Source of the DNA: Candidatus Gottesmanbacteria bacterium RIFCSPLOWO2_01_FULL_43_11b
GTDB taxonomy: Bacteria; Patescibacteriota; Microgenomatia; UBA10105; UBA927
Assembly (NCBI GenBank): GCA_001780985.1
Contig: MFJV01000001.1
Location: forward strand, 517,099 to 581,098
DNA: 64,000 nucleotides
Direction: 5' to 3'
Of this stretch, positions 1 through 64,000 are shown piece after piece. The notes beneath the pieces are model-generated. The model was not told the DNA's origin, did no database searches, and worked only from the letters and a program-made list of their open reading frames with translations. Positions within the stretch are counted from its first letter, which is position 1; every line of letters starts with the position of its first letter. The position numbers were made by a program, and so were the translations under genes.

Positions 1-451
1 ACTATGGTGCCCTTGTGTTTGGTGAATTGCAGTAAGTAGCGCCTTTTTACGTATTCAAGAGGTACCGGGCCGCCACCAAAAGCATCATTTATTTTTTCGA
101 TATCCTTTGCTCCTAAATAATGAGTCTGAATTTTATGCGTGTTGAGTATGCGGTCTATTTTAGCCAAATCCTTTTCGGTGGCAGTGCCACTTGATAATTT
201 TTGGGCCATGTCATTTATCTTTTTATGTTCCCTTTTGAATCCGTCTATTAGGTCTTTTCTCATGTCACGAGGTATAAAACGATAATTGTTACAGTAATTT
301 ATTATTGCAGTATCATCTTTGATATTCACGCGGAGAAATTCTAAAAGACGCTTTTCTGGGTAAATCCGCGCCTTGCTTCCTCTTTGCGTAGGAAAAGCAC
401 CCCCTAGGCGTATAGCAATGGCAGGTTTTATTTTGTCTTGTTTTGTCGGCA
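1..451 (-). CDS. hypothetical protein, 5' part only; the ORF continues beyond the left edge of the window
   Basis: Reverse-strand reading from the ATG at 449-451 is open to position 1 and beyond (MPTKQDKIKPAIAIRLGG...). It is absent from the ORF track because no stop lies inside the window. It is divergent from the HNH gene. No recognisable motif. Confidence 0.4.
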
Positions 452-468
452 TTTTTGTATGAGACTTA

Positions 469-1710
469 TTGTATAATAGAGCGAAAAGACAAGACAATAT
501 GTCTACACGAGACCCAAGTGAGTTTTCTAAAAAAACAATTGAAACCCTCGCAAAGCGAGCAGCTCAGACCTGCTCTAACCCTGATTGCCGTCGTCCCACA
601 AGTGGACCGCATTCTGATAAAGATAAGTCTGTGATTGTGGGGAAAGCAGCACATATAAAAGGTCAGAAAAAAAATCGAAGTGCACGATATGATACCTCAA
701 TGACAGATGAGCAAAGAGGCGATATTTCAAACGGTATATGGCTTTGTGGTGTTTGTCACGACGTCATCGATAGAGATGAAGTAAAGTACACCCCCGAAGT
801 TTTAAGAGCGTGGAGAATAAAACAAGAAGAGGTGATTAGTAAAGCAATGATAAGCTCTTTAGGATTTAGACAAGATGCAGCAGCATCCCTTTCAGCTGTA
901 AAGGCGGATGTATTAGAAGATGAGAATATCAAAAAAGCTATGCAAGCTTGGGCATCAGGAGATATCGTCATAGCGTTTGAATGTTCTCAAAACGCTTACT
1001 ATCATCCAACTAGTCCAGATGTGAAGTTGCAATCAATAATAAATATGGTTTTACTTTCCCAAGACCAAATAAAACGAGTTGAGTATTATGCTTCGCTTTG
1101 TGATGAGGGAATTATTTTGGCGAGCAAAATCAATGATATTTCAACACGGGCTGTATTAAAAGTTCATAAAGCATATTTTTTGCAGCATAGGGCATTTAGT
1201 AATTCTTTGTTAGTTTATCAGGAAACTCAGATACGGAGTATGGTGGGGTACCCCACTATGAGTGATGTCCAATTAAAACAATTGATTGATGCTATACAGT
1301 TGGATACTAAGGAGATTAATGCGCTCACAAATGACGCACAGAAGGATGCCTACGAAAGTAAAAGTTATTCTGCATTGGCACACGTAAAAATGACAGCTGG
1401 CAATACGATTGGCCTTACATATTTCATTATCAAACAATTGGGTCTTGATACAGGACAAACAGAGCATATGACTATCCGCCTATTAAGCGAGGCAAAAGAT
1501 ATATATGAAAAATTGGGGGACAAAGAAGGTATTGGCAATGCCCTACACAACATTGCAAACAACTTACGCTTTTTTGGTGACATACCAAGAGCGAAAGCTC
1601 TAGCCAGTGAGGCGCTTCAAATAGCAAAAGAGACAGGATATAAAGAGCTTGAAGTAAAAGCAGCAGAACTTTTGAAGGACAGGTTAGAGGAAGATTGGAA
1701 GCCAGAATAA
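469..1710 (+). CDS. HNH endonuclease-domain protein with C-terminal TPR-like helical repeats
   Basis: N-terminal HNH signature in the translation: CSNPDC...AAHIKG...NGIWLCGVCHD (Cys pair, His, Asn, CxxCH). The C-terminal ~100 aa has TPR-like repeats (IGNALHNIANNLRFFGD, AKALASEALQIAKETGY). The true start may be the ATG at 499 (MSTRDP...). Confidence 0.6.
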   Translation: MYNRAKRQDNMSTRDPSEFSKKTIETLAKRAAQTCSNPDCRRPTSGPHSDKDKSVIVGKAAHIKGQKKNRSARYDTSMTDEQRGDISNGIWLCGVCHDVIDRDEVKYTPEVLRAWRIKQEEVISKAMISSLGFRQDAAASLSAVKADVLEDENIKKAMQAWASGDIVIAFECSQNAYYHPTSPDVKLQSIINMVLLSQDQIKRVEYYASLCDEGIILASKINDISTRAVLKVHKAYFLQHRAFSNSLLVYQETQIRSMVGYPTMSDVQLKQLIDAIQLDTKEINALTNDAQKDAYESKSYSALAHVKMTAGNTIGLTYFIIKQLGLDTGQTEHMTIRLLSEAKDIYEKLGDKEGIGNALHNIANNLRFFGDIPRAKALASEALQIAKETGYKELEVKAAELLKDRLEEDWKPE

Positions 1711-1714
1711 AAGT

Positions 1715-2518
1715 ATGGAGAATACCACGACAGAACCGGTGAAAAAGTTTATGGTTGAGTACTTTCAGAGTATTGACCTTGGACATTGGGAAAATAAGAT
1801 TAGTAGCACTAGTAGTAAGATACTTACATTAAAAAATCCTAAAAAGAAGTTGTACTACATAACGGATTTTTACCTTTCTTACCTTCAACTGCTCGAGATA
1901 TTTATTATTAACGCTTTAATTTTTGCCACGAGAGAGCATGCGTTTTTGGAAAATCTATTTATTAGTAATAAAAAGACTAAAGAAAGAGTAGAAAAGTATT
2001 TTAATAAACAATTTTATACTTGGTTTTTAGATAACTATGTTTTTGGGTTTAAAGAAAAAGAAAAAATAAACAACTTTGAACAAAAATATAAAGACTACCT
2101 CAACGTATTAGAAGAGTGTGTAAATGACTACACAAAAGATTACGATTTCCTTAATGCTTATAAACACGGTTTTAGAGTAAATGCTACAGATAAGGGCGCG
2201 GTTGCTATTAACGGTTATCCATTGCTTAATACCAATACAGTATTTACCTATTTTTCAAAAGAGTTTGACGAAAAGGAAAAAGAAGACATTATTTATAGAA
2301 AAACTATCATGCTTAATTACGAAAGATTTATTATGAAAGCACATTTTCTATTATCCATGTTACAAAATACTCAAAAGGTATTTTTGGGACAAGAGCATAG
2401 ACCGGGTAAACAGTTTAAGTTAGACCACTTTTTTATTGTAGACGAGAAAAAATGGAACAAAAGCTACGGATTTTACAGGCACAAAGAACCTCTTTTCGCA
2501 AAACATAGAAAAATATGA
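1715..2518 (+). CDS. hypothetical protein (second gene of the HNH operon)
   Basis: 267-aa ORF starting 5 nt after the HNH stop. Very AT-rich and Lys/Asn/Phe/Tyr-rich; no recognisable motif. Its stop overlaps the next start (ATGA). Confidence 0.5.
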   Translation: MENTTTEPVKKFMVEYFQSIDLGHWENKISSTSSKILTLKNPKKKLYYITDFYLSYLQLLEIFIINALIFATREHAFLENLFISNKKTKERVEKYFNKQFYTWFLDNYVFGFKEKEKINNFEQKYKDYLNVLEECVNDYTKDYDFLNAYKHGFRVNATDKGAVAINGYPLLNTNTVFTYFSKEFDEKEKEDIIYRKTIMLNYERFIMKAHFLLSMLQNTQKVFLGQEHRPGKQFKLDHFFIVDEKKWNKSYGFYRHKEPLFAKHRKI

Positions 2519-3366
2519 TAGGAACACAAACAATCACTGCAACACACCTGCCAAAGGTAGGAGATAGAGAAGATTTTTCAATGCGTGCAGTTGGACCCGG
2601 GGAAACAGATTATAATTTCCCATTGTCTATGACCGGCACGATATTAGCCATTTGGCAAGAAGACCCTAAACATGCGGCAGAGTATCTAACACGTAATATA
2701 TTAGGCGTTATTGGTACCGCCTCTGCACCGCCTGAGGAAGGTTTTTGGTTTGATAGTTATAATTCAGGAGATACATTAAAAGAAACAGCGGATAAGGTAC
2801 GTAACTACGGCATTAAATCATTTACAAAGGGCAAAATCAGAAACGCCTTTATACGTTTACTTGGTGAAGAACTTTTTGATGAAAAAGAAAAACTCGATAA
2901 GTTCTTTGTAAGTAAATATGGATATGAGTTTTTTCGCTCATTTGAGGATGCTTTTGAGGATAGTCAAGCAATAGAGGATTTGAGCACACCGGCTAAAGAC
3001 AATGCACACTTTTTATATCGCATTTGTATATTATCGGGTTTTATTGACCATATCAATGTTAGGGTCGCTCAGGAGAGTACAAGCGTTTTGAGTCTACAGG
3101 CATTAAAGAATTGGCTAAAAATCAATCTCGATGAGCGACGAGCAAATGATTTAACCAAAACGTTTCAAATGATAAAAAACCTTCGTAAGCAATATCCGAT
3201 ACATGAACACTTTACCATTACAGCAGAAGGACGTCGGGTTGTTCGAGATGAAATAAGAGAGGCAAAAAAGTACTTTAATATAACACCCGACTTAGAAAGA
3301 AGCTGGTTAAATGTTTTTACAGATTTCAAAAATAGTCTTGCTGAAATTAGGAAGACCCTTCAATAG
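2515..3366 (+). CDS. hypothetical protein (third gene of the HNH operon)
   Basis: 283-aa ORF translationally coupled to the previous gene by a 4-nt overlap. No recognisable motif. Confidence 0.5.
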   Translation: MIGTQTITATHLPKVGDREDFSMRAVGPGETDYNFPLSMTGTILAIWQEDPKHAAEYLTRNILGVIGTASAPPEEGFWFDSYNSGDTLKETADKVRNYGIKSFTKGKIRNAFIRLLGEELFDEKEKLDKFFVSKYGYEFFRSFEDAFEDSQAIEDLSTPAKDNAHFLYRICILSGFIDHINVRVAQESTSVLSLQALKNWLKINLDERRANDLTKTFQMIKNLRKQYPIHEHFTITAEGRRVVRDEIREAKKYFNITPDLERSWLNVFTDFKNSLAEIRKTLQ

Positions 3367-3381
3367 ATTATTTATTTCTAT

Positions 3382-3879
3382 TTATTCGCTCCAAAAACTC
3401 ATGCTGTGGATTTCACCCGTATCCTCTTTGATAAGTAAGAAGTAATAATTTTTATCTATTCCCTCAAACACTAGTAAGTTTACTCCGTTGCGAGATACAG
3501 GCTGAGGCAGTAAGTTTTTCCCCGTGTGTTTTCCGTAAGCTTGATTTATTAACTCTATCATCGCGCCGATAACAATAGCATCGTTACGCGGTAGGAACGG
3601 CTGAAACGTGGCTACATATTTCGACGTGCCCTGTTGATACAAGATTGTGTAGTTATAGTCCATGTATACTCCCTGGATTTGTTGGACTTCGCCTGTTGGA
3701 GTCGGCGTTTCTGTTTTCTCTATAGAGGGGGGAGAGACTTCTTTTTGGGCTGTTTTTGTAGAAGCAGTATTGCTACTTACAAGTGCTAAGCCTATTACGC
3801 CGGATAGAAGTGTGACGATAAACAGAGCGAACGCGAGTTTTCCAAACGGCCCCTTATACCACGGGTTAGATTCTTCCAT
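3382..3879 (-). CDS. membrane-anchored hypothetical protein
   Basis: ORF 3382..3951. The likely start is the internal Met (MEESNPWYKGPFGKLAFALFIVTLLSGVIG), followed by one TM helix and a Thr/Pro-rich linker. The start is uncertain. Confidence 0.4.
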   Translation of the reverse strand: MEESNPWYKGPFGKLAFALFIVTLLSGVIGLALVSSNTASTKTAQKEVSPPSIEKTETPTPTGEVQQIQGVYMDYNYTILYQQGTSKYVATFQPFLPRNDAIVIGAMIELINQAYGKHTGKNLLPQPVSRNGVNLLVFEGIDKNYYFLLIKEDTGEIHSMSFWSE

Positions 3880-3995
3880 AAGTTTTGTTGGTGAAATGGT
3901 AACACTTAGTTGGTACAAAGACAAGCAACATATGAAGCTAAAAGGTAACATACAGTAGGTGTTATGAAATAAGACATACCCATACGCTAAAGCAT

Positions 3996-4208
3996 ATGGG
4001 TACAGAGCGAGAGAAAAAACTGGGTAGGCGTATCAAACGATTGAGGAAACAAGCGAAATTGACTCAAGAGGAAATGGCTGAGAAGCTACGTCTAAGCTCC
4101 AAATACATTCAGTTTATAGAAGCCGGAACAAGGATGCCGTCACTAAAAACGATATACAAAGTCGCCCGGGCGCTTGGCGTGAAAGTACAGAAACTATTTC
4201 CCTTTTAG
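3996..4208 (+). CDS. XRE-family helix-turn-helix transcriptional regulator
   Basis: 70 aa, LGRRIKRLRKQAKLTQEEMAEKLRLSSKYIQFIEAGTRMPSLKTIYKVARALGV. This is the classic Cro/C1-type HTH pattern. Confidence 0.8.
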   Translation: MGTEREKKLGRRIKRLRKQAKLTQEEMAEKLRLSSKYIQFIEAGTRMPSLKTIYKVARALGVKVQKLFPF

Positions 4209-4708
4209 GCTGACTGGTTAGGATTAGCTTGTTGATTATCAAGTTCTCGTTTTACCTGCTCTGCTAGATGACTGTAGTCTGTTTTGTCATTTTCTCGCTC
4301 TAAATCATCAAGAAGCTGGCTGATGTCATCCGGTTCCACTTGAGCCACCTCTTGCCGGCTAACAAAAAACGGTTGGCAGCTCCGGTGCTTTTCTGCGAAG
4401 AAGCGAAGGTTACGCCACTCTTCGTCGGTTACTGGCTGTCCAATCTTGACCTTTTCGTCAATGCTAAGGATTAGCCGGTAAAAAATGCTGTTTACTACTT
4501 CGCCCGGATAGCGTTGAAAAGCGTCTATTTTTTCCGAAAACCAGTCTTTTAGCCTGTACTTTTCGTAAATTGCTGACTTGTGCTTGATAAGCAAGGCTTT
4601 CTCTATAGCAAAATAGAGGCTGTTACCGATTTTTAGAAAAGGCGCCATTTCGGTAAGCCATATTTGATATTGTTCGTCAGGATATTCTGGTCTTCCTATA
4701 TCAGTCAT
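4205..4708 (-). CDS. hypothetical protein
   Basis: 167-aa ORF convergent with the XRE gene; the 3' ends overlap by 4 nt. No recognisable motif. Confidence 0.45.
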   Translation of the reverse strand: MTDIGRPEYPDEQYQIWLTEMAPFLKIGNSLYFAIEKALLIKHKSAIYEKYRLKDWFSEKIDAFQRYPGEVVNSIFYRLILSIDEKVKIGQPVTDEEWRNLRFFAEKHRSCQPFFVSRQEVAQVEPDDISQLLDDLERENDKTDYSHLAEQVKRELDNQQANPNQSA

Positions 4709-4867
4709 AAAGTTGCTATCCGTTTCATAATTCCGTATGTGATACAGTAATAGGTGAAAGGCGTAAAGCGTGGCGTGGGGTAAGTATTTTGACTGAACGG
4801 GTAAGCACGCCGTACCAGCGGAAGATGTAATCTGTAAGCTGGTTCCAGATATTATCCGTGATGTCCA

Positions 4868-5173
4868 CTATTTATTCTTTTTGACTTCAGTAAGGAGTTC
4901 TTTTTTTACTCGTTTTGCCCGCATTGCGATAACCTTTTCTATATCCTCCCGCGCTTCTTTTTTGAGAAATTCGAGAAGATTGATATCTGTCGGATTATTT
5001 TGGAAATGCGTTAAGAATGTGCCGTGATAATGCTTTGGCAAGTGGCTAAGAATCTCGTCGAGGATATGCGTATGAAGTGTGTCGTCGATAATTTTGAGAA
5101 TGTCTTTTTTATTCCCGACAACCGCAACTATTTCTTCAAAAAATATGAGATTATCGTAAAATCTTTTTGTCAT
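4868..5173 (-). CDS. hypothetical small protein
   Basis: 101-aa ORF. Its start overlaps the stop of the downstream-strand neighbour at 5170-5173. No motif. Confidence 0.4.
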   Translation of the reverse strand: MTKRFYDNLIFFEEIVAVVGNKKDILKIIDDTLHTHILDEILSHLPKHYHGTFLTHFQNNPTDINLLEFLKKEAREDIEKVIAMRAKRVKKELLTEVKKNK

Positions 5174-5934
5174 GTTGGTCCTAACGGGACACTATTTTCG
5201 GGATCATCTACAAAGAATAACAAAACTGCACCTTTTTGCATACCCACATTTAATCCTAAATGTGCCATGAGCTCGGGTGATCCACCGAAATGTTTTCCTG
5301 TCCAGCTTGCTGGTCCCGCGTCACCAATAATTGCAACGATGGACTTTCCGTTTTTCGGATTGACGACGAGAACTTTTCTCCATTTATACCAATCCTTAAG
5401 TTCCGGCTGGCGAGTATTCCAATCAGGTAAGTAGAGTGTTTGCACTGCCACGTAGTATTTTTCTTTTTGAATGAGGTCAGGAGAGAGTTCTATCTTTGAA
5501 TTTGCAAAATACCCCCACGCGCCACGCCCAGGAGTAATACCAGATTTTTGAAATTCGTCGTGTTGGTCGATTGTATCTCCTGGAAATCGGGGAAGATGCT
5601 GCTCAGCTCCCATAAACCCGTAATTTTGATTGAGGCGGTTTCCGTCAAGTTCTGCAACGACATGTATACCAAACATGTTTTTGAGCACCTCAAGGATTTT
5701 TTCCTCAATCTCCGGTATGAGCGGGCCGACAGAGATCGGGAGGAGCGAGGTAAGCGTTGAGGAAGAAAGCGTAACCCGAGACGGAGTTGATAGGAGGGCC
5801 GGGCTCGAAAGGAGGAGGGTTCCGGTTAATGCACCAGTGGTAATCATCCTTGCTGCGTGTGGGTGGTGGGATGCGAGGAGTTTTGCTGCCTGGAGTTGTT
5901 TCTTTTTGAGCCTCGAAAGGAGAGTGGTATCCAT
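5170..5934 (-). CDS. secreted RlpA-like double-psi beta-barrel (DPBB) domain protein
   Basis: N-terminal signal/TM region and a Ser/Thr/Leu-rich linker. The C-terminus (VVNPKNGKSIVAIIGDAGPASWTGKHFGGSPELMAHLGL) resembles the RlpA/3D DPBB motif (V.N..NG.S.V..I.DRGP....IDLS..A...LG). Confidence 0.5.
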   Translation of the reverse strand: MDTTLLSRLKKKQLQAAKLLASHHPHAARMITTGALTGTLLLSSPALLSTPSRVTLSSSTLTSLLPISVGPLIPEIEEKILEVLKNMFGIHVVAELDGNRLNQNYGFMGAEQHLPRFPGDTIDQHDEFQKSGITPGRGAWGYFANSKIELSPDLIQKEKYYVAVQTLYLPDWNTRQPELKDWYKWRKVLVVNPKNGKSIVAIIGDAGPASWTGKHFGGSPELMAHLGLNVGMQKGAVLLFFVDDPENSVPLGPT

Positions 5935-5957
5935 TGGATCTATAATACACTAAATAT

Positions 5958-6551
5958 ATGGAATTTCTTGACATTCTTTTTCCAAAGAGATGTTTGAGGT
6001 GTGGAAGAATTGGGAAGTATTTTTGTCCTTCATGTCGCACAACAATAGCTTCCATTAATACACCAATGTATCCGATAGGTTTGAATGGTTTGACGTGTTT
6101 TTTTCGTTACCAAGGTATTATTCAGAAAGCAATTAAAGCACTCAAGTATCGCTCCATCTCCGACCTTGCATCAGAGTTTGTGTCATTAATACCGCAAGTG
6201 GAGATTCCAAATGTTGATGTTTTTATACCGGTTCCGCTTCATGCCTCTCGGTATCGACAGCGGGGATTTAATCAGGCAGAAGTTTTGGGAAGGCTCATTG
6301 CAGAGAAATTGCATATCCCTATTCGTACCGATATACTCAGACGCATCAAACGAACAACGCCACAGGTGGAAATGAAGAAACGAAAAGAACGATTAAAAAA
6401 TATGGAAAAAGTATTTGCTGCAACATATTCGCCGGAGCGCGTTTTACTATTTGATGATGTGTTTACAACAGGGGCAACGATACGATCAGCAGCAAATGTT
6501 TTAAAACGTGCTGGTGCCAAATTTATTTGGGGAATGACTATGGCACGATAG
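5958..6551 (+). CDS. comF: ComF-family protein (competence protein F, PRTase-like)
   Basis: N-terminal double CxxC zinc ribbon (CLRCGRIGKYFCPSCR) and a C-terminal PRTase fold motif (LLFDDVFTTGATI). This is the ComFC architecture. Confidence 0.8.
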   Translation: MEFLDILFPKRCLRCGRIGKYFCPSCRTTIASINTPMYPIGLNGLTCFFRYQGIIQKAIKALKYRSISDLASEFVSLIPQVEIPNVDVFIPVPLHASRYRQRGFNQAEVLGRLIAEKLHIPIRTDILRRIKRTTPQVEMKKRKERLKNMEKVFAATYSPERVLLFDDVFTTGATIRSAANVLKRAGAKFIWGMTMAR

Positions 6552-6552
6552 T

Positions 6553-7179
6553 ATGAATATTGCAATTGTTGCAGGCGGTAAGTTGCAGAAACGATTTTTT
6601 AAAAAAATTCGCAGCGCGGATAAAATTATTGGTGTTGATCGAGGCGCCCTGTGGTTAGTTGCAAACAAAATACTTCCCGATGTTGCCTTTGGAGATTTTG
6701 ATTCTGTTACAAAGAAAGATCTGAAAATAATTAAACAGAAAGTAAAGAAGGTTATAAAATATCCACAAAAGAAAGACGCAACGGATTTAGAACTTGCCGT
6801 TGACTATGCCATCAGTCTTAAGCCAAAAAAAGTCGTGATTTTCGGCGGTATCGGGACACGTCTTGATCATACGATAGCCGCTGTGCATCTTCTTGAAAAA
6901 TTCTTGAAAAAAGGAATTGCCGGTAACGTTATTGATGGGAAAAACAAAATGACACTGGTAAAAGATTCGCACGCTGTAAGCAGAAGTCCACATCATTATG
7001 TCTCGATTTTGCCATTCACCCCGTCTATCGTTATTTCTCTTTCCGGATTTGCATACCCCCTTACCCGAAAGCGGCTCATTCGCGGCACATCGCGGGGTAT
7101 AAGTAATGTTGTTATTGAGAAATCGGCAATAATCGAAGTGCACGAAGGTATTGCTCTGGTTATTAAAAGTCGAGATTAA
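6553..7179 (+). CDS. thiN: thiamine pyrophosphokinase
   Basis: Motifs GVDRGA, GDFDS, ATDLELA and GGIGTRLDH match the TPK catalytic-domain signature. Confidence 0.7.
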   Translation: MNIAIVAGGKLQKRFFKKIRSADKIIGVDRGALWLVANKILPDVAFGDFDSVTKKDLKIIKQKVKKVIKYPQKKDATDLELAVDYAISLKPKKVVIFGGIGTRLDHTIAAVHLLEKFLKKGIAGNVIDGKNKMTLVKDSHAVSRSPHHYVSILPFTPSIVISLSGFAYPLTRKRLIRGTSRGISNVVIEKSAIIEVHEGIALVIKSRD

Positions 7180-7431
7180 GCGGAGCACTATTTACAGTGT
7201 TATAACCTATTTGAAAACTACTCAAATACCTGCACATGATTGCTTCACGACAATTCTTACTCTCAACAATGGCGACCATAACCCCTGAAACATGCAATCT
7301 ATCATTTTTGGACCCGGCTTTTCATCACTTAACGACCAGTTTGTTTTTGTTGTTAAAATTAGTAGCGCCACAACAACAATAACGACCGTGGTCAAGATTA
7401 TTTGAATCAAATTATGTTTATTCATGATTTG

Positions 7432-7514
7432 CGGAGGGTAGAGGACTCGAACCTCTAAGAGCTTACGCTCACAGGTTTTCAAGACCTGCGCAATAGCCGT
7501 TCTGCCAACCCTCC
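7432..7514 (-). tRNA. tRNA-Ser (anticodon TGA)
   Basis: Reverse complement folds as a cloverleaf: acceptor GGAGGGT/ACCCTCC, anticodon stem CAGGT/ACCTG with loop CTTGAAA, long variable arm, T-loop TTCGAGT. Confidence 0.8.
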
Positions 7515-7522
7515 AAAAAAAG

Positions 7523-7607
7523 CGGAGAGTGTGGGAGTCGAACCCACTCACCGTTATTCACGGTGCAGGTTTAGCAAACCTGTGCCTTACCGTCCGGCCC
7601 ACTCTCC
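7523..7607 (-). tRNA. tRNA-Ser (anticodon GCT)
   Basis: Reverse complement: acceptor GGAGAGT/ACTCTCC, anticodon stem CAGGT/ACCTG with loop TTGCTAA, long variable arm, T-loop TTCGACT. Confidence 0.8.
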
Positions 7608-7659
7608 TATAACGTCATTATACCAAAAATAGGCTTTTTCTCTGTGATATACTAGCTCT

Positions 7660-8181
7660 ATGGATACCTCTACCGAAAAAAAGAACGAAGAAAAAAGAGA
7701 AGAGGTGTATCTTGAGTGGAGTTCTCCCTCGCGACTTTTTAAAAAGCGGGATCGTGAGTATTTCACAAATATCGCGGCCATTGTCTTTCTTTTATCGATT
7801 ATTTTAGTGTTTGCTCGGGAATTTGTTCTGATTGCTGCAGTACTTTCGATTGTATTTTTGATTTATGTCCTCTCGACTATTCCCCCGGAGGAGGTCAAAC
7901 ACAGAATTACCAATCTCGGCATTGAAAGCGCCGGCGCATTTTACCGGTGGGAGCAACTCTTTGAATTTTGGTACGAGGAACAGTGGGGTCAAACGCTTTT
8001 GGTGCTCCGCCCGTTCATCGGTCCTCGCGTGATTATACTTTTGGGCGGTAAAGATCGAAATAGTGTGCGTGAATATATTGCCAAACACATACCGTTTCGC
8101 GAGACTCCGCAAAAAACGTGGGTCGATAACGCCGCACGTTGGCTTACGAACAAAATCCCCCTCGAAAAGCCTACGAGCTAA
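7660..8181 (+). CDS. membrane protein, hypothetical
   Basis: 173-aa ORF with two predicted TM helices (IAAIVFLLSIILVFAREFVLIAAVLSIVFLIYVL). No recognisable motif. Confidence 0.45.
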   Translation: MDTSTEKKNEEKREEVYLEWSSPSRLFKKRDREYFTNIAAIVFLLSIILVFAREFVLIAAVLSIVFLIYVLSTIPPEEVKHRITNLGIESAGAFYRWEQLFEFWYEEQWGQTLLVLRPFIGPRVIILLGGKDRNSVREYIAKHIPFRETPQKTWVDNAARWLTNKIPLEKPTS

Positions 8182-8219
8182 TTTCGTTTCCCCGCGGTTC
8201 CAGGGTATAATAGAGCCAC

Positions 8220-8291
8220 GCTCCCGTAGTTTAACGGATAGAATAGGGGTTTGCGGAACCTCTGATCGCAGTTCGATTCTGCGCGGGAGCG
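8220..8291 (+). tRNA. tRNA-Arg (anticodon reads GCG)
   Basis: 72 nt. Acceptor GCTCCCG/CGGGAGC, anticodon stem GGGGT/ACCTC with loop TTGCGGA, T-loop TTCGATT. The sequence is nearly identical in form to the tRNA-Arg(CCG) at 11660. The GCG anticodon is unusual and should be confirmed. Confidence 0.6.
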
Positions 8292-8297
8292 CCCGGT

Positions 8298-8385
8298 GGA
8301 GGGGTGCAGGGAATGGCTATCCGGACAGTCTCGAAAACTGTTGTCTCCGAAAGGGGACTTGTGGGTTCGAGTCCCACCCCCTCCG
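8298..8385 (+). tRNA. tRNA-Ser (anticodon CGA)
   Basis: Acceptor GGAGGGG/CCCCTCC, anticodon stem ACAGT/ACTGT with loop CTCGAAA, long variable arm, T-stem GTGGG/CCCAC. Confidence 0.8.
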
Positions 8386-8395
8386 CTCATTTTTT

Positions 8396-9199
8396 ATGAA
8401 TATAAAACGAATACTATTGACCGGTGACGATGGATATAACAGTCTTGGCACGCGGCTTCTTATCTATTTTCTCAAAGACCGATACGAGCTTGCTATTGCC
8501 GGCACGAAACATCAACAAAGTGGGGTTGGGGGGCATGTAAATGTTTTAAAAGGAGGAAAGTGGGGACAAGAAAAAGTGGATGGAATTCCCGCTCTTTGGG
8601 TGAGTACATTCCCAGCAGATGCGATACACCTTGCGGCAAGTTTTTATAAACAACCGTTTGATCTGGTAATTTCAGGCATCAACCTAGGACTTAACATCGG
8701 AGGTGGTATCATTTCGTCCGGCACATTTTCAGCTGCAGCCGTTGCTATGAGTTTGCAAATGGCAAAGCGCGCAATAGTGTTAAGTTGGGATGTGCATTAT
8801 TCGCATTATTTCAAAGATCACAGTGGGGCTGAAGACATGAAAGAGTACATCGATTACCCCGGTTCAGTCGTCTTTGATCTCATAACACGCGCGATTGATC
8901 ACGATTTTTGGGGCGCATCAATTCTCAATGTGAATCTTCCGCTTGCAAAGACTCGCCGCGTTCGTTTCACTAAGCCACTTCCCGACCTCAAACTCTTCTA
9001 CGAGTATCCCCTTCGCACGGATCCGAAAAAGCATACATTTGCCTACCCCAAAGATAAACTGCACAGGCGCCAGAGTAGGAATTTGAGCTACGATTCAGGC
9101 GCAGTATTAGATGAGTGTATTTCACTAACACTCTATGAAGCTAATTTTGCGGCGGAAAAATTTTACAAAAAAATGCACGAGAGGGAAATGACGCTATGA
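8396..9199 (+). CDS. surE: 5'/3'-nucleotidase SurE
   Basis: ORF-track ORF 8063..9199 runs across two tRNAs. The real start is the ATG at 8396 (MNIKRILLTGDDGYNSLG, the SurE N-terminal DDG motif), and SurE-like features continue downstream (GINLGLN, NVNLP). Confidence 0.75.
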   Translation: MNIKRILLTGDDGYNSLGTRLLIYFLKDRYELAIAGTKHQQSGVGGHVNVLKGGKWGQEKVDGIPALWVSTFPADAIHLAASFYKQPFDLVISGINLGLNIGGGIISSGTFSAAAVAMSLQMAKRAIVLSWDVHYSHYFKDHSGAEDMKEYIDYPGSVVFDLITRAIDHDFWGASILNVNLPLAKTRRVRFTKPLPDLKLFYEYPLRTDPKKHTFAYPKDKLHRRQSRNLSYDSGAVLDECISLTLYEANFAAEKFYKKMHEREMTL

Positions 9200-9612
9200 C
9201 AATTACTATTTGCGGGAGCATGGAGTTTCACCAAAAAATGCGGGAAGTGCGAAGGACTCTTGAGATAGCGGGTCATACCGTATTGGTTCCGAAAAGCTTG
9301 GAACTCATGGATAAAGAAGGATTTGTGCATCCGACAACTGACGAAGACAAAATTACCGCTAAAATTGAGTACGATTTTATCCGCGAACATTTCCGAAAAA
9401 TTGAGAAAAGCGATGCGATTCTCATTCTCAATTATGATAAAAAAGGAATTACGAGTTATATCGGCGGCAATACGTTTCTTGAAATAGGATTGGCATTCTG
9501 GTTAGGCAAAAAAATTTATTTGTTTAATTCCATTCCAGAGATGGAATACAAAACAGAAATGCACGCGATGAAGCCTATTGTTCTTGGTGGAGATCTCACA
9601 AAAATTACTTAA
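9196..9612 (+). CDS. nucleoside 2-deoxyribosyltransferase-like protein
   Basis: 138 aa with a Rossmann-like start (ITICGSM) and the conserved C-terminal Glu-containing motif (GGNTFLEIGLAF) typical of the nucleoside deoxyribosyltransferase / LOG-like fold. Start overlaps the surE stop. Confidence 0.45.
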   Translation: MTITICGSMEFHQKMREVRRTLEIAGHTVLVPKSLELMDKEGFVHPTTDEDKITAKIEYDFIREHFRKIEKSDAILILNYDKKGITSYIGGNTFLEIGLAFWLGKKIYLFNSIPEMEYKTEMHAMKPIVLGGDLTKIT

Positions 9613-11639
9613 AGCTGGACATTCTTTCCATCGCGCTTCTCGATGTCAAGGATTATTCGCACAACATTTCCTTCTTTATCTTTTATCACAAGACTGCCAC
9701 CGTTAAATCCTTTCAGTTCACTATTTCTCTCATACTCCACCCCGTTATCGCCGTCGTAGGTCGTTGTCGTATAGAGATATGAACAGCATTCGAAGTAACT
9801 AGTGTTTAAAACTTTTCCAACAGTTACGATATTGCTTTGCCTGTATCGTCGACCAAGGTGAGATGTTAACGTAATTCCGGGAAAACTTCGCAGTTCGTTA
9901 GATACTGGTTTATAGAGAACGCCCAAGGGAATGGGTAGATCAGAAAGAGAGTTGCCGACGATCCGTTGATGAAATGCAATGTGGGCAACATTATGATCAA
10001 AAAGCTCCCAGAGAAGTTTCAATAGTTCTTCCTCGCGCAATTTATCAAGCAGTCCCGGAGTTGCCCAGATCATCACACTGTCAAAATCTTCTGCGAGAGC
10101 TGTTTTGTCACTTGCCAAAATACTTCCTCGTCGCCCTTCTTCAACAATTGTTTCGAGATACCTATCTTGACTGAGTTTGTCAATAAGATTCTCCCAATCC
10201 CAAAGAATTTTCCATTGACCACGTTCTTTAATAAGTTGGATTGTTTTGTTTTCTTCAAATGAACCGATGTGACGCGTATCGTACGTAATGCGAACGGGGA
10301 TTGTTTGCGGCGATTGCCATCGTGAGAGACGGGATGTATCGAATGAAACTGATACACTTTCTATTTCTGCTTGCGAAAAAGCTTGTAATCCAAATCGGCG
10401 AAAATTATCACGAGTTACTATTTTACTTTCGTTTGCGAGGTCTTCATAGATGTCATGGGAAAATCCATACTGCCAGTTATAGGAAAGTTGGTTGAGCATG
10501 CGGGCTGGTGTGGGAAAGAGAATGCCTGTCGAAAAAACTAGATTAACGAGAATAAGAATTATGGTTATGGGAATGGATCGGAGAAGTTTTGCACTCATCA
10601 AATAAAAAAACGGAAGCGGGAGCACTAAGTATCTTACCCAGAAAGGAATCATTGCAAAAAAGAGTAATGAAAAAAGTGTGAAGCCAGCGATCGGCAGCCA
10701 CATTATATTTTCTTTTTTTCGCAATATTTTTAACAGAGCGTCTACTGAAGAAATTGCTGCAAGCGGCGCGATGAGCGTCCACACGGGTGACCATTCTGGT
10801 GCACGGACCCAAATTCTCGTGAAAAGATTTTGGTACCAACCAGTTAAAAGTGCGGTGATACTGCTTCCGATATTAGGGACAAGGTTAGCGCTGAGATAGA
10901 AAGAGGCGATCCATTTTTGTACTCGCAGTAAATCCGCAAAACTATGACTGAGCGCTAAGTACTGTGCGTAGGGGAGAAGATAGGCAAGTGTTGTGATAGT
11001 AAAAAATATAAAGATTGTTTTCCACGATTTTGTGGTACGCCAAAGATAGAACCCGAGAAATATTGCAATCGGCGGGCTGAGAATCGGAAATTTTGTTTCC
11101 GAAAACAGACCAAAAGCAAGGCCAGAAAGAATAAATCTGCGTTTTAGTAAAAAGAGAAAAGTGAGGAGAAGAAAAAGAAGTTGGAGGCTGTCGAGCATGC
11201 TGAGCGGAAACTGACTTGTAATGAGTGGATCGGTGGCAATGAGAGTTGTGACGAGTAAAGCTCCTAATAAATTTTTGAGAAGAATGTTGCTTAAAAATAA
11301 TAGAGTTATTAATGAGAGTGTATTTATGAGAAATCCATACCAGTATCCATTACCAAAGATAAGAATGCTCAGTCCTATTAAATATTTCCCCAGCGGAGGT
11401 ACTTCCGCGTTGAGGAGTGTCGGGTCGCCGCCGCGAATTAAACGAAAGCCTTCATAGAGATAGAGTCCGTCATCTCCCAGTGTTCTGGCTGATAGAGGAA
11501 GTTTCCATTGCGAGTGTTCATATTTGTCTTTCCAATACGCCTCATCAAATGTTGAAAAAAAGAGCGCCCGGTTAGTAAAGAGAATAAGCGCAAGATGAGC
11601 AAGGATGATGAGCGCAAGAACTTTTTTAAGTACGCGCAT
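9609..11639 (-). CDS. GT-C fold membrane glycosyltransferase (PMT/ArnT-like, family 39-type) with a C-terminal soluble domain
   Basis: 676 aa. N-terminal ~420 aa has about 11 predicted TM helices with loop motifs (DEAYWKD, DDGLYLYEG). C-terminal ~250 aa is hydrophilic. It is one of three paralogues in the window. Confidence 0.55.
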   Translation of the reverse strand: MRVLKKVLALIILAHLALILFTNRALFFSTFDEAYWKDKYEHSQWKLPLSARTLGDDGLYLYEGFRLIRGGDPTLLNAEVPPLGKYLIGLSILIFGNGYWYGFLINTLSLITLLFLSNILLKNLLGALLVTTLIATDPLITSQFPLSMLDSLQLLFLLLTFLFLLKRRFILSGLAFGLFSETKFPILSPPIAIFLGFYLWRTTKSWKTIFIFFTITTLAYLLPYAQYLALSHSFADLLRVQKWIASFYLSANLVPNIGSSITALLTGWYQNLFTRIWVRAPEWSPVWTLIAPLAAISSVDALLKILRKKENIMWLPIAGFTLFSLLFFAMIPFWVRYLVLPLPFFYLMSAKLLRSIPITIILILVNLVFSTGILFPTPARMLNQLSYNWQYGFSHDIYEDLANESKIVTRDNFRRFGLQAFSQAEIESVSVSFDTSRLSRWQSPQTIPVRITYDTRHIGSFEENKTIQLIKERGQWKILWDWENLIDKLSQDRYLETIVEEGRRGSILASDKTALAEDFDSVMIWATPGLLDKLREEELLKLLWELFDHNVAHIAFHQRIVGNSLSDLPIPLGVLYKPVSNELRSFPGITLTSHLGRRYRQSNIVTVGKVLNTSYFECCSYLYTTTTYDGDNGVEYERNSELKGFNGGSLVIKDKEGNVVRIILDIEKRDGKNVQL

Positions 11640-11659
11640 AGCGCTATAATAGCACCATT

Positions 11660-11731
11660 GCCCCTGTAGTTTAACGGACAGAATGTCGGTTTCCGGAACC
11701 GATGATACCAGTTCGATTCTGGTCGGGGGCG
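11660..11731 (+). tRNA. tRNA-Arg (anticodon CCG)
   Basis: Acceptor GCCCCTG/CGGGGGC, anticodon stem TCGGT/ACCGA with loop TTCCGGA, T-loop TTCGATT. Confidence 0.8.
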
Positions 11732-12661
11732 CTAGACACGAGCAACCTTGCGTAGCTCTTGGAGTATACCTTTACTTGCTGCAAGAAACACACCGAATAT
11801 AACTAAAATACCGCCAATAAAAAATCCCAGCGTCAGTTTTTCACCAAGAAAAAGGACATTAACTATCACTGCAAAGAAGGGTTGAATATAGACGTTGAGT
11901 GACGCAGTAGTTGCCGATGAATGCTTGATTGCCCACTGAAACAAAACAAATGTTGCCACTGTCACCGCAGTGCCTAGGTAGAAAAACAGGAAAAGATAGT
12001 GCGGATTAAGAAGCAGAGCTACATAGCGCGTTTGATAATTTATAATAGAAAGAGGGAAAAATATAATTGTAGTTGTAAAAATGGAGACTGCGGACATTGC
12101 AAGTGAGGAATACTGTTTCTTATTAATCATATGACGAGAACCGAGAGTATAAAATGACCATACAAATACTGCTGAAAAGAAAAACATATTACCACGGATT
12201 TCTCCACTGATCAGTTGTTTTTGTTCAATGAACGGAAGAAGGACGATGAGCAGGACTCCCATAAGACCAATAAGAAGACCTGCAATTTTTGTTGGTGAGA
12301 CAGATTCTTTAATTAATCGTGGAGCTAGGATCGCAACGACGAGTGGAACAGCAGTATAAATAATAGCTGCCGCATTGGCCGTTGAAGTTCTGAGGCCAAG
12401 GTAGTAGAAGGCGACGTTTGCGGTTAAGAGACACGCAATGGGAACAAGATCAATAAACATTTTTTTCCCAATATTTTTTTCTCTGAGAAATAGTGGAAGA
12501 ATGACAATAGAAGCGATTAAAAAACGAACGAATGCTGCTGTGTACGGGTCAAAGTCGCGAACGATGATTTTCGAGAGCCCCGCAGTAGACCAGAGAAGAG
12601 AGGCAAGAACAATAGCGATAAGGGCAATCATGCGGGAAGACATAAACGTAGTATAATCCAA
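11732..12661 (-). CDS. EamA/DMT-family transporter
   Basis: 309 aa with ten predicted TM helices in two-repeat organisation and EamA-like segments (LLWSTAGLSKI; GGILVIFGVFLA). Confidence 0.75.
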   Translation of the reverse strand: MDYTTFMSSRMIALIAIVLASLLWSTAGLSKIIVRDFDPYTAAFVRFLIASIVILPLFLREKNIGKKMFIDLVPIACLLTANVAFYYLGLRTSTANAAAIIYTAVPLVVAILAPRLIKESVSPTKIAGLLIGLMGVLLIVLLPFIEQKQLISGEIRGNMFFFSAVFVWSFYTLGSRHMINKKQYSSLAMSAVSIFTTTIIFFPLSIINYQTRYVALLLNPHYLFLFFYLGTAVTVATFVLFQWAIKHSSATTASLNVYIQPFFAVIVNVLFLGEKLTLGFFIGGILVIFGVFLAASKGILQELRKVARV

Positions 12662-12665
12662 ACAC

Positions 12666-12753
12666 GGAAGGGTCGCATAGTTGGTCTAGTGCGTTCGCTT
12701 GGAGAGCGAATATCACCGCAAGGTGATCGCGGGTTCGAATCCCGCCCCTTCCG
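12666..12753 (+). tRNA. tRNA-Ser (anticodon GGA)
   Basis: Acceptor GGAAGGG/CCCTTCC, anticodon stem TTCGC/GCGAA with loop TTGGAGA, long variable arm, T-loop TTCGAAT. Confidence 0.8.
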
Positions 12754-12756
12754 CTC

Positions 12757-13506
12757 ATGATTGATTTTCTCAAACGTATCACTGTTGAAGCCGGAGAGCT
12801 GATTGAACGAACAGAACGCACGAAAGCAAAAGACAAAGGCGTTGCTGGTTGGGCAACGGAAGCGGATTTTGCTAGCGAAGAATTCTTGATGTCTCAAATC
12901 CACAAACAATTTCCCTCTCACAAAATTCTTTCAGAGGAAACAGAAAATACTCTTGAAGACCTAGAGAAAGAGCCACATCTGTGGGTTATCGATCCTGTCG
13001 ATGGTACGACAAATTTTTCCTTCCACATTCCGTTCTACTGCATTTCCGCCGGATATATGGAAAATGGAAAGACCATTGCGGGCGCCGTGTATGACCCCTC
13101 CCGTAATGAACTTTTTTGGGCAGAAGATGGTAAGGGTGCATTTATGAATACCACACGACTTACCATTGATCAGCAGACGTCATTTAAGGGGAAAGTGGCA
13201 TGCGTTGGTTTTTGGCATCCAAACAAAAAAGATTTTCGGGTAACCCAAAAAATTTACAAGCAAGGAGCTGCGAATATAGTCTCACACGGTTCTGCCGCAC
13301 TTTCTCTTTCATATATTGCAGCCGGTCGACTCTTTCTGTTTTATCAATCAACACCGCTCCATGCATGGGACGTTGCCGCGGCTCAACTAGTTATAGAAGA
13401 GGCAGGAGGGAAATTCTTTTACGAAGGATCTTACTTTAGCCCTCACAATATTATTGCTGGAAACCAGTGGGGTGTTGACCAAACAAAACACATTCTCCAT
13501 ATATGA
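12757..13506 (+). CDS. suhB: inositol monophosphatase family protein (SuhB-like)
   Basis: Canonical IMPase motifs WVIDPVDGTTNF and WDVAAAQLVIEEAGG. Confidence 0.85.
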   Translation: MIDFLKRITVEAGELIERTERTKAKDKGVAGWATEADFASEEFLMSQIHKQFPSHKILSEETENTLEDLEKEPHLWVIDPVDGTTNFSFHIPFYCISAGYMENGKTIAGAVYDPSRNELFWAEDGKGAFMNTTRLTIDQQTSFKGKVACVGFWHPNKKDFRVTQKIYKQGAANIVSHGSAALSLSYIAAGRLFLFYQSTPLHAWDVAAAQLVIEEAGGKFFYEGSYFSPHNIIAGNQWGVDQTKHILHI

Positions 13507-14921
13507 ATCGAGCCACCGCAGTGCTCCTAGTTTTCCTTACGCTATGCTCATTTTCTCTCCGTTGGTGGATGATGCCTTCATATTTGTTTTTCGGTCCGGA
13601 ACAAGGGAGGGATTTTTTTGAGATAAAAAAAATCACGGAAGGAAATTTCACACTCATCGGCGCAAAAACTGATTTCGATGGAATTTTCCATGGTCCGATT
13701 GAATATTATCTTGCTGCCGTTCCATTCTTATTCTCCCGTGGAAATCCTATTGCCGTGAGTTTCTTTTTTACCCTGATTCAATCAGCAACAGTGTTCGTCG
13801 CATATGCGCTTGGCAAAGAAATATCCGGGAAACGATCTGTCGGCATTACCTCTGCGATACTTTTTGCCGTTTCGTACGGAGCCGTCGTCTATAGTCGGTG
13901 GCTTTCACAACCACCTTTAGCAATTCCTCTTGCATTTCTTTTTCTATTTTTTCTTTTTCGATTTCTTCACGGCAAAAAAACTTCACTCATTGGCGTTGCA
14001 GTTTGCGCCGGACTTTTGGGGCAAGTGCAATTTATAAACTACTTGTTTGTTCCCTTATTTCTCGTTTATATTATTTTTCGTTTTCGGAAAAAATTTATTA
14101 ACATTCCCAAAAATATTATATGGGGATCATTGGTGTTATTTCTCATAACCGCATGGGGGAATTTTTTACTTTTTGATCTTCGCAATAATTTCTTAATGCT
14201 TCAAAATATTCGTCATGTTCTGATTTCTCCCTCTGTTGGACTGCCGTTTTTTGCGTCGATCGTTGAAACGGGAAAGTTATTTATTTCTTGGATAGGAATA
14301 TTTAATGGAGTTCCGGTGTTGTTCGCTACTCTAATTTTTGTTGCGCTTCTCTTAAATAAAAAAGAGATGTTGTCTGTTTGGATGATTTTACCTCCCGCGG
14401 TACTCATTCTTTTTCGACGGGGGGCACTGGATCAGTTATTTGTCGTACTTATTCCAGCAGCGATAGTTGGTATTGCAATGATTTTATCAGAAAAAAAATC
14501 ATTGATAGTTGTTTTTGTAGTATTAAATTTGCTTATGATATGGAACAATATTCCGACGAATAAAAATATTTTTTTCCAGGCGCCGCAACCAGATGTTCGA
14601 TACAGCGATCAGATTCGTGTTATTGATGAAATTTACAGCCGGGTAGGCAATGATTCGTTTGAAATTCAAGCCTACACCGTTCCGCATGCGTGGCAGGATT
14701 CTTGGCAGTATCTTTTTTGGTACCGGGGAACGACCCGCTACGCTGGGAAACTTCCGGTTGCCCACGGAGGGTACAATATGTTTGTAATTATTCAAAAAGA
14801 CGAACCGAATAGAACATTCCAAGAAAACTGGTACCGTGATATTGTAAGCAAGTTAGGAAAACTAACAGACCAATTTACGATTGGAGAGTATGCTGTTGAG
14901 AAACGTTTGATGTTCCAGTAA
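13503..14921 (+). CDS. GT-C fold membrane glycosyltransferase (PMT/ArnT-like) paralogue
   Basis: 472 aa with about 10 predicted TM helices and the same overall architecture as 9609..11639 and 18917..20437. Confidence 0.5.
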   Translation: MNRATAVLLVFLTLCSFSLRWWMMPSYLFFGPEQGRDFFEIKKITEGNFTLIGAKTDFDGIFHGPIEYYLAAVPFLFSRGNPIAVSFFFTLIQSATVFVAYALGKEISGKRSVGITSAILFAVSYGAVVYSRWLSQPPLAIPLAFLFLFFLFRFLHGKKTSLIGVAVCAGLLGQVQFINYLFVPLFLVYIIFRFRKKFINIPKNIIWGSLVLFLITAWGNFLLFDLRNNFLMLQNIRHVLISPSVGLPFFASIVETGKLFISWIGIFNGVPVLFATLIFVALLLNKKEMLSVWMILPPAVLILFRRGALDQLFVVLIPAAIVGIAMILSEKKSLIVVFVVLNLLMIWNNIPTNKNIFFQAPQPDVRYSDQIRVIDEIYSRVGNDSFEIQAYTVPHAWQDSWQYLFWYRGTTRYAGKLPVAHGGYNMFVIIQKDEPNRTFQENWYRDIVSKLGKLTDQFTIGEYAVEKRLMFQ

Positions 14922-14927
14922 AACATC

Positions 14928-14956
14928 TTGACACAAGTGTATATAAAGTATATACT
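14928..14956 (+). promoter_or_regulatory. consensus sigma70-type promoter with an operator-like inverted repeat for the RelB-RelE operon
   Basis: TTGACA (14928-14933), 17-nt spacer, TATACT (14951-14956). An imperfect inverted repeat ACACAAGTGTATATA / TATATACTTTGTGT spans the -35 to +1 region. The ATG at 14965 implies a leaderless or near-leaderless transcript. Confidence 0.55.
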
Positions 14957-14964
14957 TTGTGTAT

Positions 14965-15300
14965 ATGAATACGGCAGTCGTTAATATTAAAGTTGATCCG
15001 AAACTGAAAAAACAAGCGCAGAAAACAGCGTCTGCTTTAGGATTTTCACTAAGCTCTCTTATTAACGGGTTTCTTCGACAGTTAGTGCGCGATCGTTCTA
15101 TCGGATTTTCCGATGTACGACTAGAATTAACCCCCTACGCAAAAAGAATGCTACAGGAATCGGAGGAGGAAATCCGTTCTGGGAAGGCGAAGTCATATTC
15201 GCCAGATGAATATCTTGCGTATATTGATACAATAATTCGTAATGAAGAGAAACATCGTAAAAGTGGTTCCCACTCCAAAGTTCGAAAAATTACTACGTAA
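14965..15300 (+). CDS. type II antitoxin, RelB/DinJ family
   Basis: N-terminus VNIKVDPKLKKQAQKTASALGFSLSSLINGFLRQLV is the RelB/DinJ ribbon-helix-helix signature. The ORF track starts at GTG 14959; ATG 14965 is preferred. It overlaps the toxin gene by about 59 nt. Confidence 0.7.
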   Translation: MNTAVVNIKVDPKLKKQAQKTASALGFSLSSLINGFLRQLVRDRSIGFSDVRLELTPYAKRMLQESEEEIRSGKAKSYSPDEYLAYIDTIIRNEEKHRKSGSHSKVRKITT

Positions 15301-15529
15301 AGCACCGAGACTAGTACGACGCGCATATCAACAGAGACTTACAATATTTCTTCGTGATCAATTTCATCCTTTTCTCAACAATCACTTGCTTATAGGATCG
15401 TATAAAGGATATAGAAGTATTAATGTTACTGGCGATTGGCGAGCATTGTATAAAGAAATTATTATTGATGATGACCGTTTAATTATTGAATTTCATTTGC
15501 TTGGCACGCACAGCCAGTTGTATCGATAA
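15242..15529 (+). CDS. type II toxin, RelE/YafQ-family mRNA interferase
   Basis: 95 aa with the RelE/YafQ signature SINVTGDWRALYKEI...IIEFHLLGTHSQLY. Confidence 0.7.
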   Translation: MKRNIVKVVPTPKFEKLLRKAPRLVRRAYQQRLTIFLRDQFHPFLNNHLLIGSYKGYRSINVTGDWRALYKEIIIDDDRLIIEFHLLGTHSQLYR

Positions 15530-15535
15530 ACTTGT

Positions 15536-16006
15536 ATGATTACCTGCACATTTGAAAATAGAGGAAAAGCGAGTTTGCGGCATGTCGTCGTCCATGCGAT
15601 TGTTGAAAAAGACGGAACACTGCTTTTAGTTAAGCGCGCAGGGCCGATTCTTGAAACCGGCAAGTGGAGTTTGCCCAGCGGATTTATGGACAGAGATGAG
15701 ACAGCAGGAGAGGCGATTATCCGTGAAATTTTGGAAGAAACAGGTTGGCAATGTGAAGTTATTTCTTTATTCCGCATAAACACAAACCCCAATCGTCCCA
15801 AAGAAGACCGACAAAATATTTCAATTGAATTTATTTGCAAACCGATTAAAAAAATTGGAGATCCGGACAAAGAGAATTCTCAAGTCGAATGGATTGCATT
15901 TGAGAAACTTCTGCCGGTTGATGAATTTGCATTTGACCACGGGGAAAGTGTACGGTTGTATCTTAATCACAAAAAATCACCAGTCTCCTTGCCAATCTTC
16001 ACCTAG
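15536..16006 (+). CDS. NUDIX hydrolase
   Basis: Nudix box SLPSGFMDRDETAGEAIIREILEETGW (G-x5-E-x7-REuxEExGu). Confidence 0.8.
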   Translation: MITCTFENRGKASLRHVVVHAIVEKDGTLLLVKRAGPILETGKWSLPSGFMDRDETAGEAIIREILEETGWQCEVISLFRINTNPNRPKEDRQNISIEFICKPIKKIGDPDKENSQVEWIAFEKLLPVDEFAFDHGESVRLYLNHKKSPVSLPIFT

Positions 16007-16028
16007 CGATGTATTCTGCTTTCTGCCT

Positions 16029-17768
16029 ATGAGCGATATTGATGAGGTTAAATCACGGCTTAATATTGTCGACGTGGTCGGTGAGAGGGTGCAGCTCAAA
16101 AAAGCCGGGAGAAATTTTAAGGCACTGTGCCCTTTTCACACGGAAAAAACTCCTTCGTTTATTGTTTCCCCAGAACGGCAAACGTTCCACTGCTTCGGGT
16201 GCGGCAAGGGAGGGGATGTTTTGACCTTTATTATGGAGTATAACCATGTGGATTTTGTCGAAGCACTTGAAATGTTGGCAGATAAAGTGGGCGTGAAACT
16301 TACCCGTCGACCCCCGGATACCACAGAAGGAAAACTCAAGCAAAAACTATACGAAGTGAATCACTTGGCGAGTGAGTTTTATCATTATCTCCTCACTAAG
16401 CATCGTTTGGGTGAGTCTGCGCGGCGCTACCTCAAAGAGCGGGGTATTTCTGATAAATCAATAAACACCTTTGCTTTGGGATACAGTCCCAATAGTTGGG
16501 ACGGTCTTTCAAAATTCCTCCGGAAGAAAGGGTATGACGAAAAACTTATTGAAACTGCAGGGCTTGCGATTGCCGGACAGAAAGGATACTACGACAGGTT
16601 TCGGGGAAGGGTGATATTTACACTGAAAGATCACAGGGGACAAGTGGTTGGATTTGCAGGTCGTGTTCTTGATCCGGAGGTTAAGGAAGCAAAATATATT
16701 AACACCAGTGAAACGCCGGTTTATATAAAAAGCAATGTGCTCTATGGACTTGATGTAACTAAAGATGCAATTCAAAAACAAAACGAGGCAGTGGTTATGG
16801 AAGGAGAGCTCGATGTCATCTCTTCATTTCAGGCTGGTATTGCCAATGTGGTAGCGATAAAAGGATCAGCACTCACCGAAGGACACGTCCGGCTCCTTAA
16901 ACGTTTCACTGAGCGCCTAACTTTTTCTCTCGACAGTGATGTTGCCGGCGATGCAGCAGCACGGCGGGGTATTGAAATAGCCGAGAGCGCTGGTATGGAC
17001 ATGCGGGTTGTTATTTTGCTGTCAGGTAAAGATCCCGATGAAGCCGCACGAGAAAATCCGGGAATATATAAGAAAGCAATTAAAGAAGCAATTCCTATTT
17101 ATGATTATTTTCTGCGCTCGGCAATTTCTCGCTTTGATGCCAACACGGTCTTTGGCCAAAAGAAGATCGGAGAAGAACTTATTCCGATTTTGGTTAAAAT
17201 AGAAAACCCTATTGTTCAAGCACACTATGTGAAAAAACTTGCTGACGCAGTCGACGTTTCGGAGGCGACAATAATTGAAGGATTGGAAAAGGCAAAACGA
17301 ACACTGGAAAAAGGTATTATTGGCTCCGTTAAATTAACCTCGGATCAACCAGTACGCACCCGAGGAGAAAAACTAGAAGTGTATCTTTTGGCATTACTCC
17401 TCCAGGGAAGGACAAGCGAATTTTATACGGACTTGATTCGCCTCATTGTCCTTGAAGATTTCTCGCTCTCTCCGGTTCGTGAACTTATCCAAAGGCTCGG
17501 TGGTTTTGTCAAAAACAATAAGACTTTCAATCTCAAAAAATTTGCTGACCAACTTCCTCCAGAGCTTATCTCCACACTCGATGAAGCAGCGCTTATGGAT
17601 CTATCGGATATTGTCGAGGACAACAATCGTTTAGAGCGGGAGTGGGTTAATGCTACTCGTGAAGCGCAAAAAATGATAGTGAAAAGAAAAATGAACCGGG
17701 TCACCGGAGTGGAGCTTCGTGACCTTACCCGTAAACTTTCAAAGCTAGAAAAACAAGCCGAAATCTAA
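16029..17768 (+). CDS. dnaG: DNA primase DnaG
   Basis: The track ORF starts at 15825 inside the NUDIX gene. The ATG at 16029 gives MSDIDEVKSRLNIVDVV followed by the zinc-binding CPFHTEKTPSF...HCFGCG motif. TOPRIM features follow (EGELDVIS, DSDVAGD). Confidence 0.9.
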   Translation: MSDIDEVKSRLNIVDVVGERVQLKKAGRNFKALCPFHTEKTPSFIVSPERQTFHCFGCGKGGDVLTFIMEYNHVDFVEALEMLADKVGVKLTRRPPDTTEGKLKQKLYEVNHLASEFYHYLLTKHRLGESARRYLKERGISDKSINTFALGYSPNSWDGLSKFLRKKGYDEKLIETAGLAIAGQKGYYDRFRGRVIFTLKDHRGQVVGFAGRVLDPEVKEAKYINTSETPVYIKSNVLYGLDVTKDAIQKQNEAVVMEGELDVISSFQAGIANVVAIKGSALTEGHVRLLKRFTERLTFSLDSDVAGDAAARRGIEIAESAGMDMRVVILLSGKDPDEAARENPGIYKKAIKEAIPIYDYFLRSAISRFDANTVFGQKKIGEELIPILVKIENPIVQAHYVKKLADAVDVSEATIIEGLEKAKRTLEKGIIGSVKLTSDQPVRTRGEKLEVYLLALLLQGRTSEFYTDLIRLIVLEDFSLSPVRELIQRLGGFVKNNKTFNLKKFADQLPPELISTLDEAALMDLSDIVEDNNRLEREWVNATREAQKMIVKRKMNRVTGVELRDLTRKLSKLEKQAEI

Positions 17769-17831
17769 TATAATAGCCTTTGAAGCGAAGTCACCGGCCC
17801 GTCAGCTGACGGACTGGTACTTTCGGAACCT

Positions 17832-18920
17832 ATGGCAAAACCACGCGCAATCACCTCAGTTACCGATCTCCTTAAAGAAGGAAAAGCTAACGGCTTTATC
17901 ACGCAAGAGGATATCCTTGCACTTTACCCCAAACCGGAAGATCGAATTAAAGATCTCGACCACCTCTACGACAAACTTATCAAAGCTGGTATTGATGTTT
18001 TTGAAACAACATCAGCTGACATTGAAAAAGAAGCGAGTAAAAGTATTCAGGAACTTGAAAAAGAGATAGAAGCGCTTGCCCGAGCAAGTGCAGAGGGGGT
18101 ATCGGATCCGGTGCGAATGTACCTTAAGGAAATCGGGCGGATTCCGCTTCTTACATTCGCCGACGAAATGTCGCTTGCAAAGCGCTACGAGCGGGGAGAT
18201 AAACGAGCAAAAAGGAAACTCACCGAGAGCAATCTCCGTCTGGTCGTTTCCATTGCAAAAAAATATATCGGCCGCGGGATGAGCCTCCTTGATCTTATTC
18301 AGGAAGGCAATCAAGGATTAATTCGGGCGGTTGAAAAATACGACTGGCGGAAAGGATTTAAATTTTCTACCTATGCAACCTGGTGGATCCGTCAGGCTAT
18401 AACCCGCGCAATCGCCGATCAAGCAAGGACAATAAGAATCCCAGTCCACATGGTTGAGACAATCAATCGCTTTGTCCGCGCAAGCCGACGACTTATGCAG
18501 GAGTTGGGGCGCGAGCCAACACCGGAAGAAATTGCAAAGGTCATGGAAATTGATGTTACCAAGGTTCGGGAGATTATGAAAGTAAGCCAGGAACCAACGA
18601 GTCTTGAAACACCGGTGGGCGATGAGGAAGATAGTCACTTGGGCGATTTTATTTCAGATCCGGGGCCAACGCCGTACGACCAAACGAGCAGGCAACTTCT
18701 CAAAGAACATATGGAAGAAGTCTTAACTACTCTATCTGACCGTGAGAAAAGAGTGTTGATTCTCCGATTCGGTTTAGAAGACGGAAGGCCGCGGACGCTT
18801 GAAGAGGTCGGTGCCCAGTTTGGCGTTACCCGAGAGCGTATTCGGCAAATAGAGGCAAAAGCTTTACGGAAATTGCGCCATCCTTCACGAAGTAAAAAAC
18901 TTAAAGATTACCTAGAGTGA
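17832..18920 (+). CDS. rpoD: RNA polymerase sigma factor RpoD (primary sigma-70)
   Basis: Region 1.2 ([17 protein letters not shown]), region 2 ([53 protein letters not shown]), region 4 ([29 protein letters not shown]). Confidence 0.9.
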
Positions 18921-20437
18921 AAAATTTTACTCTCTTGCTCGTTTTTTTTCTCGCGCTTACTCTTCGCGTGTACCATTTAGGAGTGTTACCCAACGGGTTT
19001 TATGAAGAAGAAGTAACCAATGCCTACGTTGGCCGGTTTATTTTTGAAAACGGGAGAGATCTTTACGGCAATTGGTTCCCGCTACTCTATTTTGATAAAT
19101 TCGGTGACTTTCCTCCGGTGCTCCCCATGTATGTATCCGGACTCTCAACATATTTTTTTGGACTCACTGAATTTGCTGCGCGGTTTCCCACAGCGTTTAT
19201 AGGAGCACTTGCAGTATTCCCGATTTTTGGTCTTGCATACTTTTTTTTCAAAGACAAACGCGCGGGTTTCATGGCCTCTCTCCTTTTGGCGATAACACCG
19301 TGGCACGTCGTATTATCTCGAACATCAGCAGAAGGAGTGATCGGATTTACTGCATTTACCTATGGACTTTTATGGGTATTAACGAAAAAGCGGTACGGTT
19401 TTCTCTTGCTGTTTCTTTGTTATTTTCTCTATCCCGGTCTTCGTCTCATCATTCCGTTGGCTCTCCTTCCCTTTATTAAAAAATACTTTAAACCAACACT
19501 GTTTCTTTTTTTCCTCACGGCTTTGATTGCGATAACACCATGGGGAAAGGGAAGATTTGTGCAAACCTCGCTTTTCAACAACTCCGAAATGCGGCAGCAA
19601 ATTACTCAAACCCAACAGAACTTTTTATACACAACAAAAAACCCGTATGCTCGTGTATTTCACAACAAAGTAGTCGGTTACGCACGGGAATTTGTTAATC
19701 AGTTTACGAGTTACTTTTCTCCCCGACACTTATTTTTAGAAGCCGGAGGACAGCCGCGTTATTTTAGTGTTCCTGCTCAAGGGCTGTTGTATATAACCAT
19801 GGGAGTACTCATTGTTATCTCGTTTATTGGGGGCGTTTTTTGGTATATTGCGTATTTACTTCTTGTTACTCCCTTGCCAGCAGTACTCACTGTAGATTTT
19901 GTTCCACACGCCCACCGATCACTATTTCTTCTTCTTCCCATGATTCTTCTTGCTGCTTTGGGGTACAAATATATTCACAAAATAAAATTTATCCCCGTTA
20001 TTTTTTTGCTTGCACTGTTAGTTGAAGGTATATTTTTCTGGCATCAATATGCCAATTACAGTGATTCCTATCACAGTATTTTGCGAAATGATGGAGATAA
20101 AGAGCTTGCACAATATCTCATCAGAGAACAAGCCGCGTATGAAAAAATTATCATGCCGCCGTTTGCAAGGCTGCCGATTTACTACCTCTATTTTTCAGGA
20201 AATTTTGATGTGTCACTTATCGGCCAATTTCAGTCGCAACTGCAAATGAAAAGGTTGGGAAAAATTGATTTTGCCTCTGATTGGTGCCCGACAAAATTTC
20301 TTAACAAATCAGAAATACCATCATCAACACTGATTGTAGAAAACGGCGACTGCGGAGGGACACTGGGATATAGAGGAATAGAACAAATTATGCGCCTCGA
20401 CAGCACTCGCGCTTACAATCTCGTTATCCCTGAATAA
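18917..20437 (+). CDS. GT-C fold membrane glycosyltransferase (PMT/ArnT-like, family 39-type) paralogue
   Basis: 506 aa with about 12 TM helices and the motif-rich N-terminal loop ([25 protein letters not shown]...FDKFGDFPP). The start overlaps the rpoD stop by 4 nt (ATGA). Confidence 0.6.
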
Positions 20438-20440
20438 AGT

Positions 20441-21169
20441 TTAACTTCCGCAGGATTCGCTCTGACTTTCGACCTCAAACATATGGTCGCGGCTTACTTT
20501 TTGCGAAAGATCGACATTTGCATCATTTCCTGCAACAAAAAGGACACTATCATATTTTGTGATAGGTTCTTTCAGTATATTTTCAACTCTGACACCATTG
20601 ACGTATCCCGCAACTTCTTGTGCGGAGGGAAATTCATAGCGAATATTTGTAAACAGATCTTTCCACGTAGCGTCGTTTCGATGCACATGGACGACATCAC
20701 CAACTCCGTCATGGAGATGCGCTTTTTCGAGTTGTTCATCTTCTTCTACCTCATGACCTTCTTCATCACAGGCTTCAACGTGCATATATTTAGTATCAGA
20801 AAAATCCTGTTTAACTCCATCGACATAAACAAGAAAACCTGCGTGGTAGTGGACTTCTTCTATGGATCTTCCGATGCCTGAAAAAAGAAGCCCGAGAGCA
20901 ATTGCGGTCAAAACGCCAAATATCGCAATAGTCTGCAAAAATAGTTTTACTGCCTGTTTTTTCTTGTTGTCGAAATAAAGCTGGAGGGGCTGATAGCAGA
21001 ATAGATATCCCATGACAGCGGCTGAAAGAGTAAAGAGAGACATGGCGGCAATGGGGGCAAGAAAATTAGAGACGCGGGGAGCGTATTTAGAGCCGATAGT
21101 CATCACTGCGGCAACGATAACAATATAGACGCTTGCAGCAATGGCATTGAGCAGCGGATTCTTCGTCAT
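20441..21169 (-). CDS. membrane protein with a His/acidic-rich extracytoplasmic C-terminal domain, hypothetical
   Basis: 242 aa. The N-terminal ~110 aa has three predicted TM helices. The C-terminal soluble part has clustered His/Glu/Asp (HYHAGF, HVEACDEEGHEVEEDEQLEKAHLHDGVGDVVHVHRND). Confidence 0.45.
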   Translation of the reverse strand: MTKNPLLNAIAASVYIVIVAAVMTIGSKYAPRVSNFLAPIAAMSLFTLSAAVMGYLFCYQPLQLYFDNKKKQAVKLFLQTIAIFGVLTAIALGLLFSGIGRSIEEVHYHAGFLVYVDGVKQDFSDTKYMHVEACDEEGHEVEEDEQLEKAHLHDGVGDVVHVHRNDATWKDLFTNIRYEFPSAQEVAGYVNGVRVENILKEPITKYDSVLFVAGNDANVDLSQKVSRDHMFEVESQSESCGS

Positions 21170-21209
21170 AGCGGCTTAATTATAGTATAATAGCCATGTT
21201 CTTTACCAT

Positions 21210-21285
21210 TCCCCTGTGGCGCAATGGTAGCGCGGCCGCCTGTTAAGCGGAAGGTTTGTCGGTTCGAGTCCGACCGGGGGAGCCA
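21210..21285 (+). tRNA. tRNA-Asn (anticodon GTT), CCA encoded
   Basis: Acceptor TCCCCTG/CGGGGGA with a U1-A72 pair as in E. coli tRNA-Asn. Anticodon loop CTGTTAA, T-loop TTCGAGT, discriminator G, then genomic CCA (21283-21285). Confidence 0.8.
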
Positions 21286-21304
21286 TCTTTCGCCAAGGCT
21301 TCAG

Positions 21305-21556
21305 ATGGTTATGTTTTACACATACATTCTGAAAAGCTCAAAATCTAACCTATTTTATACAGGTTGGACTACTGATTTGCAAAAGAGAGTGAAACAGCAT
21401 AATAGCGGCGAGTCTTTTGCAAGTAAACCATATAGGCCGTGGACGTTAGTGTACTATTCAGCATTTGAAACTGAAAAGCTAGCAAAAGATTTTGAGCGAT
21501 ACTTAAAATCTGGATCGGGAAAGGCTTTCTCAAGGAAACGGTTCCTGAAGCCTTGA
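21305..21556 (+). CDS. GIY-YIG nuclease family protein (small, YhbQ/UPF0213-like)
   Basis: The track ORF 21224..21556 begins inside the tRNA. ATG 21305 gives MVMFYTYILKS...LFYTGWTTDLQKRVKQHN...PWTLVYYSAFETEKLAKDFERYLKSGSGKAF, the GIY-YIG core signature. Confidence 0.7.
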   Translation: MVMFYTYILKSSKSNLFYTGWTTDLQKRVKQHNSGESFASKPYRPWTLVYYSAFETEKLAKDFERYLKSGSGKAFSRKRFLKP

Positions 21557-21625
21557 AGAAAGATGTTTCTCGGTGTTAAGGTGTTCGTAGCCATCCTTCA
21601 TTGAAATTTTGGATGGCGAAGTACA

Positions 21626-21639
21626 CCGACCAGGGGAGC
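21626..21639 (+). repeat. direct repeat of the tRNA-Asn 3' end (possible att-like scar)
   Basis: CCGACCAGGGGAGC (21626-21639) versus tRNA 3' end CCGACCGGGGGAGC (21270-21283), 13/14 identical. A GC-rich hairpin (21590-21617, GCCATCC...GGATGGC) lies just upstream. Confidence 0.4.
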
Positions 21640-21654
21640 ACTAAATTTTCACTT

Positions 21655-22236
21655 TTATATTACTGATGTAGCAACAAGATTATACAGGCCATGGGCAGCC
21701 ATAGAGTAAACAAGAGAATTTCCACCTTTTTCGTCTTTGGCAAAGCCAAAATAAACCCCAACCCAACCGGTCATGGCTGCAGTTGGTAATGAATAACCTT
21801 TCACTAAATGGACTAAAGCAAAAAGGATATTGGAAGCCGCCAAACTAAACCAAATATTCCCCCCAAATCTTTTTTTAAAATCTTCCTGCAAATATCCCCG
21901 GAAGAAAAATTCTTCTGCAAAAGAACCAATCAGTAGCATTAAAGGAAATATGCTGGGAGCTACAAACGGTTTCCCCGTCAAAGACCATCTAAAATATAAA
22001 ACTACCGGCAGGAGAAACACAAAAAATATTCCCATTAGGGGTTTGCCAACCCTAAAACCCAAATCCGCAAAGAAAAATTTTTTAAAAAGAATGAGTAGAG
22101 CAGGCAGGAGAAATAGGACTAGATAATAAGGATCAAAAGGCATTAAGCCAGTTGCCTGAATAGGGCGGCGCAGAGCATAGGTAGCAATCACAACTGCCGA
22201 CAAAAAAATAGGCACCAGGACAGAAGTTTGTTTCAT
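21655..22236 (-). CDS. CPBP-family intramembrane metalloprotease (CAAX protease/Abi)
   Basis: Motifs EEFFFRGYL and FALVHL within a polytopic membrane protein. Confidence 0.8.
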   Translation of the reverse strand: MKQTSVLVPIFLSAVVIATYALRRPIQATGLMPFDPYYLVLFLLPALLILFKKFFFADLGFRVGKPLMGIFFVFLLPVVLYFRWSLTGKPFVAPSIFPLMLLIGSFAEEFFFRGYLQEDFKKRFGGNIWFSLAASNILFALVHLVKGYSLPTAAMTGWVGVYFGFAKDEKGGNSLVYSMAAHGLYNLVATSVI

Positions 22237-22258
22237 TAATTCTACTGTACACCCCCTC

Positions 22259-22945
22259 TTGATAACGAGTCAAATAAGGAATACAGTTTATTTAATGCAC
22301 AGGATATTACTGTATATTGGGGGAATAATTTTTGCCCTATTTGTCATTATGTCTTCCCCCAAGCCTACTCTGGCTGCCCCTCTGGGTGATATCTTTTCCT
22401 CCCAGGACTCTCTTTTTGTAAGAATTCAAGAAAGAATCGAGTATTTCTTCGCGTTTAATGTACAGCAAAAAGTCATTGTTTTGGAAAAGCAGGCAGAAAG
22501 AAGGCTGACGCGGGCAGAAAACCTGGTAAAAACAAAGGATGTTAGTCAAGTCCTATCTTTGATTAAAAGTTATGAAACTCTTAAAGAAAAACAAGGTGAT
22601 TTGATAAGGGGCGCGCCGACAACAGTTCTGGATAAGGCAAAAGAACAAACTATTAAACAACAGGCCAGAATTGAGGTTATGAAGGAAGATATGTCTGAGG
22701 AGGCGAAAGAATTAATTGAAGACGGTCAAAAAACAGTCATAAAAACAATGATTGATACTATAGATGACAGTGGGACGAAAGAGAATAAAGATGAAGCAAC
22801 CGAGTTTGCCGAAGAAATAAAAAATGTTATAGACCCGGGAAGCAACATCTTTGTTCCGGGAACTAATGAAGTCGCCCCGGGTACTCTCGAAGTTGCTCCT
22901 GGTACCTCTGAGGTCGCTCCCGGTGTACAAGATATTAAACCATGA
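22259..22945 (+). CDS. DUF5667-like secreted protein with a C-terminal VAPG tandem repeat
   Basis: N-terminal TM/signal region and a helical domain resembling DUF5667 proteins. The C-terminus has three 8-aa repeats (VPGTNEVAPGTLEVAPGTSEVAPG) encoded by 24-nt tandem repeats around 22855-22925. Confidence 0.5.
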   Translation: MITSQIRNTVYLMHRILLYIGGIIFALFVIMSSPKPTLAAPLGDIFSSQDSLFVRIQERIEYFFAFNVQQKVIVLEKQAERRLTRAENLVKTKDVSQVLSLIKSYETLKEKQGDLIRGAPTTVLDKAKEQTIKQQARIEVMKEDMSEEAKELIEDGQKTVIKTMIDTIDDSGTKENKDEATEFAEEIKNVIDPGSNIFVPGTNEVAPGTLEVAPGTSEVAPGVQDIKP

Positions 22946-23145
22946 AATCCTGACTACGCATCCTAATGTTCCGAGTATTCGCCAATCAGATAGGTATAAT
23001 TACAATTTTCTCCTTACCCGAAATGTCAGGGGGGTTAGATAGAGAGAAGTTGCTTGGTTTGTTGAAGCACTAAGTCTGGATAGTCGATGATTGTTAACCA
23101 ATCAATTATTCGGTAATCGTCCCACTTGGCGAGCAAGCTAGGACG

Positions 23146-24129
23146 TTAATCTTCCTCGAGTTGTTTTTCTTCAATAGATTCCTCTCCAGTCTTTTTATTT
23201 TTCCAGTAGATAATGGCTCCAATACTCATCCCTCCGAGCCCGAATAGTATCATAACAATTGAGGGTAACATTTTTGTATTTGAAGAATCGGAGACGAGAG
23301 TTGGTATTTTTGGAATGGGTGTCTCGGTGGGGGTGGGTGTTTGTGTTAGTGTTGGCGTTAGTGTTGGGGTAGGTGTGGGAGTTGACGTTATTCTTACCCC
23401 TCCAACGACGGCTGAAAGTTCGTTGGAATAGCTTCCGGGAGCGCATCCGTTCCCCGCTTTTACCACAAAATAATACGTTGTTCCATACGCTAAGCTGCCA
23501 ACGGTATATGAGATTGTGCCTTTTCCGCCAACACTGGGATTTCCATAGGTATACTGTTTCGATGATGTGCCATAGGCAACAAGATAATAACTGACCGGAT
23601 CTGCGGCTTCGCTCCACGTTAATGTTATTTGGTTTGCACCAGTTACTTCTGCGGATTGTAACATTGGGACACTGGTAGGGGCAGAATCTTTACAGGAGGG
23701 GTCCGGCGCAAGGGAGGCTGGAGTGAATGTTACCCAAACGCTACCCAGTGTAACCGGCGGGAGGTCACTTGTATCGGTTAGTGTAAATGTTACGGTTCCC
23801 GGACTTGCGTTTCGGCTACTTACGGTAAAATTGACTTTTCCATTTGAGTCCGTTGCCGCAGTATGATGGTTCACTCCCACTGGTCCTCCGTTAATAACGA
23901 GTCCCGAGTCGGCACTGCTCGTCAATTTAATATGATCCCCAGAGAGAGAATTCTTGAAACTATCTTTGACTGTCACTGAAATGGTTGCGGTTGTTGCTCC
24001 ATCCGCAGGAAGCGACGTAGTGCTAGTTGAAATACTTGAATTCACCGGGTCTGCATTATTATTTGCGAAAGTCGGATGTAGGGAAAAAATGAAAATAACA
24101 AAAAAGAAGACAACAGCAATGACACGCAT
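23146..24129 (-). CDS. cell-surface protein with Big-like and FN3-like domains, Thr/Pro-rich stalk and C-terminal membrane anchor
   Basis: Signal peptide, Ig-like beta-sandwich segment and an FN3-like segment (SYYLVAYGTSSKQYTYGN...TTYYFVVKAGNGCAPGSYS). A TPTPTPTLTPTLTQTPTPTETP linker is followed by a TM helix and a basic/acidic tail. Confidence 0.55.
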   Translation of the reverse strand: MRVIAVVFFFVIFIFSLHPTFANNNADPVNSSISTSTTSLPADGATTATISVTVKDSFKNSLSGDHIKLTSSADSGLVINGGPVGVNHHTAATDSNGKVNFTVSSRNASPGTVTFTLTDTSDLPPVTLGSVWVTFTPASLAPDPSCKDSAPTSVPMLQSAEVTGANQITLTWSEAADPVSYYLVAYGTSSKQYTYGNPSVGGKGTISYTVGSLAYGTTYYFVVKAGNGCAPGSYSNELSAVVGGVRITSTPTPTPTLTPTLTQTPTPTETPIPKIPTLVSDSSNTKMLPSIVMILFGLGGMSIGAIIYWKNKKTGEESIEEKQLEED

Positions 24130-24165
24130 ACTATTCAGTATAGTATGCTTTCTCTATGAGATCAC

Positions 24166-24429
24166 CTATCTTTGGGCCCCAGTTGGTTGGGGTGGTGGTA
24201 CATTATTCGGTTGTTGCACTTGTCCGCCGGGCCGCTGGTCATTCCCTTGAAATGGTTGTTGGTTTATTCCGCTTTGTTGGAGTTGTCCTGCTGGTTGATT
24301 TGTCATTTGATTAAATTTCGCTAAAGAGTTGGTGACCACAAGAGAAACAACAACCCCAAAAAGCAAAATCCCAAGAGGCACCCAGATAATATAAAAAATC
24401 AGTTGTAAAATTTTGTTTGCATTATCCAT
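24166..24429 (-). CDS. small membrane protein with Pro/Gln-rich tail, hypothetical
   Basis: 87 aa with one TM helix (IWVPLGILLFGVVVSLVV), then a Gln/Pro/Gly-rich tail. Confidence 0.35.
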   Translation of the reverse strand: MDNANKILQLIFYIIWVPLGILLFGVVVSLVVTNSLAKFNQMTNQPAGQLQQSGINQQPFQGNDQRPGGQVQQPNNVPPPQPTGAQR

Positions 24430-24544
24430 TTAACTTAATCACCCCCTTAAGATCAATTCTCTCACAATTTCAGTATACTACAGACAAATCAATTGGTCTG
24501 TCTGAAATCGCCCCAGTAAGCGAGCAAATAATTGTTCACTAACA

Positions 24545-24841
24545 TTAAAGTTTTGACAATACATACGAGACGGAGCGGCCGCGGCCGATTTTTGTAAGAT
24601 TCCCCTGATTCACCAGAAAGTTGAGATAATTTGCAGCGGTTGCACGGGAGATCTTGAGTTCTTCGCGGATATTTCTATTCGTAATTGGTCCCACTTTTGC
24701 GAGCGAAAGAATTGCAGTAAGCCGCCCATCACGACGAGTTTTACGTACTTCGTTGGCTTTCTCGCGGATAATTGAAAGACGTTTTTTTGTGATAGTCTCG
24801 ATGAGTTCCTCAAGGGGGATTTCCTGTGGGTAGCTATCCAT
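24545..24841 (-). CDS. winged-helix DNA-binding protein
   Basis: The C-terminal ITNRNIREELKISRATAANYLNFLVNQGNLTKIGRGRSVSYVL resembles a MarR/ArsR-type wHTH. Confidence 0.5.
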   Translation of the reverse strand: MDSYPQEIPLEELIETITKKRLSIIREKANEVRKTRRDGRLTAILSLAKVGPITNRNIREELKISRATAANYLNFLVNQGNLTKIGRGRSVSYVLSKL

Positions 24842-24942
24842 AATTGTCTATTTTCATCCATTTTAGACAATTAGTCAAGAAAAGTGACACAATAAATACA
24901 TGGAAATAGGAAAGGCTGTACGACCCCATACACTCGTAGTGG

Positions 24943-25701
24943 ATGATCGTTTTATATAATGCCAAGTGTATGTTTGCACATCCTGTTTTCTATGCGTTAC
25001 TTGCTACGCTTTTTACGTGGGGAGTGACAGCGGTTGGGGCGGCGGGAGTGCTCGTGTACAAGAAAGCAAATCAAAACGTTCTTGACGGGATGCTTGGATT
25101 TACTGCCGGAGTCATGATCGCCGCGAGTTTTTGGTCGCTTCTAGCTCCATCGATTGCGCTTGCCCGCAGTTTTGGCGCTATCCCGTGGGTTCCTCCGCTT
25201 GTCGGGTTTCTCACTGGAGGTGCGTTTCTGTTTGCAGTTGATAAGCTCCTTCCTCATCTTCATCTTTATGCGCCACAAAAAGAAACAGAGGGAGTAAAAA
25301 CCGGATGGCATAAAACGTTTCTTCTTTTTTTGGCAATTACGCTCCACAATATTCCCGAGGGTTTGGCAATTGGGGTTGCCTTTGGTGCCGCTTCGCTTGC
25401 TATCCCCGGAGTAACTTTGGTAAACGCAATAGCACTCGCAGTCGGTATCGGGATCCAAAATTTTCCTGAGGGGTTTGCCGTTTCGATGCCGTTTCGGAGA
25501 GAAGGGGTGAGCCGCTTTAAAAGTTTTCTGTACGGACAAGCATCGGCACTTGTCGAGCCGGTTGCTGCGGGAGCGATGATCTATGTATCGGTTGAAGAGA
25601 TTATTCCGGAATCTCAGACACGCGGTACCGACAGTGCAACCATTGGCGCCATGATTGGATTTGCAATTATGATGACTCTGGATGTTGCCTTCAGCCCATA
25701 G
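24943..25701 (+). CDS. zupT: ZIP-family divalent metal transporter (ZupT-like)
   Basis: ZIP signature motifs HNIPEGLAIG and QNFPEGFAVS in a polytopic membrane protein. The start could be the internal Met at 24970. Confidence 0.85.
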   Translation: MIVLYNAKCMFAHPVFYALLATLFTWGVTAVGAAGVLVYKKANQNVLDGMLGFTAGVMIAASFWSLLAPSIALARSFGAIPWVPPLVGFLTGGAFLFAVDKLLPHLHLYAPQKETEGVKTGWHKTFLLFLAITLHNIPEGLAIGVAFGAASLAIPGVTLVNAIALAVGIGIQNFPEGFAVSMPFRREGVSRFKSFLYGQASALVEPVAAGAMIYVSVEEIIPESQTRGTDSATIGAMIGFAIMMTLDVAFSP

Positions 25702-25755
25702 CTAGCAAAAACCCCTCTTGACAATGAATTAATTTTGGGCATGAAATAAAATACT

Positions 25756-26346
25756 ATGGTTCTTCAAAAAACTATATCCGCGCTTGAGAGCAAAGGATAT
25801 ACCGTTATCGTTGTAAAGAACGGGAAAGAGGCATTGGAATACATAAAGAAAATTATTCCACAAGGCGCTTCTGTTATGAACGGATCCTCTGTTACCCTCG
25901 AACAGATAGGATATGAGACGTATCTAGGGAGTGGGAATCACGGGTGGGTTGATCTTCACGCAAAAGTAAACGCAGAATCTGACCGAGAAAAAAGAAGGAA
26001 ATTGCGGCGTGAGTCAGTCCTATCCGACTATTACGTCGGTAGCGTTCATGCGCTTATTCAAACCGGAGAATTTGTGATGGCATCAAATAGCGGCAGTCAA
26101 CTTCCCCACATTGTTTTTACTTCTCATAATCTCCTCTTTGTGGTGAGCACCAAAAAAATTGTACCGACTCTGGATGAAGGCATGAAACGCGTGCGGGAAT
26201 ACGTTTTTCCGCTTGAGGATACACACATGAAAGAGAAATACGGTGTGGGAACGGGACTCAATAAAATACTCATCTTCCGTGGTGAGATGCCGGCAAGCGG
26301 TCGCAAGATTACTTTCCTTCTCGTAGAAGAAAATTTAGGTTTTTGA
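25756..26346 (+). CDS. LUD-domain (DUF162)-like protein
   Basis: 196 aa. The overall pattern resembles the lactate-utilisation LutC/YkgG LUD fold. No decisive motif is visible, so this is a weak assignment. Confidence 0.35.
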   Translation: MVLQKTISALESKGYTVIVVKNGKEALEYIKKIIPQGASVMNGSSVTLEQIGYETYLGSGNHGWVDLHAKVNAESDREKRRKLRRESVLSDYYVGSVHALIQTGEFVMASNSGSQLPHIVFTSHNLLFVVSTKKIVPTLDEGMKRVREYVFPLEDTHMKEKYGVGTGLNKILIFRGEMPASGRKITFLLVEENLGF

Positions 26347-26349
26347 TTT

Positions 26350-27111
26350 TTGGCGAGTATGCAGATTTCGCTTCTCATGATCATAATTGTTATTTTGTGG
26401 CTCGTGCCCGCACTTCTTGATCATTTAACAGGAAAATTTATATATGTCGTAGTTGCCGCACTTGTGGCGATTATCGCACATGGAATATATTTTTTCGGTC
26501 CTCACATACTGTACCTACTTTTAATAACGTATGTGATAAGCACGGTTGCGGAACTCGTTGCTCTCAAAACACCGATAAACTGCTTTGGCGTACGGTACTG
26601 GTACAATATTAAGAACCCATTTTTTTCTTCAAAGGTTAATTATCTCGGAGTGTATCCCCTTGAAATATCGCTCGCGTGGGTAATATTCAAATACATGTCG
26701 TTTATCCTTGCGCTCCTTATAACATCTGCATTTTCGCTTTCTCCTCCATGGATTATTGTGTTAACCCCGCTCATTCTTGTTTCATTGGATTTCATTATCG
26801 ATCCCGTTTCAGTACACACAGGAAAGCTCTGGCAGTGGGAAAAAGGAAGTTTCTATTTTGGCATTCCCCTTAGAAATTTTTTAGGCTGGTACGTGGTCGG
26901 GTTTATTTCAACGCTGCTATTTACTCTTATCGATCAAGGCAAGCCGGTAACGTTTCACATTCTTTATGTCCTCCCGATTCTCTTTTACGCCTCAGTACTC
27001 AAGCGGGTACCGGCGATGATGAAACTCAATCGACGTCTGGCAATCCTCGGTTCTCTTCCGGTAGTTTTTTGGGTTGGTTTAGGTTTAGTTAGTTTATATA
27101 CCCTCATTTGA
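26350..27111 (+). CDS. polytopic membrane protein (DUF422 / carotenoid-biosynthesis-protein-like family)
   Basis: 253 aa with about 7 TM helices. The segment GIPLRNFLGWYVVGF resembles Pfam Caroten_synth-type proteins. Weak assignment. Confidence 0.35.
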   Translation: MASMQISLLMIIIVILWLVPALLDHLTGKFIYVVVAALVAIIAHGIYFFGPHILYLLLITYVISTVAELVALKTPINCFGVRYWYNIKNPFFSSKVNYLGVYPLEISLAWVIFKYMSFILALLITSAFSLSPPWIIVLTPLILVSLDFIIDPVSVHTGKLWQWEKGSFYFGIPLRNFLGWYVVGFISTLLFTLIDQGKPVTFHILYVLPILFYASVLKRVPAMMKLNRRLAILGSLPVVFWVGLGLVSLYTLI

Positions 27112-28310
27112 TTTCTTCCAGTGTCGGATTTATAATGCGGATTGATCGTACGCTCTATATGAATATTCGCACATTTCTCATCGGTTTTCTGGTAGTACTT
27201 TTTATTGGTGGCGTTGGTTACAAAGTTTTTGAACGTCAACAAGAGGGGTCGTTTGTTAACTGGTATGACCAAACGTTGAAGGAAGAGTTCGACTTATCAG
27301 TTGAGGTCAATAAGGCACAAAAAGAAGGGTATTCAAGTGTCCAAAATTACACAACAGCCGATGCCAACCGCCCGCTTTCTGATACCCTTGATTCAATTGA
27401 TGAAATAATTAGCGCGACAAAACTACTTCAAAATCAACAGACAGAATACAACCGCGTCGTTGAAGAAAATCAAAAAGATGTAGAGAAATTCGTTCGCCGG
27501 GCAAAATTTTTCTTTAGCAATAAAGAATATCAAGAACTCCTACAAACTCTCACCGATTCTTATGGAGAGCGCAAATATATTCGGGATGTTAATAGTATCA
27601 GAATCGATTTTATTCTTAACCTTTTTGAGGTTTTGCGCGATTTCGAAATTGCGCAGGATCACTACAGAAAATACGGTAGTTCCTCATTCGAGACAATCGG
27701 AGATACCTACGGAGAGCTATCTAGCCTTGAAAAGTATGCACAGAATGACTTTTCCTTTAAAAATCAAGAGGCGATAAAAGAGAAGTTGTCGTTTGAATTT
27801 GATGTTTTAACACGGTACCGTGAATATCTCAAGTCGTATTACGTAGTACTCCGAGATCTTGCAAGGGGTAATTACGACACTGCTTCATATAAACGGGGGA
27901 AACTCGCAACCGACTCCTATAACCTCGCTATCGATTGGGACAGACTGTGGAGAGACTCGGACGCGGTAGTTTCTAATAAAACAAAATCTCTCTTGTCTTC
28001 CTATCTTACCCAGTGGGAGGCAGTCAATGATCTCGGAAAAGATTTTTCATCACTTGACTTACTCCTCTGTCGCATTTATTCGACAAAGCTTGACCTCTAT
28101 TCGATTGTCACAGATAAAGAATCTCATGCAACATCAAGTGGAGATCTCCTTTTGGATCTATCTTCCGTGGCTCCTAAAACGACGGATCTCGACAAACTCG
28201 TTGATGCTTCCATTATCGAGTACGCATACGCAACAGATAGCGCAACACTTTTTACTTGTCACAACCGGAAAACGAATGAGAGTTACACGTTTAGTTACTC
28301 CATGAACTAG
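27108..28310 (+). CDS. membrane-anchored hypothetical protein (helical ectodomain)
   Basis: 400 aa with an N-terminal TM helix (IRTFLIGFLVVLFIGGVGY) and a long charged helical region. No motif. Confidence 0.45.
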   Translation: MISSSVGFIMRIDRTLYMNIRTFLIGFLVVLFIGGVGYKVFERQQEGSFVNWYDQTLKEEFDLSVEVNKAQKEGYSSVQNYTTADANRPLSDTLDSIDEIISATKLLQNQQTEYNRVVEENQKDVEKFVRRAKFFFSNKEYQELLQTLTDSYGERKYIRDVNSIRIDFILNLFEVLRDFEIAQDHYRKYGSSSFETIGDTYGELSSLEKYAQNDFSFKNQEAIKEKLSFEFDVLTRYREYLKSYYVVLRDLARGNYDTASYKRGKLATDSYNLAIDWDRLWRDSDAVVSNKTKSLLSSYLTQWEAVNDLGKDFSSLDLLLCRIYSTKLDLYSIVTDKESHATSSGDLLLDLSSVAPKTTDLDKLVDASIIEYAYATDSATLFTCHNRKTNESYTFSYSMN

Positions 28311-30210
28311 ACTCACTCACCAGATCTTCTGCTTTGATTGCATTTCCGCCGATTTTGAAAAGAATAGTGTTGACGATATCCAACGCATCTTCCCCCCCAA
28401 GGTAGGGAATAATTTGGAAGTAGTACTTGCTGTCATTCCAAAATGAATCTCCATATCGTTCGTTAAGCAGACTTATGAGAAGTTTTTCATCTTTGGTAAA
28501 ATAAATCCGTTCTAAATCTTCACGGGAAAATTCTTCCGAGAATTTACTCATAATAGGATAGATTGACGGATACCCCAGACCTACGGGAGTATGAAGTTCT
28601 TTTGCAATAATTTCTCGTGCAAACAGTTCCGTTAACCCCTCTTCAAAAAATTGTGGCAGTGATCGTTCCTCAGAGACGTAACTTGTGTAATGGAGGTATT
28701 CATGAGCCAGCACCGCGAGGTAATCTGCAAGAGCTGTGTCACTGGTTGATTCTAAGACTACTTTAATTGTACTGGGTTCTTCAAAAAGTCCGAGCTCATA
28801 GGGAGTGGTATCTTTTTGCGTTTCGACTAAATCTCGGTATCGCACGAGGATGTCTTTGGCTTTTTGATATTCAGCTAGATTTGCTTGGTCGACGTTGAGA
28901 GCTTGTTCCCAGTCGTATATATTTTCATAGTATCCATCGATAATCGAATTCCATCGGTTATATTCCGCTTGGCACTCAGCATCGCTATAGTATCGATAAA
29001 AACCAAAGTAGTAGGAGGAGTATCCGGCTGACATGCAGTACTGATAATCGGAATCACGATTGGAGATTGCACTCTCGATTGCCGCTTGGTTGTTCGCAAT
29101 GCCGGCACGGTCTTCGTTAATTGCTGCATATGCTTGGTTTATAATCCTTTGGGCTGTTGCAATGTGGCCATCAAGCTCTTCGAGTTGTTCATTAATAAGA
29201 TCTTCGCGGTACTTTAAATATTCTTGCCGCCCCATAACCGAAAGCGTTGGTTCTTCTTTGATGTACTTAGGGTTAAAGTAGGATCGCACCATGAGTCTCC
29301 CCAGCGTTGGACTGACTGATTCAATTGCGTTTTTATCAAGTTCCCTAATAATAAGGGTATTATTTGGTAAAAGCGCCATTCGCCCAGGGAGCGAAACGGC
29401 TAATGCGGGCAATTGAAGTGCTTTTGGAAAAATTATTTGTGTAATGAAAGAAGAGTATTGTTTTTTTTGTGTCAAAAGTGAGGTGAGAATTGTTGAGGTG
29501 AGATTTTGTCCCTCGCCAACAAGAGTCGGGAGAGCCTGTGTTTCTTTAAGATGATCGACGATAGCTTGTGGCTCTGTGATAATTCCGTGTTTTTGTGCCC
29601 CGTCACTCGTTTTGAGATCGCTACTCATTGCGCGCGCCTCTTCCTGCACTCGACGTACAGAAAAAAAGATCGTTGCGCTAGTACTCAGTATCGAAACCAA
29701 AACCGTACCAATCAATAAAACAGCAAGCATGGCACGCCGCAATTTAAGGACGAATACTGCAAATAGGATCGTCAAAATAACAGGGAGAAATTGTATTGTC
29801 CAAGTCGCAACCTCTGCTTTAAAGAGGCTTATGTAGAATGCAAACAGTGGTAGTTTAATAAGTGTTGACTGTGGAGGAGTAGAAAGGGATGGGATTGTGA
29901 CCGAATAAGTGAGAACTGATTGGACGAGAAAAAAAGCTCCAAGAACCAGTCCAAGTTTTTTCATGAACAGCTGTTGAATAAGTTTTCGAATGTCCTTGCG
30001 AGTTACGTTAGGTTTTTTCAGACGGAAGCGGAGGCGGGGAAAGGAGAATGAAATACGGCGATTAAGGTGGGTGAGATTAGATGTAAGAAGAACGGCAATA
30101 ATTGCAGCAATAACTCCGAGTAGTGCGAAGAGAATATCCTGCTCTTTATATGCAATAAAAAAGAGTGCCCCTGAAATGATGGCGCCAGCAAAAACAGAAA
30201 GACGTTGCAT
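28291..30210 (-). CDS. polytopic membrane protein with C-terminal putative zincin-like metallopeptidase domain (HExxH)
   Basis: 639 aa. About 6 TM helices lie in the first ~210 aa. A large hydrophilic domain follows and contains LAVLAHEYLHYTSY (HExxH) with a downstream Glu-rich segment (FFEEGLTELFAREI). Confidence 0.45.
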   Translation of the reverse strand: MQRLSVFAGAIISGALFFIAYKEQDILFALLGVIAAIIAVLLTSNLTHLNRRISFSFPRLRFRLKKPNVTRKDIRKLIQQLFMKKLGLVLGAFFLVQSVLTYSVTIPSLSTPPQSTLIKLPLFAFYISLFKAEVATWTIQFLPVILTILFAVFVLKLRRAMLAVLLIGTVLVSILSTSATIFFSVRRVQEEARAMSSDLKTSDGAQKHGIITEPQAIVDHLKETQALPTLVGEGQNLTSTILTSLLTQKKQYSSFITQIIFPKALQLPALAVSLPGRMALLPNNTLIIRELDKNAIESVSPTLGRLMVRSYFNPKYIKEEPTLSVMGRQEYLKYREDLINEQLEELDGHIATAQRIINQAYAAINEDRAGIANNQAAIESAISNRDSDYQYCMSAGYSSYYFGFYRYYSDAECQAEYNRWNSIIDGYYENIYDWEQALNVDQANLAEYQKAKDILVRYRDLVETQKDTTPYELGLFEEPSTIKVVLESTSDTALADYLAVLAHEYLHYTSYVSEERSLPQFFEEGLTELFAREIIAKELHTPVGLGYPSIYPIMSKFSEEFSREDLERIYFTKDEKLLISLLNERYGDSFWNDSKYYFQIIPYLGGEDALDIVNTILFKIGGNAIKAEDLVSESSSWSN

Positions 30211-30251
30211 GCGGGGCGTATTATACGCCTAAACGTTAATTGAGAGCAACT

Positions 30252-30518
30252 TTACTTCCCGTGCACTCTGTTCCATACCCAGGCAAACACCCAGCCGAAC
30301 AAATATCCTACCACAAAGGTGACTGCGACAAGTGTTATCGCTGTGCCAAGGACAAAATCCCGTACAACGAACGGATTGTTTAAGAAATGGAGACCGATAA
30401 CAAAATCAAGATACGGCTGTGCCATGCCTGCCATAACCATGAATGACCAGACAACATGGACGAGCGCAAAGAATCCACCCGCCGCCATCCCAGTTGTGTG
30501 TCCATCAAGTTTTTTCAT
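30252..30518 (-). CDS. small integral membrane protein, hypothetical
   Basis: 88 aa with three TM helices. Confidence 0.35.
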   Translation of the reverse strand: MKKLDGHTTGMAAGGFFALVHVVWSFMVMAGMAQPYLDFVIGLHFLNNPFVVRDFVLGTAITLVAVTFVVGYLFGWVFAWVWNRVHGK

Positions 30519-30698
30519 GTATTCTCACCCCCTTTCGTTGAATTCATCCTTCACTATCCTAATTATAGTCTTTATACAGTTTTGTAATTTTAGGATCGAT
30601 CACGTACTGGCAGTAGGGTTGATAGGAATTTTTTGTATGCATTTATTTCCTTACCTTGACAATTTTTCCTTACTATTGTATAGTTTCCTTACTATACT

Positions 30699-30953
30699 AT
30701 GCAACAAATCGCCACTATAACAACAAAGCGACAACTCACGATTCCGGCCTCAATGTTTGAAAAAATAGGCTTGCAATCCACTCGAAAAGTATCTGTCCGA
30801 GCGGTAGGAAATCAGCTTATTATTGAACCCGCTACGTCGTTGGTCGAATCTCTTGCAGGATCAGTCCAAGTTCCCAAAAAATACCGGGGGAAAAGCGCAG
30901 ATGCAATGATAAAAATGGCAAAACGCGAATATTTCAGAAAAAAGAAACCATGA
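30699..30953 (+). CDS. vapB: type II antitoxin, AbrB/MazE/SpoVT family (VapB-like)
   Basis: 84 aa with a swapped-hairpin-like N-terminus (IATITTKRQLTIPASMFEKIGL...KVSVRAVGNQLIIEP). Its stop overlaps the PIN gene start. Confidence 0.7.
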   Translation: MQQIATITTKRQLTIPASMFEKIGLQSTRKVSVRAVGNQLIIEPATSLVESLAGSVQVPKKYRGKSADAMIKMAKREYFRKKKP

Positions 30954-31339
30954 TTTTTGTCGACACAAATTATTTTCTCCGTTTTCTTCTTGCTGATATT
31001 ATTGATCAGCACAAAAAAGCGAAGGCTCTGTTTCTTTCAGCAGCAGAAGGGAAAAAGAAGATTTTTACCTCGACAATTGTTATATTTGAACTCTATTGGG
31101 TTCTCACGAGTTTTTACGAAAAAAATAAGAAAAATGTTGCACAGGTTCTAAAACAGATACTCAATATGCACTTTGTGAGCATCGAAGAACGAGACATTTT
31201 GAATATGGCTGTTGATGTATATCAGAAAAGTGCTTTGGATCTTGAGGATGCGTATAATATGGTATACGCGAAAACACATGAAGCAAAAATGTTTGAAACG
31301 TTCGATAGAAAACTTCAGAAAATTTTTGTCAAAAGTTGA
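30950..31339 (+). CDS. vapC: type II toxin VapC (PIN-domain ribonuclease)
   Basis: MIFVDTNYFLRF (first acidic residue), E in IVIFELYWVL, D in LDLEDAYN. This is the PIN catalytic tetrad spacing. Confidence 0.8.
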   Translation: MIFVDTNYFLRFLLADIIDQHKKAKALFLSAAEGKKKIFTSTIVIFELYWVLTSFYEKNKKNVAQVLKQILNMHFVSIEERDILNMAVDVYQKSALDLEDAYNMVYAKTHEAKMFETFDRKLQKIFVKS

Positions 31340-31881
31340 GCATGAAAATTATCGATCTGACGCAAGAGCTATTTGACCACATGTCGGTGTATCCCGGAGA
31401 CCCGGACTTTATTATTGAACAAGTCCAAACGCTCGACAAAGAAGGCTGGAACATGAAGCGGATCCATATGAATCTTCACGATGGAACACACGTCAATGCA
31501 CCAATCCATGCAACAACAAGCGGTAAGACACTCGACGCTCTCCCGCTTGAGCGGTTTATGGGGAAATGTGTGCTCTATAAAGATGACATTATTTTTGAAC
31601 CGAACGTGGGGGTAATTTTTTCTACTCAAAATATCGATATGCCTATAGCAGAGAAAATGATCAAACCACCGCCAAAATTTGTCGGTCTTTCAGAAAAATT
31701 TGAATTCGATATAGAAGTAGAAAAATATTTACTTGCCCATGACATCATTTCATTTGAAAATCTCACAAATACAGAAGCATTACCGGAATCATTTACCTTC
31801 TACGGTTTTCCCTTACGTGTTCGGGGTGGCGACGGTTCTCCGGTCCGTGCAGTTGCAATCATCGATGAGCATAACTTATGA
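31336..31881 (+). CDS. cyclase-family protein (kynurenine formamidase-like fold)
   Basis: HDGTHVNAPIH matches the HxGTHxDxPxH metal-binding motif of the putative cyclase family (PF04199). Confidence 0.7.
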   Translation: MSMKIIDLTQELFDHMSVYPGDPDFIIEQVQTLDKEGWNMKRIHMNLHDGTHVNAPIHATTSGKTLDALPLERFMGKCVLYKDDIIFEPNVGVIFSTQNIDMPIAEKMIKPPPKFVGLSEKFEFDIEVEKYLLAHDIISFENLTNTEALPESFTFYGFPLRVRGGDGSPVRAVAIIDEHNL

Positions 31882-32750
31882 ATGGAGAAGGCGATAAAGA
31901 TCATTTTCAACGAGCTCTCGAAGCCGAAAACCAACGAGCACAAGAATATCTTCAAACTTTGGACATATCGGATCCGAAACTGAAAGAGAGAGCTTCCCAT
32001 ATTCTTAACACTCTTTATAGTAAAGTCCTCCGTTCAAAAATTTTTCCAGATAATAGCTATCGGTTAGTTGTTGATCGGCTTGCGTCCCTTACACAAAATA
32101 ACGGAACGATTCACGTATTTGGTGCTCTTGCTGCACCAACCGCGGAGAAAGAAGCGGGAGCATATATTTCTCTTCATGAAGCATTTACGCGGGAAGGTTT
32201 TAATATGAATCTGGGGATACTGTTTGTGAATTGGCAATATCTCCCCGTGGGGAATGAATACTTAGGTTTTGAAGAATTAACTGGACAGCCAGTTCAGTCA
32301 GATGCATTTCACGCACAAATATATCCGGCAAGAAAAATACTTTCAGAGATCCCATCGATAGCTATTAATACGTGGGAATTTAACTTAGGCCGCCGAGAAA
32401 AAAGAACATCTATGTATGCTGATAGCATTATAAACGCGCCTGAGGAGATACAGAGAGCCGCTTATCTTATTAACCCACTAAGTGAGGGGTGGACAGAAGA
32501 AGCACAAAACAGTCTCGAAAAACTTGAGCAATTCTATAGTAAAAGGCGGTCATTAGATCAACATGGGACAATTCAGCCAGAATTTGATTGGATTATGCGT
32601 AGAGCTGTGGGTATGTGGGTGAGCGCGCAAGCGCAAAAAGTTCCAAATTCTTCTTTCATGACAACGACAGAACTCAATGCTAAACTTCTCCCTTTTTATG
32701 GAACCCCAAAAGGGTTACCCATTTTGAATCTTAAGATCCCCGCAATATAA
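31878..32750 (+). CDS. hypothetical protein
   Basis: 290-aa ORF whose start overlaps the upstream stop. No recognisable motif. Confidence 0.45.
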   Translation: MNGEGDKDHFQRALEAENQRAQEYLQTLDISDPKLKERASHILNTLYSKVLRSKIFPDNSYRLVVDRLASLTQNNGTIHVFGALAAPTAEKEAGAYISLHEAFTREGFNMNLGILFVNWQYLPVGNEYLGFEELTGQPVQSDAFHAQIYPARKILSEIPSIAINTWEFNLGRREKRTSMYADSIINAPEEIQRAAYLINPLSEGWTEEAQNSLEKLEQFYSKRRSLDQHGTIQPEFDWIMRRAVGMWVSAQAQKVPNSSFMTTTELNAKLLPFYGTPKGLPILNLKIPAI

Positions 32751-32751
32751 T

Positions 32752-33384
32752 TTACTGTTTTCCTCGTTTGGGGTTTGTTGAGCGGATTTCTTTTTTGATG
32801 ATTGTTCCGGAGACCGACTCAATGTGGTAGAGGTAGACTTCGCCTGTACCAATTTCCAAATGAGGGATATCGGCATCGGAAATATTTTCTAAGTGTTTGA
32901 CGAGTGCACGAATGCTATTGCCGTGAGCGGCAACCAGGACATGTTTCCCTTTTTTTAAATCCGGAAGAATGCGTTTTTTGTAATAAGGAATAACACGAGC
33001 ATGGACGTCTTTAAGCGATTCTCCTTCCGGCACCGGGTGATCCCAACTTCGTCGCCAGAGCATAAATTGTTCTTCTCCGTATTCCTCTTTAATTTTCCAC
33101 TTATTTTTGCCGGTAAGACTCCCATAATTTCTCTCTTTAATCGCACGGTGTTTTTTTACCGGTATTTCTAAACGAAGTTCTTTGAGGATAATTTCAAGCG
33201 TTTCCTGTGCTCGACGAAGATCTGAGGTATGAGCAACGTGGAAGGAAATCTCTTTGAGCACATGAGCTGCTTTTCGTGCTTCCTCTCTCCCGTTATCAGA
33301 CAAATCAATATCCGTCCACCCGGTCCACTGACCGAGTGCATTCCAGAGCGATTCTCCGTGCCGAATGAGAGCAAGGTAACTCAT
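32752..33384 (-). CDS. gpmA: 2,3-bisphosphoglycerate-dependent phosphoglycerate mutase / histidine phosphatase family
   Basis: LIRHGESLWN (RHGxSxWN), RRAQET and the HGNSIRAL second His motif. The start is taken at the Met preceding SYLALIRHGES (33382-33384). Confidence 0.75.
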   Translation of the reverse strand: MSYLALIRHGESLWNALGQWTGWTDIDLSDNGREEARKAAHVLKEISFHVAHTSDLRRAQETLEIILKELRLEIPVKKHRAIKERNYGSLTGKNKWKIKEEYGEEQFMLWRRSWDHPVPEGESLKDVHARVIPYYKKRILPDLKKGKHVLVAAHGNSIRALVKHLENISDADIPHLEIGTGEVYLYHIESVSGTIIKKEIRSTNPKRGKQ

Positions 33385-33447
33385 CAGGATAATTATACAA
33401 AATTTGCTTTTTTGATATTTCCCTGCTAAAGTGACGAAGACAATTAC

Positions 33448-34053
33448 ATGCAACGACTTCTCATCGCAATAGTGCTTTTCCTTCTAACAACCAGGGTCTT
33501 GGCAAGTGAAACAATTCCTCTTCAATTTTTTAGCTATACACAGATGAAGCTGCCGGTGTCGGGAGTTTTGGAATCGTGGCAAGAGGCGTCGGGATCCGGA
33601 ACATATACGATAGGTGACAGTGGTGAGGTACAGCTTAGTTTTACCTTCTCTTCACTCGTGCCCGAGAGTTCATACCAACTCATGTGCTTTCGTACACAAC
33701 TTCCTCCGACGAATCTCACTGATGAACAAATATGTTCAGATGGAGATTGGTCAAAGTACTCATTTCGATCCGACGGGAGCGGGGCCGGCACAATTGGGTT
33801 ACGTTTACCAGCGCTACTCCCCGAAACCACAGCAGAACAAACCACAGTGCTCGCCCTTAGCTACAGTCCTAATGGGGCAAGTAGTAGTGTTCATTTATTA
33901 TCAATAATCCCCATGCAAGAGGAGGCAGCAAAATCAGAAGCAGCACAACCACAAAAAATGCGATGGGGAATAATTATTGGAGGACTTCTATTTGTTGGAC
34001 TAGGTGCGTGGTGGGTATGGAAAAGGACTCTTCCTAAAACCTCTGATATTTAG
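33448..34053 (+). CDS. secreted protein with C-terminal membrane anchor, hypothetical
   Basis: Signal peptide and a C-terminal TM (WGIIIGGLLFVGLGAWWVW) with a basic tail. No motif. Confidence 0.4.
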   Translation: MQRLLIAIVLFLLTTRVLASETIPLQFFSYTQMKLPVSGVLESWQEASGSGTYTIGDSGEVQLSFTFSSLVPESSYQLMCFRTQLPPTNLTDEQICSDGDWSKYSFRSDGSGAGTIGLRLPALLPETTAEQTTVLALSYSPNGASSSVHLLSIIPMQEEAAKSEAAQPQKMRWGIIIGGLLFVGLGAWWVWKRTLPKTSDI

Positions 34054-34466
34054 ATGCGGATCTTATACCGCTTTGTATGCACGCCTCCTGTTGTGAGCGT
34101 TGTTTGAATAAGGAGACTCGCATTTCTTATATTGTAGTGTGGTGTACACACCCCATGACTGCAGGTGCCAAAGTATAAATCACGACTATCGCTCGTTTGC
34201 CCTGATACAACAAGTGATCCCACGACCCCCTGTGAAATTCCGTTTGATGTATAGTTTAGTGTATACCTAATTTTCGATACTCGATTGAGATTTAAGAATG
34301 TCGCAATAATGCTATTGGTTGCTCGGGAGAGCCGTGCGCTTGAGTATGCCACACCAGATGCGACACTTCCCCCGGTTGATTTTCTCACGCGCAACTTTGC
34401 AGCAAGAACCGGATGTGTTGATACAAGTAAAAACAAAACGAAAATAAATATTTTCGTGAATTTCAT
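34050..34466 (-). CDS. secreted hypothetical protein
   Basis: 138 aa with an N-terminal signal peptide (IFIFVLFLLVSTHPVLA). No motif. Confidence 0.35.
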   Translation of the reverse strand: MKFTKIFIFVLFLLVSTHPVLAAKLRVRKSTGGSVASGVAYSSARLSRATNSIIATFLNLNRVSKIRYTLNYTSNGISQGVVGSLVVSGQTSDSRDLYFGTCSHGVCTPHYNIRNASLLIQTTLTTGGVHTKRYKIRI

Positions 34467-34482
34467 GCTACACTTCTATAGT

Positions 34483-35085
34483 ATGAAGAAATCCGTTGTA
34501 TTTGCAATCATCATAGGAATTCTTGTAGGTACAGCGAGTGTCGGCGTATATCTTTGGAGTAGAAAAAAAACACAGGATTTATCTCAGATTCCTCAACAAG
34601 AGGTACAAGCAAATCTTCTCGATTGGAAAGATCCGAACGGATTTTCGTTTCAGTATCCCGAGGGAGTCGCTGTTAATAAACACGATGAGGATACCCAAAA
34701 TTACGCGCACATAGAAATGACTCGTTCGCAAATTCCCGGTAGTTTAATCGTTTGGGGGAAAGATACGACTGCTGCTGATGTTTCCGCTTGGGTCAAAACC
34801 GAAAAGTCATTTCGCGATGCATCAATTGTCGATACAACCCTCGGTGGTCAACCGGCCAAAAAAATTCTCATATCATCTCCGACAAAAAAAGTTATCGTCG
34901 GGACTATTTTTGATGAGATCCTGTGGTTTATAGAAGTAGAATCGGGTGAAGGTGACTATTGGCAAAAAACACTCGATACAATAGCAGGAAGTTTTAAATT
35001 TATTCCTCTTGCCGGAGAAGTCTCTGGCGGCGATGAGAGTTTTGTAGAAGAGGTGGCAGTGGATGAAGAAGAAGTAATCGAATAA
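34483..35085 (+). CDS. membrane-anchored hypothetical protein with acidic C-terminus
   Basis: The track ORF starts at 34285, overlapping the minus-strand gene. The ATG at 34483 (MKKSVVFAIIIGILVGTASVGVYLW) gives a signal-anchor. The C-terminus is Glu-rich (EEVAVDEEEVIE). Confidence 0.45.
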   Translation: MKKSVVFAIIIGILVGTASVGVYLWSRKKTQDLSQIPQQEVQANLLDWKDPNGFSFQYPEGVAVNKHDEDTQNYAHIEMTRSQIPGSLIVWGKDTTAADVSAWVKTEKSFRDASIVDTTLGGQPAKKILISSPTKKVIVGTIFDEILWFIEVESGEGDYWQKTLDTIAGSFKFIPLAGEVSGGDESFVEEVAVDEEEVIE

Positions 35086-35087
35086 TC

Positions 35088-35789
35088 ATGGAACAGTATA
35101 TTATTGGTCACCGAGGCGCAGCAGGACTTGCTCCGGAAAATACACTCAAAGCTTTTAGAATTGGATGTGAAAATGGAGCGGACCTTGTTGAATGCGACAT
35201 TCACTTAAATAAAGACAAGGAACTCGTTGTCATTCACGACAATACTCTTGAGAGAACGACGAATGGGAAAGGGTGGGTGAGAGATTTTACACTCAAGGAG
35301 TTACAATCCTTTGATGCCGGCCAGGGAGAAAAAATTTCGACACTTACTGAAGTATTTGATTTAGTCAGCTCATACAAAAAAAAATTGGTTATTGAAATTA
35401 AAGGTGAGTCGTGGGAAATTGCACAGGAAACAACAAAGAAACTCGTAGAATTTATAAAAAGTAGAGATATCCTCGCTCATATCCGGGTTGTCTCTTTTTG
35501 GCATCAGGCAATAACAAACATAAAAACCATTTTCCCTACGCTTAAAACAGAAGTTATTATGATGATTGGATTACCCCCAGAAGAGTTGATTAGTCTCATT
35601 TTAAGATCGAATGCCGATGGTGGAGCAATCCGCTATGATTATATCTCTCCACAATTAATATCATTAGCCAAAAACAATAATTTATTTATCGCTGCGTGGG
35701 TGATGAACGATGAAGACTCATTCAATTATATGAAATCGTTAGGAGTAAACGGATTAACAACAGATCTTCCAGGAAGATTCAAGCTTTGA
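35088..35789 (+). CDS. glycerophosphodiester phosphodiesterase (GDPD family)
   Basis: GDPD signatures HRGAAGLAPENTL, ECDIHLNKDKELVVIHD and IEIK. Confidence 0.85.
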   Translation: MEQYIIGHRGAAGLAPENTLKAFRIGCENGADLVECDIHLNKDKELVVIHDNTLERTTNGKGWVRDFTLKELQSFDAGQGEKISTLTEVFDLVSSYKKKLVIEIKGESWEIAQETTKKLVEFIKSRDILAHIRVVSFWHQAITNIKTIFPTLKTEVIMMIGLPPEELISLILRSNADGGAIRYDYISPQLISLAKNNNLFIAAWVMNDEDSFNYMKSLGVNGLTTDLPGRFKL

Positions 35790-35933
35790 TAATTTTGTAT
35801 TTTACACTGCTTGTGCTATACTTCACACTGTCCTGGGAACAAAGTGTGGCAAAGGCCTACAAAGAGTCCTCGTTTACGGGTTTTCTCTTTAGGCGTCCTG
35901 ACTTCAAGTCCTAAGGAGAAAGGAAAATCCAAT

Positions 35934-36200
35934 ATGGCAACTAATTTGTTTGTCGGAAATCTTCCGTACAACATGGACGACGCCGGGTTGAACGATACGT
36001 TCAAACCAGCAGGCACCGTCGCCTCTGCCAAAGTGATCGTGGATAAATATTCCGGTCGATCACGCGGATTCGGATTTGTCGAAATGTCATCCGATGAAGA
36101 GGCCAAGAAAGCTGTTGAAATGTTCAATGGCAAAGATGTTGGCGGTCGAGCTTTGGTCGTTAATGAGGCTCGTCCTCGAGAAGAGCGACCACGACAGTAA
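35934..36200 (+). CDS. RRM-domain RNA-binding protein (glycine-poor Rbp type)
   Basis: The track ORF starts at 35811. The ATG at 35934, preceded by AAGGAGAAAGGAAAA, gives RNP2 (LFVGNL) and RNP1 (RGFGFVEM). Confidence 0.85.
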   Translation: MATNLFVGNLPYNMDDAGLNDTFKPAGTVASAKVIVDKYSGRSRGFGFVEMSSDEEAKKAVEMFNGKDVGGRALVVNEARPREERPRQ

Positions 36201-36331
36201 TTAAAATCGATTAGCACGTGATAAAAAGAGCGTGATGAGCACATAATCAAGTGTTTTTCATGTTCTTGAATCACGTGCTTATCGTATGGATTTGTTTCAA
36301 ATCCATACTTCTGGTACCATACGCGGTACCT

Positions 36332-36802
36332 ATGTTTCAAAGCCTGACCTATGGAGATTTAGAATTGCCTCAGGTTCGTGAGAAGATCCTCTCATTCCTG
36401 GCGGCGGAACCTGAGCGTAAATACGAGCTGGTTATAGGAACTGATTCCCAACCTCACAACGGAAGCGGTGTTGATTTTGTCACTGCCATCGTTGTCCATC
36501 GGATTGGACAGGGTGGTATTTATTTCTGGAAACGCATTGTCAATAAGAAAGTGTACGTTCTTCGCGAAAGGATGTATGCAGAAGCAGCGCTTTCATTAGA
36601 GATGGCGGAAACGGTTTTGGCACTCCTTCACAAAGACGGTATCACCAAATATGACGTTGAGATTCACGTCGACATTGGTAAATACGGCGACACGCGCGAG
36701 ATGATAACGGAGATTATCGGCATGGTCAGAGGAAGCGGGTACAATGTAAAAATGAAGCCGGAAAGTTATGCGGCGAGTAAAGTTGCAGATCGGCATACAT
36801 AA
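36332..36802 (+). CDS. DUF458 (YkuK-like, RNase H-like fold) family protein
   Basis: About 156 aa from the ATG at 36332. The segments IGTDSQ and DIGKYGDTREMI resemble the YkuK/DUF458 family. Weak assignment. Confidence 0.35.
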   Translation: MFQSLTYGDLELPQVREKILSFLAAEPERKYELVIGTDSQPHNGSGVDFVTAIVVHRIGQGGIYFWKRIVNKKVYVLRERMYAEAALSLEMAETVLALLHKDGITKYDVEIHVDIGKYGDTREMITEIIGMVRGSGYNVKMKPESYAASKVADRHT

Positions 36803-36832
36803 GTGATATACATTACATAAAGGGGGACAAAC

Positions 36833-37252
36833 ATGAAAAAAGTTCTCATTGGATTGGTGGTTTTACTTATTGGTATTGGTGCAGGGTGGTTTGTGTTTGG
36901 TGGGAAGACGGAAACGCCAGAGAGCGCGATGCCTGTTCCAGGAACAACTGGCGTTACTGAAATGGTGGTCAACGAAGAACAATCGACAGTTACGTATACA
37001 GATACGGGCTATAGCCCAAAGGAAATTACCGTGAAACAGGGAACGACCGTAACATTCGTCAATCAGAGCAGCGGCGGTATGTGGACCGCATCAGCCATTC
37101 ACCCGACGCATCAGCTTCTGCCAGGGTTTGACCAGTTAGAGTCGGTTTCAAAGGGCGGGATGTACGAGTACACATTTGAAAAAGTTGGAACATGGAAATA
37201 CCACAACCATGTTAAGGCGACGGATACGGGGACGGTCGTAGTGACGGAGTAG
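36833..37252 (+). CDS. secreted cupredoxin-like domain protein (no Cys ligand)
   Basis: Signal anchor, then a beta-rich domain with His-containing motifs (HPTHQ, YHNHVKATDTGTVVVTE) resembling a cupredoxin/plastocyanin-like fold. The canonical Cys is absent, so copper binding is not assured. Confidence 0.45.
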   Translation: MKKVLIGLVVLLIGIGAGWFVFGGKTETPESAMPVPGTTGVTEMVVNEEQSTVTYTDTGYSPKEITVKQGTTVTFVNQSSGGMWTASAIHPTHQLLPGFDQLESVSKGGMYEYTFEKVGTWKYHNHVKATDTGTVVVTE

Positions 37253-39338
37253 GAATTGGAGTACAGTGACCGGAGGAGGGTTCGGTTCCTCTGATAAAAT
37301 ATTCCGCTCTTCCGTAGTAGCAGGGAATGCTTACAATTGTTTCCGGCATTGGGAATGGTTCATCTGACTTGTCTTTTAAAAGATTTATCATAATATCATG
37401 CCAAATAGGAGCTGCTCCGGTAACTCCAGATGTTAAGGTCGGATGCATGGGGGAGTTATCGTTATTTCCCACCCACACAGTAACCACAGAGGAAGGGGTA
37501 TACCCAATAGTCCAATTATCCCGTTTGTCGTTGCTCGTTCCTGTTTTGACCGCAACGGTTTTGCCTGGAATTTGAAGAAGCGAGTTTGTACCGAACGCCG
37601 AAGTCCGCGCCTGGTTATCACTTAAAATATTGGTAAGAATCCAGGCAACGTCAGTTTTAACGGCGGATAAAGTTTTTTGAGAATGATTTCGTTCAAGCAC
37701 TCTGCCGGTGTAGTCGGTAATTTCAAGAATTGGTTGGAGATCAACACGGTTTCCAAGGTTGGCAAGCGTTCCGAATACCTCTGCCATATCGAGCATTGTT
37801 ACCTCACCGCCGCCGAGTGTTAAAGCAAGGCCATAGCGGTTTTCATCCTGCCATGAATCAATTCCCATCATTCGTCCTTTTTCGATCATTTTGGAAACAC
37901 CGATTTTAGCGAGTGTTTTGACCGCCGGGACATTGTATGAATTTCCCAAAGCGTAGCGGAGCGGAATCGTACCGTGAAACCGACCGTCATAATTAACCGG
38001 CGCGTAGGTGGGACTGCCGGGTGTAGTGTATGAAACCGGACTGTCGGTGATAAGTGTTGCCGCGGAAAAACCGGACTCGAGCGCTGCTGCATAGTTGACT
38101 ACTTTAATTGCGCTTCCTGGTTGTTGAAGGCTCGTTGTCACATTGACGTTCCCCTGCTTTTCCATATCAAAATAATCTCGGCTGCCGACCATTGCTAAAA
38201 TTTCACCGTTTTTTGGATTTGTTATCAGGGCTGCACCATTACCAACAGCGAGTCCTGAAAGCGAGTCAATGTGTGTTTGTACAACTATTTCGGCCATTTC
38301 CTGCAGTCCACTATCGAGAGTCGTTTTGACCCGAAGTCCACCGCGTTGGACGAGTCGGGAACCATAGCGGGCCTCGAGCATTTCCTTGATGTACATGACA
38401 AAATGCGGTGCGCGTATTCCATTGTGCGGAGGCAGAATGTGAATTTGAGTGGCAAGTGCAATACCCGCTTCTTCATCGCTCACATACCCATCCTCAACCA
38501 TCCTGCGCAAAACTTCCCGTTGGCGATGCATTGCGCTTTCGAATCCGGCGCTATAGGGTGAATAGGTCGTTGGTGCTGCAGGAAGTCCTGCAAGAAGCGC
38601 TGCTTCTGCGAGATTTACGTCACTTACTGATTTACCAAGATACATTTGTGCGGCTGCCTCAATTCCCCAGGAGGTTCCCCCGTAGGGAACTTGATTTAAG
38701 TACATTTCAAGGATTTGTTCTTTGGTGTAGAGTCGCTCAGCCCAGAACGCAAGGAGCATCTCTTTTATTTTTCGAGAGACAGTTACTTCTGGAGTGAGCA
38801 ATGCTGATTTAATGAGTTGTTGGGTAATGGTGGATCCTCCCTGAATGTTTTTATTGAGCACTATTTCTTTGATTGCGCGGAGGATTCCCCGGAGAGAGAT
38901 ACCGTTATGGAGGTAAAAATCTTTGTCTTCTATGGCAATGGTTGCGTTCTGAATAGAGAGGGGAATGTCGGAAAGCGACATAGGGGTTCGGTTTTGGTCA
39001 GAGTAAATTTCATAAAGAAGTACCCCGTTTCGATCGAAAATTTTTGTTGCGACAGAGATATCACGTTTCGTAAGAAGTGTGGGGTTAGGCAATGTTCGTA
39101 ACCACCACCAGGAACTGTAGGGAATAAAAAGAAAAATGAAGCAGAAAAGCACCCCTATTAGGAACCACCGTGTTTTGTCTGATGGAGGAAGAGGGCGAGG
39201 GTAGATTCGGACAAAGCGCTTTCTTTTCCATTTGGGAAATTTTGGCAGTCGGAGTTTTTTTAATACATACAGTACTCCATCACCTATGGCAACGAGGATG
39301 AGCGGGACGAACATTAAAACTTCGCCCAACAACTTCAT
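37212..39338 (-). CDS. class A penicillin-binding protein (PBP1A; glycosyltransferase GT51 + transpeptidase)
   Basis: GT51 motifs EDKDFYLHNGI, GGSTITQQL and RKIKE. Transpeptidase motifs SAIK (SxxK), SYN (SxN) and KTGTS (KTG). Confidence 0.9.
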   Translation of the reverse strand: MKLLGEVLMFVPLILVAIGDGVLYVLKKLRLPKFPKWKRKRFVRIYPRPLPPSDKTRWFLIGVLFCFIFLFIPYSSWWWLRTLPNPTLLTKRDISVATKIFDRNGVLLYEIYSDQNRTPMSLSDIPLSIQNATIAIEDKDFYLHNGISLRGILRAIKEIVLNKNIQGGSTITQQLIKSALLTPEVTVSRKIKEMLLAFWAERLYTKEQILEMYLNQVPYGGTSWGIEAAAQMYLGKSVSDVNLAEAALLAGLPAAPTTYSPYSAGFESAMHRQREVLRRMVEDGYVSDEEAGIALATQIHILPPHNGIRAPHFVMYIKEMLEARYGSRLVQRGGLRVKTTLDSGLQEMAEIVVQTHIDSLSGLAVGNGAALITNPKNGEILAMVGSRDYFDMEKQGNVNVTTSLQQPGSAIKVVNYAAALESGFSAATLITDSPVSYTTPGSPTYAPVNYDGRFHGTIPLRYALGNSYNVPAVKTLAKIGVSKMIEKGRMMGIDSWQDENRYGLALTLGGGEVTMLDMAEVFGTLANLGNRVDLQPILEITDYTGRVLERNHSQKTLSAVKTDVAWILTNILSDNQARTSAFGTNSLLQIPGKTVAVKTGTSNDKRDNWTIGYTPSSVVTVWVGNNDNSPMHPTLTSGVTGAAPIWHDIMINLLKDKSDEPFPMPETIVSIPCYYGRAEYFIRGTEPSSGHCTPIPTPSLRPSPYPSP

Positions 39339-39734
39339 TGGTTTAGAATATTGACTACTGCGATGGCAGGGGAATAAATGCGTGCTAGTTATAGCATGAG
39401 TTAGCTTCGGTCACAAGAGGAGAGAAGAGGATTAAACGCCGCCTTGGCGCATTTGTTGTAGGGCAGAATCAGCTTGTTTTCTAATTTGTGTCATTTGATA
39501 AAGAATATCGTGAACCTTAAGCCGTTCCTCTTGAGCCTCATTTTTATATTTTGATGCAAGTGCTTCGTTTCTTTGAAAGTGCAGATGGGCAGCTATTGAG
39601 GTTGCAACGCTTGCTCGATTAGCTGCTTTTTTAGCGTCTTGAGGAAGAGATAGGTTAAGACCACCTCAACGCCTTTTATAATTTACTTAATGAGTATTGA
39701 TTTTTCTTCGGGGTGGGGGCAGTCGAGGCACCAA

Positions 39735-40064
39735 CTACACGATCGTTTTGCCGTATCTTCGGATTTCAGCAGCCAGCGGATCCCACTTGTCAGTAAGGTC
39801 TTTTGGGTTATATGGGTGGGGCTCTATCATTGTGTTGACTGAGATTGTTAATTTTGCTAAACGAACCATTTCCGAAAAAGGTTTTTTGCCAAATTTTGGA
39901 GAAACAACGCATACGTCAATATCACTCCACGGTTTGGCTGTTCCTCTTGCATAGGAACCAAAGAGAATCATTCGTTTGACCGGAATACCATTGTCAGTTA
40001 AGACCGTTTTGTAACGCCGGATGAGATTTTCCGGTGTGTCGTTTAATAGAGTTTTTGTATCCAT
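39735..40064 (-). CDS. nucleotidyltransferase (MNT) domain protein, HEPN/MNT module
   Basis: ILFGSYARGTAKPWSDIDVCVV matches the GSx(9-13)Dx[DE] minimal nucleotidyltransferase motif. It overlaps the HEPN gene. Confidence 0.75.
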   Translation of the reverse strand: MDTKTLLNDTPENLIRRYKTVLTDNGIPVKRMILFGSYARGTAKPWSDIDVCVVSPKFGKKPFSEMVRLAKLTISVNTMIEPHPYNPKDLTDKWDPLAAEIRRYGKTIV

Positions 40065-40447
40065 ACAAAATATTCCTCAATGATTTTAACCCATTTTTCG
40101 GCATACGATTCGGTCGCTTCTTTATAAAATTCATATTTTACATCGTCATAGCGAGCTACAATATGAAAGCGTGTGATTGTAGTTAAATTAGCTGTTTTAT
40201 TTGTATCAAAAGAGAGCCTCGCGGCTTTTGCCAGCTGTACGAGGTTATGGACTGGCGGAGGAAGTTTTCCTGTCCTTTTCACAACTAATCCTTTAAGAAG
40301 TTTTTCCAATGCCAACTGTCCCATAAATAGAGCCCAGTCGTAGTGGCCCAGTTTCATCATATCGCGAGCGACGTCAAAATTTTTTCTCCCGCTTTCTTTC
40401 CACCGTTTTATGACATCAATCTTTGTCATAACGCAATTGTAGCACAC
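40043..40447 (-). CDS. HEPN-domain protein, HEPN/MNT module
   Basis: 134 aa helical protein upstream of and overlapping the MNT gene. The segment ITRFHIVARYDD lies in the position of the HEPN Rx4-6H region. The typical HEPN-MNT gene pair arrangement is present. Confidence 0.65.
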   Translation of the reverse strand: MCYNCVMTKIDVIKRWKESGRKNFDVARDMMKLGHYDWALFMGQLALEKLLKGLVVKRTGKLPPPVHNLVQLAKAARLSFDTNKTANLTTITRFHIVARYDDVKYEFYKEATESYAEKWVKIIEEYFVWIQKLY

Positions 40448-40499
40448 TAAATTTTGTCTTTCTACCGCCCCACTTGCATTTTAGAGAATAGAGTAAAAG

Positions 40500-42677
40500 T
40501 TACTTTATAAGAATCGGTTTGGTTTCGTCGTGGACACAATCAAGGCACCAGGTGGTGCCGAGGGCATCGCGGACAACTTGGTGTTCTTGAATCTCAACAT
40601 TGGCGTCGGGTTTATTCGGTTCCACGATATCACTGGTGTCTTTATCGATGATGACCTGCTGTTTTATGTTTTCTACCTCCGCAGGAACGGTTCCTTTAAT
40701 AAAAAATTCTGTACGTACTGCACATTGTCCTTCACCGGCAGGCAAGAGTCCTGATAATTCGCAAATTTGAGCGTTCACAATATTCTCGGGTTGTTTCGGC
40801 CAGATATCCGCTTTTCCTTCCAGGACTTTGTGCATAAGTTTATTCCATATTGGAGCAGCCCCGGTGATACCGGAGACAAGCGCTTGGTTCATGGGTGTGT
40901 TGTCGTTATTACCCACCCAGGTGACGGTAAGGTATTGCGGGGTATAGCCGACAGTCCAGTTGTCCCGGAGGTCATCGGTTGTTCCGGTTTTTACTGATAC
41001 AGCGTGGCCCGGGATAACGAGTGATGAACCTGATCCGAATGCAGCAGATCGAGCATTGTTATCAAGGAGGATATGAGACATGAGAAATGCAGTTTCTGTT
41101 GAAACTACCCGCTCTCCAGTGAGAAGCAATTGGGAAGGGACGTCTTTATCAAGATTAGGATCTTTATATTCGTCTAAGATTTTTCCGTCTTTATCAATAA
41201 CTTTCAAAATTGCAACAAGATCATGGCGAATACCTGCATTCGCAAAAACAGAAAATGCTTCTGCCATATCAGTCATACGAACTTCACCGCCTCCAAGTGT
41301 TAACGAAAGTCCATAACGAGCCGGATCGGTAATCGTATCGAGCCCGAATGCTGAGGCTGAGGCAACCATCGTGTGGACAGAGTTAAGGTAGAGCATTTTG
41401 ACCGCGGGAATGTTATACGAATTGCCTAGAGCAAAACGGGCTTGGACAGGACCATGAAATTTTCCATCGTAATTTTTTGGGCAGTAAGCAGGTTGATTGA
41501 TATTTGCAAAGCAACTGGGAATATCCAGAAACATGGTCGCCAGCGTAATCTCACGGTTTTCAATTCCGATTGCGTAATTAATTGGTTTAATGGATGAGCC
41601 GGGCTGTCGGAGACCGGTCGTTACATTAAAGCTTCCTGATGGACTTGCGAAGTAATCCGTAGAGCCAACCATTGCTAAAATTTCTCCTGTTGCCGGTTTG
41701 GTAATAAGCGCAGCTCCATTTGTTACGCGTAAACTCATGAGTTTTTCAACTTCTGCAGAAACCGTTGTCTGTGCATACTCCTGGAGATCAAGATCGAGGG
41801 TTGTTGTAACCTTAAGTCCACCACGTTCAACTAGCGCTTCTCCAAATTGATCCACCAGGAGTTGTTTAACATACATGACAAAATGCGGTGCTTTAATTCC
41901 CGTTTCTTGCTTAAAGGTAAATTCTTGCTTTGATGCGTTGTCAGCCTCTTCTTGTGTAATATACCCATCCTCCACCATGCGTCGTAAAACTTCTTGTTGT
42001 CGAGTTTTAGATAGTTCTGGATAGGCCCCATATGGAGAATAAAGTGTTGGTGCTTGCGGGAGACCGGCAAGAAGTGCTGCTTCGGCAAGCGTCAGTTCAC
42101 CGACTGATTTGTCAAAATATTTTTCCGATGCTGTTTCAATACCCCAGGCAGTACCGCCATAGGGGACTTGATTTAGGTAGAGCTCAAGAATTTTATTTTT
42201 TGGGTAGAGCATTTCTACCCAGAAGGCGAGAATTATTTCCTTAATTTTTCGTGTGACCGTTCTTTCCGGAGTAAGGAGAGCGGATTTAACAAGTTGTTGG
42301 GTGATAGTCGATCCTCCCTGGAGCCGCTTACCGGTAATTGTTGCATAGAGCGCCCGAAGCATCCCACCAATGGGGTTAATTCCGCCATGCCTGTAGAAAT
42401 CCTTGTCTTCTATGGCGATTGTTGCCTGCTGTACGTAGTCGGGGATATCAGAGAGAGCCACCGGCGTTCTGTTTTCTTCAGCAAAAATATCAAATAAGAG
42501 ATTTCCATTACGGTCATAAATTTTAGTTGAAAGCGGAATATCGTACGCACCGAGTTTTGTGGGAGATGGGAGATCTTTCAAGATAAGAAGATATGAAAAG
42601 AGAACAAGGGCAATCGGCAGGAGCCAAAATAAATACGGCAACCGCTTCCTCCACTTTTTTAGTATAGTAATTCGCAT
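40500..42677 (-). CDS. class A penicillin-binding protein (PBP1A) paralogue
   Basis: EDKDFYRHGGI, GGSTITQQL, SSIK, SYN and KTGTT. About 60% identical by eye to 37212..39338 over the N-terminal 250 aa. Confidence 0.9.
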   Translation of the reverse strand: MRITILKKWRKRLPYLFWLLPIALVLFSYLLILKDLPSPTKLGAYDIPLSTKIYDRNGNLLFDIFAEENRTPVALSDIPDYVQQATIAIEDKDFYRHGGINPIGGMLRALYATITGKRLQGGSTITQQLVKSALLTPERTVTRKIKEIILAFWVEMLYPKNKILELYLNQVPYGGTAWGIETASEKYFDKSVGELTLAEAALLAGLPQAPTLYSPYGAYPELSKTRQQEVLRRMVEDGYITQEEADNASKQEFTFKQETGIKAPHFVMYVKQLLVDQFGEALVERGGLKVTTTLDLDLQEYAQTTVSAEVEKLMSLRVTNGAALITKPATGEILAMVGSTDYFASPSGSFNVTTGLRQPGSSIKPINYAIGIENREITLATMFLDIPSCFANINQPAYCPKNYDGKFHGPVQARFALGNSYNIPAVKMLYLNSVHTMVASASAFGLDTITDPARYGLSLTLGGGEVRMTDMAEAFSVFANAGIRHDLVAILKVIDKDGKILDEYKDPNLDKDVPSQLLLTGERVVSTETAFLMSHILLDNNARSAAFGSGSSLVIPGHAVSVKTGTTDDLRDNWTVGYTPQYLTVTWVGNNDNTPMNQALVSGITGAAPIWNKLMHKVLEGKADIWPKQPENIVNAQICELSGLLPAGEGQCAVRTEFFIKGTVPAEVENIKQQVIIDKDTSDIVEPNKPDANVEIQEHQVVRDALGTTWCLDCVHDETKPILIK

Positions 42678-42700
42678 GAGTGTATTATATAATACTTTCT

Positions 42701-43303
42701 ATGTTTTCCCTTCCCGGCCTTCCTTATCCATATAACGCACTGGAACCATACATTGATGAAAAAACCATGCAGATTCACCACGACAAGCATCACGGGGCCT
42801 ACGTCAAAAACCTCAACGACGCACTTGCTGGAAATGACGCTCTTCTTGCAATACCCATCGAAAACATTTTGAAGAATCTAAATCAGGTGCCGGAAGCAGT
42901 TCGCACCAAAGTGAGAAATAACGGCGGCGGACATGCAAATCACAGTCTATTTTGGCAAATTATGGCTCCTAAAACTGGAGGAGCGCCAAGTGGAGAAATC
43001 GCAAAAGTGATTGATCGTGATTTTGGAAATTTTGCTGCATTTGTGGAGAAATTTTCATCTGCCGGCATGGGTCGATTCGGAAGCGGATGGGTGTGGCTAA
43101 TCAATGATGCGGGGAAACTTTCAATAGTTGATACTCCTAATCAAGATACCCCCTTGATGGAAAATAAAGTTCCCATTTTAGGTCTCGATGTATGGGAGCA
43201 TGCGTATTACTTAAAATACCAAAATCTCCGCGCTGATTACATTAAAGCGTGGTGGAATGTGGTTAATTGGCAGGAAGTAGTTAAACGTTTTGCCTCTGTA
43301 TAA
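42701..43303 (+). CDS. sodA: Fe/Mn superoxide dismutase
   Basis: LPYPYNALEPYIDEKTMQIHHDKHH, then DVWEHAYYL. Start is taken at the ATG at 42701 (MFSLPGLPYPY). Confidence 0.9.
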   Translation: MFSLPGLPYPYNALEPYIDEKTMQIHHDKHHGAYVKNLNDALAGNDALLAIPIENILKNLNQVPEAVRTKVRNNGGGHANHSLFWQIMAPKTGGAPSGEIAKVIDRDFGNFAAFVEKFSSAGMGRFGSGWVWLINDAGKLSIVDTPNQDTPLMENKVPILGLDVWEHAYYLKYQNLRADYIKAWWNVVNWQEVVKRFASV

Positions 43304-43309
43304 TTTTTC

Positions 43310-44047
43310 ATGAAGATCGCCGATCCTCTGGCTCTCAAGGCTAAACTCCCCAAATCTATTATCGTCTTCGCTGCTAGTCAACTCAACGGAGATCGGGAAA
43401 CACAGGAAGATTTTTTTGAGAATTACAATGACGAATGTTTCGTCCTTGCAGACGGAGTCGGAGGTATTCCAAACGGAGAAATTGCTGCAAAAATTGCAGT
43501 CGAAACAGCAATCTGGGGTTATAAACTCATTCGTCAGCGTTCCTTTTATTGGCAGGATAAAAAACTATTCATGAAACGCATTTTTCGGTCAACCAACATT
43601 GCTCTTTGGCAAAAAAAGAGAGAAACGGGATTTGAGGAGGGGTTAGCAACAACACTCGAAGTACTTGTTGTTGGGGACCGGATTTTTTGGCTGGGTCATG
43701 TAGGAGATAGCAGTAGCTGGTTATTGCATAACGATACGTTTACAAAATTGACAATTGATGATGCTGATACGCATGGATACCTGACAAAAGTAGTTGGCAC
43801 AAAGCGCTATGGTCTCATTCCGCAGTATATAACAGGACTTTTTTTGCCCGGAGACACAATGGTTATAGTTTCAGACGGAGTGACGTCTGCTCTTGATAAA
43901 GAATCGATAAAAAAAATCATTCGTGATAGCGGAAATACAACAGAGTCCATCACAAAAACCGTGCTTGAGCTCCTCAAAAAAGCAGAAGATCAGGGGGGGA
44001 CAGACAATATGACAGCAATTATAGTTAAGCGCATCGCTACCAGGTAG
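43310..44047 (+). CDS. PP2C-family serine/threonine protein phosphatase
   Basis: Motifs LADGVGG, GDS and GGTDNMTAI. Confidence 0.85.
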   Translation: MKIADPLALKAKLPKSIIVFAASQLNGDRETQEDFFENYNDECFVLADGVGGIPNGEIAAKIAVETAIWGYKLIRQRSFYWQDKKLFMKRIFRSTNIALWQKKRETGFEEGLATTLEVLVVGDRIFWLGHVGDSSSWLLHNDTFTKLTIDDADTHGYLTKVVGTKRYGLIPQYITGLFLPGDTMVIVSDGVTSALDKESIKKIIRDSGNTTESITKTVLELLKKAEDQGGTDNMTAIIVKRIATR

Positions 44048-44062
44048 TATATACTAATATAT

Positions 44063-45547
44063 ATGCCTGCCGAATTTTTTGGATCACTTTCCAATCATAA
44101 AACTCCTCCGACGTATAAATTTTTTAACGGAAATGAGTGGGTGGAAAGTAAGAGTAAAAAAACAACAGACGTTATTTCTCCGATAGATAATCATGTTGTC
44201 GGTAAGCTTCAGGTCGTGACAACAAAAGAAATTGATGAAGTAATCGAAAAAGCAAAGCGAGCACAACGCCAATGGGAAGCAACGCCCCTCAATCAGCGGA
44301 TAAAAATCATGCATCTCGTTGCAGATTGGATTCGGCATTTTGAGCAGTATCTTACCTCGCTCCTTACTGCCGAAATTGGCAAAACACATGATGAGGCAAA
44401 AGGGGAAATTGTACGGACTGCAGATCTTATTGATTACTTTGCCGACGAAGCCCAATCCTTAAAAGGAGAAACGCTCGATAGCGACAATTTTCCGGGATTT
44501 GAAAAAGGAAGAATTGCGATGATAGAGCGGGTAGCGTATGGAGTAGTTTTAGCAATTGCACCGTTTAATTATCCAGTTAATTTATCCGCAAGTAAAATTG
44601 CGCCAGCGTTACTTATGGGCAACAGCGTTGTCTTCAAACCTCCAACTCAAGGGGGGATAGCAGGAATTCATTTGGCACGGATTTTTGAAAAATCCGGAAT
44701 TCCGGACGGAATATTTTCCTGTGTGACCGGAGGAGGCAGCGACGTCGGGAATTATCTTGTCTCACATGATGACATTGATTTGGTGACATTCACCGGTAGT
44801 TCCGACACAGGAGTGGCGATTGCGGCAAAAGCAAAAATGGTGCCGCTTGTTTTTGAGTGCGGCGGCAATAATCCTGCAGTTATTTTGCCTGACGCAGACT
44901 TACACCTTGCTGCACGGGAAATTGTCAAAGGGGGATTTTCATACGCCGGGCAACGATGTACCGCAATTAAGTATGTGTTGGGAACGAAAAAAATTCTTGA
45001 CCAACTCCGCCCCATTATTTTGGAAACACTCAAAGACATGGTTAAACCAGGCGACCCGAGAAGTCCGGAAACAAAACTCGTCGGGCCGGTAATTTCAGAA
45101 TCAGCGGCAATTCATATAGAAGAGGTAATACAAGAAGCGGTCAAAGACGGAGCAAAAATTCTAACCGGCAGAAAAAGAAAAGGATCATTGATCGAACCAA
45201 CGATTCTTACGAGTGTAAAACCAGAAATGGCCGTTGTTAAAAAAGAACTTTTTGGGCCGATTGTCTCATTAATAGAGATTAAATCTATGGATGAGGCGAT
45301 TACTATCATTAATAATTCTTCCTATGGTCTCCAAGCATCTGTGTTTTCCCGCGATGAAGGGTCAGCGCTCAACTTCGCAAAATATCTCAAAGTCGGAACC
45401 GTGCAGATTAATGGTTCTCCCCAGCGCGGTCCTGATCACTTTCCGTTTTTGGGAGTCAAAAAATCCGGTGTCGGTGTCCAAGGTGTACGCTACAGCCTAG
45501 AGTCCATGTCCCGCCTGCGACCAATAGTTTTGAATAAACCCCAATAA
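44063..45547 (+). CDS. NAD(P)-dependent aldehyde dehydrogenase family protein (GapN-like)
   Basis: ALDH fold with FKPP, FTGS, the Glu-region FECGGNNP and the catalytic Cys in GQRCTA. Confidence 0.85.
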   Translation: MPAEFFGSLSNHKTPPTYKFFNGNEWVESKSKKTTDVISPIDNHVVGKLQVVTTKEIDEVIEKAKRAQRQWEATPLNQRIKIMHLVADWIRHFEQYLTSLLTAEIGKTHDEAKGEIVRTADLIDYFADEAQSLKGETLDSDNFPGFEKGRIAMIERVAYGVVLAIAPFNYPVNLSASKIAPALLMGNSVVFKPPTQGGIAGIHLARIFEKSGIPDGIFSCVTGGGSDVGNYLVSHDDIDLVTFTGSSDTGVAIAAKAKMVPLVFECGGNNPAVILPDADLHLAAREIVKGGFSYAGQRCTAIKYVLGTKKILDQLRPIILETLKDMVKPGDPRSPETKLVGPVISESAAIHIEEVIQEAVKDGAKILTGRKRKGSLIEPTILTSVKPEMAVVKKELFGPIVSLIEIKSMDEAITIINNSSYGLQASVFSRDEGSALNFAKYLKVGTVQINGSPQRGPDHFPFLGVKKSGVGVQGVRYSLESMSRLRPIVLNKPQ

Positions 45548-45572
45548 TCGTATATGATGCGAGCGTAGCAAT

Positions 45573-46880
45573 ATGGATGAAGGGCTGTTTGCATTATCTC
45601 CCTACGACGGTAGGTATCGAAGTATTGGGCAAGAACTTGCACCGTGGTTTTCTGAAGCAGGAATTATTAAAACCCGTATTGCTCTTGAACTATCTTACTT
45701 GACGTTACTTTCTCGTAAAAAAATAATTCGACCGTTCACTCGAATCGAAACCTCCTTCATAAAAAAATTTAATCCCGGGGCTTCTCAAATAAAAGAGATT
45801 GAAAAACGAACGCATCATGATGTCCAGGCGGCTGTTGTCTACCTCCAAACCATTCTTTCCAAATCAAGTCTTGCCGATATTTCCGATTTTGTTCATTTTG
45901 GTTTGACCAGTGAAGATATAAACAATATTACGTGGCGCACCAGCTTGATGAAAGCAAGAGAGAGCGTGCTCATTCCCTCACTGGAAAAACTGGTTGGTGT
46001 TTTTGGAGAACTTGCAAAGAAATATAAGAGCTTAGTTATGCTCGGACGAACTCATGGCCAACCAGCTGTTCCTACAACCTTCGGAAAAGAAATGATCAAT
46101 GTTGCCATACGTCTCCATGGACAAAAAAACAAACTCATCCACTTTCAATTTCAAGGAAAACTTAATGGCGCAGTAGGAAACTTTCATTCGATCGACCGAA
46201 TCGTAAGTGACACCTTCATTACAACACTTGGATTTTTGCCGCATCACTTTACCACGCAGGTGAATCCGAATGATGACGTGATTGAATATCTGCAGATTAT
46301 AGAAAGGATTAATAATATACTCCATGGATTTTCACAAGACATGTGGCGATATATCAGCGACGAGTGGGTTTTGCAAAAACCTCTGGGTGTCGGTTCTTCA
46401 ACAATGCCGCAAAAAATTAACCCCATTGATTTTGAACATAGCGAGGGAGCAACAGAGATTGCAAACGGACTTATCGGCGTTCTCGTGGAGCGCTTAGGGG
46501 AGTCTCGATTGCAAAGAGATTTATCTGATACTCCACTTTTTCGATTTTTAGGCGAGATTCATGCGGCAACAATTGATGCGCTCGGAAGAACTACAAGTGG
46601 CTTAGGGAGAATTGAACCAAACAAAAAAGTAATGCAGGAAATGTTAGAAAAAAACTGGGCAATTTTAGCAGAACCCCTCCAGTTACTTTTGAAAAAATCA
46701 CATAAGAAAGACGCATACGAAAAGGTAAAAAAATTAACCCAGGGAAAAACATTCACAAGAAAAAGTTGGGAGGAAATGGTTTATTCAATTGTTGGAAAGC
46801 ACGAGCCATTAACCCCGAGTACGTACATCGGGTTATCACGAGAATTAACAGAAGAAGGGTTGCGACTTATACAAAAATGA
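45573..46880 (+). CDS. purB: adenylosuccinate lyase
   Basis: Fumarate-lyase signature GSSTMPQKINPIDFE and the ASL N-terminal region GLTSEDINN. Confidence 0.9.
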   Translation: MDEGLFALSPYDGRYRSIGQELAPWFSEAGIIKTRIALELSYLTLLSRKKIIRPFTRIETSFIKKFNPGASQIKEIEKRTHHDVQAAVVYLQTILSKSSLADISDFVHFGLTSEDINNITWRTSLMKARESVLIPSLEKLVGVFGELAKKYKSLVMLGRTHGQPAVPTTFGKEMINVAIRLHGQKNKLIHFQFQGKLNGAVGNFHSIDRIVSDTFITTLGFLPHHFTTQVNPNDDVIEYLQIIERINNILHGFSQDMWRYISDEWVLQKPLGVGSSTMPQKINPIDFEHSEGATEIANGLIGVLVERLGESRLQRDLSDTPLFRFLGEIHAATIDALGRTTSGLGRIEPNKKVMQEMLEKNWAILAEPLQLLLKKSHKKDAYEKVKKLTQGKTFTRKSWEEMVYSIVGKHEPLTPSTYIGLSRELTEEGLRLIQK

Positions 46881-48262
46881 AACCGCGTCCGCATAGTGCT
46901 TGTGTAGTTGGCATCGCCTTGGGTGATGAGGGAAAAGGTAGAGTGATTGACAATCTTCTCGGGTTACTTCTAAAAACTCGCGGAATTTCTGGGGTAACCG
47001 TTGTTCGATTTCAAGGGGGGAGTAATTCCGGACACACGGTTGAAGCAAATGGAATTCGGCTTGCGTTGCACCAAGTCCCAAGCGGTATTCTCAATAAAAA
47101 GTCAACATGCATTATGGATCGCGGGATGAGTATCAATCCCGCTGATCTCGTCGATGAAATCCGCCTTATTGAAGAACGCATCGGAAACGTTCAGGGTAGA
47201 CTTTTTTTATCAAATGACGCTGTTCTCAATACTGATTTAGATCGGGCAGAGGAATTTGTGAACCGCATACGCACGGGGGGCGCTCGTGGCGGAACCGGCC
47301 GCGGCATAGGTCCATCCTATGCACATCATTATGATCGACTGGGATTTCATATATCAGATCTGTTAGATAGCGAATGGAAAAAAACTTTAAAAAAACAATA
47401 TGAACGATATAGAAAAGAGTTTCATTTGTATGGATTAAAACTTGCACGCATTGAAGTACCTGATTTTCTTAAAACAAAAAAAACAGGGAAGGAACACAAA
47501 CGCTCGGTTGGCACACAGGATGAATTTTTAAGGCGCCTCGGTCGGGCACGGAACGCACTTATCAAACGAAAGATGGTCGTTAATACATTTCGTCTGCATG
47601 AGAAAATTTTTCAAAAAAAATCAGAAGCGGTTCTTTTTGAGGGAGCACAGGCGCTTGGACTTCACCCGTGGTTGGGGACACTCCCAGATATTACAGCATC
47701 AGATACCTCTTCCTATGGAATTCATACAGGCACGGCATTTTGGAAAGTTGAAGATATTGAAAAACGGATAGGGATATTTAAGATTCCATATACGTCAAGT
47801 GTCGGCGTACGACGGATGCCGACACATGCTGACGATGCGTGGTCGAAGCGCGTACGAGAGAAAGCGCATGAGTATGGTACAACAACCGGAAGGCCAAGGG
47901 ATATTTTATTTCTCGATATCCCTATGCTTTCCTATAACATACGGATGTCCGGTGTAAACATGCTCATTGGGACCCATCTCGATATTTCGTGGGAGGATAT
48001 GCCGATAAAAATTTGTACACACTACACAGATAGAAAAGGAAAACGAGTAGCATACCAACCGGGACTGCAGCACCTAAAAGACGTCATTCCTCACTACATA
48101 ACAATGGCCGGATGGGATGGGGAAAAGGTGCGACAGGCAAAAACATTTCAAGCGTTACCGATAGGAGCAAAAAGGTTTCTAAGATTTCTAGAACGTCAGT
48201 TTGGTATTCCCATCATTGCCGTGACGACTGGACCAACGCGGGAACATTATATTGATATTTAA
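46877..48262 (+). CDS. purA: adenylosuccinate synthetase
   Basis: The track ORF starts at 46766 inside purB. The ATG at 46877 overlaps the purB stop (ATGA). GDEGKGR P-loop and GGSNSGHTV. Confidence 0.9.
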   Translation: MKPRPHSACVVGIALGDEGKGRVIDNLLGLLLKTRGISGVTVVRFQGGSNSGHTVEANGIRLALHQVPSGILNKKSTCIMDRGMSINPADLVDEIRLIEERIGNVQGRLFLSNDAVLNTDLDRAEEFVNRIRTGGARGGTGRGIGPSYAHHYDRLGFHISDLLDSEWKKTLKKQYERYRKEFHLYGLKLARIEVPDFLKTKKTGKEHKRSVGTQDEFLRRLGRARNALIKRKMVVNTFRLHEKIFQKKSEAVLFEGAQALGLHPWLGTLPDITASDTSSYGIHTGTAFWKVEDIEKRIGIFKIPYTSSVGVRRMPTHADDAWSKRVREKAHEYGTTTGRPRDILFLDIPMLSYNIRMSGVNMLIGTHLDISWEDMPIKICTHYTDRKGKRVAYQPGLQHLKDVIPHYITMAGWDGEKVRQAKTFQALPIGAKRFLRFLERQFGIPIIAVTTGPTREHYIDI

Positions 48263-49710
48263 TGAAGATCCCGCTTGTTTTCTGTTGCTCCGGCATGCGT
48301 GACAGTAATAAATTGCCCTTTGGTTTGCAGCTCTTTAAGACTGTGTGCACCAACGTAACTCATGCTTGAACGTAAGCCTCCGTCAAAAGCGTAGAGAATT
48401 TTTTTCACCGACCCTTTATACGGTGTGGCAATCACTCTTCCTTCCGGCGTATAGTGCTCACCGTTTGTTGAACTATCCCCTAAACTTTTTCGTTTTTGAA
48501 ATGCGCTTGCAGATGCCATCCCCTGCACAAATTTTTTTAAGATCCCGTTATCAAGAAGTGGCTCACCCGGACTTTCAGCAGTCCCGGCAAAGAGACTACC
48601 GATCATCACGCTACTGGCTCCGGCAACGATTGCCTTGGGCAAATCCCCAGGTTCCCGAATTCCTCCGTCTGCCATAATTGGAATTTTGTGTCGTTTTTTA
48701 GATAGCGCTTGGCTAACTTCCATAACTGCGGTAATTTGCGGCATACCGATGCCGGCAATATTTCTGGTTTCGCACACATAACCGGGACCGACTCCGACTT
48801 TCACTCCGTCTGCACCACTGTCGTAAATGTAGCGAGCGCCCTCTGCTGTTGCTATGTTTCCGGCTAAGATAGGAATTTTTATTTTTTCTTTGACTTTAAG
48901 TCGCCGAAGCATTTCTTGTGTATAGATAAGACCACCGTGGGCAATATCCAATACAAGAACGTCAACACCAGCAGTAACCAACAAGTGGGCTCGATCGATA
49001 TCACTGCTTCGTACGCCAATTGCGGCTCCCACCATGAGTCTCCCATTTTTATCAAATGATCCGTTTGGAAATTCCCCTTTATAGGAAAAATCTTTCAGCG
49101 TATACACACCGTCAAGAATTCCTCTCGCATTAACAACGGGTATTTTTTGAATTCTGTGGAGCTGCATTTTCCGCATGGCTGCTTCCTGTTTTGTTCCGAA
49201 GGGAACAGCAATGACACGGGACCGGGGTGTCATAACTTTTGAAATAGGATCAGTTGGTGAGGCGGCGGGATAATCTCTGTTTGTTGCAATGCCAACAAAT
49301 TTACCGTTAAAATTTTTTCCTTTATAAACAATGACATAACCGCGGCCTCTTCTTTTTTGAAGAGCGACTACATCAGCAATTGGGGTATCGACGGAAACGA
49401 CAGGCGGATCATCTTCTATAACGCGCACTAGATCTTTGACAAGTTTTACTTCACTTGCCTGTGCCTCCGGACTCATAAATCGATGGATAATACCTAATCC
49501 TCCCAAGCACGCCATGGTTGTTGCCATCAGATGTTCGGTAACAGTATCCATATTGGCTGAAATTATCGGAAGGTGAATAGGCGGAAGCCCTCGGGCAATA
49601 ACGGTAGAAGTTGATATTTGTGTTCCGTGGCGAGAACGTATGTCCGATAATCCCGGACGGATGAATACGTCACTATAGGAGAGTCCCTGACCGCTAATCT
49701 TACTTGGCAT
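48259..49710 (-). CDS. guaB: IMP dehydrogenase (with CBS pair)
   Basis: VLVLDIAHG and the catalytic-loop region GPGYVCETRNIAGIGMPQ (compare GSICTTR). CBS-like insert present. Confidence 0.9.
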   Translation of the reverse strand: MPSKISGQGLSYSDVFIRPGLSDIRSRHGTQISTSTVIARGLPPIHLPIISANMDTVTEHLMATTMACLGGLGIIHRFMSPEAQASEVKLVKDLVRVIEDDPPVVSVDTPIADVVALQKRRGRGYVIVYKGKNFNGKFVGIATNRDYPAASPTDPISKVMTPRSRVIAVPFGTKQEAAMRKMQLHRIQKIPVVNARGILDGVYTLKDFSYKGEFPNGSFDKNGRLMVGAAIGVRSSDIDRAHLLVTAGVDVLVLDIAHGGLIYTQEMLRRLKVKEKIKIPILAGNIATAEGARYIYDSGADGVKVGVGPGYVCETRNIAGIGMPQITAVMEVSQALSKKRHKIPIMADGGIREPGDLPKAIVAGASSVMIGSLFAGTAESPGEPLLDNGILKKFVQGMASASAFQKRKSLGDSSTNGEHYTPEGRVIATPYKGSVKKILYAFDGGLRSSMSYVGAHSLKELQTKGQFITVTHAGATENKRDLH

Positions 49711-49719
49711 TATATAGTA

Positions 49720-51210
49720 TTACTCCCATTCTATCGTCCCTGGAGGTTTTGTGGTGATATCATACACCACACGGGAGACATTTGGAACTTCATTGACAAT
49801 GCGGCTTGCCATTTTTTGTAAAAGATCATACGGAAGCTCGGCCCATGTTGCTGTCATTCGATCGCGGGACACCACTGCACGGATAGCGATTACTTCACCA
49901 TATCCTCGTCCGTCACCCCGCACTGCAGTTGATCGGATACCGGTTGCCACAGCAAACGAATGGAGCAGTGTTTCATATAAGAGTGATTTTTTCATTTCCT
50001 CGACAACGATATTGTCTGCTGCTCGAACTTTTTCTAAACGCTCTTTGGTCACTTCACCGATAATTCGAATTGCAAACCCGGGCCCCGGGTGTGGCTGTTC
50101 TTTAATAAACGACTCTGGGATCTTTAGGTCTTTTGCAAGCAATCGCACTTGGTCGGTGTAGAGATATCGAAGCGGTTCGATGAGTTGTAGTTTCATTTTT
50201 TCGGGTAATCCTCCGACATTATGGTGTGACTTAATAGTCGCGGCGTGTTTCGTTCCTTTCGATTCAATCACATCGGAATAAATAGTTCCCTGGACCAGAA
50301 ATTTAACTTTTTTAAATCGTTTCACTTCCTCTTCAAAAAAATCGACATAAAGTTTTCCGATGATTTTTCTTTTATGTTCCGGATCAGTAATTCCTTTGAG
50401 TGCTGCAAGAAATTCTTTTTCTTTATGAAGAATAACGGCATTGGTAAAGAATGTCATGACTTTTTTTGTTGTTCCCTCACGCATAAGCCCGCTTTCGATG
50501 TGAATATGAATGAGTCGCTTGCCTATTGCTTTTTCTACTAACGTTGCAGCTACTGTTGAGTCGAGTCCTCCGGAAACAGCCGCGATTGCGTATGAGTTCC
50601 TAACGGTTTTTTTAATATTTTGAATCATTTCTTTCGTGTCAATGTGCTTTGTTTGTGTTTTTATGCCGCAGATCGCAAGAAAATTTTTGAGAATTATGTT
50701 TCCATGTTCCGTGTGCTCGACTTCCGGGTGAAACTGCACACAATAAATTTTTTTAACCTCATTGGTCATCGCAGCAGCTCGAATTGATTCCGTTTGTGCG
50801 ACAAATGAAAATCCCGGTGGGGGAGCAACAACAGAATCGCCGTGACTCATCCAGACGCGTGACCGAGGAGAAAGAGAATCAAACAGTCTCGTTTTGCCAT
50901 TGATAAGAAACGTTGCCGGTCCGAACTCTTTTATCTTTCCCGGTTTTACATCGCCATGGAGAAGGTGGGCTGTTAACTGCATGCCGTAGCAAATGGCGAG
51001 TATTGGGATCCCCATATCAAATATTTTTTTATCTACTGTTGGTGCACCGGGTGAATACACTGATGCGGGCCCTCCGGAAAAAATTATCCCTTTGGGTGTA
51101 TTTGTCATTGCCTTTTCGGGCGGTACTATTTCAACTACAACTCCCATATCGCGTAATCGTCGGGCGATAAGGTGAGCTGTTTGTGAGCCGAAATCAACAA
51201 GAACTACCAT
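49720..51210 (-). CDS. guaA: GMP synthase (glutamine-hydrolysing)
   Basis: GATase ICYGMQ and HPE. PP-loop SGGLDSTV. C-terminal dimerisation domain ending IEWE. Confidence 0.9.
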   Translation of the reverse strand: MVVLVDFGSQTAHLIARRLRDMGVVVEIVPPEKAMTNTPKGIIFSGGPASVYSPGAPTVDKKIFDMGIPILAICYGMQLTAHLLHGDVKPGKIKEFGPATFLINGKTRLFDSLSPRSRVWMSHGDSVVAPPPGFSFVAQTESIRAAAMTNEVKKIYCVQFHPEVEHTEHGNIILKNFLAICGIKTQTKHIDTKEMIQNIKKTVRNSYAIAAVSGGLDSTVAATLVEKAIGKRLIHIHIESGLMREGTTKKVMTFFTNAVILHKEKEFLAALKGITDPEHKRKIIGKLYVDFFEEEVKRFKKVKFLVQGTIYSDVIESKGTKHAATIKSHHNVGGLPEKMKLQLIEPLRYLYTDQVRLLAKDLKIPESFIKEQPHPGPGFAIRIIGEVTKERLEKVRAADNIVVEEMKKSLLYETLLHSFAVATGIRSTAVRGDGRGYGEVIAIRAVVSRDRMTATWAELPYDLLQKMASRIVNEVPNVSRVVYDITTKPPGTIEWE

Positions 51211-51212
51211 AC

Positions 51213-51833
51213 TTATTGTAATACTATTCTATCGTGCGGTCCTATCTCTGATACTCTCACGCAGGAAAATACTTTTATTCCGAGCGTTGCGATTTGGTCG
51301 AGTCCCCCTTGGAATACTTTATCAAAGAGCACCGCGTATCCCACCACGGTAACACCGCGCTCTTTAAGTCCGCTAATAATTCTATGTCCTGTTTCGCCTG
51401 TGGCGCAGACATCATCAAGAATAAGCACCCGGTCCCCTTTTTTTACGAAGGAAAGATTGATGCCGGAAAAAACCATCGTGCCGCCGGTACTTGTGGTAAA
51501 TGAACGGATTTCTTCGCGGTAGACGTCTTTCCATGACGTCGGAATATTTTGATCTTTGCGTGAAGCATGCAGCCGAACATCTTTATCGAGTTCCAACGCA
51601 ACGGCGGTTGCTAAATAATTTCCTGAATGAGGGATGCCATGAATGACCGTAATATCGTCATCACGAAATGTGTTGGAAATGAGTTTTGCTGCTGCTGCAA
51701 GAACGGAGGGTTTCATGCGCAAATTAAAAGAAGAGATGGAGATGTACCCGCGCTCGTGATCAATGACTTTTGCCTCTTTGAGGAATTCTTTTTTGAGGAA
51801 ATCGGTCGCGTTTTTTACCTCGTCAGTCCCCAT
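51213..51833 (-). CDS. type I phosphoribosyltransferase family protein (adenine/purine PRTase-like)
   Basis: PRPP-binding motif VLILDDVCATGET. Confidence 0.65.
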   Translation of the reverse strand: MGTDEVKNATDFLKKEFLKEAKVIDHERGYISISSFNLRMKPSVLAAAAKLISNTFRDDDITVIHGIPHSGNYLATAVALELDKDVRLHASRKDQNIPTSWKDVYREEIRSFTTSTGGTMVFSGINLSFVKKGDRVLILDDVCATGETGHRIISGLKERGVTVVGYAVLFDKVFQGGLDQIATLGIKVFSCVRVSEIGPHDRIVLQ

Positions 51834-51846
51834 AGCCCACTATATA

Positions 51847-52080
51847 TCAAATAGCAGGTTTTTGCAATGTGTTTACATGCCCCCCACGTAAATCATGTCC
51901 TCCCGCCCGAGCAGGTGTTGATTGAGGTTTTTCATCCGGTTTTAGTGGTGGTTTTAGTTCTTCTGCAACAGTTTGACCGTTCAGTTTTGGTGCATTTACA
52001 CCAACAACAAACGGATAACCACCAATCCAACGAATTTCTTGTTTTGCTGCCATACTAAACAAAAGTAATGCTATGGGCAA
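51847..52080 (-). CDS. hypothetical small protein (TTG start in track)
   Basis: 77-aa ORF whose start codon is TTG on the minus strand. It overlaps the next ORF by 26 nt in another frame. It may be spurious or a frameshifted continuation. Confidence 0.2.
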   Translation of the reverse strand: MPIALLLFSMAAKQEIRWIGGYPFVVGVNAPKLNGQTVAEELKPPLKPDEKPQSTPARAGGHDLRGGHVNTLQKPAI

Positions 52081-52303
52081 CTTGTTGCCCTTCTATTTCC
52101 TTAAAGTATGTCATTCCGAATGAGGCACTTTTTGTGACTTTATGCTTTTGAGGTTGGGGAATAAACTCATCCGGTGGGGAAATGACCTCAATTCTGGCGG
52201 CCCAGAACGTTTTACGAACCAAGGTTCCATTAACTGAGAATTTTTGTCCTCTTCTTAGTTCAATTAGTTCAACACGTTGTGAATGGTCTGGGCCAAAAGC
52301 CAT
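52055..52303 (-). CDS. hypothetical small protein
   Basis: 82 aa with an ATG start preceded by AAGGAAA. No motif. Confidence 0.4.
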   Translation of the reverse strand: MAFGPDHSQRVELIELRRGQKFSVNGTLVRKTFWAARIEVISPPDEFIPQPQKHKVTKSASFGMTYFKEIEGQQVAHSITFV

Positions 52304-52327
52304 TAGTATTTCCTTTCGCAGCCTTTT

Positions 52328-52353
52328 CCACTAAAAAAGGGCTGCGAAATCAG
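52328..52353 (-). terminator. rho-independent terminator after the upstream PRTase gene
   Basis: On the minus strand: GGGCTGATTTCGCAGCCC followed by TTTTTT (plus-strand 52336-52353 hairpin, 52329-52335 A-run). Confidence 0.6.
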
Positions 52354-52389
52354 CCCTAATAACTTTATAGCATGTACACAATGGGCAAG

Positions 52390-52935
52390 TCAAGAGTGAT
52401 CGTTGGCAAATGAAATTTGTTTTTGAGTAAAACCGAGTGAAAGGAGTTTTTCTTTTGACATTTTACCTTGTAAAAGTGTGAGTGTTTCGGTAATTTCAGT
52501 CGGGAAAATGACCCATTTTTTCGTTTCCTGGATAAAATAGTCAGGGTGGAAAATAGAATGAGGCTTATAAAACATCGTGGCGGTGGTAATTGAGCTCGGC
52601 TTGAACCGACGCAGGTAATTAACGGCGCGCTTCAATGTTTTTCCGCTATCGGCAATATCGTCAACAAGGAGGATACGTTTGCCGGTAATATGTCTGCCAA
52701 GTTTTGCTGTAATTTGAAGCTCGCCCTGTTTCTGGATATCTGTATAGCTTTGGATGGTAATAGAACAGATAGGAAGATGCAGGTGATCAGAAAGTAAATG
52801 CCCGAGCGTCAGTCCGCCGCGGGCAATTGCCACAATTTCATCGAACGGCCCTTCGTTTTTGAGAAGCGAGGCGGCAAGATTTTGGGCAAGTACTATATAT
52901 TCGTTCCAGGAAACGGGAAGATACTCCATGCTCAT
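52390..52935 (-). CDS. type I phosphoribosyltransferase family protein (hypoxanthine/xanthine-guanine PRTase-like)
   Basis: ILLVDDIADSGKTL PRPP motif. Start is taken at the Met of MSMEYLPVSWNEY (52933-52935). Confidence 0.65.
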   Translation of the reverse strand: MSMEYLPVSWNEYIVLAQNLAASLLKNEGPFDEIVAIARGGLTLGHLLSDHLHLPICSITIQSYTDIQKQGELQITAKLGRHITGKRILLVDDIADSGKTLKRAVNYLRRFKPSSITTATMFYKPHSIFHPDYFIQETKKWVIFPTEITETLTLLQGKMSKEKLLSLGFTQKQISFANDHS

Positions 52936-52962
52936 GGTGATATAGTATACTATAATACTTCT

Positions 52963-53571
52963 ATGGAGAAGCAGAAACACCTCAAATACGCGAGCATTGC
53001 TGTTTCCGGCCGACCCGGAGCAGGGCGATCAACACTTCTTAACAATCTCATGCCCTTGCTAAAACCATTAGGCTGGGAATTTTTTTCCGGCGGAGAGTGG
53101 TCTCGCCAGATTGCCATCAAAAGTGGTAAACATGACCCGAATGATACCAAACACCATCTCGCCACAGCCTACGATGACGACGTTGATCACCAGATTGATC
53201 AGGCGATGAGAGAAAAAATATCCGATCCAAGCATTCATATGGTTATTGAATCCTGGATTGCTGGGTGGAATGCCCGGGGTTTAACACATGTTCTTAAAGT
53301 GCTTCTCATGTGTGATGATGCATTACGGATTGATAGGGTAGTCAATCGTGATAATTTGACCGTTGAAGATGCAAAGAAACATTTAGAGACAAGGGAGCAG
53401 GAGAATATTGCAAAATGGAAGAGGATGTATGGGGTTGGTGATTTTTGGGATCCTAAGCACTACGATCTTGTCATCAATACCTACTCTCACGGCCCGAAAG
53501 AAACCCTTGACCTCGTCCTCCAGGCTCTTGGCTACTATAGCGCGAACGGACAAACACCCAGCGGTGAATAA
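52963..53571 (+). CDS. cytidylate-kinase-like P-loop NTPase
   Basis: The ATG at 52963 gives a Walker A (AVSGRPGAGRST). The protein is about 200 aa with a (d)CMP kinase-like layout. The track ORF start at 52798 would overlap the divergent PRTase gene. Confidence 0.5.
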   Translation: MEKQKHLKYASIAVSGRPGAGRSTLLNNLMPLLKPLGWEFFSGGEWSRQIAIKSGKHDPNDTKHHLATAYDDDVDHQIDQAMREKISDPSIHMVIESWIAGWNARGLTHVLKVLLMCDDALRIDRVVNRDNLTVEDAKKHLETREQENIAKWKRMYGVGDFWDPKHYDLVINTYSHGPKETLDLVLQALGYYSANGQTPSGE

Positions 53572-53646
53572 GTCATATGAACAAAAACACAGAATTCAAC
53601 GATAAAATTAGACAATTAGGCATAGGTATGCAACAATACGCTCATT

Positions 53647-54165
53647 ATGTTTAAAGACATAGACATAGAGATGCCGCGTGTTGCCGGATTATACCATGTA
53701 ATTTTGCATGGGAAGAGCCTTGATATTATGAAGAGAGGTGCAGTCGACATTGCTTACTACAAGTCCCTTAATATACCTGGAAGTGAAGGTGTGGGTATAA
53801 AGTTTGAAGAAGGCCTTTCGGGTATTGTTGCCGTGTATAAGGAAGGCATACTTTCAAAAAGTTACAACAAACCATGGCAGGTCCAGCTCAAAATGCTCGA
53901 GGAAAAAAATGCGGAGTTTCAGCGAGAAAATCCTTCATGGAAAATTATCTTTCCTCCCAACGCTGCAACAGCGGTAGAAGTGGCACAAGAGGTTTGGGAC
54001 AAGCATAATATTAATGTTCTCCCTAAGGATACTCGCGTTGGAGACGGTTCTGTGAGTGTAGGCTTCAATCCCAATCCCTCAAGGGGCTTTGGCGTCACCT
54101 TCGGCATATCTCCGGATCAGCCTATCAGGTTCGTTGGTGTTCTCCCCCTGGTAGTACCTAAATAG
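53647..54165 (+). CDS. hypothetical protein
   Basis: 172-aa ORF with no recognisable motif. Confidence 0.4.
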   Translation: MFKDIDIEMPRVAGLYHVILHGKSLDIMKRGAVDIAYYKSLNIPGSEGVGIKFEEGLSGIVAVYKEGILSKSYNKPWQVQLKMLEEKNAEFQRENPSWKIIFPPNAATAVEVAQEVWDKHNINVLPKDTRVGDGSVSVGFNPNPSRGFGVTFGISPDQPIRFVGVLPLVVPK

Positions 54166-54204
54166 AATATTGGATTTTCTTCTGCGTGCCTTAGCTTTTT
54201 GCAC

Positions 54205-54993
54205 TTAAGTATCTTGCATGGAAGCGAGAGCCCTCACAAACACCCACCAGTGCATGAACCAAATATAGGTTAGCGATACAGAAAGTTGGAGAAGATCAAC
54301 ATCTGGAAGAAATCCAATTTCAATAAATTCATGAGATCCTCGCCAAAGTAAATTTGACGCGAAAAGTATTAACAGCACGCTTGAAACGCGAAATGCCCAG
54401 TATACAGGAAGTTTGAGCGTTGCTGAGAAGAATACGAATGAAACGAGAAGTCCCGCAATGAGTCCCAATCCAAATCCGCCCAAGATTGGGCCTGGTTGCG
54501 AGGAGAAATAAATTGTTGTCAAAAAAAGAACGATTTCAAATCCTTCGCGAAACACGGCAGTAAATACTAAGCCAAACAACCCCCGTTGTTTACCATTTTT
54601 TTCAACAACGGATTTAACTTTTTGTAAAAGCGCAACTTTGTAATGGGCAAAGTATTTGTGGAGAAAAAAGACTGCCCATGTAATAAAAAAAGCTGAGGTA
54701 ATCATGAGGATTCCCTCAATGAGTTCCTCTGTTCTTCCCGAGTAAACCTCCTGCACTTTGATGCCGAACAAACTGCCCAGACCTAAAAGTGCAATACTTG
54801 CAAGTGTTGCTGCCATCGTTGCGATCCAAACGGTTTTGATTTCTTTGGTACGATTAAGTTTTACGAGGATTCCTAAAATTGTCGCGACGATGAGGGATGC
54901 TTCGATGACCTCACGGAAGGTAACAAGAAGTGAAGGGATCACAAAAATCATGCTATCATAGGGACAGTTGTATGGGCAAGCATATTTTTTCAA
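54205..54993 (-). CDS. efeU: FTR1/EfeU-family high-affinity iron permease
   Basis: Two RExxE motifs in TM helices (TFREVIEASL and VFREGFEIVL) in a 7-TM protein. Confidence 0.8.
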   Translation of the reverse strand: MKKYACPYNCPYDSMIFVIPSLLVTFREVIEASLIVATILGILVKLNRTKEIKTVWIATMAATLASIALLGLGSLFGIKVQEVYSGRTEELIEGILMITSAFFITWAVFFLHKYFAHYKVALLQKVKSVVEKNGKQRGLFGLVFTAVFREGFEIVLFLTTIYFSSQPGPILGGFGLGLIAGLLVSFVFFSATLKLPVYWAFRVSSVLLILFASNLLWRGSHEFIEIGFLPDVDLLQLSVSLTYIWFMHWWVFVRALASMQDT

Positions 54994-56126
54994 AGAACGT
55001 CGTCATACTTTCCGTCGTTTCATTCCTCAATGATATCGGTGGAGAAACCATCAAACGCGCAATTCCTCTCTACCTTGCCAATATACTTGGAGTCAAAACA
55101 TCAATCATTGGTCTTATTGAGGGGGTTGCTGAATCGACGCCCCAAGTATTTCAGCCGCTATCTGGCTACCTCTCCGACACCGTTGGTAAACGAAAACCCA
55201 TTATTGTTTTTGGACAGATACTTCGTTCGACCATGCTCCTTCTTTTTTGGGCAGGCAGTTGGCCGCTGGTGTTACTGTTACGTTTTCTCGATAGGAGCGG
55301 CAAGGGGATTGGGAATGCGCCGCGGGATGCACTCGTTGCTGCTTCCACTCCAAGTAATCACGAAGGTCGAGCATTCGGATTAAACCGTGCTATGGATGAT
55401 GCTGGCTCTGTGGTCGGTATGATTATTGCAAGCGTTTTGGTAGGGAGCGCAATTGTTCTTTCTCGCGTGACATTTCAACGTATTGTACTCCTTGCTGTTA
55501 TTCCACTGGTTATTTCTCTTGCCCTCCTTCTCTTATTCCTTCGGGATATTCCTGATGGCAGGAAAGAGGAAAAACTTGTTCTTCATGACAAATTTGGCAC
55601 AAAGTATTACGTTTTTCTTATTTTGTCATTCTTTTTTGCTTTAGGTAATTCCTCCGATGCGTTTTTGATTCTCAAAGCCCAGCAGGTCGGCTTTAGCCTG
55701 TCGCAAATATTTTTACTCCTCGCCGCACTTAACCTTACCGCCTCCCTCACTGGTTATCCTTTAGCAAATTTGTCTGATACAGTCGGGCGGAAAAAACTTC
55801 TTGTTTTCGGATGGCTCCTCTATGGGGCAGTCTATTTTCTTTTTGGTTACACAAATAATCTTCAGATGTTTCTTTCGGCAGCACTTCTCTACGGGGTTTA
55901 TTACGGTATGACGCAAGGGACGGCCAAAGCGCTCGTTGCTGATATTGTTCCCTCATCGCGACGGGGGACAGCCTATGGTATATATAATATGGTAGTCGGA
56001 ATAACGTTACTGCCTGCATCCATCATCGCCGGGTACCTCTGGCAGACATTTGTCCCCGCAACTTCATTCTATTTCGGCAGTGCCATGTCAGCTCTCGCAG
56101 CAGTAGGATTAATAATTCTTTTATGA
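54972..56126 (+). CDS. MFS transporter
   Basis: 12-TM organisation, MFS motif-A-like GKRKP loop and a second-half repeat (GRKKLLVFG). Start is taken at the ATG at 54972. Confidence 0.8.
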   Translation: MGKHIFSKNVVILSVVSFLNDIGGETIKRAIPLYLANILGVKTSIIGLIEGVAESTPQVFQPLSGYLSDTVGKRKPIIVFGQILRSTMLLLFWAGSWPLVLLLRFLDRSGKGIGNAPRDALVAASTPSNHEGRAFGLNRAMDDAGSVVGMIIASVLVGSAIVLSRVTFQRIVLLAVIPLVISLALLLLFLRDIPDGRKEEKLVLHDKFGTKYYVFLILSFFFALGNSSDAFLILKAQQVGFSLSQIFLLLAALNLTASLTGYPLANLSDTVGRKKLLVFGWLLYGAVYFLFGYTNNLQMFLSAALLYGVYYGMTQGTAKALVADIVPSSRRGTAYGIYNMVVGITLLPASIIAGYLWQTFVPATSFYFGSAMSALAAVGLIILL

Positions 56127-56641
56127 TTCCATCAGAAGAGGAAGCAAAGAAGCTTTGGGACAAGTACAAATTGCCCAAAGAAAAGAGAATCCATGTCGCA
56201 CTTGTCGCCAAGGTCGCCATGGAATTTGCAAAAAAAATACCGGTAAATAGGAAACTTCTTCTTGCAGCGGCATTATTACATGATATCGATAAAGCTGCGA
56301 TGAAACTGCCCGGCGAGAGACATCCCGATACCGCGGTGAGGATTTTACTTGAAGAAGGAATGGATGAGGTTGCCGCATTAGTGAGGACCCATCCGCTCCA
56401 TGCGATCTTAGATCCAAATATTTCTCCCAAAACAATGGAAGAAAAGATTTTGTACCTCTCAGACAAGATGGTGAAGTATGATATAGTCGGTGTTGATCAA
56501 AGATTTGCTCTCTGGCGTGCGGAAAATCTGCCGAAAGAGGCAGTCGTACTCCTCGATTCAACCTACCCAAAAGTAAAGGCGCTTGAGAAAGAAATGTTTT
56601 CAATTGCAAAAATCTCATTTCCCGTCTATACTAAGGGCTGA
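56123..56641 (+). CDS. HD-domain phosphohydrolase (HDIG-like)
   Basis: H...HD motif (LLHDIDK) with downstream His and Asp residues. Confidence 0.75.
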   Translation: MIPSEEEAKKLWDKYKLPKEKRIHVALVAKVAMEFAKKIPVNRKLLLAAALLHDIDKAAMKLPGERHPDTAVRILLEEGMDEVAALVRTHPLHAILDPNISPKTMEEKILYLSDKMVKYDIVGVDQRFALWRAENLPKEAVVLLDSTYPKVKALEKEMFSIAKISFPVYTKG

Positions 56642-56646
56642 TCTCT

Positions 56647-57183
56647 ATGAAATTTGTTCAACGGGTCAGCACAGTTTTCGTTATCTTTACACTCATACGA
56701 TTTTCCGCCTTTGCACAGACCCCTCTTCCTTCGATTACATTACCCGCACCAATAATGACAAAGACAGAGTATGTCTTACCGTATCCCGGTATTCTTCCGG
56801 ACCACCCACTATATATTTTCAAACGAATCCGTGATAGGATGTTGGATTTTCTTATCGTTGACCCTTTGCGTAAAGCAGAGTTTTATATTCTGCAGGCAGA
56901 CAAACGATTGGGGATGGGTCTAGTTCTTTTTGATAAAGACAAAGATGATGTAGCAACAGAAACTATTGCTCAAGGCGAGAATTATTTTTCCCAAGCTGTT
57001 ACAGTTCTGACTACATTAAAAAATACGGGGAAAGAAATTCCAGAATATCTTATAGAACGATTGACGAATGCTTCGATAAAACATGAAGAAGTTCTTCTGG
57101 GACTCGCGAGTTCACATGAGAGAGTAAGAGACTCACTTTCTCTCCTTCAAAAACTAATAGACGAAATCAAGAATCTCCAGTAA
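56647..57183 (+). CDS. DUF5667-domain secreted protein
   Basis: Signal peptide plus the LPYPGILPDHPLYIFKRIRD and LRKAEFYILQADKRL signature of DUF5667 proteins. Confidence 0.65.
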   Translation: MKFVQRVSTVFVIFTLIRFSAFAQTPLPSITLPAPIMTKTEYVLPYPGILPDHPLYIFKRIRDRMLDFLIVDPLRKAEFYILQADKRLGMGLVLFDKDKDDVATETIAQGENYFSQAVTVLTTLKNTGKEIPEYLIERLTNASIKHEEVLLGLASSHERVRDSLSLLQKLIDEIKNLQ

Positions 57184-57368
57184 AACACCCTCTATTGCAG
57201 TTCTGAACACTTTTTGTTTTTTGCATTTAATTTCCCTTCATTGTTTTATATTTACCCCGTACTTTTTCCTCAGAAAAATATCTCCGAGGCTAGGAAAAAA
57301 TATTGACTATCTTTGATATAGAAATTGCTAGTTGACTGACTACGACTAGTGTCTTAGGATTTGGATTG

Positions 57369-57384
57369 GCACAAGATATAGTGT
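57369..57384 (+). promoter_or_regulatory. NrdR-box-like operator upstream of nrdR-nrdJ
   Basis: GCACAAGATATAGTGT matches the NrdR box consensus acaCwAtATaTwGtgt at 14/16 positions. It lies 16 nt upstream of the nrdR ATG. A possible -35/-10 (TTGACT 57332-57337, TAGGAT) sits just upstream. Confidence 0.5.
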
Positions 57385-57399
57385 TTTTTTATTTCACGA

Positions 57400-57846
57400 A
57401 TGAAGTGTCCGTATTGCAGCAACAACGATACTGAGGTAATTGAAACACGAGATAGCGAGGATCTCAGCGTAACACGGCGAAGACGAGCGTGTCCGAAATG
57501 CGAAAAGCGATTTACAACATATGAGCGAGTCGAATCTGTGCCGCTCACTGTTGTTAAAAAAGATCAACGAAGAGAACCGTTCGACAGAGAAAAGTTAAGG
57601 CGAGGAATATGGAGAGCAAGCGGAAAAACGACAATTAAGGCAGAAGATATAGATAGGATTGTTGATGAAGTAGAAAGAGAACTTATTACAGGCGATTCGA
57701 CGGAGATACCAAGTAAATCTATTGGACAGCTCGTTGCAAAAAGGTTAAAGAAGTTAGATAAGGTCGCCTACATTCGGTTCGCAAGCGTATTTCGTCAATT
57801 CGTTGATATAGAAGATTTTGAAAAAGAAGTAAAAAAACTTTTGTAA
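57400..57846 (+). CDS. nrdR: transcriptional repressor NrdR
   Basis: MKCPYCS...CPKC zinc ribbon, then an ATP-cone (VVKKDQRREPFDREKL). Confidence 0.9.
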   Translation: MKCPYCSNNDTEVIETRDSEDLSVTRRRRACPKCEKRFTTYERVESVPLTVVKKDQRREPFDREKLRRGIWRASGKTTIKAEDIDRIVDEVERELITGDSTEIPSKSIGQLVAKRLKKLDKVAYIRFASVFRQFVDIEDFEKEVKKLL

Positions 57847-57850
57847 TTTT

Positions 57851-60262
57851 ATGGAACTTACTGGGATTAGAAAAACAGTATTTTTAGATCGATACGCCCT
57901 CAAAAATGAGCAAGGGGTCCCCATTGAAAAAGAACCAGAGGAGATGTGGCGCCGTATTGCCCACGCTATCGCGAGTATTGAACCGAAAAACAAGCGGCAG
58001 GAATGGGAAGATAAATTTTATAACGCCATGGCAGACTTTGCCTTCGTTCCGGGCGGCCGAATTCTTTCTGGTGCCGGCACAGGATACAAAGTGACGTTCT
58101 ATAACTGTTTCGTCATCCCATCTCCTCATGACTCCCGCGGCGGAATTTTAAAAACGCTTACCCAAATGGTCGAGATTATGTCACGCGGCGGAGGAGTAGG
58201 GATTAATCTATCAAGCCTTCGTCCTCGCGGCGCCCGGGTGCAGAAGGTTAACGGATTCTCCTCCGGCCCTTGTAATTGGGCGGAACTTTTCTCCGTTGCC
58301 ACCAAAGATATTATTCAACAGGGCGGTAGTCGCAGAGGAGCGCTCATGTTGATGCTGTGGGATTGGCATCCTGATATAGAGGAATTTATTACCGTCAAAC
58401 AGGATCTTTCTCGGATTAACGGCGCAAATTTATCCGTCTGTGTTTCCGATGCCTTCATGGAGGCAGTAAAAAATGACGCGGATTGGGATTTGGTATTCCC
58501 GGATAACACCGATCCGGACTACGACACAAAGTGGGATGGATACCTCCCCAACTGGATTGCGATAGGGAAAAAGCCAATAGTCAAAAAAACAGTCAAGGCC
58601 AGAAAAATATGGGACAGTATCGCTGAGGCTGCCTGGAGGAGTGCGGAACCCGGAGTCGTTTTCATGGAGCGGTACAATAAGTGGTTTAACAACTCCTACT
58701 GGGAATTTGTTAACTGCGTTAATCCATGCGGTGAAGAAGGGCTGCCGAATTGGGGAGTCTGTAACCTGTGTTCAATTAATTTAGCAGCGCTCGTTAACGA
58801 GCAGGGAGAGATGGATTATACGAAACTTGCCGAAATAGCAAAGATAGGCGTGCGCTTCCAAGATGACATCATCGACGCAGATTTATATGTCTTTGATGAA
58901 ATTAGAAAAGTGCAGCAGCAGGGTGAGCGACGAATTGGACTTGGGACAATGGGGTTAGGAGATGCCCTTATTAAAATGAAACTCCGGTACGGATCCGACG
59001 AAAGCCTGGTTGTCATCGATAAAATCTACAAAACCATACGGGATGCCGCCTACGAATCGTCGGTTGAGATTGCAAAAGAAAAAGGCGCGTTCCCCAAAAT
59101 TAACACCGCAAAACATCTCGACGGGTATTTTATTCGTCAGCTCCCTGAGGAGACGCGAAGAAAAATGAAACGGTACGGCGTAAGAAATTCCGTCGTCTTG
59201 CAGCAAGCGCCGACAGGATCTACATCGCTCCTTTCCGGAGTATCAAGCGGCATTGAGCCCGTCTATGAATTTGAATTTATCCGCCGCGATCGATTAGGTG
59301 AGCATACACTTCGGCATCCGCTGTTTGAAGCATGGTTTGAAGAATTCAAAAAAACGCGCGGGAGAGATCCGGAAAGAACCGACCGACCGGCATACTTTGT
59401 GTCTGCAAACGACCTAAGCCCAGAAGACCACGTGCGCGTTCAGGCAGCGATTCAAAAGTACGTTGACGCATCAATTAGTAAAACAGTTAACGCTCCCAAT
59501 ACTCATACAGTTGAAGACGTTAAAAAGCTTTATACCCTTGCGTATGAGCTAGGGTGTAAAGGGATTACCTACATGCGCGAAGGGAGCCGCCCGGGCGTTT
59601 TATCGAGAAAAGAAGAGCCGAAGAAGGTAGAAGTACCGGTGGGCACAGCGTATGTTCCGGAAGTTAAACCCAGGCCTATGGTTGTTCAGGGATCGACCTA
59701 TCAGGTGGAGACGCCGGTGGGGCAAGCGTACATTACGATTAATACAAACGGCGGCAACAAACCCCTTGAAGTATTTATAAACGTTGGGAAAGCCGGAAGC
59801 GATGTTACGGCTATGGCAGAGGCGATGGGCCGGTTGATTTCCCTCACCCTTCGTATCGCCTCACCCATTTCGCCATTTGAACGTGCGCATAAAATTGCTG
59901 CTGAACTTATCGGTATCGGCGGCGCACGGTCTTTGGGTTTTGGTGAAAATCGAGTGCGAAGTCTCCCTGATGCTGTCGCAAAAGTCATTGATAGACACTT
60001 CGGATTTTTCACAAAACACCAGTTTGTTTCCGCGCCAACCAATGGCAATGGGGTGACAACTAACGGTCACTCTGTTTCAAAACCAACCGGCGCACCGGAG
60101 GTGGAGCCGGCAGAACAACCAAAAACAGTTCCCCCTCAGCAAATGCTGTTAACTGAAAAACGTATGGTGACGGTGGATCTTTGCCCCAGCTGCGGAGAGG
60201 GAACATTGGTCTTTGAAGAGTCCTGCAAAAAGTGCTATTCCTGCGGTTATTCTGAATGTTGA
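57851..60262 (+). CDS. nrdJ: class II (adenosylcobalamin-dependent) ribonucleotide reductase
   Basis: 803 aa with RNR catalytic-core motifs (NPCGEE with the catalytic Cys, SNLCS), no radical-generating partner nearby, and a C-terminal zinc ribbon (CPSCGEG...CKKCYSCGYSEC). Confidence 0.9.
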   Translation: MELTGIRKTVFLDRYALKNEQGVPIEKEPEEMWRRIAHAIASIEPKNKRQEWEDKFYNAMADFAFVPGGRILSGAGTGYKVTFYNCFVIPSPHDSRGGILKTLTQMVEIMSRGGGVGINLSSLRPRGARVQKVNGFSSGPCNWAELFSVATKDIIQQGGSRRGALMLMLWDWHPDIEEFITVKQDLSRINGANLSVCVSDAFMEAVKNDADWDLVFPDNTDPDYDTKWDGYLPNWIAIGKKPIVKKTVKARKIWDSIAEAAWRSAEPGVVFMERYNKWFNNSYWEFVNCVNPCGEEGLPNWGVCNLCSINLAALVNEQGEMDYTKLAEIAKIGVRFQDDIIDADLYVFDEIRKVQQQGERRIGLGTMGLGDALIKMKLRYGSDESLVVIDKIYKTIRDAAYESSVEIAKEKGAFPKINTAKHLDGYFIRQLPEETRRKMKRYGVRNSVVLQQAPTGSTSLLSGVSSGIEPVYEFEFIRRDRLGEHTLRHPLFEAWFEEFKKTRGRDPERTDRPAYFVSANDLSPEDHVRVQAAIQKYVDASISKTVNAPNTHTVEDVKKLYTLAYELGCKGITYMREGSRPGVLSRKEEPKKVEVPVGTAYVPEVKPRPMVVQGSTYQVETPVGQAYITINTNGGNKPLEVFINVGKAGSDVTAMAEAMGRLISLTLRIASPISPFERAHKIAAELIGIGGARSLGFGENRVRSLPDAVAKVIDRHFGFFTKHQFVSAPTNGNGVTTNGHSVSKPTGAPEVEPAEQPKTVPPQQMLLTEKRMVTVDLCPSCGEGTLVFEESCKKCYSCGYSEC

Positions 60263-60330
60263 TGTCATTCCGGGCTTGACCCGGAATCCATCCTCTCTTT
60301 CGAAAACTGGATCCCTGCTCACTGGCCGGG

Positions 60331-60897
60331 ATGACAAACGAAAATATGCCAATCTATACAAAAACCGGTGATACCGGCATGACGAGTCTTTTTGGCGGAA
60401 AGCGGGTCCTCAAGTGTGAGGAGCTTGTTGATGTCTACGGCTCGCTTGATGAACTTAACAGTTGGGTGGGGCTGATAGCTTCGCAAATAAAAACAAAAGA
60501 TATCCAAAGATTTCTTTTTTCGATTCAAGAGGATCTCTTTACCATTGGGAGTAATCTCGCCGGTGCGAAAACGGAAATAAAGCAATTGTCGGGTCGTGTT
60601 GCTGAAATGGAAAAAAGAATTGATACCATGGAAAATAAAGCAGGTAAACTCCGTAATTTTATTTTGCCCGGGGGGAGTCAGCTTGCGTCATTTGTACATA
60701 TTGCCCGATCTATTTGCCGCCGCGTCGAACGACAAACGGTAGCGCTCAAACAGAAGGAAGATGTTGACAGTAAAATTCTTATCTATCTTAACCGATTGTC
60801 AGATTTCCTTTTTATGGTTGCTCGACTTATTAATCACGAAGAACATATCGAAGAAGTAGTATGGTCGGGTATTGACCGCGTTGGGAAAAAGAAGTAA
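60331..60897 (+). CDS. cob(I)alamin adenosyltransferase, PduO type
   Basis: N-terminal IYTKTGDTGMTSLFGG and the helical bundle of the PduO/MMAB family. Confidence 0.85.
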   Translation: MTNENMPIYTKTGDTGMTSLFGGKRVLKCEELVDVYGSLDELNSWVGLIASQIKTKDIQRFLFSIQEDLFTIGSNLAGAKTEIKQLSGRVAEMEKRIDTMENKAGKLRNFILPGGSQLASFVHIARSICRRVERQTVALKQKEDVDSKILIYLNRLSDFLFMVARLINHEEHIEEVVWSGIDRVGKKK

Positions 60898-61013
60898 AAC
60901 GTACAATAAGTAGTCAAAAGTTCCGAATCCCGTGAAAATCGGGAACTGTACCGCAACGGTGATAGTCCGGTCGCAGACTTTTGATATTACGCGTATCCTT
61001 CGAGTCAAAGGAG

Positions 61014-62675
61014 ATGCAAAAGCAACTTCTCACTCGAGAAGTTTTTTTATTGGAGAAAAGTATGGCAAAAGGTTGTGTCTGTGAGAAGGAGATATTTAAA
61101 AAATCATACGATGTTTTGTTAAGCAAAACAGCGCTCGTAAACCCCGAGCTTTCAGCACATGAGCTCCGTGTGCAGGTGGCACAAAAATTTCGTCCTCGAT
61201 ACAAACAAGACAAAAATGCTGCGACGCTTGAAAGTTCGGGACTAGAAGTGTACGACGGGCTTGATTTTGAGGTTACTTTGGATGGGAACATTTACTATCC
61301 CGCATATGGGGTAACAAGTGAAGAACTCAACGAAAACACAAGATTATATAACCCTGACCAGTATTCACCCGTGGATCATCAAACATCTCGTTTTGTAGCA
61401 AAAACGCTTGCCGGAGGTGCCGCTTTTGTTGCAACAACTTACGCAAGAGATGGAAACGACAATCGTGATATACACGTGTATTACATTGATAGGGCTACCG
61501 GTAAAGGCAAAACAAAGACGATAAATACCGCAAAGGAGGGAAAACACCACACCTTTGAGGAAATGAACGGCTTAATGCAAAGGTTATTCCCCGAATACGT
61601 GCATACAAAGCCGGTTGAAAAAGTTCTTTTAGTAACAGACAAACCTTTGCCTCAAGAAACCGCATACGTTCGTCCAGATATTTCAGAAAAAGTAGCGACA
61701 GATACGGTACGGACGTTTTCGTATGCCGCAAGGCGCATTCACGCGGACGTGAAACAGGCAGCGATACAAATTTTTGTGCGCTTTGAGCACAAAAAGAAGC
61801 TGCAGAAGATTAGTGACGAATCCGTGTCGCAACAACTCAGGAAGAAGGAAGCAGTAAAAATAAAAAAGACAAAAGAAACAACGATTTTTCCCGAGGCGGG
61901 TCGTGCAAAAAAGAAATTAACGAAGGAGCACCAAAAAATAAAAAACTTTCTTATTCCACTTCTCTTTATTGCCGAAGCAGGAATAAATCCAGGGGCAGGA
62001 CTTTGGATAGTAAAAATGTTAAAAAAAGAAAAACTTTTTAAAAACAAAAAACATTTTAAATACGAGATGGCTCAACGGCTGAACAAAAGAGAAAGGAAAA
62101 AACAAAGAATAGAGGCAAAACGAAAGATAAAAGCAAAAGAAAACAACAGAATCAAACTCAAAGAATATAAAAAAGAGAAACGGGCGAAAAAAGGGGAGAG
62201 ACGTATTCATTCTAAGACTCAAGAGCGCAAGAATCTCGTACGCACCATTCGTAAACTTGCGCGTATTTTACGAAATATTTCCTCACCTAGGGTTCACACG
62301 GAGAAAAATTTCAGAGAGCGTATTGAAGAAAAAGAAAAAATTCGATATCGGAAAGAAATTCGAAGAATGCAGAAAGAACATGTTGTACGCTTTGCGTTTG
62401 CATGGGCACTGTGGTTATTAGTACGCCCAAAGACATCAAAAAAGGACTTTCATCTATCGATAGATGAAAGCAAGAAACAAAAAGAGAACATTGTAAGGGT
62501 AAAAGAGTCTACGTACTGGATTCTTTTGGCGGTTATTTGGTATTTAGTGATGATACGGGAACAACGGATGTTCGTGACACAGAAGAAAAAACAGAAAAAG
62601 AAAACAAAAGCATTACCCAAACCAATTCTACCGTTCTCACCCCAACGTGGAATAATATTTGCCTATGCCACATAA
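61014..62675 (+). CDS. hypothetical protein: globular N-terminal domain plus ~250-aa Lys/Arg/Glu-rich region interrupted by three hydrophobic helices
   Basis: The track ORF starts at 60981. The ATG at 61014 is preceded by AAAGGAG. The N-terminal ~270 aa are of normal composition. A K/R/E-dominated low-complexity sequence follows (KRERKKQRIEAKRKIKAKENNRIKLKEYKKEKRAKKGERR) with hydrophobic stretches (FLIPLLFIAEAGINPGAGLWIV; FAFAWALWLLV; YWILLAVIWYLVMI). The coding strand is strongly purine-rich. Confidence 0.5.
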   Translation: MQKQLLTREVFLLEKSMAKGCVCEKEIFKKSYDVLLSKTALVNPELSAHELRVQVAQKFRPRYKQDKNAATLESSGLEVYDGLDFEVTLDGNIYYPAYGVTSEELNENTRLYNPDQYSPVDHQTSRFVAKTLAGGAAFVATTYARDGNDNRDIHVYYIDRATGKGKTKTINTAKEGKHHTFEEMNGLMQRLFPEYVHTKPVEKVLLVTDKPLPQETAYVRPDISEKVATDTVRTFSYAARRIHADVKQAAIQIFVRFEHKKKLQKISDESVSQQLRKKEAVKIKKTKETTIFPEAGRAKKKLTKEHQKIKNFLIPLLFIAEAGINPGAGLWIVKMLKKEKLFKNKKHFKYEMAQRLNKRERKKQRIEAKRKIKAKENNRIKLKEYKKEKRAKKGERRIHSKTQERKNLVRTIRKLARILRNISSPRVHTEKNFRERIEEKEKIRYRKEIRRMQKEHVVRFAFAWALWLLVRPKTSKKDFHLSIDESKKQKENIVRVKESTYWILLAVIWYLVMIREQRMFVTQKKKQKKKTKALPKPILPFSPQRGIIFAYAT

Positions 62676-63336
62676 AAGTGCTATTGCGACATGGAGCGGA
62701 GGAAAAGATAGTTGCCTTGCTGCATATAAAGCAATGAAAGCGGGATATACGATATCCTATCTTGCCAACACTGTTTCTCGAGAATATAAGCGGGTACGAT
62801 TTCATGGCGTAGAAGACACGCTTATTCAAAAACAAGCTAAAGCTATAGGTATTCCTCTGTTACAGCAAGAAACGACTGCAAAATGGTATTGGAAAGAGTT
62901 TACAGCAAACCTCCGAAAAGGGTTTAGGAAGCCAATTGAGGGAGTCGTCTTTGGAGATATTCATTTAGAAGAATGTTTTGAATGGTCTCAGAAGGTATGT
63001 ACTGATTTGAGTGTACACCTTGTAGAACCGTTATGGCAGAAAAAACCAGAAACTATTTTAGAAGAATTTATTAACCTAGGTTTTGAAGCGATTATTGTGA
63101 GCGCGCAAGCCAATCTTTTTGGGAAGGAATGGGTAGGAAAAACAATAGATAAATCTTTTCTTGTAGACATCAAAAAATTAAAAGGCATTGATGTATGCGG
63201 AGAAAATGGGGAATATCATTCTTTGGTTCTCAATGGGCCGATGTTTAAACAAAAAATAAATATTTTGAAATCAAAGCCGCTATATCGCGACGGGTATTGG
63301 TTTTTGGATATACAAAAGTATAGGCTGAATTCATGA
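62659..63336 (+). CDS. Dph6-like PP-loop ATP pyrophosphatase (MJ0570/DUF71 family)
   Basis: The N-terminal SGGKDS PP-loop and overall length match the diphthine-ammonia ligase-like family. Overlaps the upstream gene by 17 nt. Confidence 0.7.
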   Translation: MPMPHKSAIATWSGGKDSCLAAYKAMKAGYTISYLANTVSREYKRVRFHGVEDTLIQKQAKAIGIPLLQQETTAKWYWKEFTANLRKGFRKPIEGVVFGDIHLEECFEWSQKVCTDLSVHLVEPLWQKKPETILEEFINLGFEAIIVSAQANLFGKEWVGKTIDKSFLVDIKKLKGIDVCGENGEYHSLVLNGPMFKQKINILKSKPLYRDGYWFLDIQKYRLNS

Positions 63337-63337
63337 T

Positions 63338-63715
63338 ATGATTACATATATGGGTGACCTGCCTGATGATCAAAAGACCGGGAGTTTGGCGAAAGAAAAA
63401 CAGGAGATAAGTAGTGGCGGTCTTGAAGCCCCGGCGCTTAAAGAAGTTGGAAAGGAAGGAGAACTTCCTCCTGAAGTAACTGGTGCGGGTGTACAGATGC
63501 ACCCAACGAACGTTCCTCTTCCGCAACCGGTTCAACAACTTGGCGTTAAACAAGTGGGGACGACAGCAGTACAACAGCCCGCATCAGTAACGCTTCCGCT
63601 TTCCGACGATCAAATTGCAAAAGGATTACACCAGAGCATCACGAGTTCTTGGCGGTGGTTGGCTGAGTGGTGTATGCGAAAACTTAAGCAGATAAAGAAA
63701 ATTATTAAAAAATAA
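63338..63715 (+). CDS. hypothetical protein
   Basis: 125-aa ORF, Pro/Gln/Val-rich. No motif. Confidence 0.4.
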   Translation: MITYMGDLPDDQKTGSLAKEKQEISSGGLEAPALKEVGKEGELPPEVTGAGVQMHPTNVPLPQPVQQLGVKQVGTTAVQQPASVTLPLSDDQIAKGLHQSITSSWRWLAEWCMRKLKQIKKIIKK

Positions 63716-63718
63716 TAT

Positions 63719-64000
63719 ATGCCGGATTTTTTACTCGATATTACGTATCAACTGCAGGTTTTAACCATAACCCTCGCTATTATGGCAATTTTTTTAGGGG
63801 GACTATTTCTTCTCGGGTATTTAGTTTTTCTTTTATGGAAATATAGAGATAGGGAAGCACAAAGCCTTTCTTTTGTGCTGTTGCAGGTAGCAACACCACG
63901 CGATAACGAAATTAAAATAGACGCCGCAGAACAGTTATTTGCCAGTCTTCATGGAATAATGAAAAGTGGGTTTTGGTCTTTTCTCAAACCTCAACCGCAC
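63719..64000 (+). CDS. membrane protein, hypothetical; N-terminal part only, continues beyond the right edge
   Basis: The ATG at 63719 gives MPDFLLDITYQLQVLTITLAIMAIFLGGLFLLGYLVFLLWKY (TM helix), then a soluble region. The ORF is open to the window end. Confidence 0.4.
   Translation, partial: MPDFLLDITYQLQVLTITLAIMAIFLGGLFLLGYLVFLLWKYRDREAQSLSFVLLQVATPRDNEIKIDAAEQLFASLHGIMKSGFWSFLKPQPH

Follow-up and report, generated by a model that had tools for sequence, protein, structure and literature searches.

Three putative abortive-infection modules side by side in a candidate defence island of a CPR genome

Introduction

HNH nucleases of the Cap5/SPARHA clade are activated by sensor-driven oligomerisation and then degrade DNA indiscriminately (PMC12738770). 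Their sensor is a SAVED or an APAZ domain, and in SPARHA the HNH-APAZ fusion is accompanied by an adjacent short pAgo. In Avs and other STAND NTPases, an N-terminal nuclease effector and a C-terminal repeat domain are joined by a central P-loop NTPase (NACHT/NB-ARC), while Lamassu comprises LmuA, with a Cap4-type nuclease domain at its N-terminus, and the SMC-type partners LmuB/LmuC. HEPN-type nucleases form another group, and one of them, PrrC, is embedded in type I R-M loci. RloC and HEC-08 also belong to the HEPN-type nucleases found inside type I R-M or Hma loci, of which HEC-08 has been validated as an embedded HEPN defence gene (bioRxiv 10.1101/2024.01.29.577857).

Here we describe three consecutive genes (g1, g2 and g3; Table 1) at one end of a 64-kb stretch of a CPR (Patescibacteria-type) genome, referred to below as the window. 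An earlier note on this DNA had proposed that they form a single defence system. We propose instead, with a probability of roughly one half, that they belong to a small defence island in which three separately mobile candidate abortive-infection modules stand side by side, probably co-transcribed from one promoter.

Results and discussion

Organisation of the locus

The open reading frames lie where the earlier note had placed them, and the 4-nt overlap between g2 and g3 is correct on sequence. The gap between g1 and g2, given there as 5 nt, is actually of 4 nt (1711-1714). The start of g1 is likelier to be ATG 499 than TTG 469, and an equivalent Met opens four homologues. The TATAAT hexamer upstream of g1 was missed by our promoter consensus scan because a good -35 element is absent. 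The terminator scan gave no terminator-like site on the plus strand between g1, g2 and g3, and therefore co-transcription is plausible. To this extent the proposal of one operon stands, but the tight spacing on which it was based is uninformative here: 25 of the 47 same-strand neighbour pairs of the window are separated by no more than 10 nt (median 6 nt) and 92% of the window is coding, so that short gaps are the norm of this genome and no evidence for one system.

Table 1. Features of the island and its surroundings (positions within the 64-kb window)
Feature	Position	Strand	Description
Edge ORF	3..452	-	Divergent gene, truncated at the window edge; visible part 150 aa
TATAAT hexamer	472..477	+	22 nt 5' of ATG 499; possible -10 element for g1-g2-g3, proposed from reading the sequence
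g1	499..1710 (mechanical ORF 469..1710)	+	HNH nuclease and TPR-like domain; 403 aa from ATG 499
g2	1715..2518	+	267 aa; HEPN fold in model, with beta-hairpin insertion
g3	2515..3366	+	283 aa; two domains, beta-rich N-terminus and helical C-terminus
Convergent 189-aa protein	3382..3951	-	Hydrophobic N-terminal (transmembrane) segment by eye; island neighbour
13-bp-stem hairpin	3975..4004		Between membrane-protein and XRE genes; terminator-like on minus strand; overlaps first XRE codons
XRE-family HTH regulator	3996..4208	+	70 aa; HTH_3 2.2e-17; PADLOC HTH_VI, CapH and C-protein models
167-aa protein	4205..4708	-	Marks shared island backbone; 57% identical homologue beside g3 homologue in L017

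With a GC of 0.301, g2 is the lowest among the 71 called genes and marks the lowest 800-bp window of the whole stretch. The g3 gene, at 0.377, comes only sixth from the bottom, g1 reaches 0.393 and the window mean is 0.427. The statement that both g2 and g3 are far more AT-rich than the rest of the window thus holds only in part. GC3 is low in all three (0.299-0.319; mean 0.395, sd 0.056), and the extreme value of g2 arises at codon positions 1 and 2, with K+N+F+Y+I making up 43.8% of its residues versus 27.2% in the window proteome. Relatives of g2 are also AT-richer than their own flanks, at 24 of 24 loci.

As described in the earlier note, a divergent gene is present at the window edge. Pfam assigned it to no family significantly (best E=0.0079, below cut-off), nothing in the phage collection matched it, and L015, a contig that carries g1 and g2, lacks a homologue. 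Downstream of the trio, a membrane protein followed by an XRE regulator had been claimed. The regulator is confirmed by its HTH_3 match and the membrane segment was recognised by eye only, in a protein with no family in Pfam, PADLOC, NCBIfam or PHROGs. A tRNA cluster (7431-8386) was considered as the integration site of the island and set aside, as 2.7 kb separate it from the last island-like gene. The suggestion of a defence-type neighbourhood is supported by comparison, since the families of g1, g2 and g3 recur in defence or mobile-element neighbourhoods.

It was also rightly noted that the locus matches no named system. PADLOC, run on the six proteins from 469 to 4708, gave no match to PtuA, ZorA-D or GajA, and so no ATPase partner of Septu, Zorya or Gabija. 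No CD-NTase, SMODS or SAVED match occurs in g1-g3 or their neighbours (Pfam, PADLOC), as CBASS would have, no Argonaute-like gene adjoins g1, and LmuB/LmuC are absent from the window locus. Members of the g1 (full-length), g2 and g3 families are absent from PADLOC 2.0, and none was traced in the literature searched.

The HNH domain of g1

The g1 protein consists of an HNH region (about aa 1-125), a helical middle (aa 126-300), which is its most variable part across homologues, and a conserved TPR-like end (aa 301-403). The HNH motif read in it earlier is real: C25, C30, H52, N78, C83, C86 and H87 are kept in 11 of 11 HNH-bearing homologues, the four cysteines (C25 and C30 as Cx4C here) being those of the zinc site. 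In the PDB comparison, the domain matched the HNH of SPARHA (9om4, E=1e-12) and Cap5 (7rwm, 3.8e-6); alignment of the N-terminal segment begins at profile position 16, and the match to 9om4 spans residues 6-118 of 435 only. The catalytic H52, N78 and H87 align with H46, N71 and H80 of 9om4, where N71 and H80 are the residues mutated in AcaSPARHA (PMC12738770). Among g1-g3, PADLOC matches were limited to this same domain and comprised PDC-M68A (1.2e-26), SAVED_HNH (4.8e-15), CBASS endonuclease effectors and the SduA N-domain. By its sequence, the N-terminus of g1 is an intact Cap5/SPARHA-type HNH DNase domain with all catalytic and zinc ligands present; it shares with Cap5 and SPARHA the His-Me finger clade and differs from them in being followed by a TPR-like helical domain. 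The best PADLOC match, PDC-M68 protein A, covers profile positions 4-116 of 253 (the HNH) only and differs in its C-terminal part; none of the 5 neighbouring proteins scanned matches PDC-M68 models, and a literature search for this system returned no papers.

Identification of this HNH as a homing endonuclease was rejected because its clade is that of Cap5, SPARHA and Shedu-N, and because the conserved domain joined to it, on which nuclease heads are swapped, is a non-DNA-binding one. Ordinary housekeeping or non-conflict roles, such as DNA repair for the HNH or scaffolding for the TPR, could be argued from the fact that both domains are common in housekeeping proteins and that the functions of the trio are only predicted. 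We find such roles scarcely credible, given that the HNH lies specifically in an immune-effector clade (Cap5, SPARHA, Shedu N-domain), that the families show patchy distribution, varying neighbours and atypical composition and occur within R-M, CBASS and Gabija loci, and that no NCBIfam housekeeping family matches.

The C-terminal domain of g1 and its relatives

By sequence, only the last ~100 aa of g1 are TPR-like. They match TPR_12 of Pfam with E=4.7e-6 and 27.1 bits, under the gathering score of 30.1 bits, and the TPR chains of LGN/Pins in the PDB with E=5e-7 to 1e-4. In this sense, the C-terminal TPR-like repeats claimed for g1 are retained, as weak matches.

We found that this domain is combined with different N-terminal heads. 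In P0106 and P0107 it stands under a domain homologous to an LmuA/Avs2-N-like domain, and such a head is present in ~27 of ~40 representative members of the C-terminal family (the LmuA model matches 9 of 39 relatives by HMM and ~27 by BLAST; the Avs2 N-terminus is matched weakly, E=0.0056). In single members the head is DUF4062, Mrr_cat or a PF01844 HNH. Most relatives therefore bear a head similar to that of Lamassu LmuA, whereas g1 of the window has an HNH instead. Effector swapping on the C-terminal domain, as read from these sequences, is typical of immune proteins, and the exchange of effectors on a constant sensor domain is shared with Avs/STAND proteins, which also resemble g1 in their order of nuclease and repeats; unlike them, g1 has no P-loop NTPase (Pfam, NCBIfam, PADLOC) and is of ~400 aa only.

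Some g1 homologues bear an N-terminal LexA-type wHTH domain (LexA_DNA_bind). A regulator of the RRNPP/AimR type (HTH-TPR) was nevertheless rejected for the window copy because it has no HTH and the next gene encodes a 267-aa HEPN-fold protein instead of a short peptide. Small XRE genes similar to that of the window adjoin g1 homologues in four contigs (L015, L018, L019 and L020), and the neighbours of g1 homologues in three of these (L015, L018, L020) also include serine recombinases and a Phage_rep_O gene.

The g2 and g3 families

The earlier note had called g2 and g3 unrecognisable. That remains true of family libraries: for both proteins, Pfam and PADLOC gave no match and NCBIfam and PHROGs only non-significant ones, every member of the two alignments scanned against Pfam gave nothing, and the two profiles matched no PDB sequence profile. 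It needs to be qualified for their features, as the model of g2 has a HEPN fold and g3 an invariant Rx5H motif.

The g2 model is predicted to be a HEPN-type four-helix up-down bundle with a beta-hairpin inserted. The family has the invariant motif LNAYKHGxR (L146 to R154, with H151), and family-wide the Rx4-6H catalytic motif is absent, a Leu occupying the position of the Arg and an invariant R154 following the His; an alternative catalytic arrangement is possible. Hence g2 differs from the HEPN families of Pfam and PADLOC in lacking sequence similarity and the canonical Arg, and in its beta-hairpin. Its relatives occur in more than 40 loci. In five of them (L029, L033, L041, L043 and L044; hsdM by eye in L033) they lie between hsdM and hsdS, in the manner of PrrC/RloC and HEC-08, while g2 of the window is outside any R-M operon. 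Another five (L035, L036, L042, L048, L049) have the g2 relative directly 3' of a CBASS operon composed of LexA, CD-NTase-like and Cap15 genes, and two (L011, L012) 3' of an RVT_1 reverse transcriptase.

The g3 family comprises at least 75 protein clusters at 90% identity. All 22 sequences compared keep R224-x5-H230 (LRKQYPIHE), which fits the HEPN-type Rx4-6H motif, and g3 also has a FWFDSYNS motif. Foldseek found no PDB match for its model. By hhalign g2 and g3 show no relationship, therefore they are not paralogues. Homologues of g3 are found beside GajA+GajB of Gabija (L007) and beside HsdM/HsdS (L009), near a PF05168 HEPN gene and Mrr (L017), or, in some cases, alone; in L003 and L006 they are flanked by serine recombinases or IS elements (by eye). 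HEPN/MNT and other HEPN toxins (SO_3166, PDB 5yep; 7ae2) differ from this locus, where the MNT antitoxin partner is absent and both g2 and g3 are about twice their size, with extra domains.

Viral contigs yielded no relatives of g1 and g3, and plasmids (PLSDB) none of g2 and g3; the plasmid matches of g1 covered the HNH domain only; the mobility of these families is therefore read from their variable contexts only. These contexts bear on whether the trio might be addiction (toxin-antitoxin-like) or competition cargo that stabilises an integrative mobile element and has no anti-phage role. The recombinases, Phage_rep_O and XRE genes near g1 homologues and the recombinases or IS elements around g3 homologues are consistent with it, and the LexA-type wHTH of some g1 homologues would suit autoregulation. 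We consider this reading unlikely: the island of the window, whose left edge is cut, shows no recombinase as far as it is visible, and the occurrence of g2 and g3 relatives within R-M, CBASS and Gabija loci of chromosomes points to immunity. Both roles can coexist.

Gene associations in related loci

We compared 55 related loci, and the trio occurs in none of them, which argues against the claim that its genes form one system. Outside the close g1-g2 pair, neither g1 nor g3 accompanies g2 in any of ~36-38 loci (31 metagenomic and 5 further detailed), and a g1-type HNH or TPR domain is nearby in none of ~36. Similarly, neither g1 nor g2 is present in 10 g3 loci (L017 and nine others). An obligate three-component system might be deduced from the 4-nt gap and overlap without internal terminator and from the low GC3 of all three genes. 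A further neighbour family, here called family X, is common to the g2 and g3 families and places them in one neighbourhood network, so a functional link between g2 and g3 is possible. Yet short gaps are usual in this genome, the g3 homologue nearest in sequence (81% identity, L017) lies in a related island with different neighbours, and L015 carries g1 and g2 without g3, all of which makes this arrangement very improbable.

The only recurring combination is g1+g2, in two contigs (L015 and L016). A possible but doubtful explanation is an obligate two-gene system, in which an HNH-TPR sensor/DNase would act with a HEPN-fold second effector, regulator or antitoxin and g3 would be an unrelated neighbour. 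The pair keeps the same 3-4 nt spacing in both contigs, and in L015 its flanks (a resolvase upstream; XRE, 285-aa and 1082-aa genes downstream) differ from the window on both sides, so that g2 may depend on g1 in this lineage. Also, the gene 3' of the g1 homologue in L019 encodes a different protein, which has a canonical RNxxxxH motif, suggesting that a HEPN-like partner may recur. But L015 and L016 come from close relatives (64% and 84% identity) and therefore give little independent evidence for coupling, the ~36 g2 loci lack g1-type domains, and 3' of other g1 homologues (L018, L055, L020, L053) there are unrelated genes or nothing. We thus retain three separately mobile modules as the preferred interpretation.

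Proposed function and significance

Under this preferred interpretation, g1 would be a self-contained sensor-effector whose TPR-like domain would keep the nuclease inactive and bind a trigger of phage origin. By analogy with Cap5 and SPARHA, triggering would bring the HNH into dimers or tetramers, and the active enzyme would cut double-strand DNA indiscriminately, so that the infected cell would die or be arrested. As for g2, it may act on its own as a HEPN-type RNase or RNA-binding toxin, similarly to PrrC or HEC-08, and may also cooperate with g1; g3 would form the third of the independent modules and might be one more HEPN-like RNase.

More tentatively, the g1 family might represent a minimal NTPase-less pattern-recognition receptor, concentrated in CPR, in which a TPR-like sensor gates interchangeable heads (Cap5-type HNH, LmuA/Cap4-like, Mrr, DUF4062), while g2 and g3, with family X and DUF5677, would form a separate undescribed network of HEPN-like abortive-infection genes with insertion sites in R-M, CBASS and Gabija loci.

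To our knowledge, the immune repertoire of CPR bacteria is poorly known. If validated, g2 and g3 would add two unannotated families to the genes that travel inside R-M, CBASS and Gabija loci and would improve the annotation of defence islands in uncultivated lineages. In turn, g1 would be a compact sensor-effector from ultra-small CPR bacteria and a fourth control platform for the Cap5/SPARHA HNH nuclease, showing that a simple TPR-like domain is able to control it without second messenger, Argonaute or NTPase.

Gene layout and composition

The three ORFs that the earlier note had proposed as one undescribed defence-type operon, here g1, g2 and g3, are present as it described them (table), and so are the divergent edge ORF, membrane protein and XRE regulator that it named as neighbours. 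Since the methionine equivalent to ATG 499 opens four homologues of g1, this codon is more likely than TTG 469 to be its true start; a TATAAT hexamer, read from the sequence, lies at 472-477, within the TTG-started ORF. The 4-nt overlap of g2 and g3 was as noted, but g1 and g2 are separated by 4 nt, not 5. Such short spacing had been used to argue for coupling, which is a weak argument in this genome, where 25 of the 47 same-strand neighbour pairs in the window have gaps of at most 10 nt (median 6 nt) and 92% of the window is coding. A terminator scan found no intergenic + strand terminator-like hairpin within g1-g2-g3, and co-transcription is therefore plausible.

The composition of the three genes is atypical. 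Against a window GC of 0.427, g2 (0.301) ranks lowest among 71 called genes and also gives the 800-bp window with the lowest GC in the 64 kb, so the AT-richness attributed to g2 and g3 applies to the former, but the latter (0.377) is only the sixth-lowest gene; g1 has 0.393. GC3 values of g1, g2 and g3 (0.319, 0.317 and 0.299 vs a mean of 0.395, sd 0.056) all fall within the six lowest of the window genes. The extreme GC of g2 arises from codon positions 1 and 2 (0.358 and 0.228), and K+N+F+Y+I make up 43.8% of its protein vs 27.2% of the window proteome. Relatives of g2 are AT-richer than their flanks in 24/24 loci (mean -6.7 points; -21 points in contigs L011 and L012), thus low GC is a family trait.

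As for the surroundings, the edge ORF yielded neither a significant family nor a phage match, and the two overlapping genes that precede comF gave no significant Pfam, NCBIfam or PHROGs match, the first of them having a very low second-position GC (0.196).

Features of the window and of related loci (L numbers)
Sequence	Feature	Coordinates	Strand	Remarks
Window	Truncated divergent ORF	3-452		
Window	g1	469-1710	+	ORF; mechanical start TTG 469
Window	g2	1715-2518	+	ORF
Window	g3	2515-3366	+	ORF
Window	Convergent protein	3382-3951		N-terminus hydrophobic
Window	XRE regulator	3996-4208		HTH_3, 2.2e-17
Window	Overlapping genes between island and comF	4868-5173, 5170-5934	-	
Window	Four-tRNA cluster	7431-8386		Ser-TGA, Ser-GCT, Arg-GCG, Ser-CGA; 2.7 kb right of island-like genes
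Window	Three further tRNAs	11660, 12666, 21210		
Window	AdoCbl (cobalamin) riboswitch match	60897-61022	+	51.3 vs 50-bit gathering score, barely above
L007	GajA-like, GajB-like, g3 homologue, 291-aa protein	3652-8700		
L011, L012	Reverse transcriptase, g2 homologue	4431-6759		
L036	Cap15 operon (example)	2585-8249		
L036, L038, L009, L004	Family X	5785-7455, 2042-3706, 4367-5971, 5543-6973		28-47% identity between loci
L018	g1 homologue with LexA-type winged helix	6001-7440		
L018, L015	Unannotated family	7437-8090, 3623-4480		56% mutual identity
L005, L017	Genes with HEPN-type motifs	7882-8793, 4111-4872		
L019	Genes with HEPN-type motifs	4702-5598, 5591-6031		

Gene neighbourhoods

The proposal of a single three-gene system did not hold: the trio is absent elsewhere in the loci examined, and relatives of g1, g2 and g3 have other neighbours, many of defence type. 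Neither g1 nor g2 occurs in nine genome loci whose g3 homologues are 39-50% identical, and no g1-type HNH, g1-type TPR domain or g3 lies near the g2 relatives of 31 metagenomic and 5 further loci.

Homologues of g3 follow directly on GajA and GajB and precede an LmuA-like nuclease protein (L007), stand in the order HsdM, HsdS, g3 homologue, family X (L009), adjoin, by eye, serine recombinases or IS elements (L003, L006), or stand alone. The L007 pair is of Gabija type, and the gene of the LmuA-like protein (291 aa) overlaps the g3 homologue by 4 nt; the N-terminus of this protein matches the LmuA/Avs2 nuclease domain, and the protein shares homology with the alternative g1-family head. The closest g3 homologue (81% identity), in L017, looks like part of the same island in a relative, because homologues of the window gene at 4205-4708 and of the XRE gene are present; it is flanked by a HEPN gene of PF05168, two genes of 221 and 253 aa, the second with RNYAVH, and Mrr.

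Relatives of g2 are found between hsdM and hsdS, adjoining RhuM or DUF3800 (L029, L033, with hsdM assigned by eye, L041, L043, L044), directly 3' of a LexA, CD-NTase-like and Cap15 operon and 5' of family X and DUF5677 (L035, L036, L042, L048, L049), directly before DUF5677 (L023), or after an RVT_1 reverse transcriptase (L011, L012). The compact Cap15 operon looks like a minimal CBASS: its LexA combines an S24 peptidase with LexA_DNA_bind, the 300-aa nucleotidyltransferase is a weak NTP_transf_2 match, and Cap15 is a cyclic-dinucleotide-receptor protein. In L036 and L048 the g2 homologue, family X (556 aa) and DUF5677 follow it without gaps, and the remaining three contigs stop or diverge past the g2 homologue or inside X. 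In L011 and L012 the reverse transcriptase has 457 aa and 197 nt separate it from the g2 homologue, whose GC of 0.324 is 21 points under the contig's 0.532; the arrangement resembles a split AbiA, which joins RT and HEPN.

Family X (~480-556 aa, zinc-ribbon-like) has no significant Pfam family and is absent from the window. As it adjoins relatives of both g2 and g3, these families form one neighbourhood network, though never adjacent elsewhere, and X may be their shared partner.

The main rival explanation is an obligate g1+g2 pair. The pair does recur, but only in L015 (64% and 84% identity, flanks other than those of the window, g3 absent) and in L016, a short contig; both contigs come from close relatives. 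Genes after other g1 homologues are unrelated or absent: a 217-aa gene in L018, with a relative two genes off in L015, a 298-aa protein with RNEFIEH in L019, a 107-aa gene in L055, and no same-strand gene in L020 and L053. The best-supported reading is that g1-g2-g3 stack together three candidate abortive-infection modules, each of which moves separately. Next to g1 homologues, XRE genes and serine recombinases are common, and much of the evidence also fits a role as addiction cargo of mobile elements; such a role and defence are not mutually exclusive.

Other genes accompany these families. The unannotated L018/L015 family is linked to g1 homologues: in L018 it lies directly 3' of one, and in L015 it comes after g2 and an XRE gene, the next protein there (1082 aa) having no match in PADLOC or in precomputed Pfam annotation. 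HEPN-type motifs (RNRLVH, RNYAVH, RNEFIEH, RCGLAH) occur in genes of L005, L017 and L019 directly after g3 or g1 homologues; these genes have no Pfam family, and HEPN-like partners recur around both families.

Domains of g1

Residues 18-131 of g1, counted from TTG 469, match the PADLOC models PDC-M68A (E=1.2e-26), SAVED_HNH of Cap5 (4.8e-15), several CBASS endonuclease effectors (5.1e-14 to 2e-5) and the Shedu SduA N-domain (7e-8). In the PDB, a profile of 13 homologues matches the SPARHA HNH-APAZ effector 9om4 (E=1e-12) and the Cap5 structures 7rwm, 8ysq, 7rwk and 8fm1. In the alignment, H52, N78 and H87 correspond to H46, N71 and H80 of 9om4, and together with the zinc cysteines C25, C30, C83 and C86 they are kept in 11/11 HNH-bearing homologues. 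Mutation of N71/H80 kills AcaSPARHA, and sensor-driven tetramerisation switches this HNH clade on to indiscriminate dsDNA degradation (PMC12738770). Some g1 homologues (P0095, P0096, P0098, P0100) have a LexA-type winged helix added N-terminally of HNH; the one in L018 belongs to an element that also encodes Phage_rep_O and a large serine recombinase.

Over its C-terminal 270 residues g1 is helical, with an invariant motif LHNLANNLRFFG, and the last ~100 match TPR_12 (E=4.7e-6, under the gathering score) and LGN/Pins TPRs. The middle (aa 126-300) varies most, with 51% identity to the L015 homologue vs 70-76% in the flanking domains. Proteins P0106 and P0107 share only the C-terminal domain with g1; their N-terminal domain is another one, 34% identical (E=1e-20) to the L007 protein encoded directly after the g3 homologue, which itself matches the N-termini of Lamassu LmuA (9.6e-7) and, weakly, Avs2 (E=0.0056). 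When the C-terminal domain was used for an exhaustive profile search, the hits were many generic multi-TPR proteins and a second class of ~40 representatives (350-490 aa) matched in one stretch spanning most of the domain at their C-terminus. Among the latter, ~27 bear the P0106-type N-domain, 9 match LmuA directly, one has the g1-type HNH, and DUF4062, Mrr_cat and PF01844 HNH have one member each. No PADLOC model spans the domain. Effectors are thus swapped in this family, and because nuclease heads change on a constant non-catalytic domain, we infer that the latter may be a platform of the kind seen in immune sensors.

g2 and g3

No sequence library searched recognised g2 or 16 members of its family, and its confident AlphaFold model (pLDDT 88.9, pTM 0.87) has a predicted HEPN fold. 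The invariant motif L146-N-A-Y-K-H151-G-x-R154 corresponds to canonical RNxxxH with Leu for Arg, and an invariant Arg stands three residues past His; g2 therefore lacks the canonical HEPN catalytic motif. Homologues of g3 fall into at least 75 clusters; many of these come from Microgenomates, WWE3, Daviesbacteria, Woesebacteria and Saccharibacteria, and some from Acidimicrobiia and Acidobacteria MAGs. Invariants of the g3 family include GDR (16-18), GTA (67-69), F79-D80-x-x-N83, and R224, Q226, P228 and H230 (LRKQYPIHE, an Rx5H motif). The g3 model is good within each domain (pLDDT 86.6, pTM 0.60), Foldseek found no match to it in the PDB, and g2 and g3 show no kinship at profile level.

Comparison with known systems

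At its effector end g1 is like Cap5 and SPARHA, and in architectural logic like Avs. It could be assigned to none of CBASS, SPARHA, Avs, PDC-M68, Septu, Zorya and Gabija, which bears out the earlier view that the locus fits no named system. In turn, g2 is similar to those HEPN genes that lie within R-M or Hma loci. PrrC is such a gene, embedded in R-M. HEC-08 is another of the embedded type (bioRxiv 10.1101/2024.01.29.577857). Unlike these, g2 is without the canonical arginine, and it has no sequence link to them.

The TPR-like domain of g1 would sense a phage cue and license HNH oligomerisation, and g2 and g3 would be HEPN-type RNases or regulators. The candidate locus would combine a sensor-fused nuclease with HEPN-type abortive-infection genes, in an architecture that obeys the familiar rules of defence islands.
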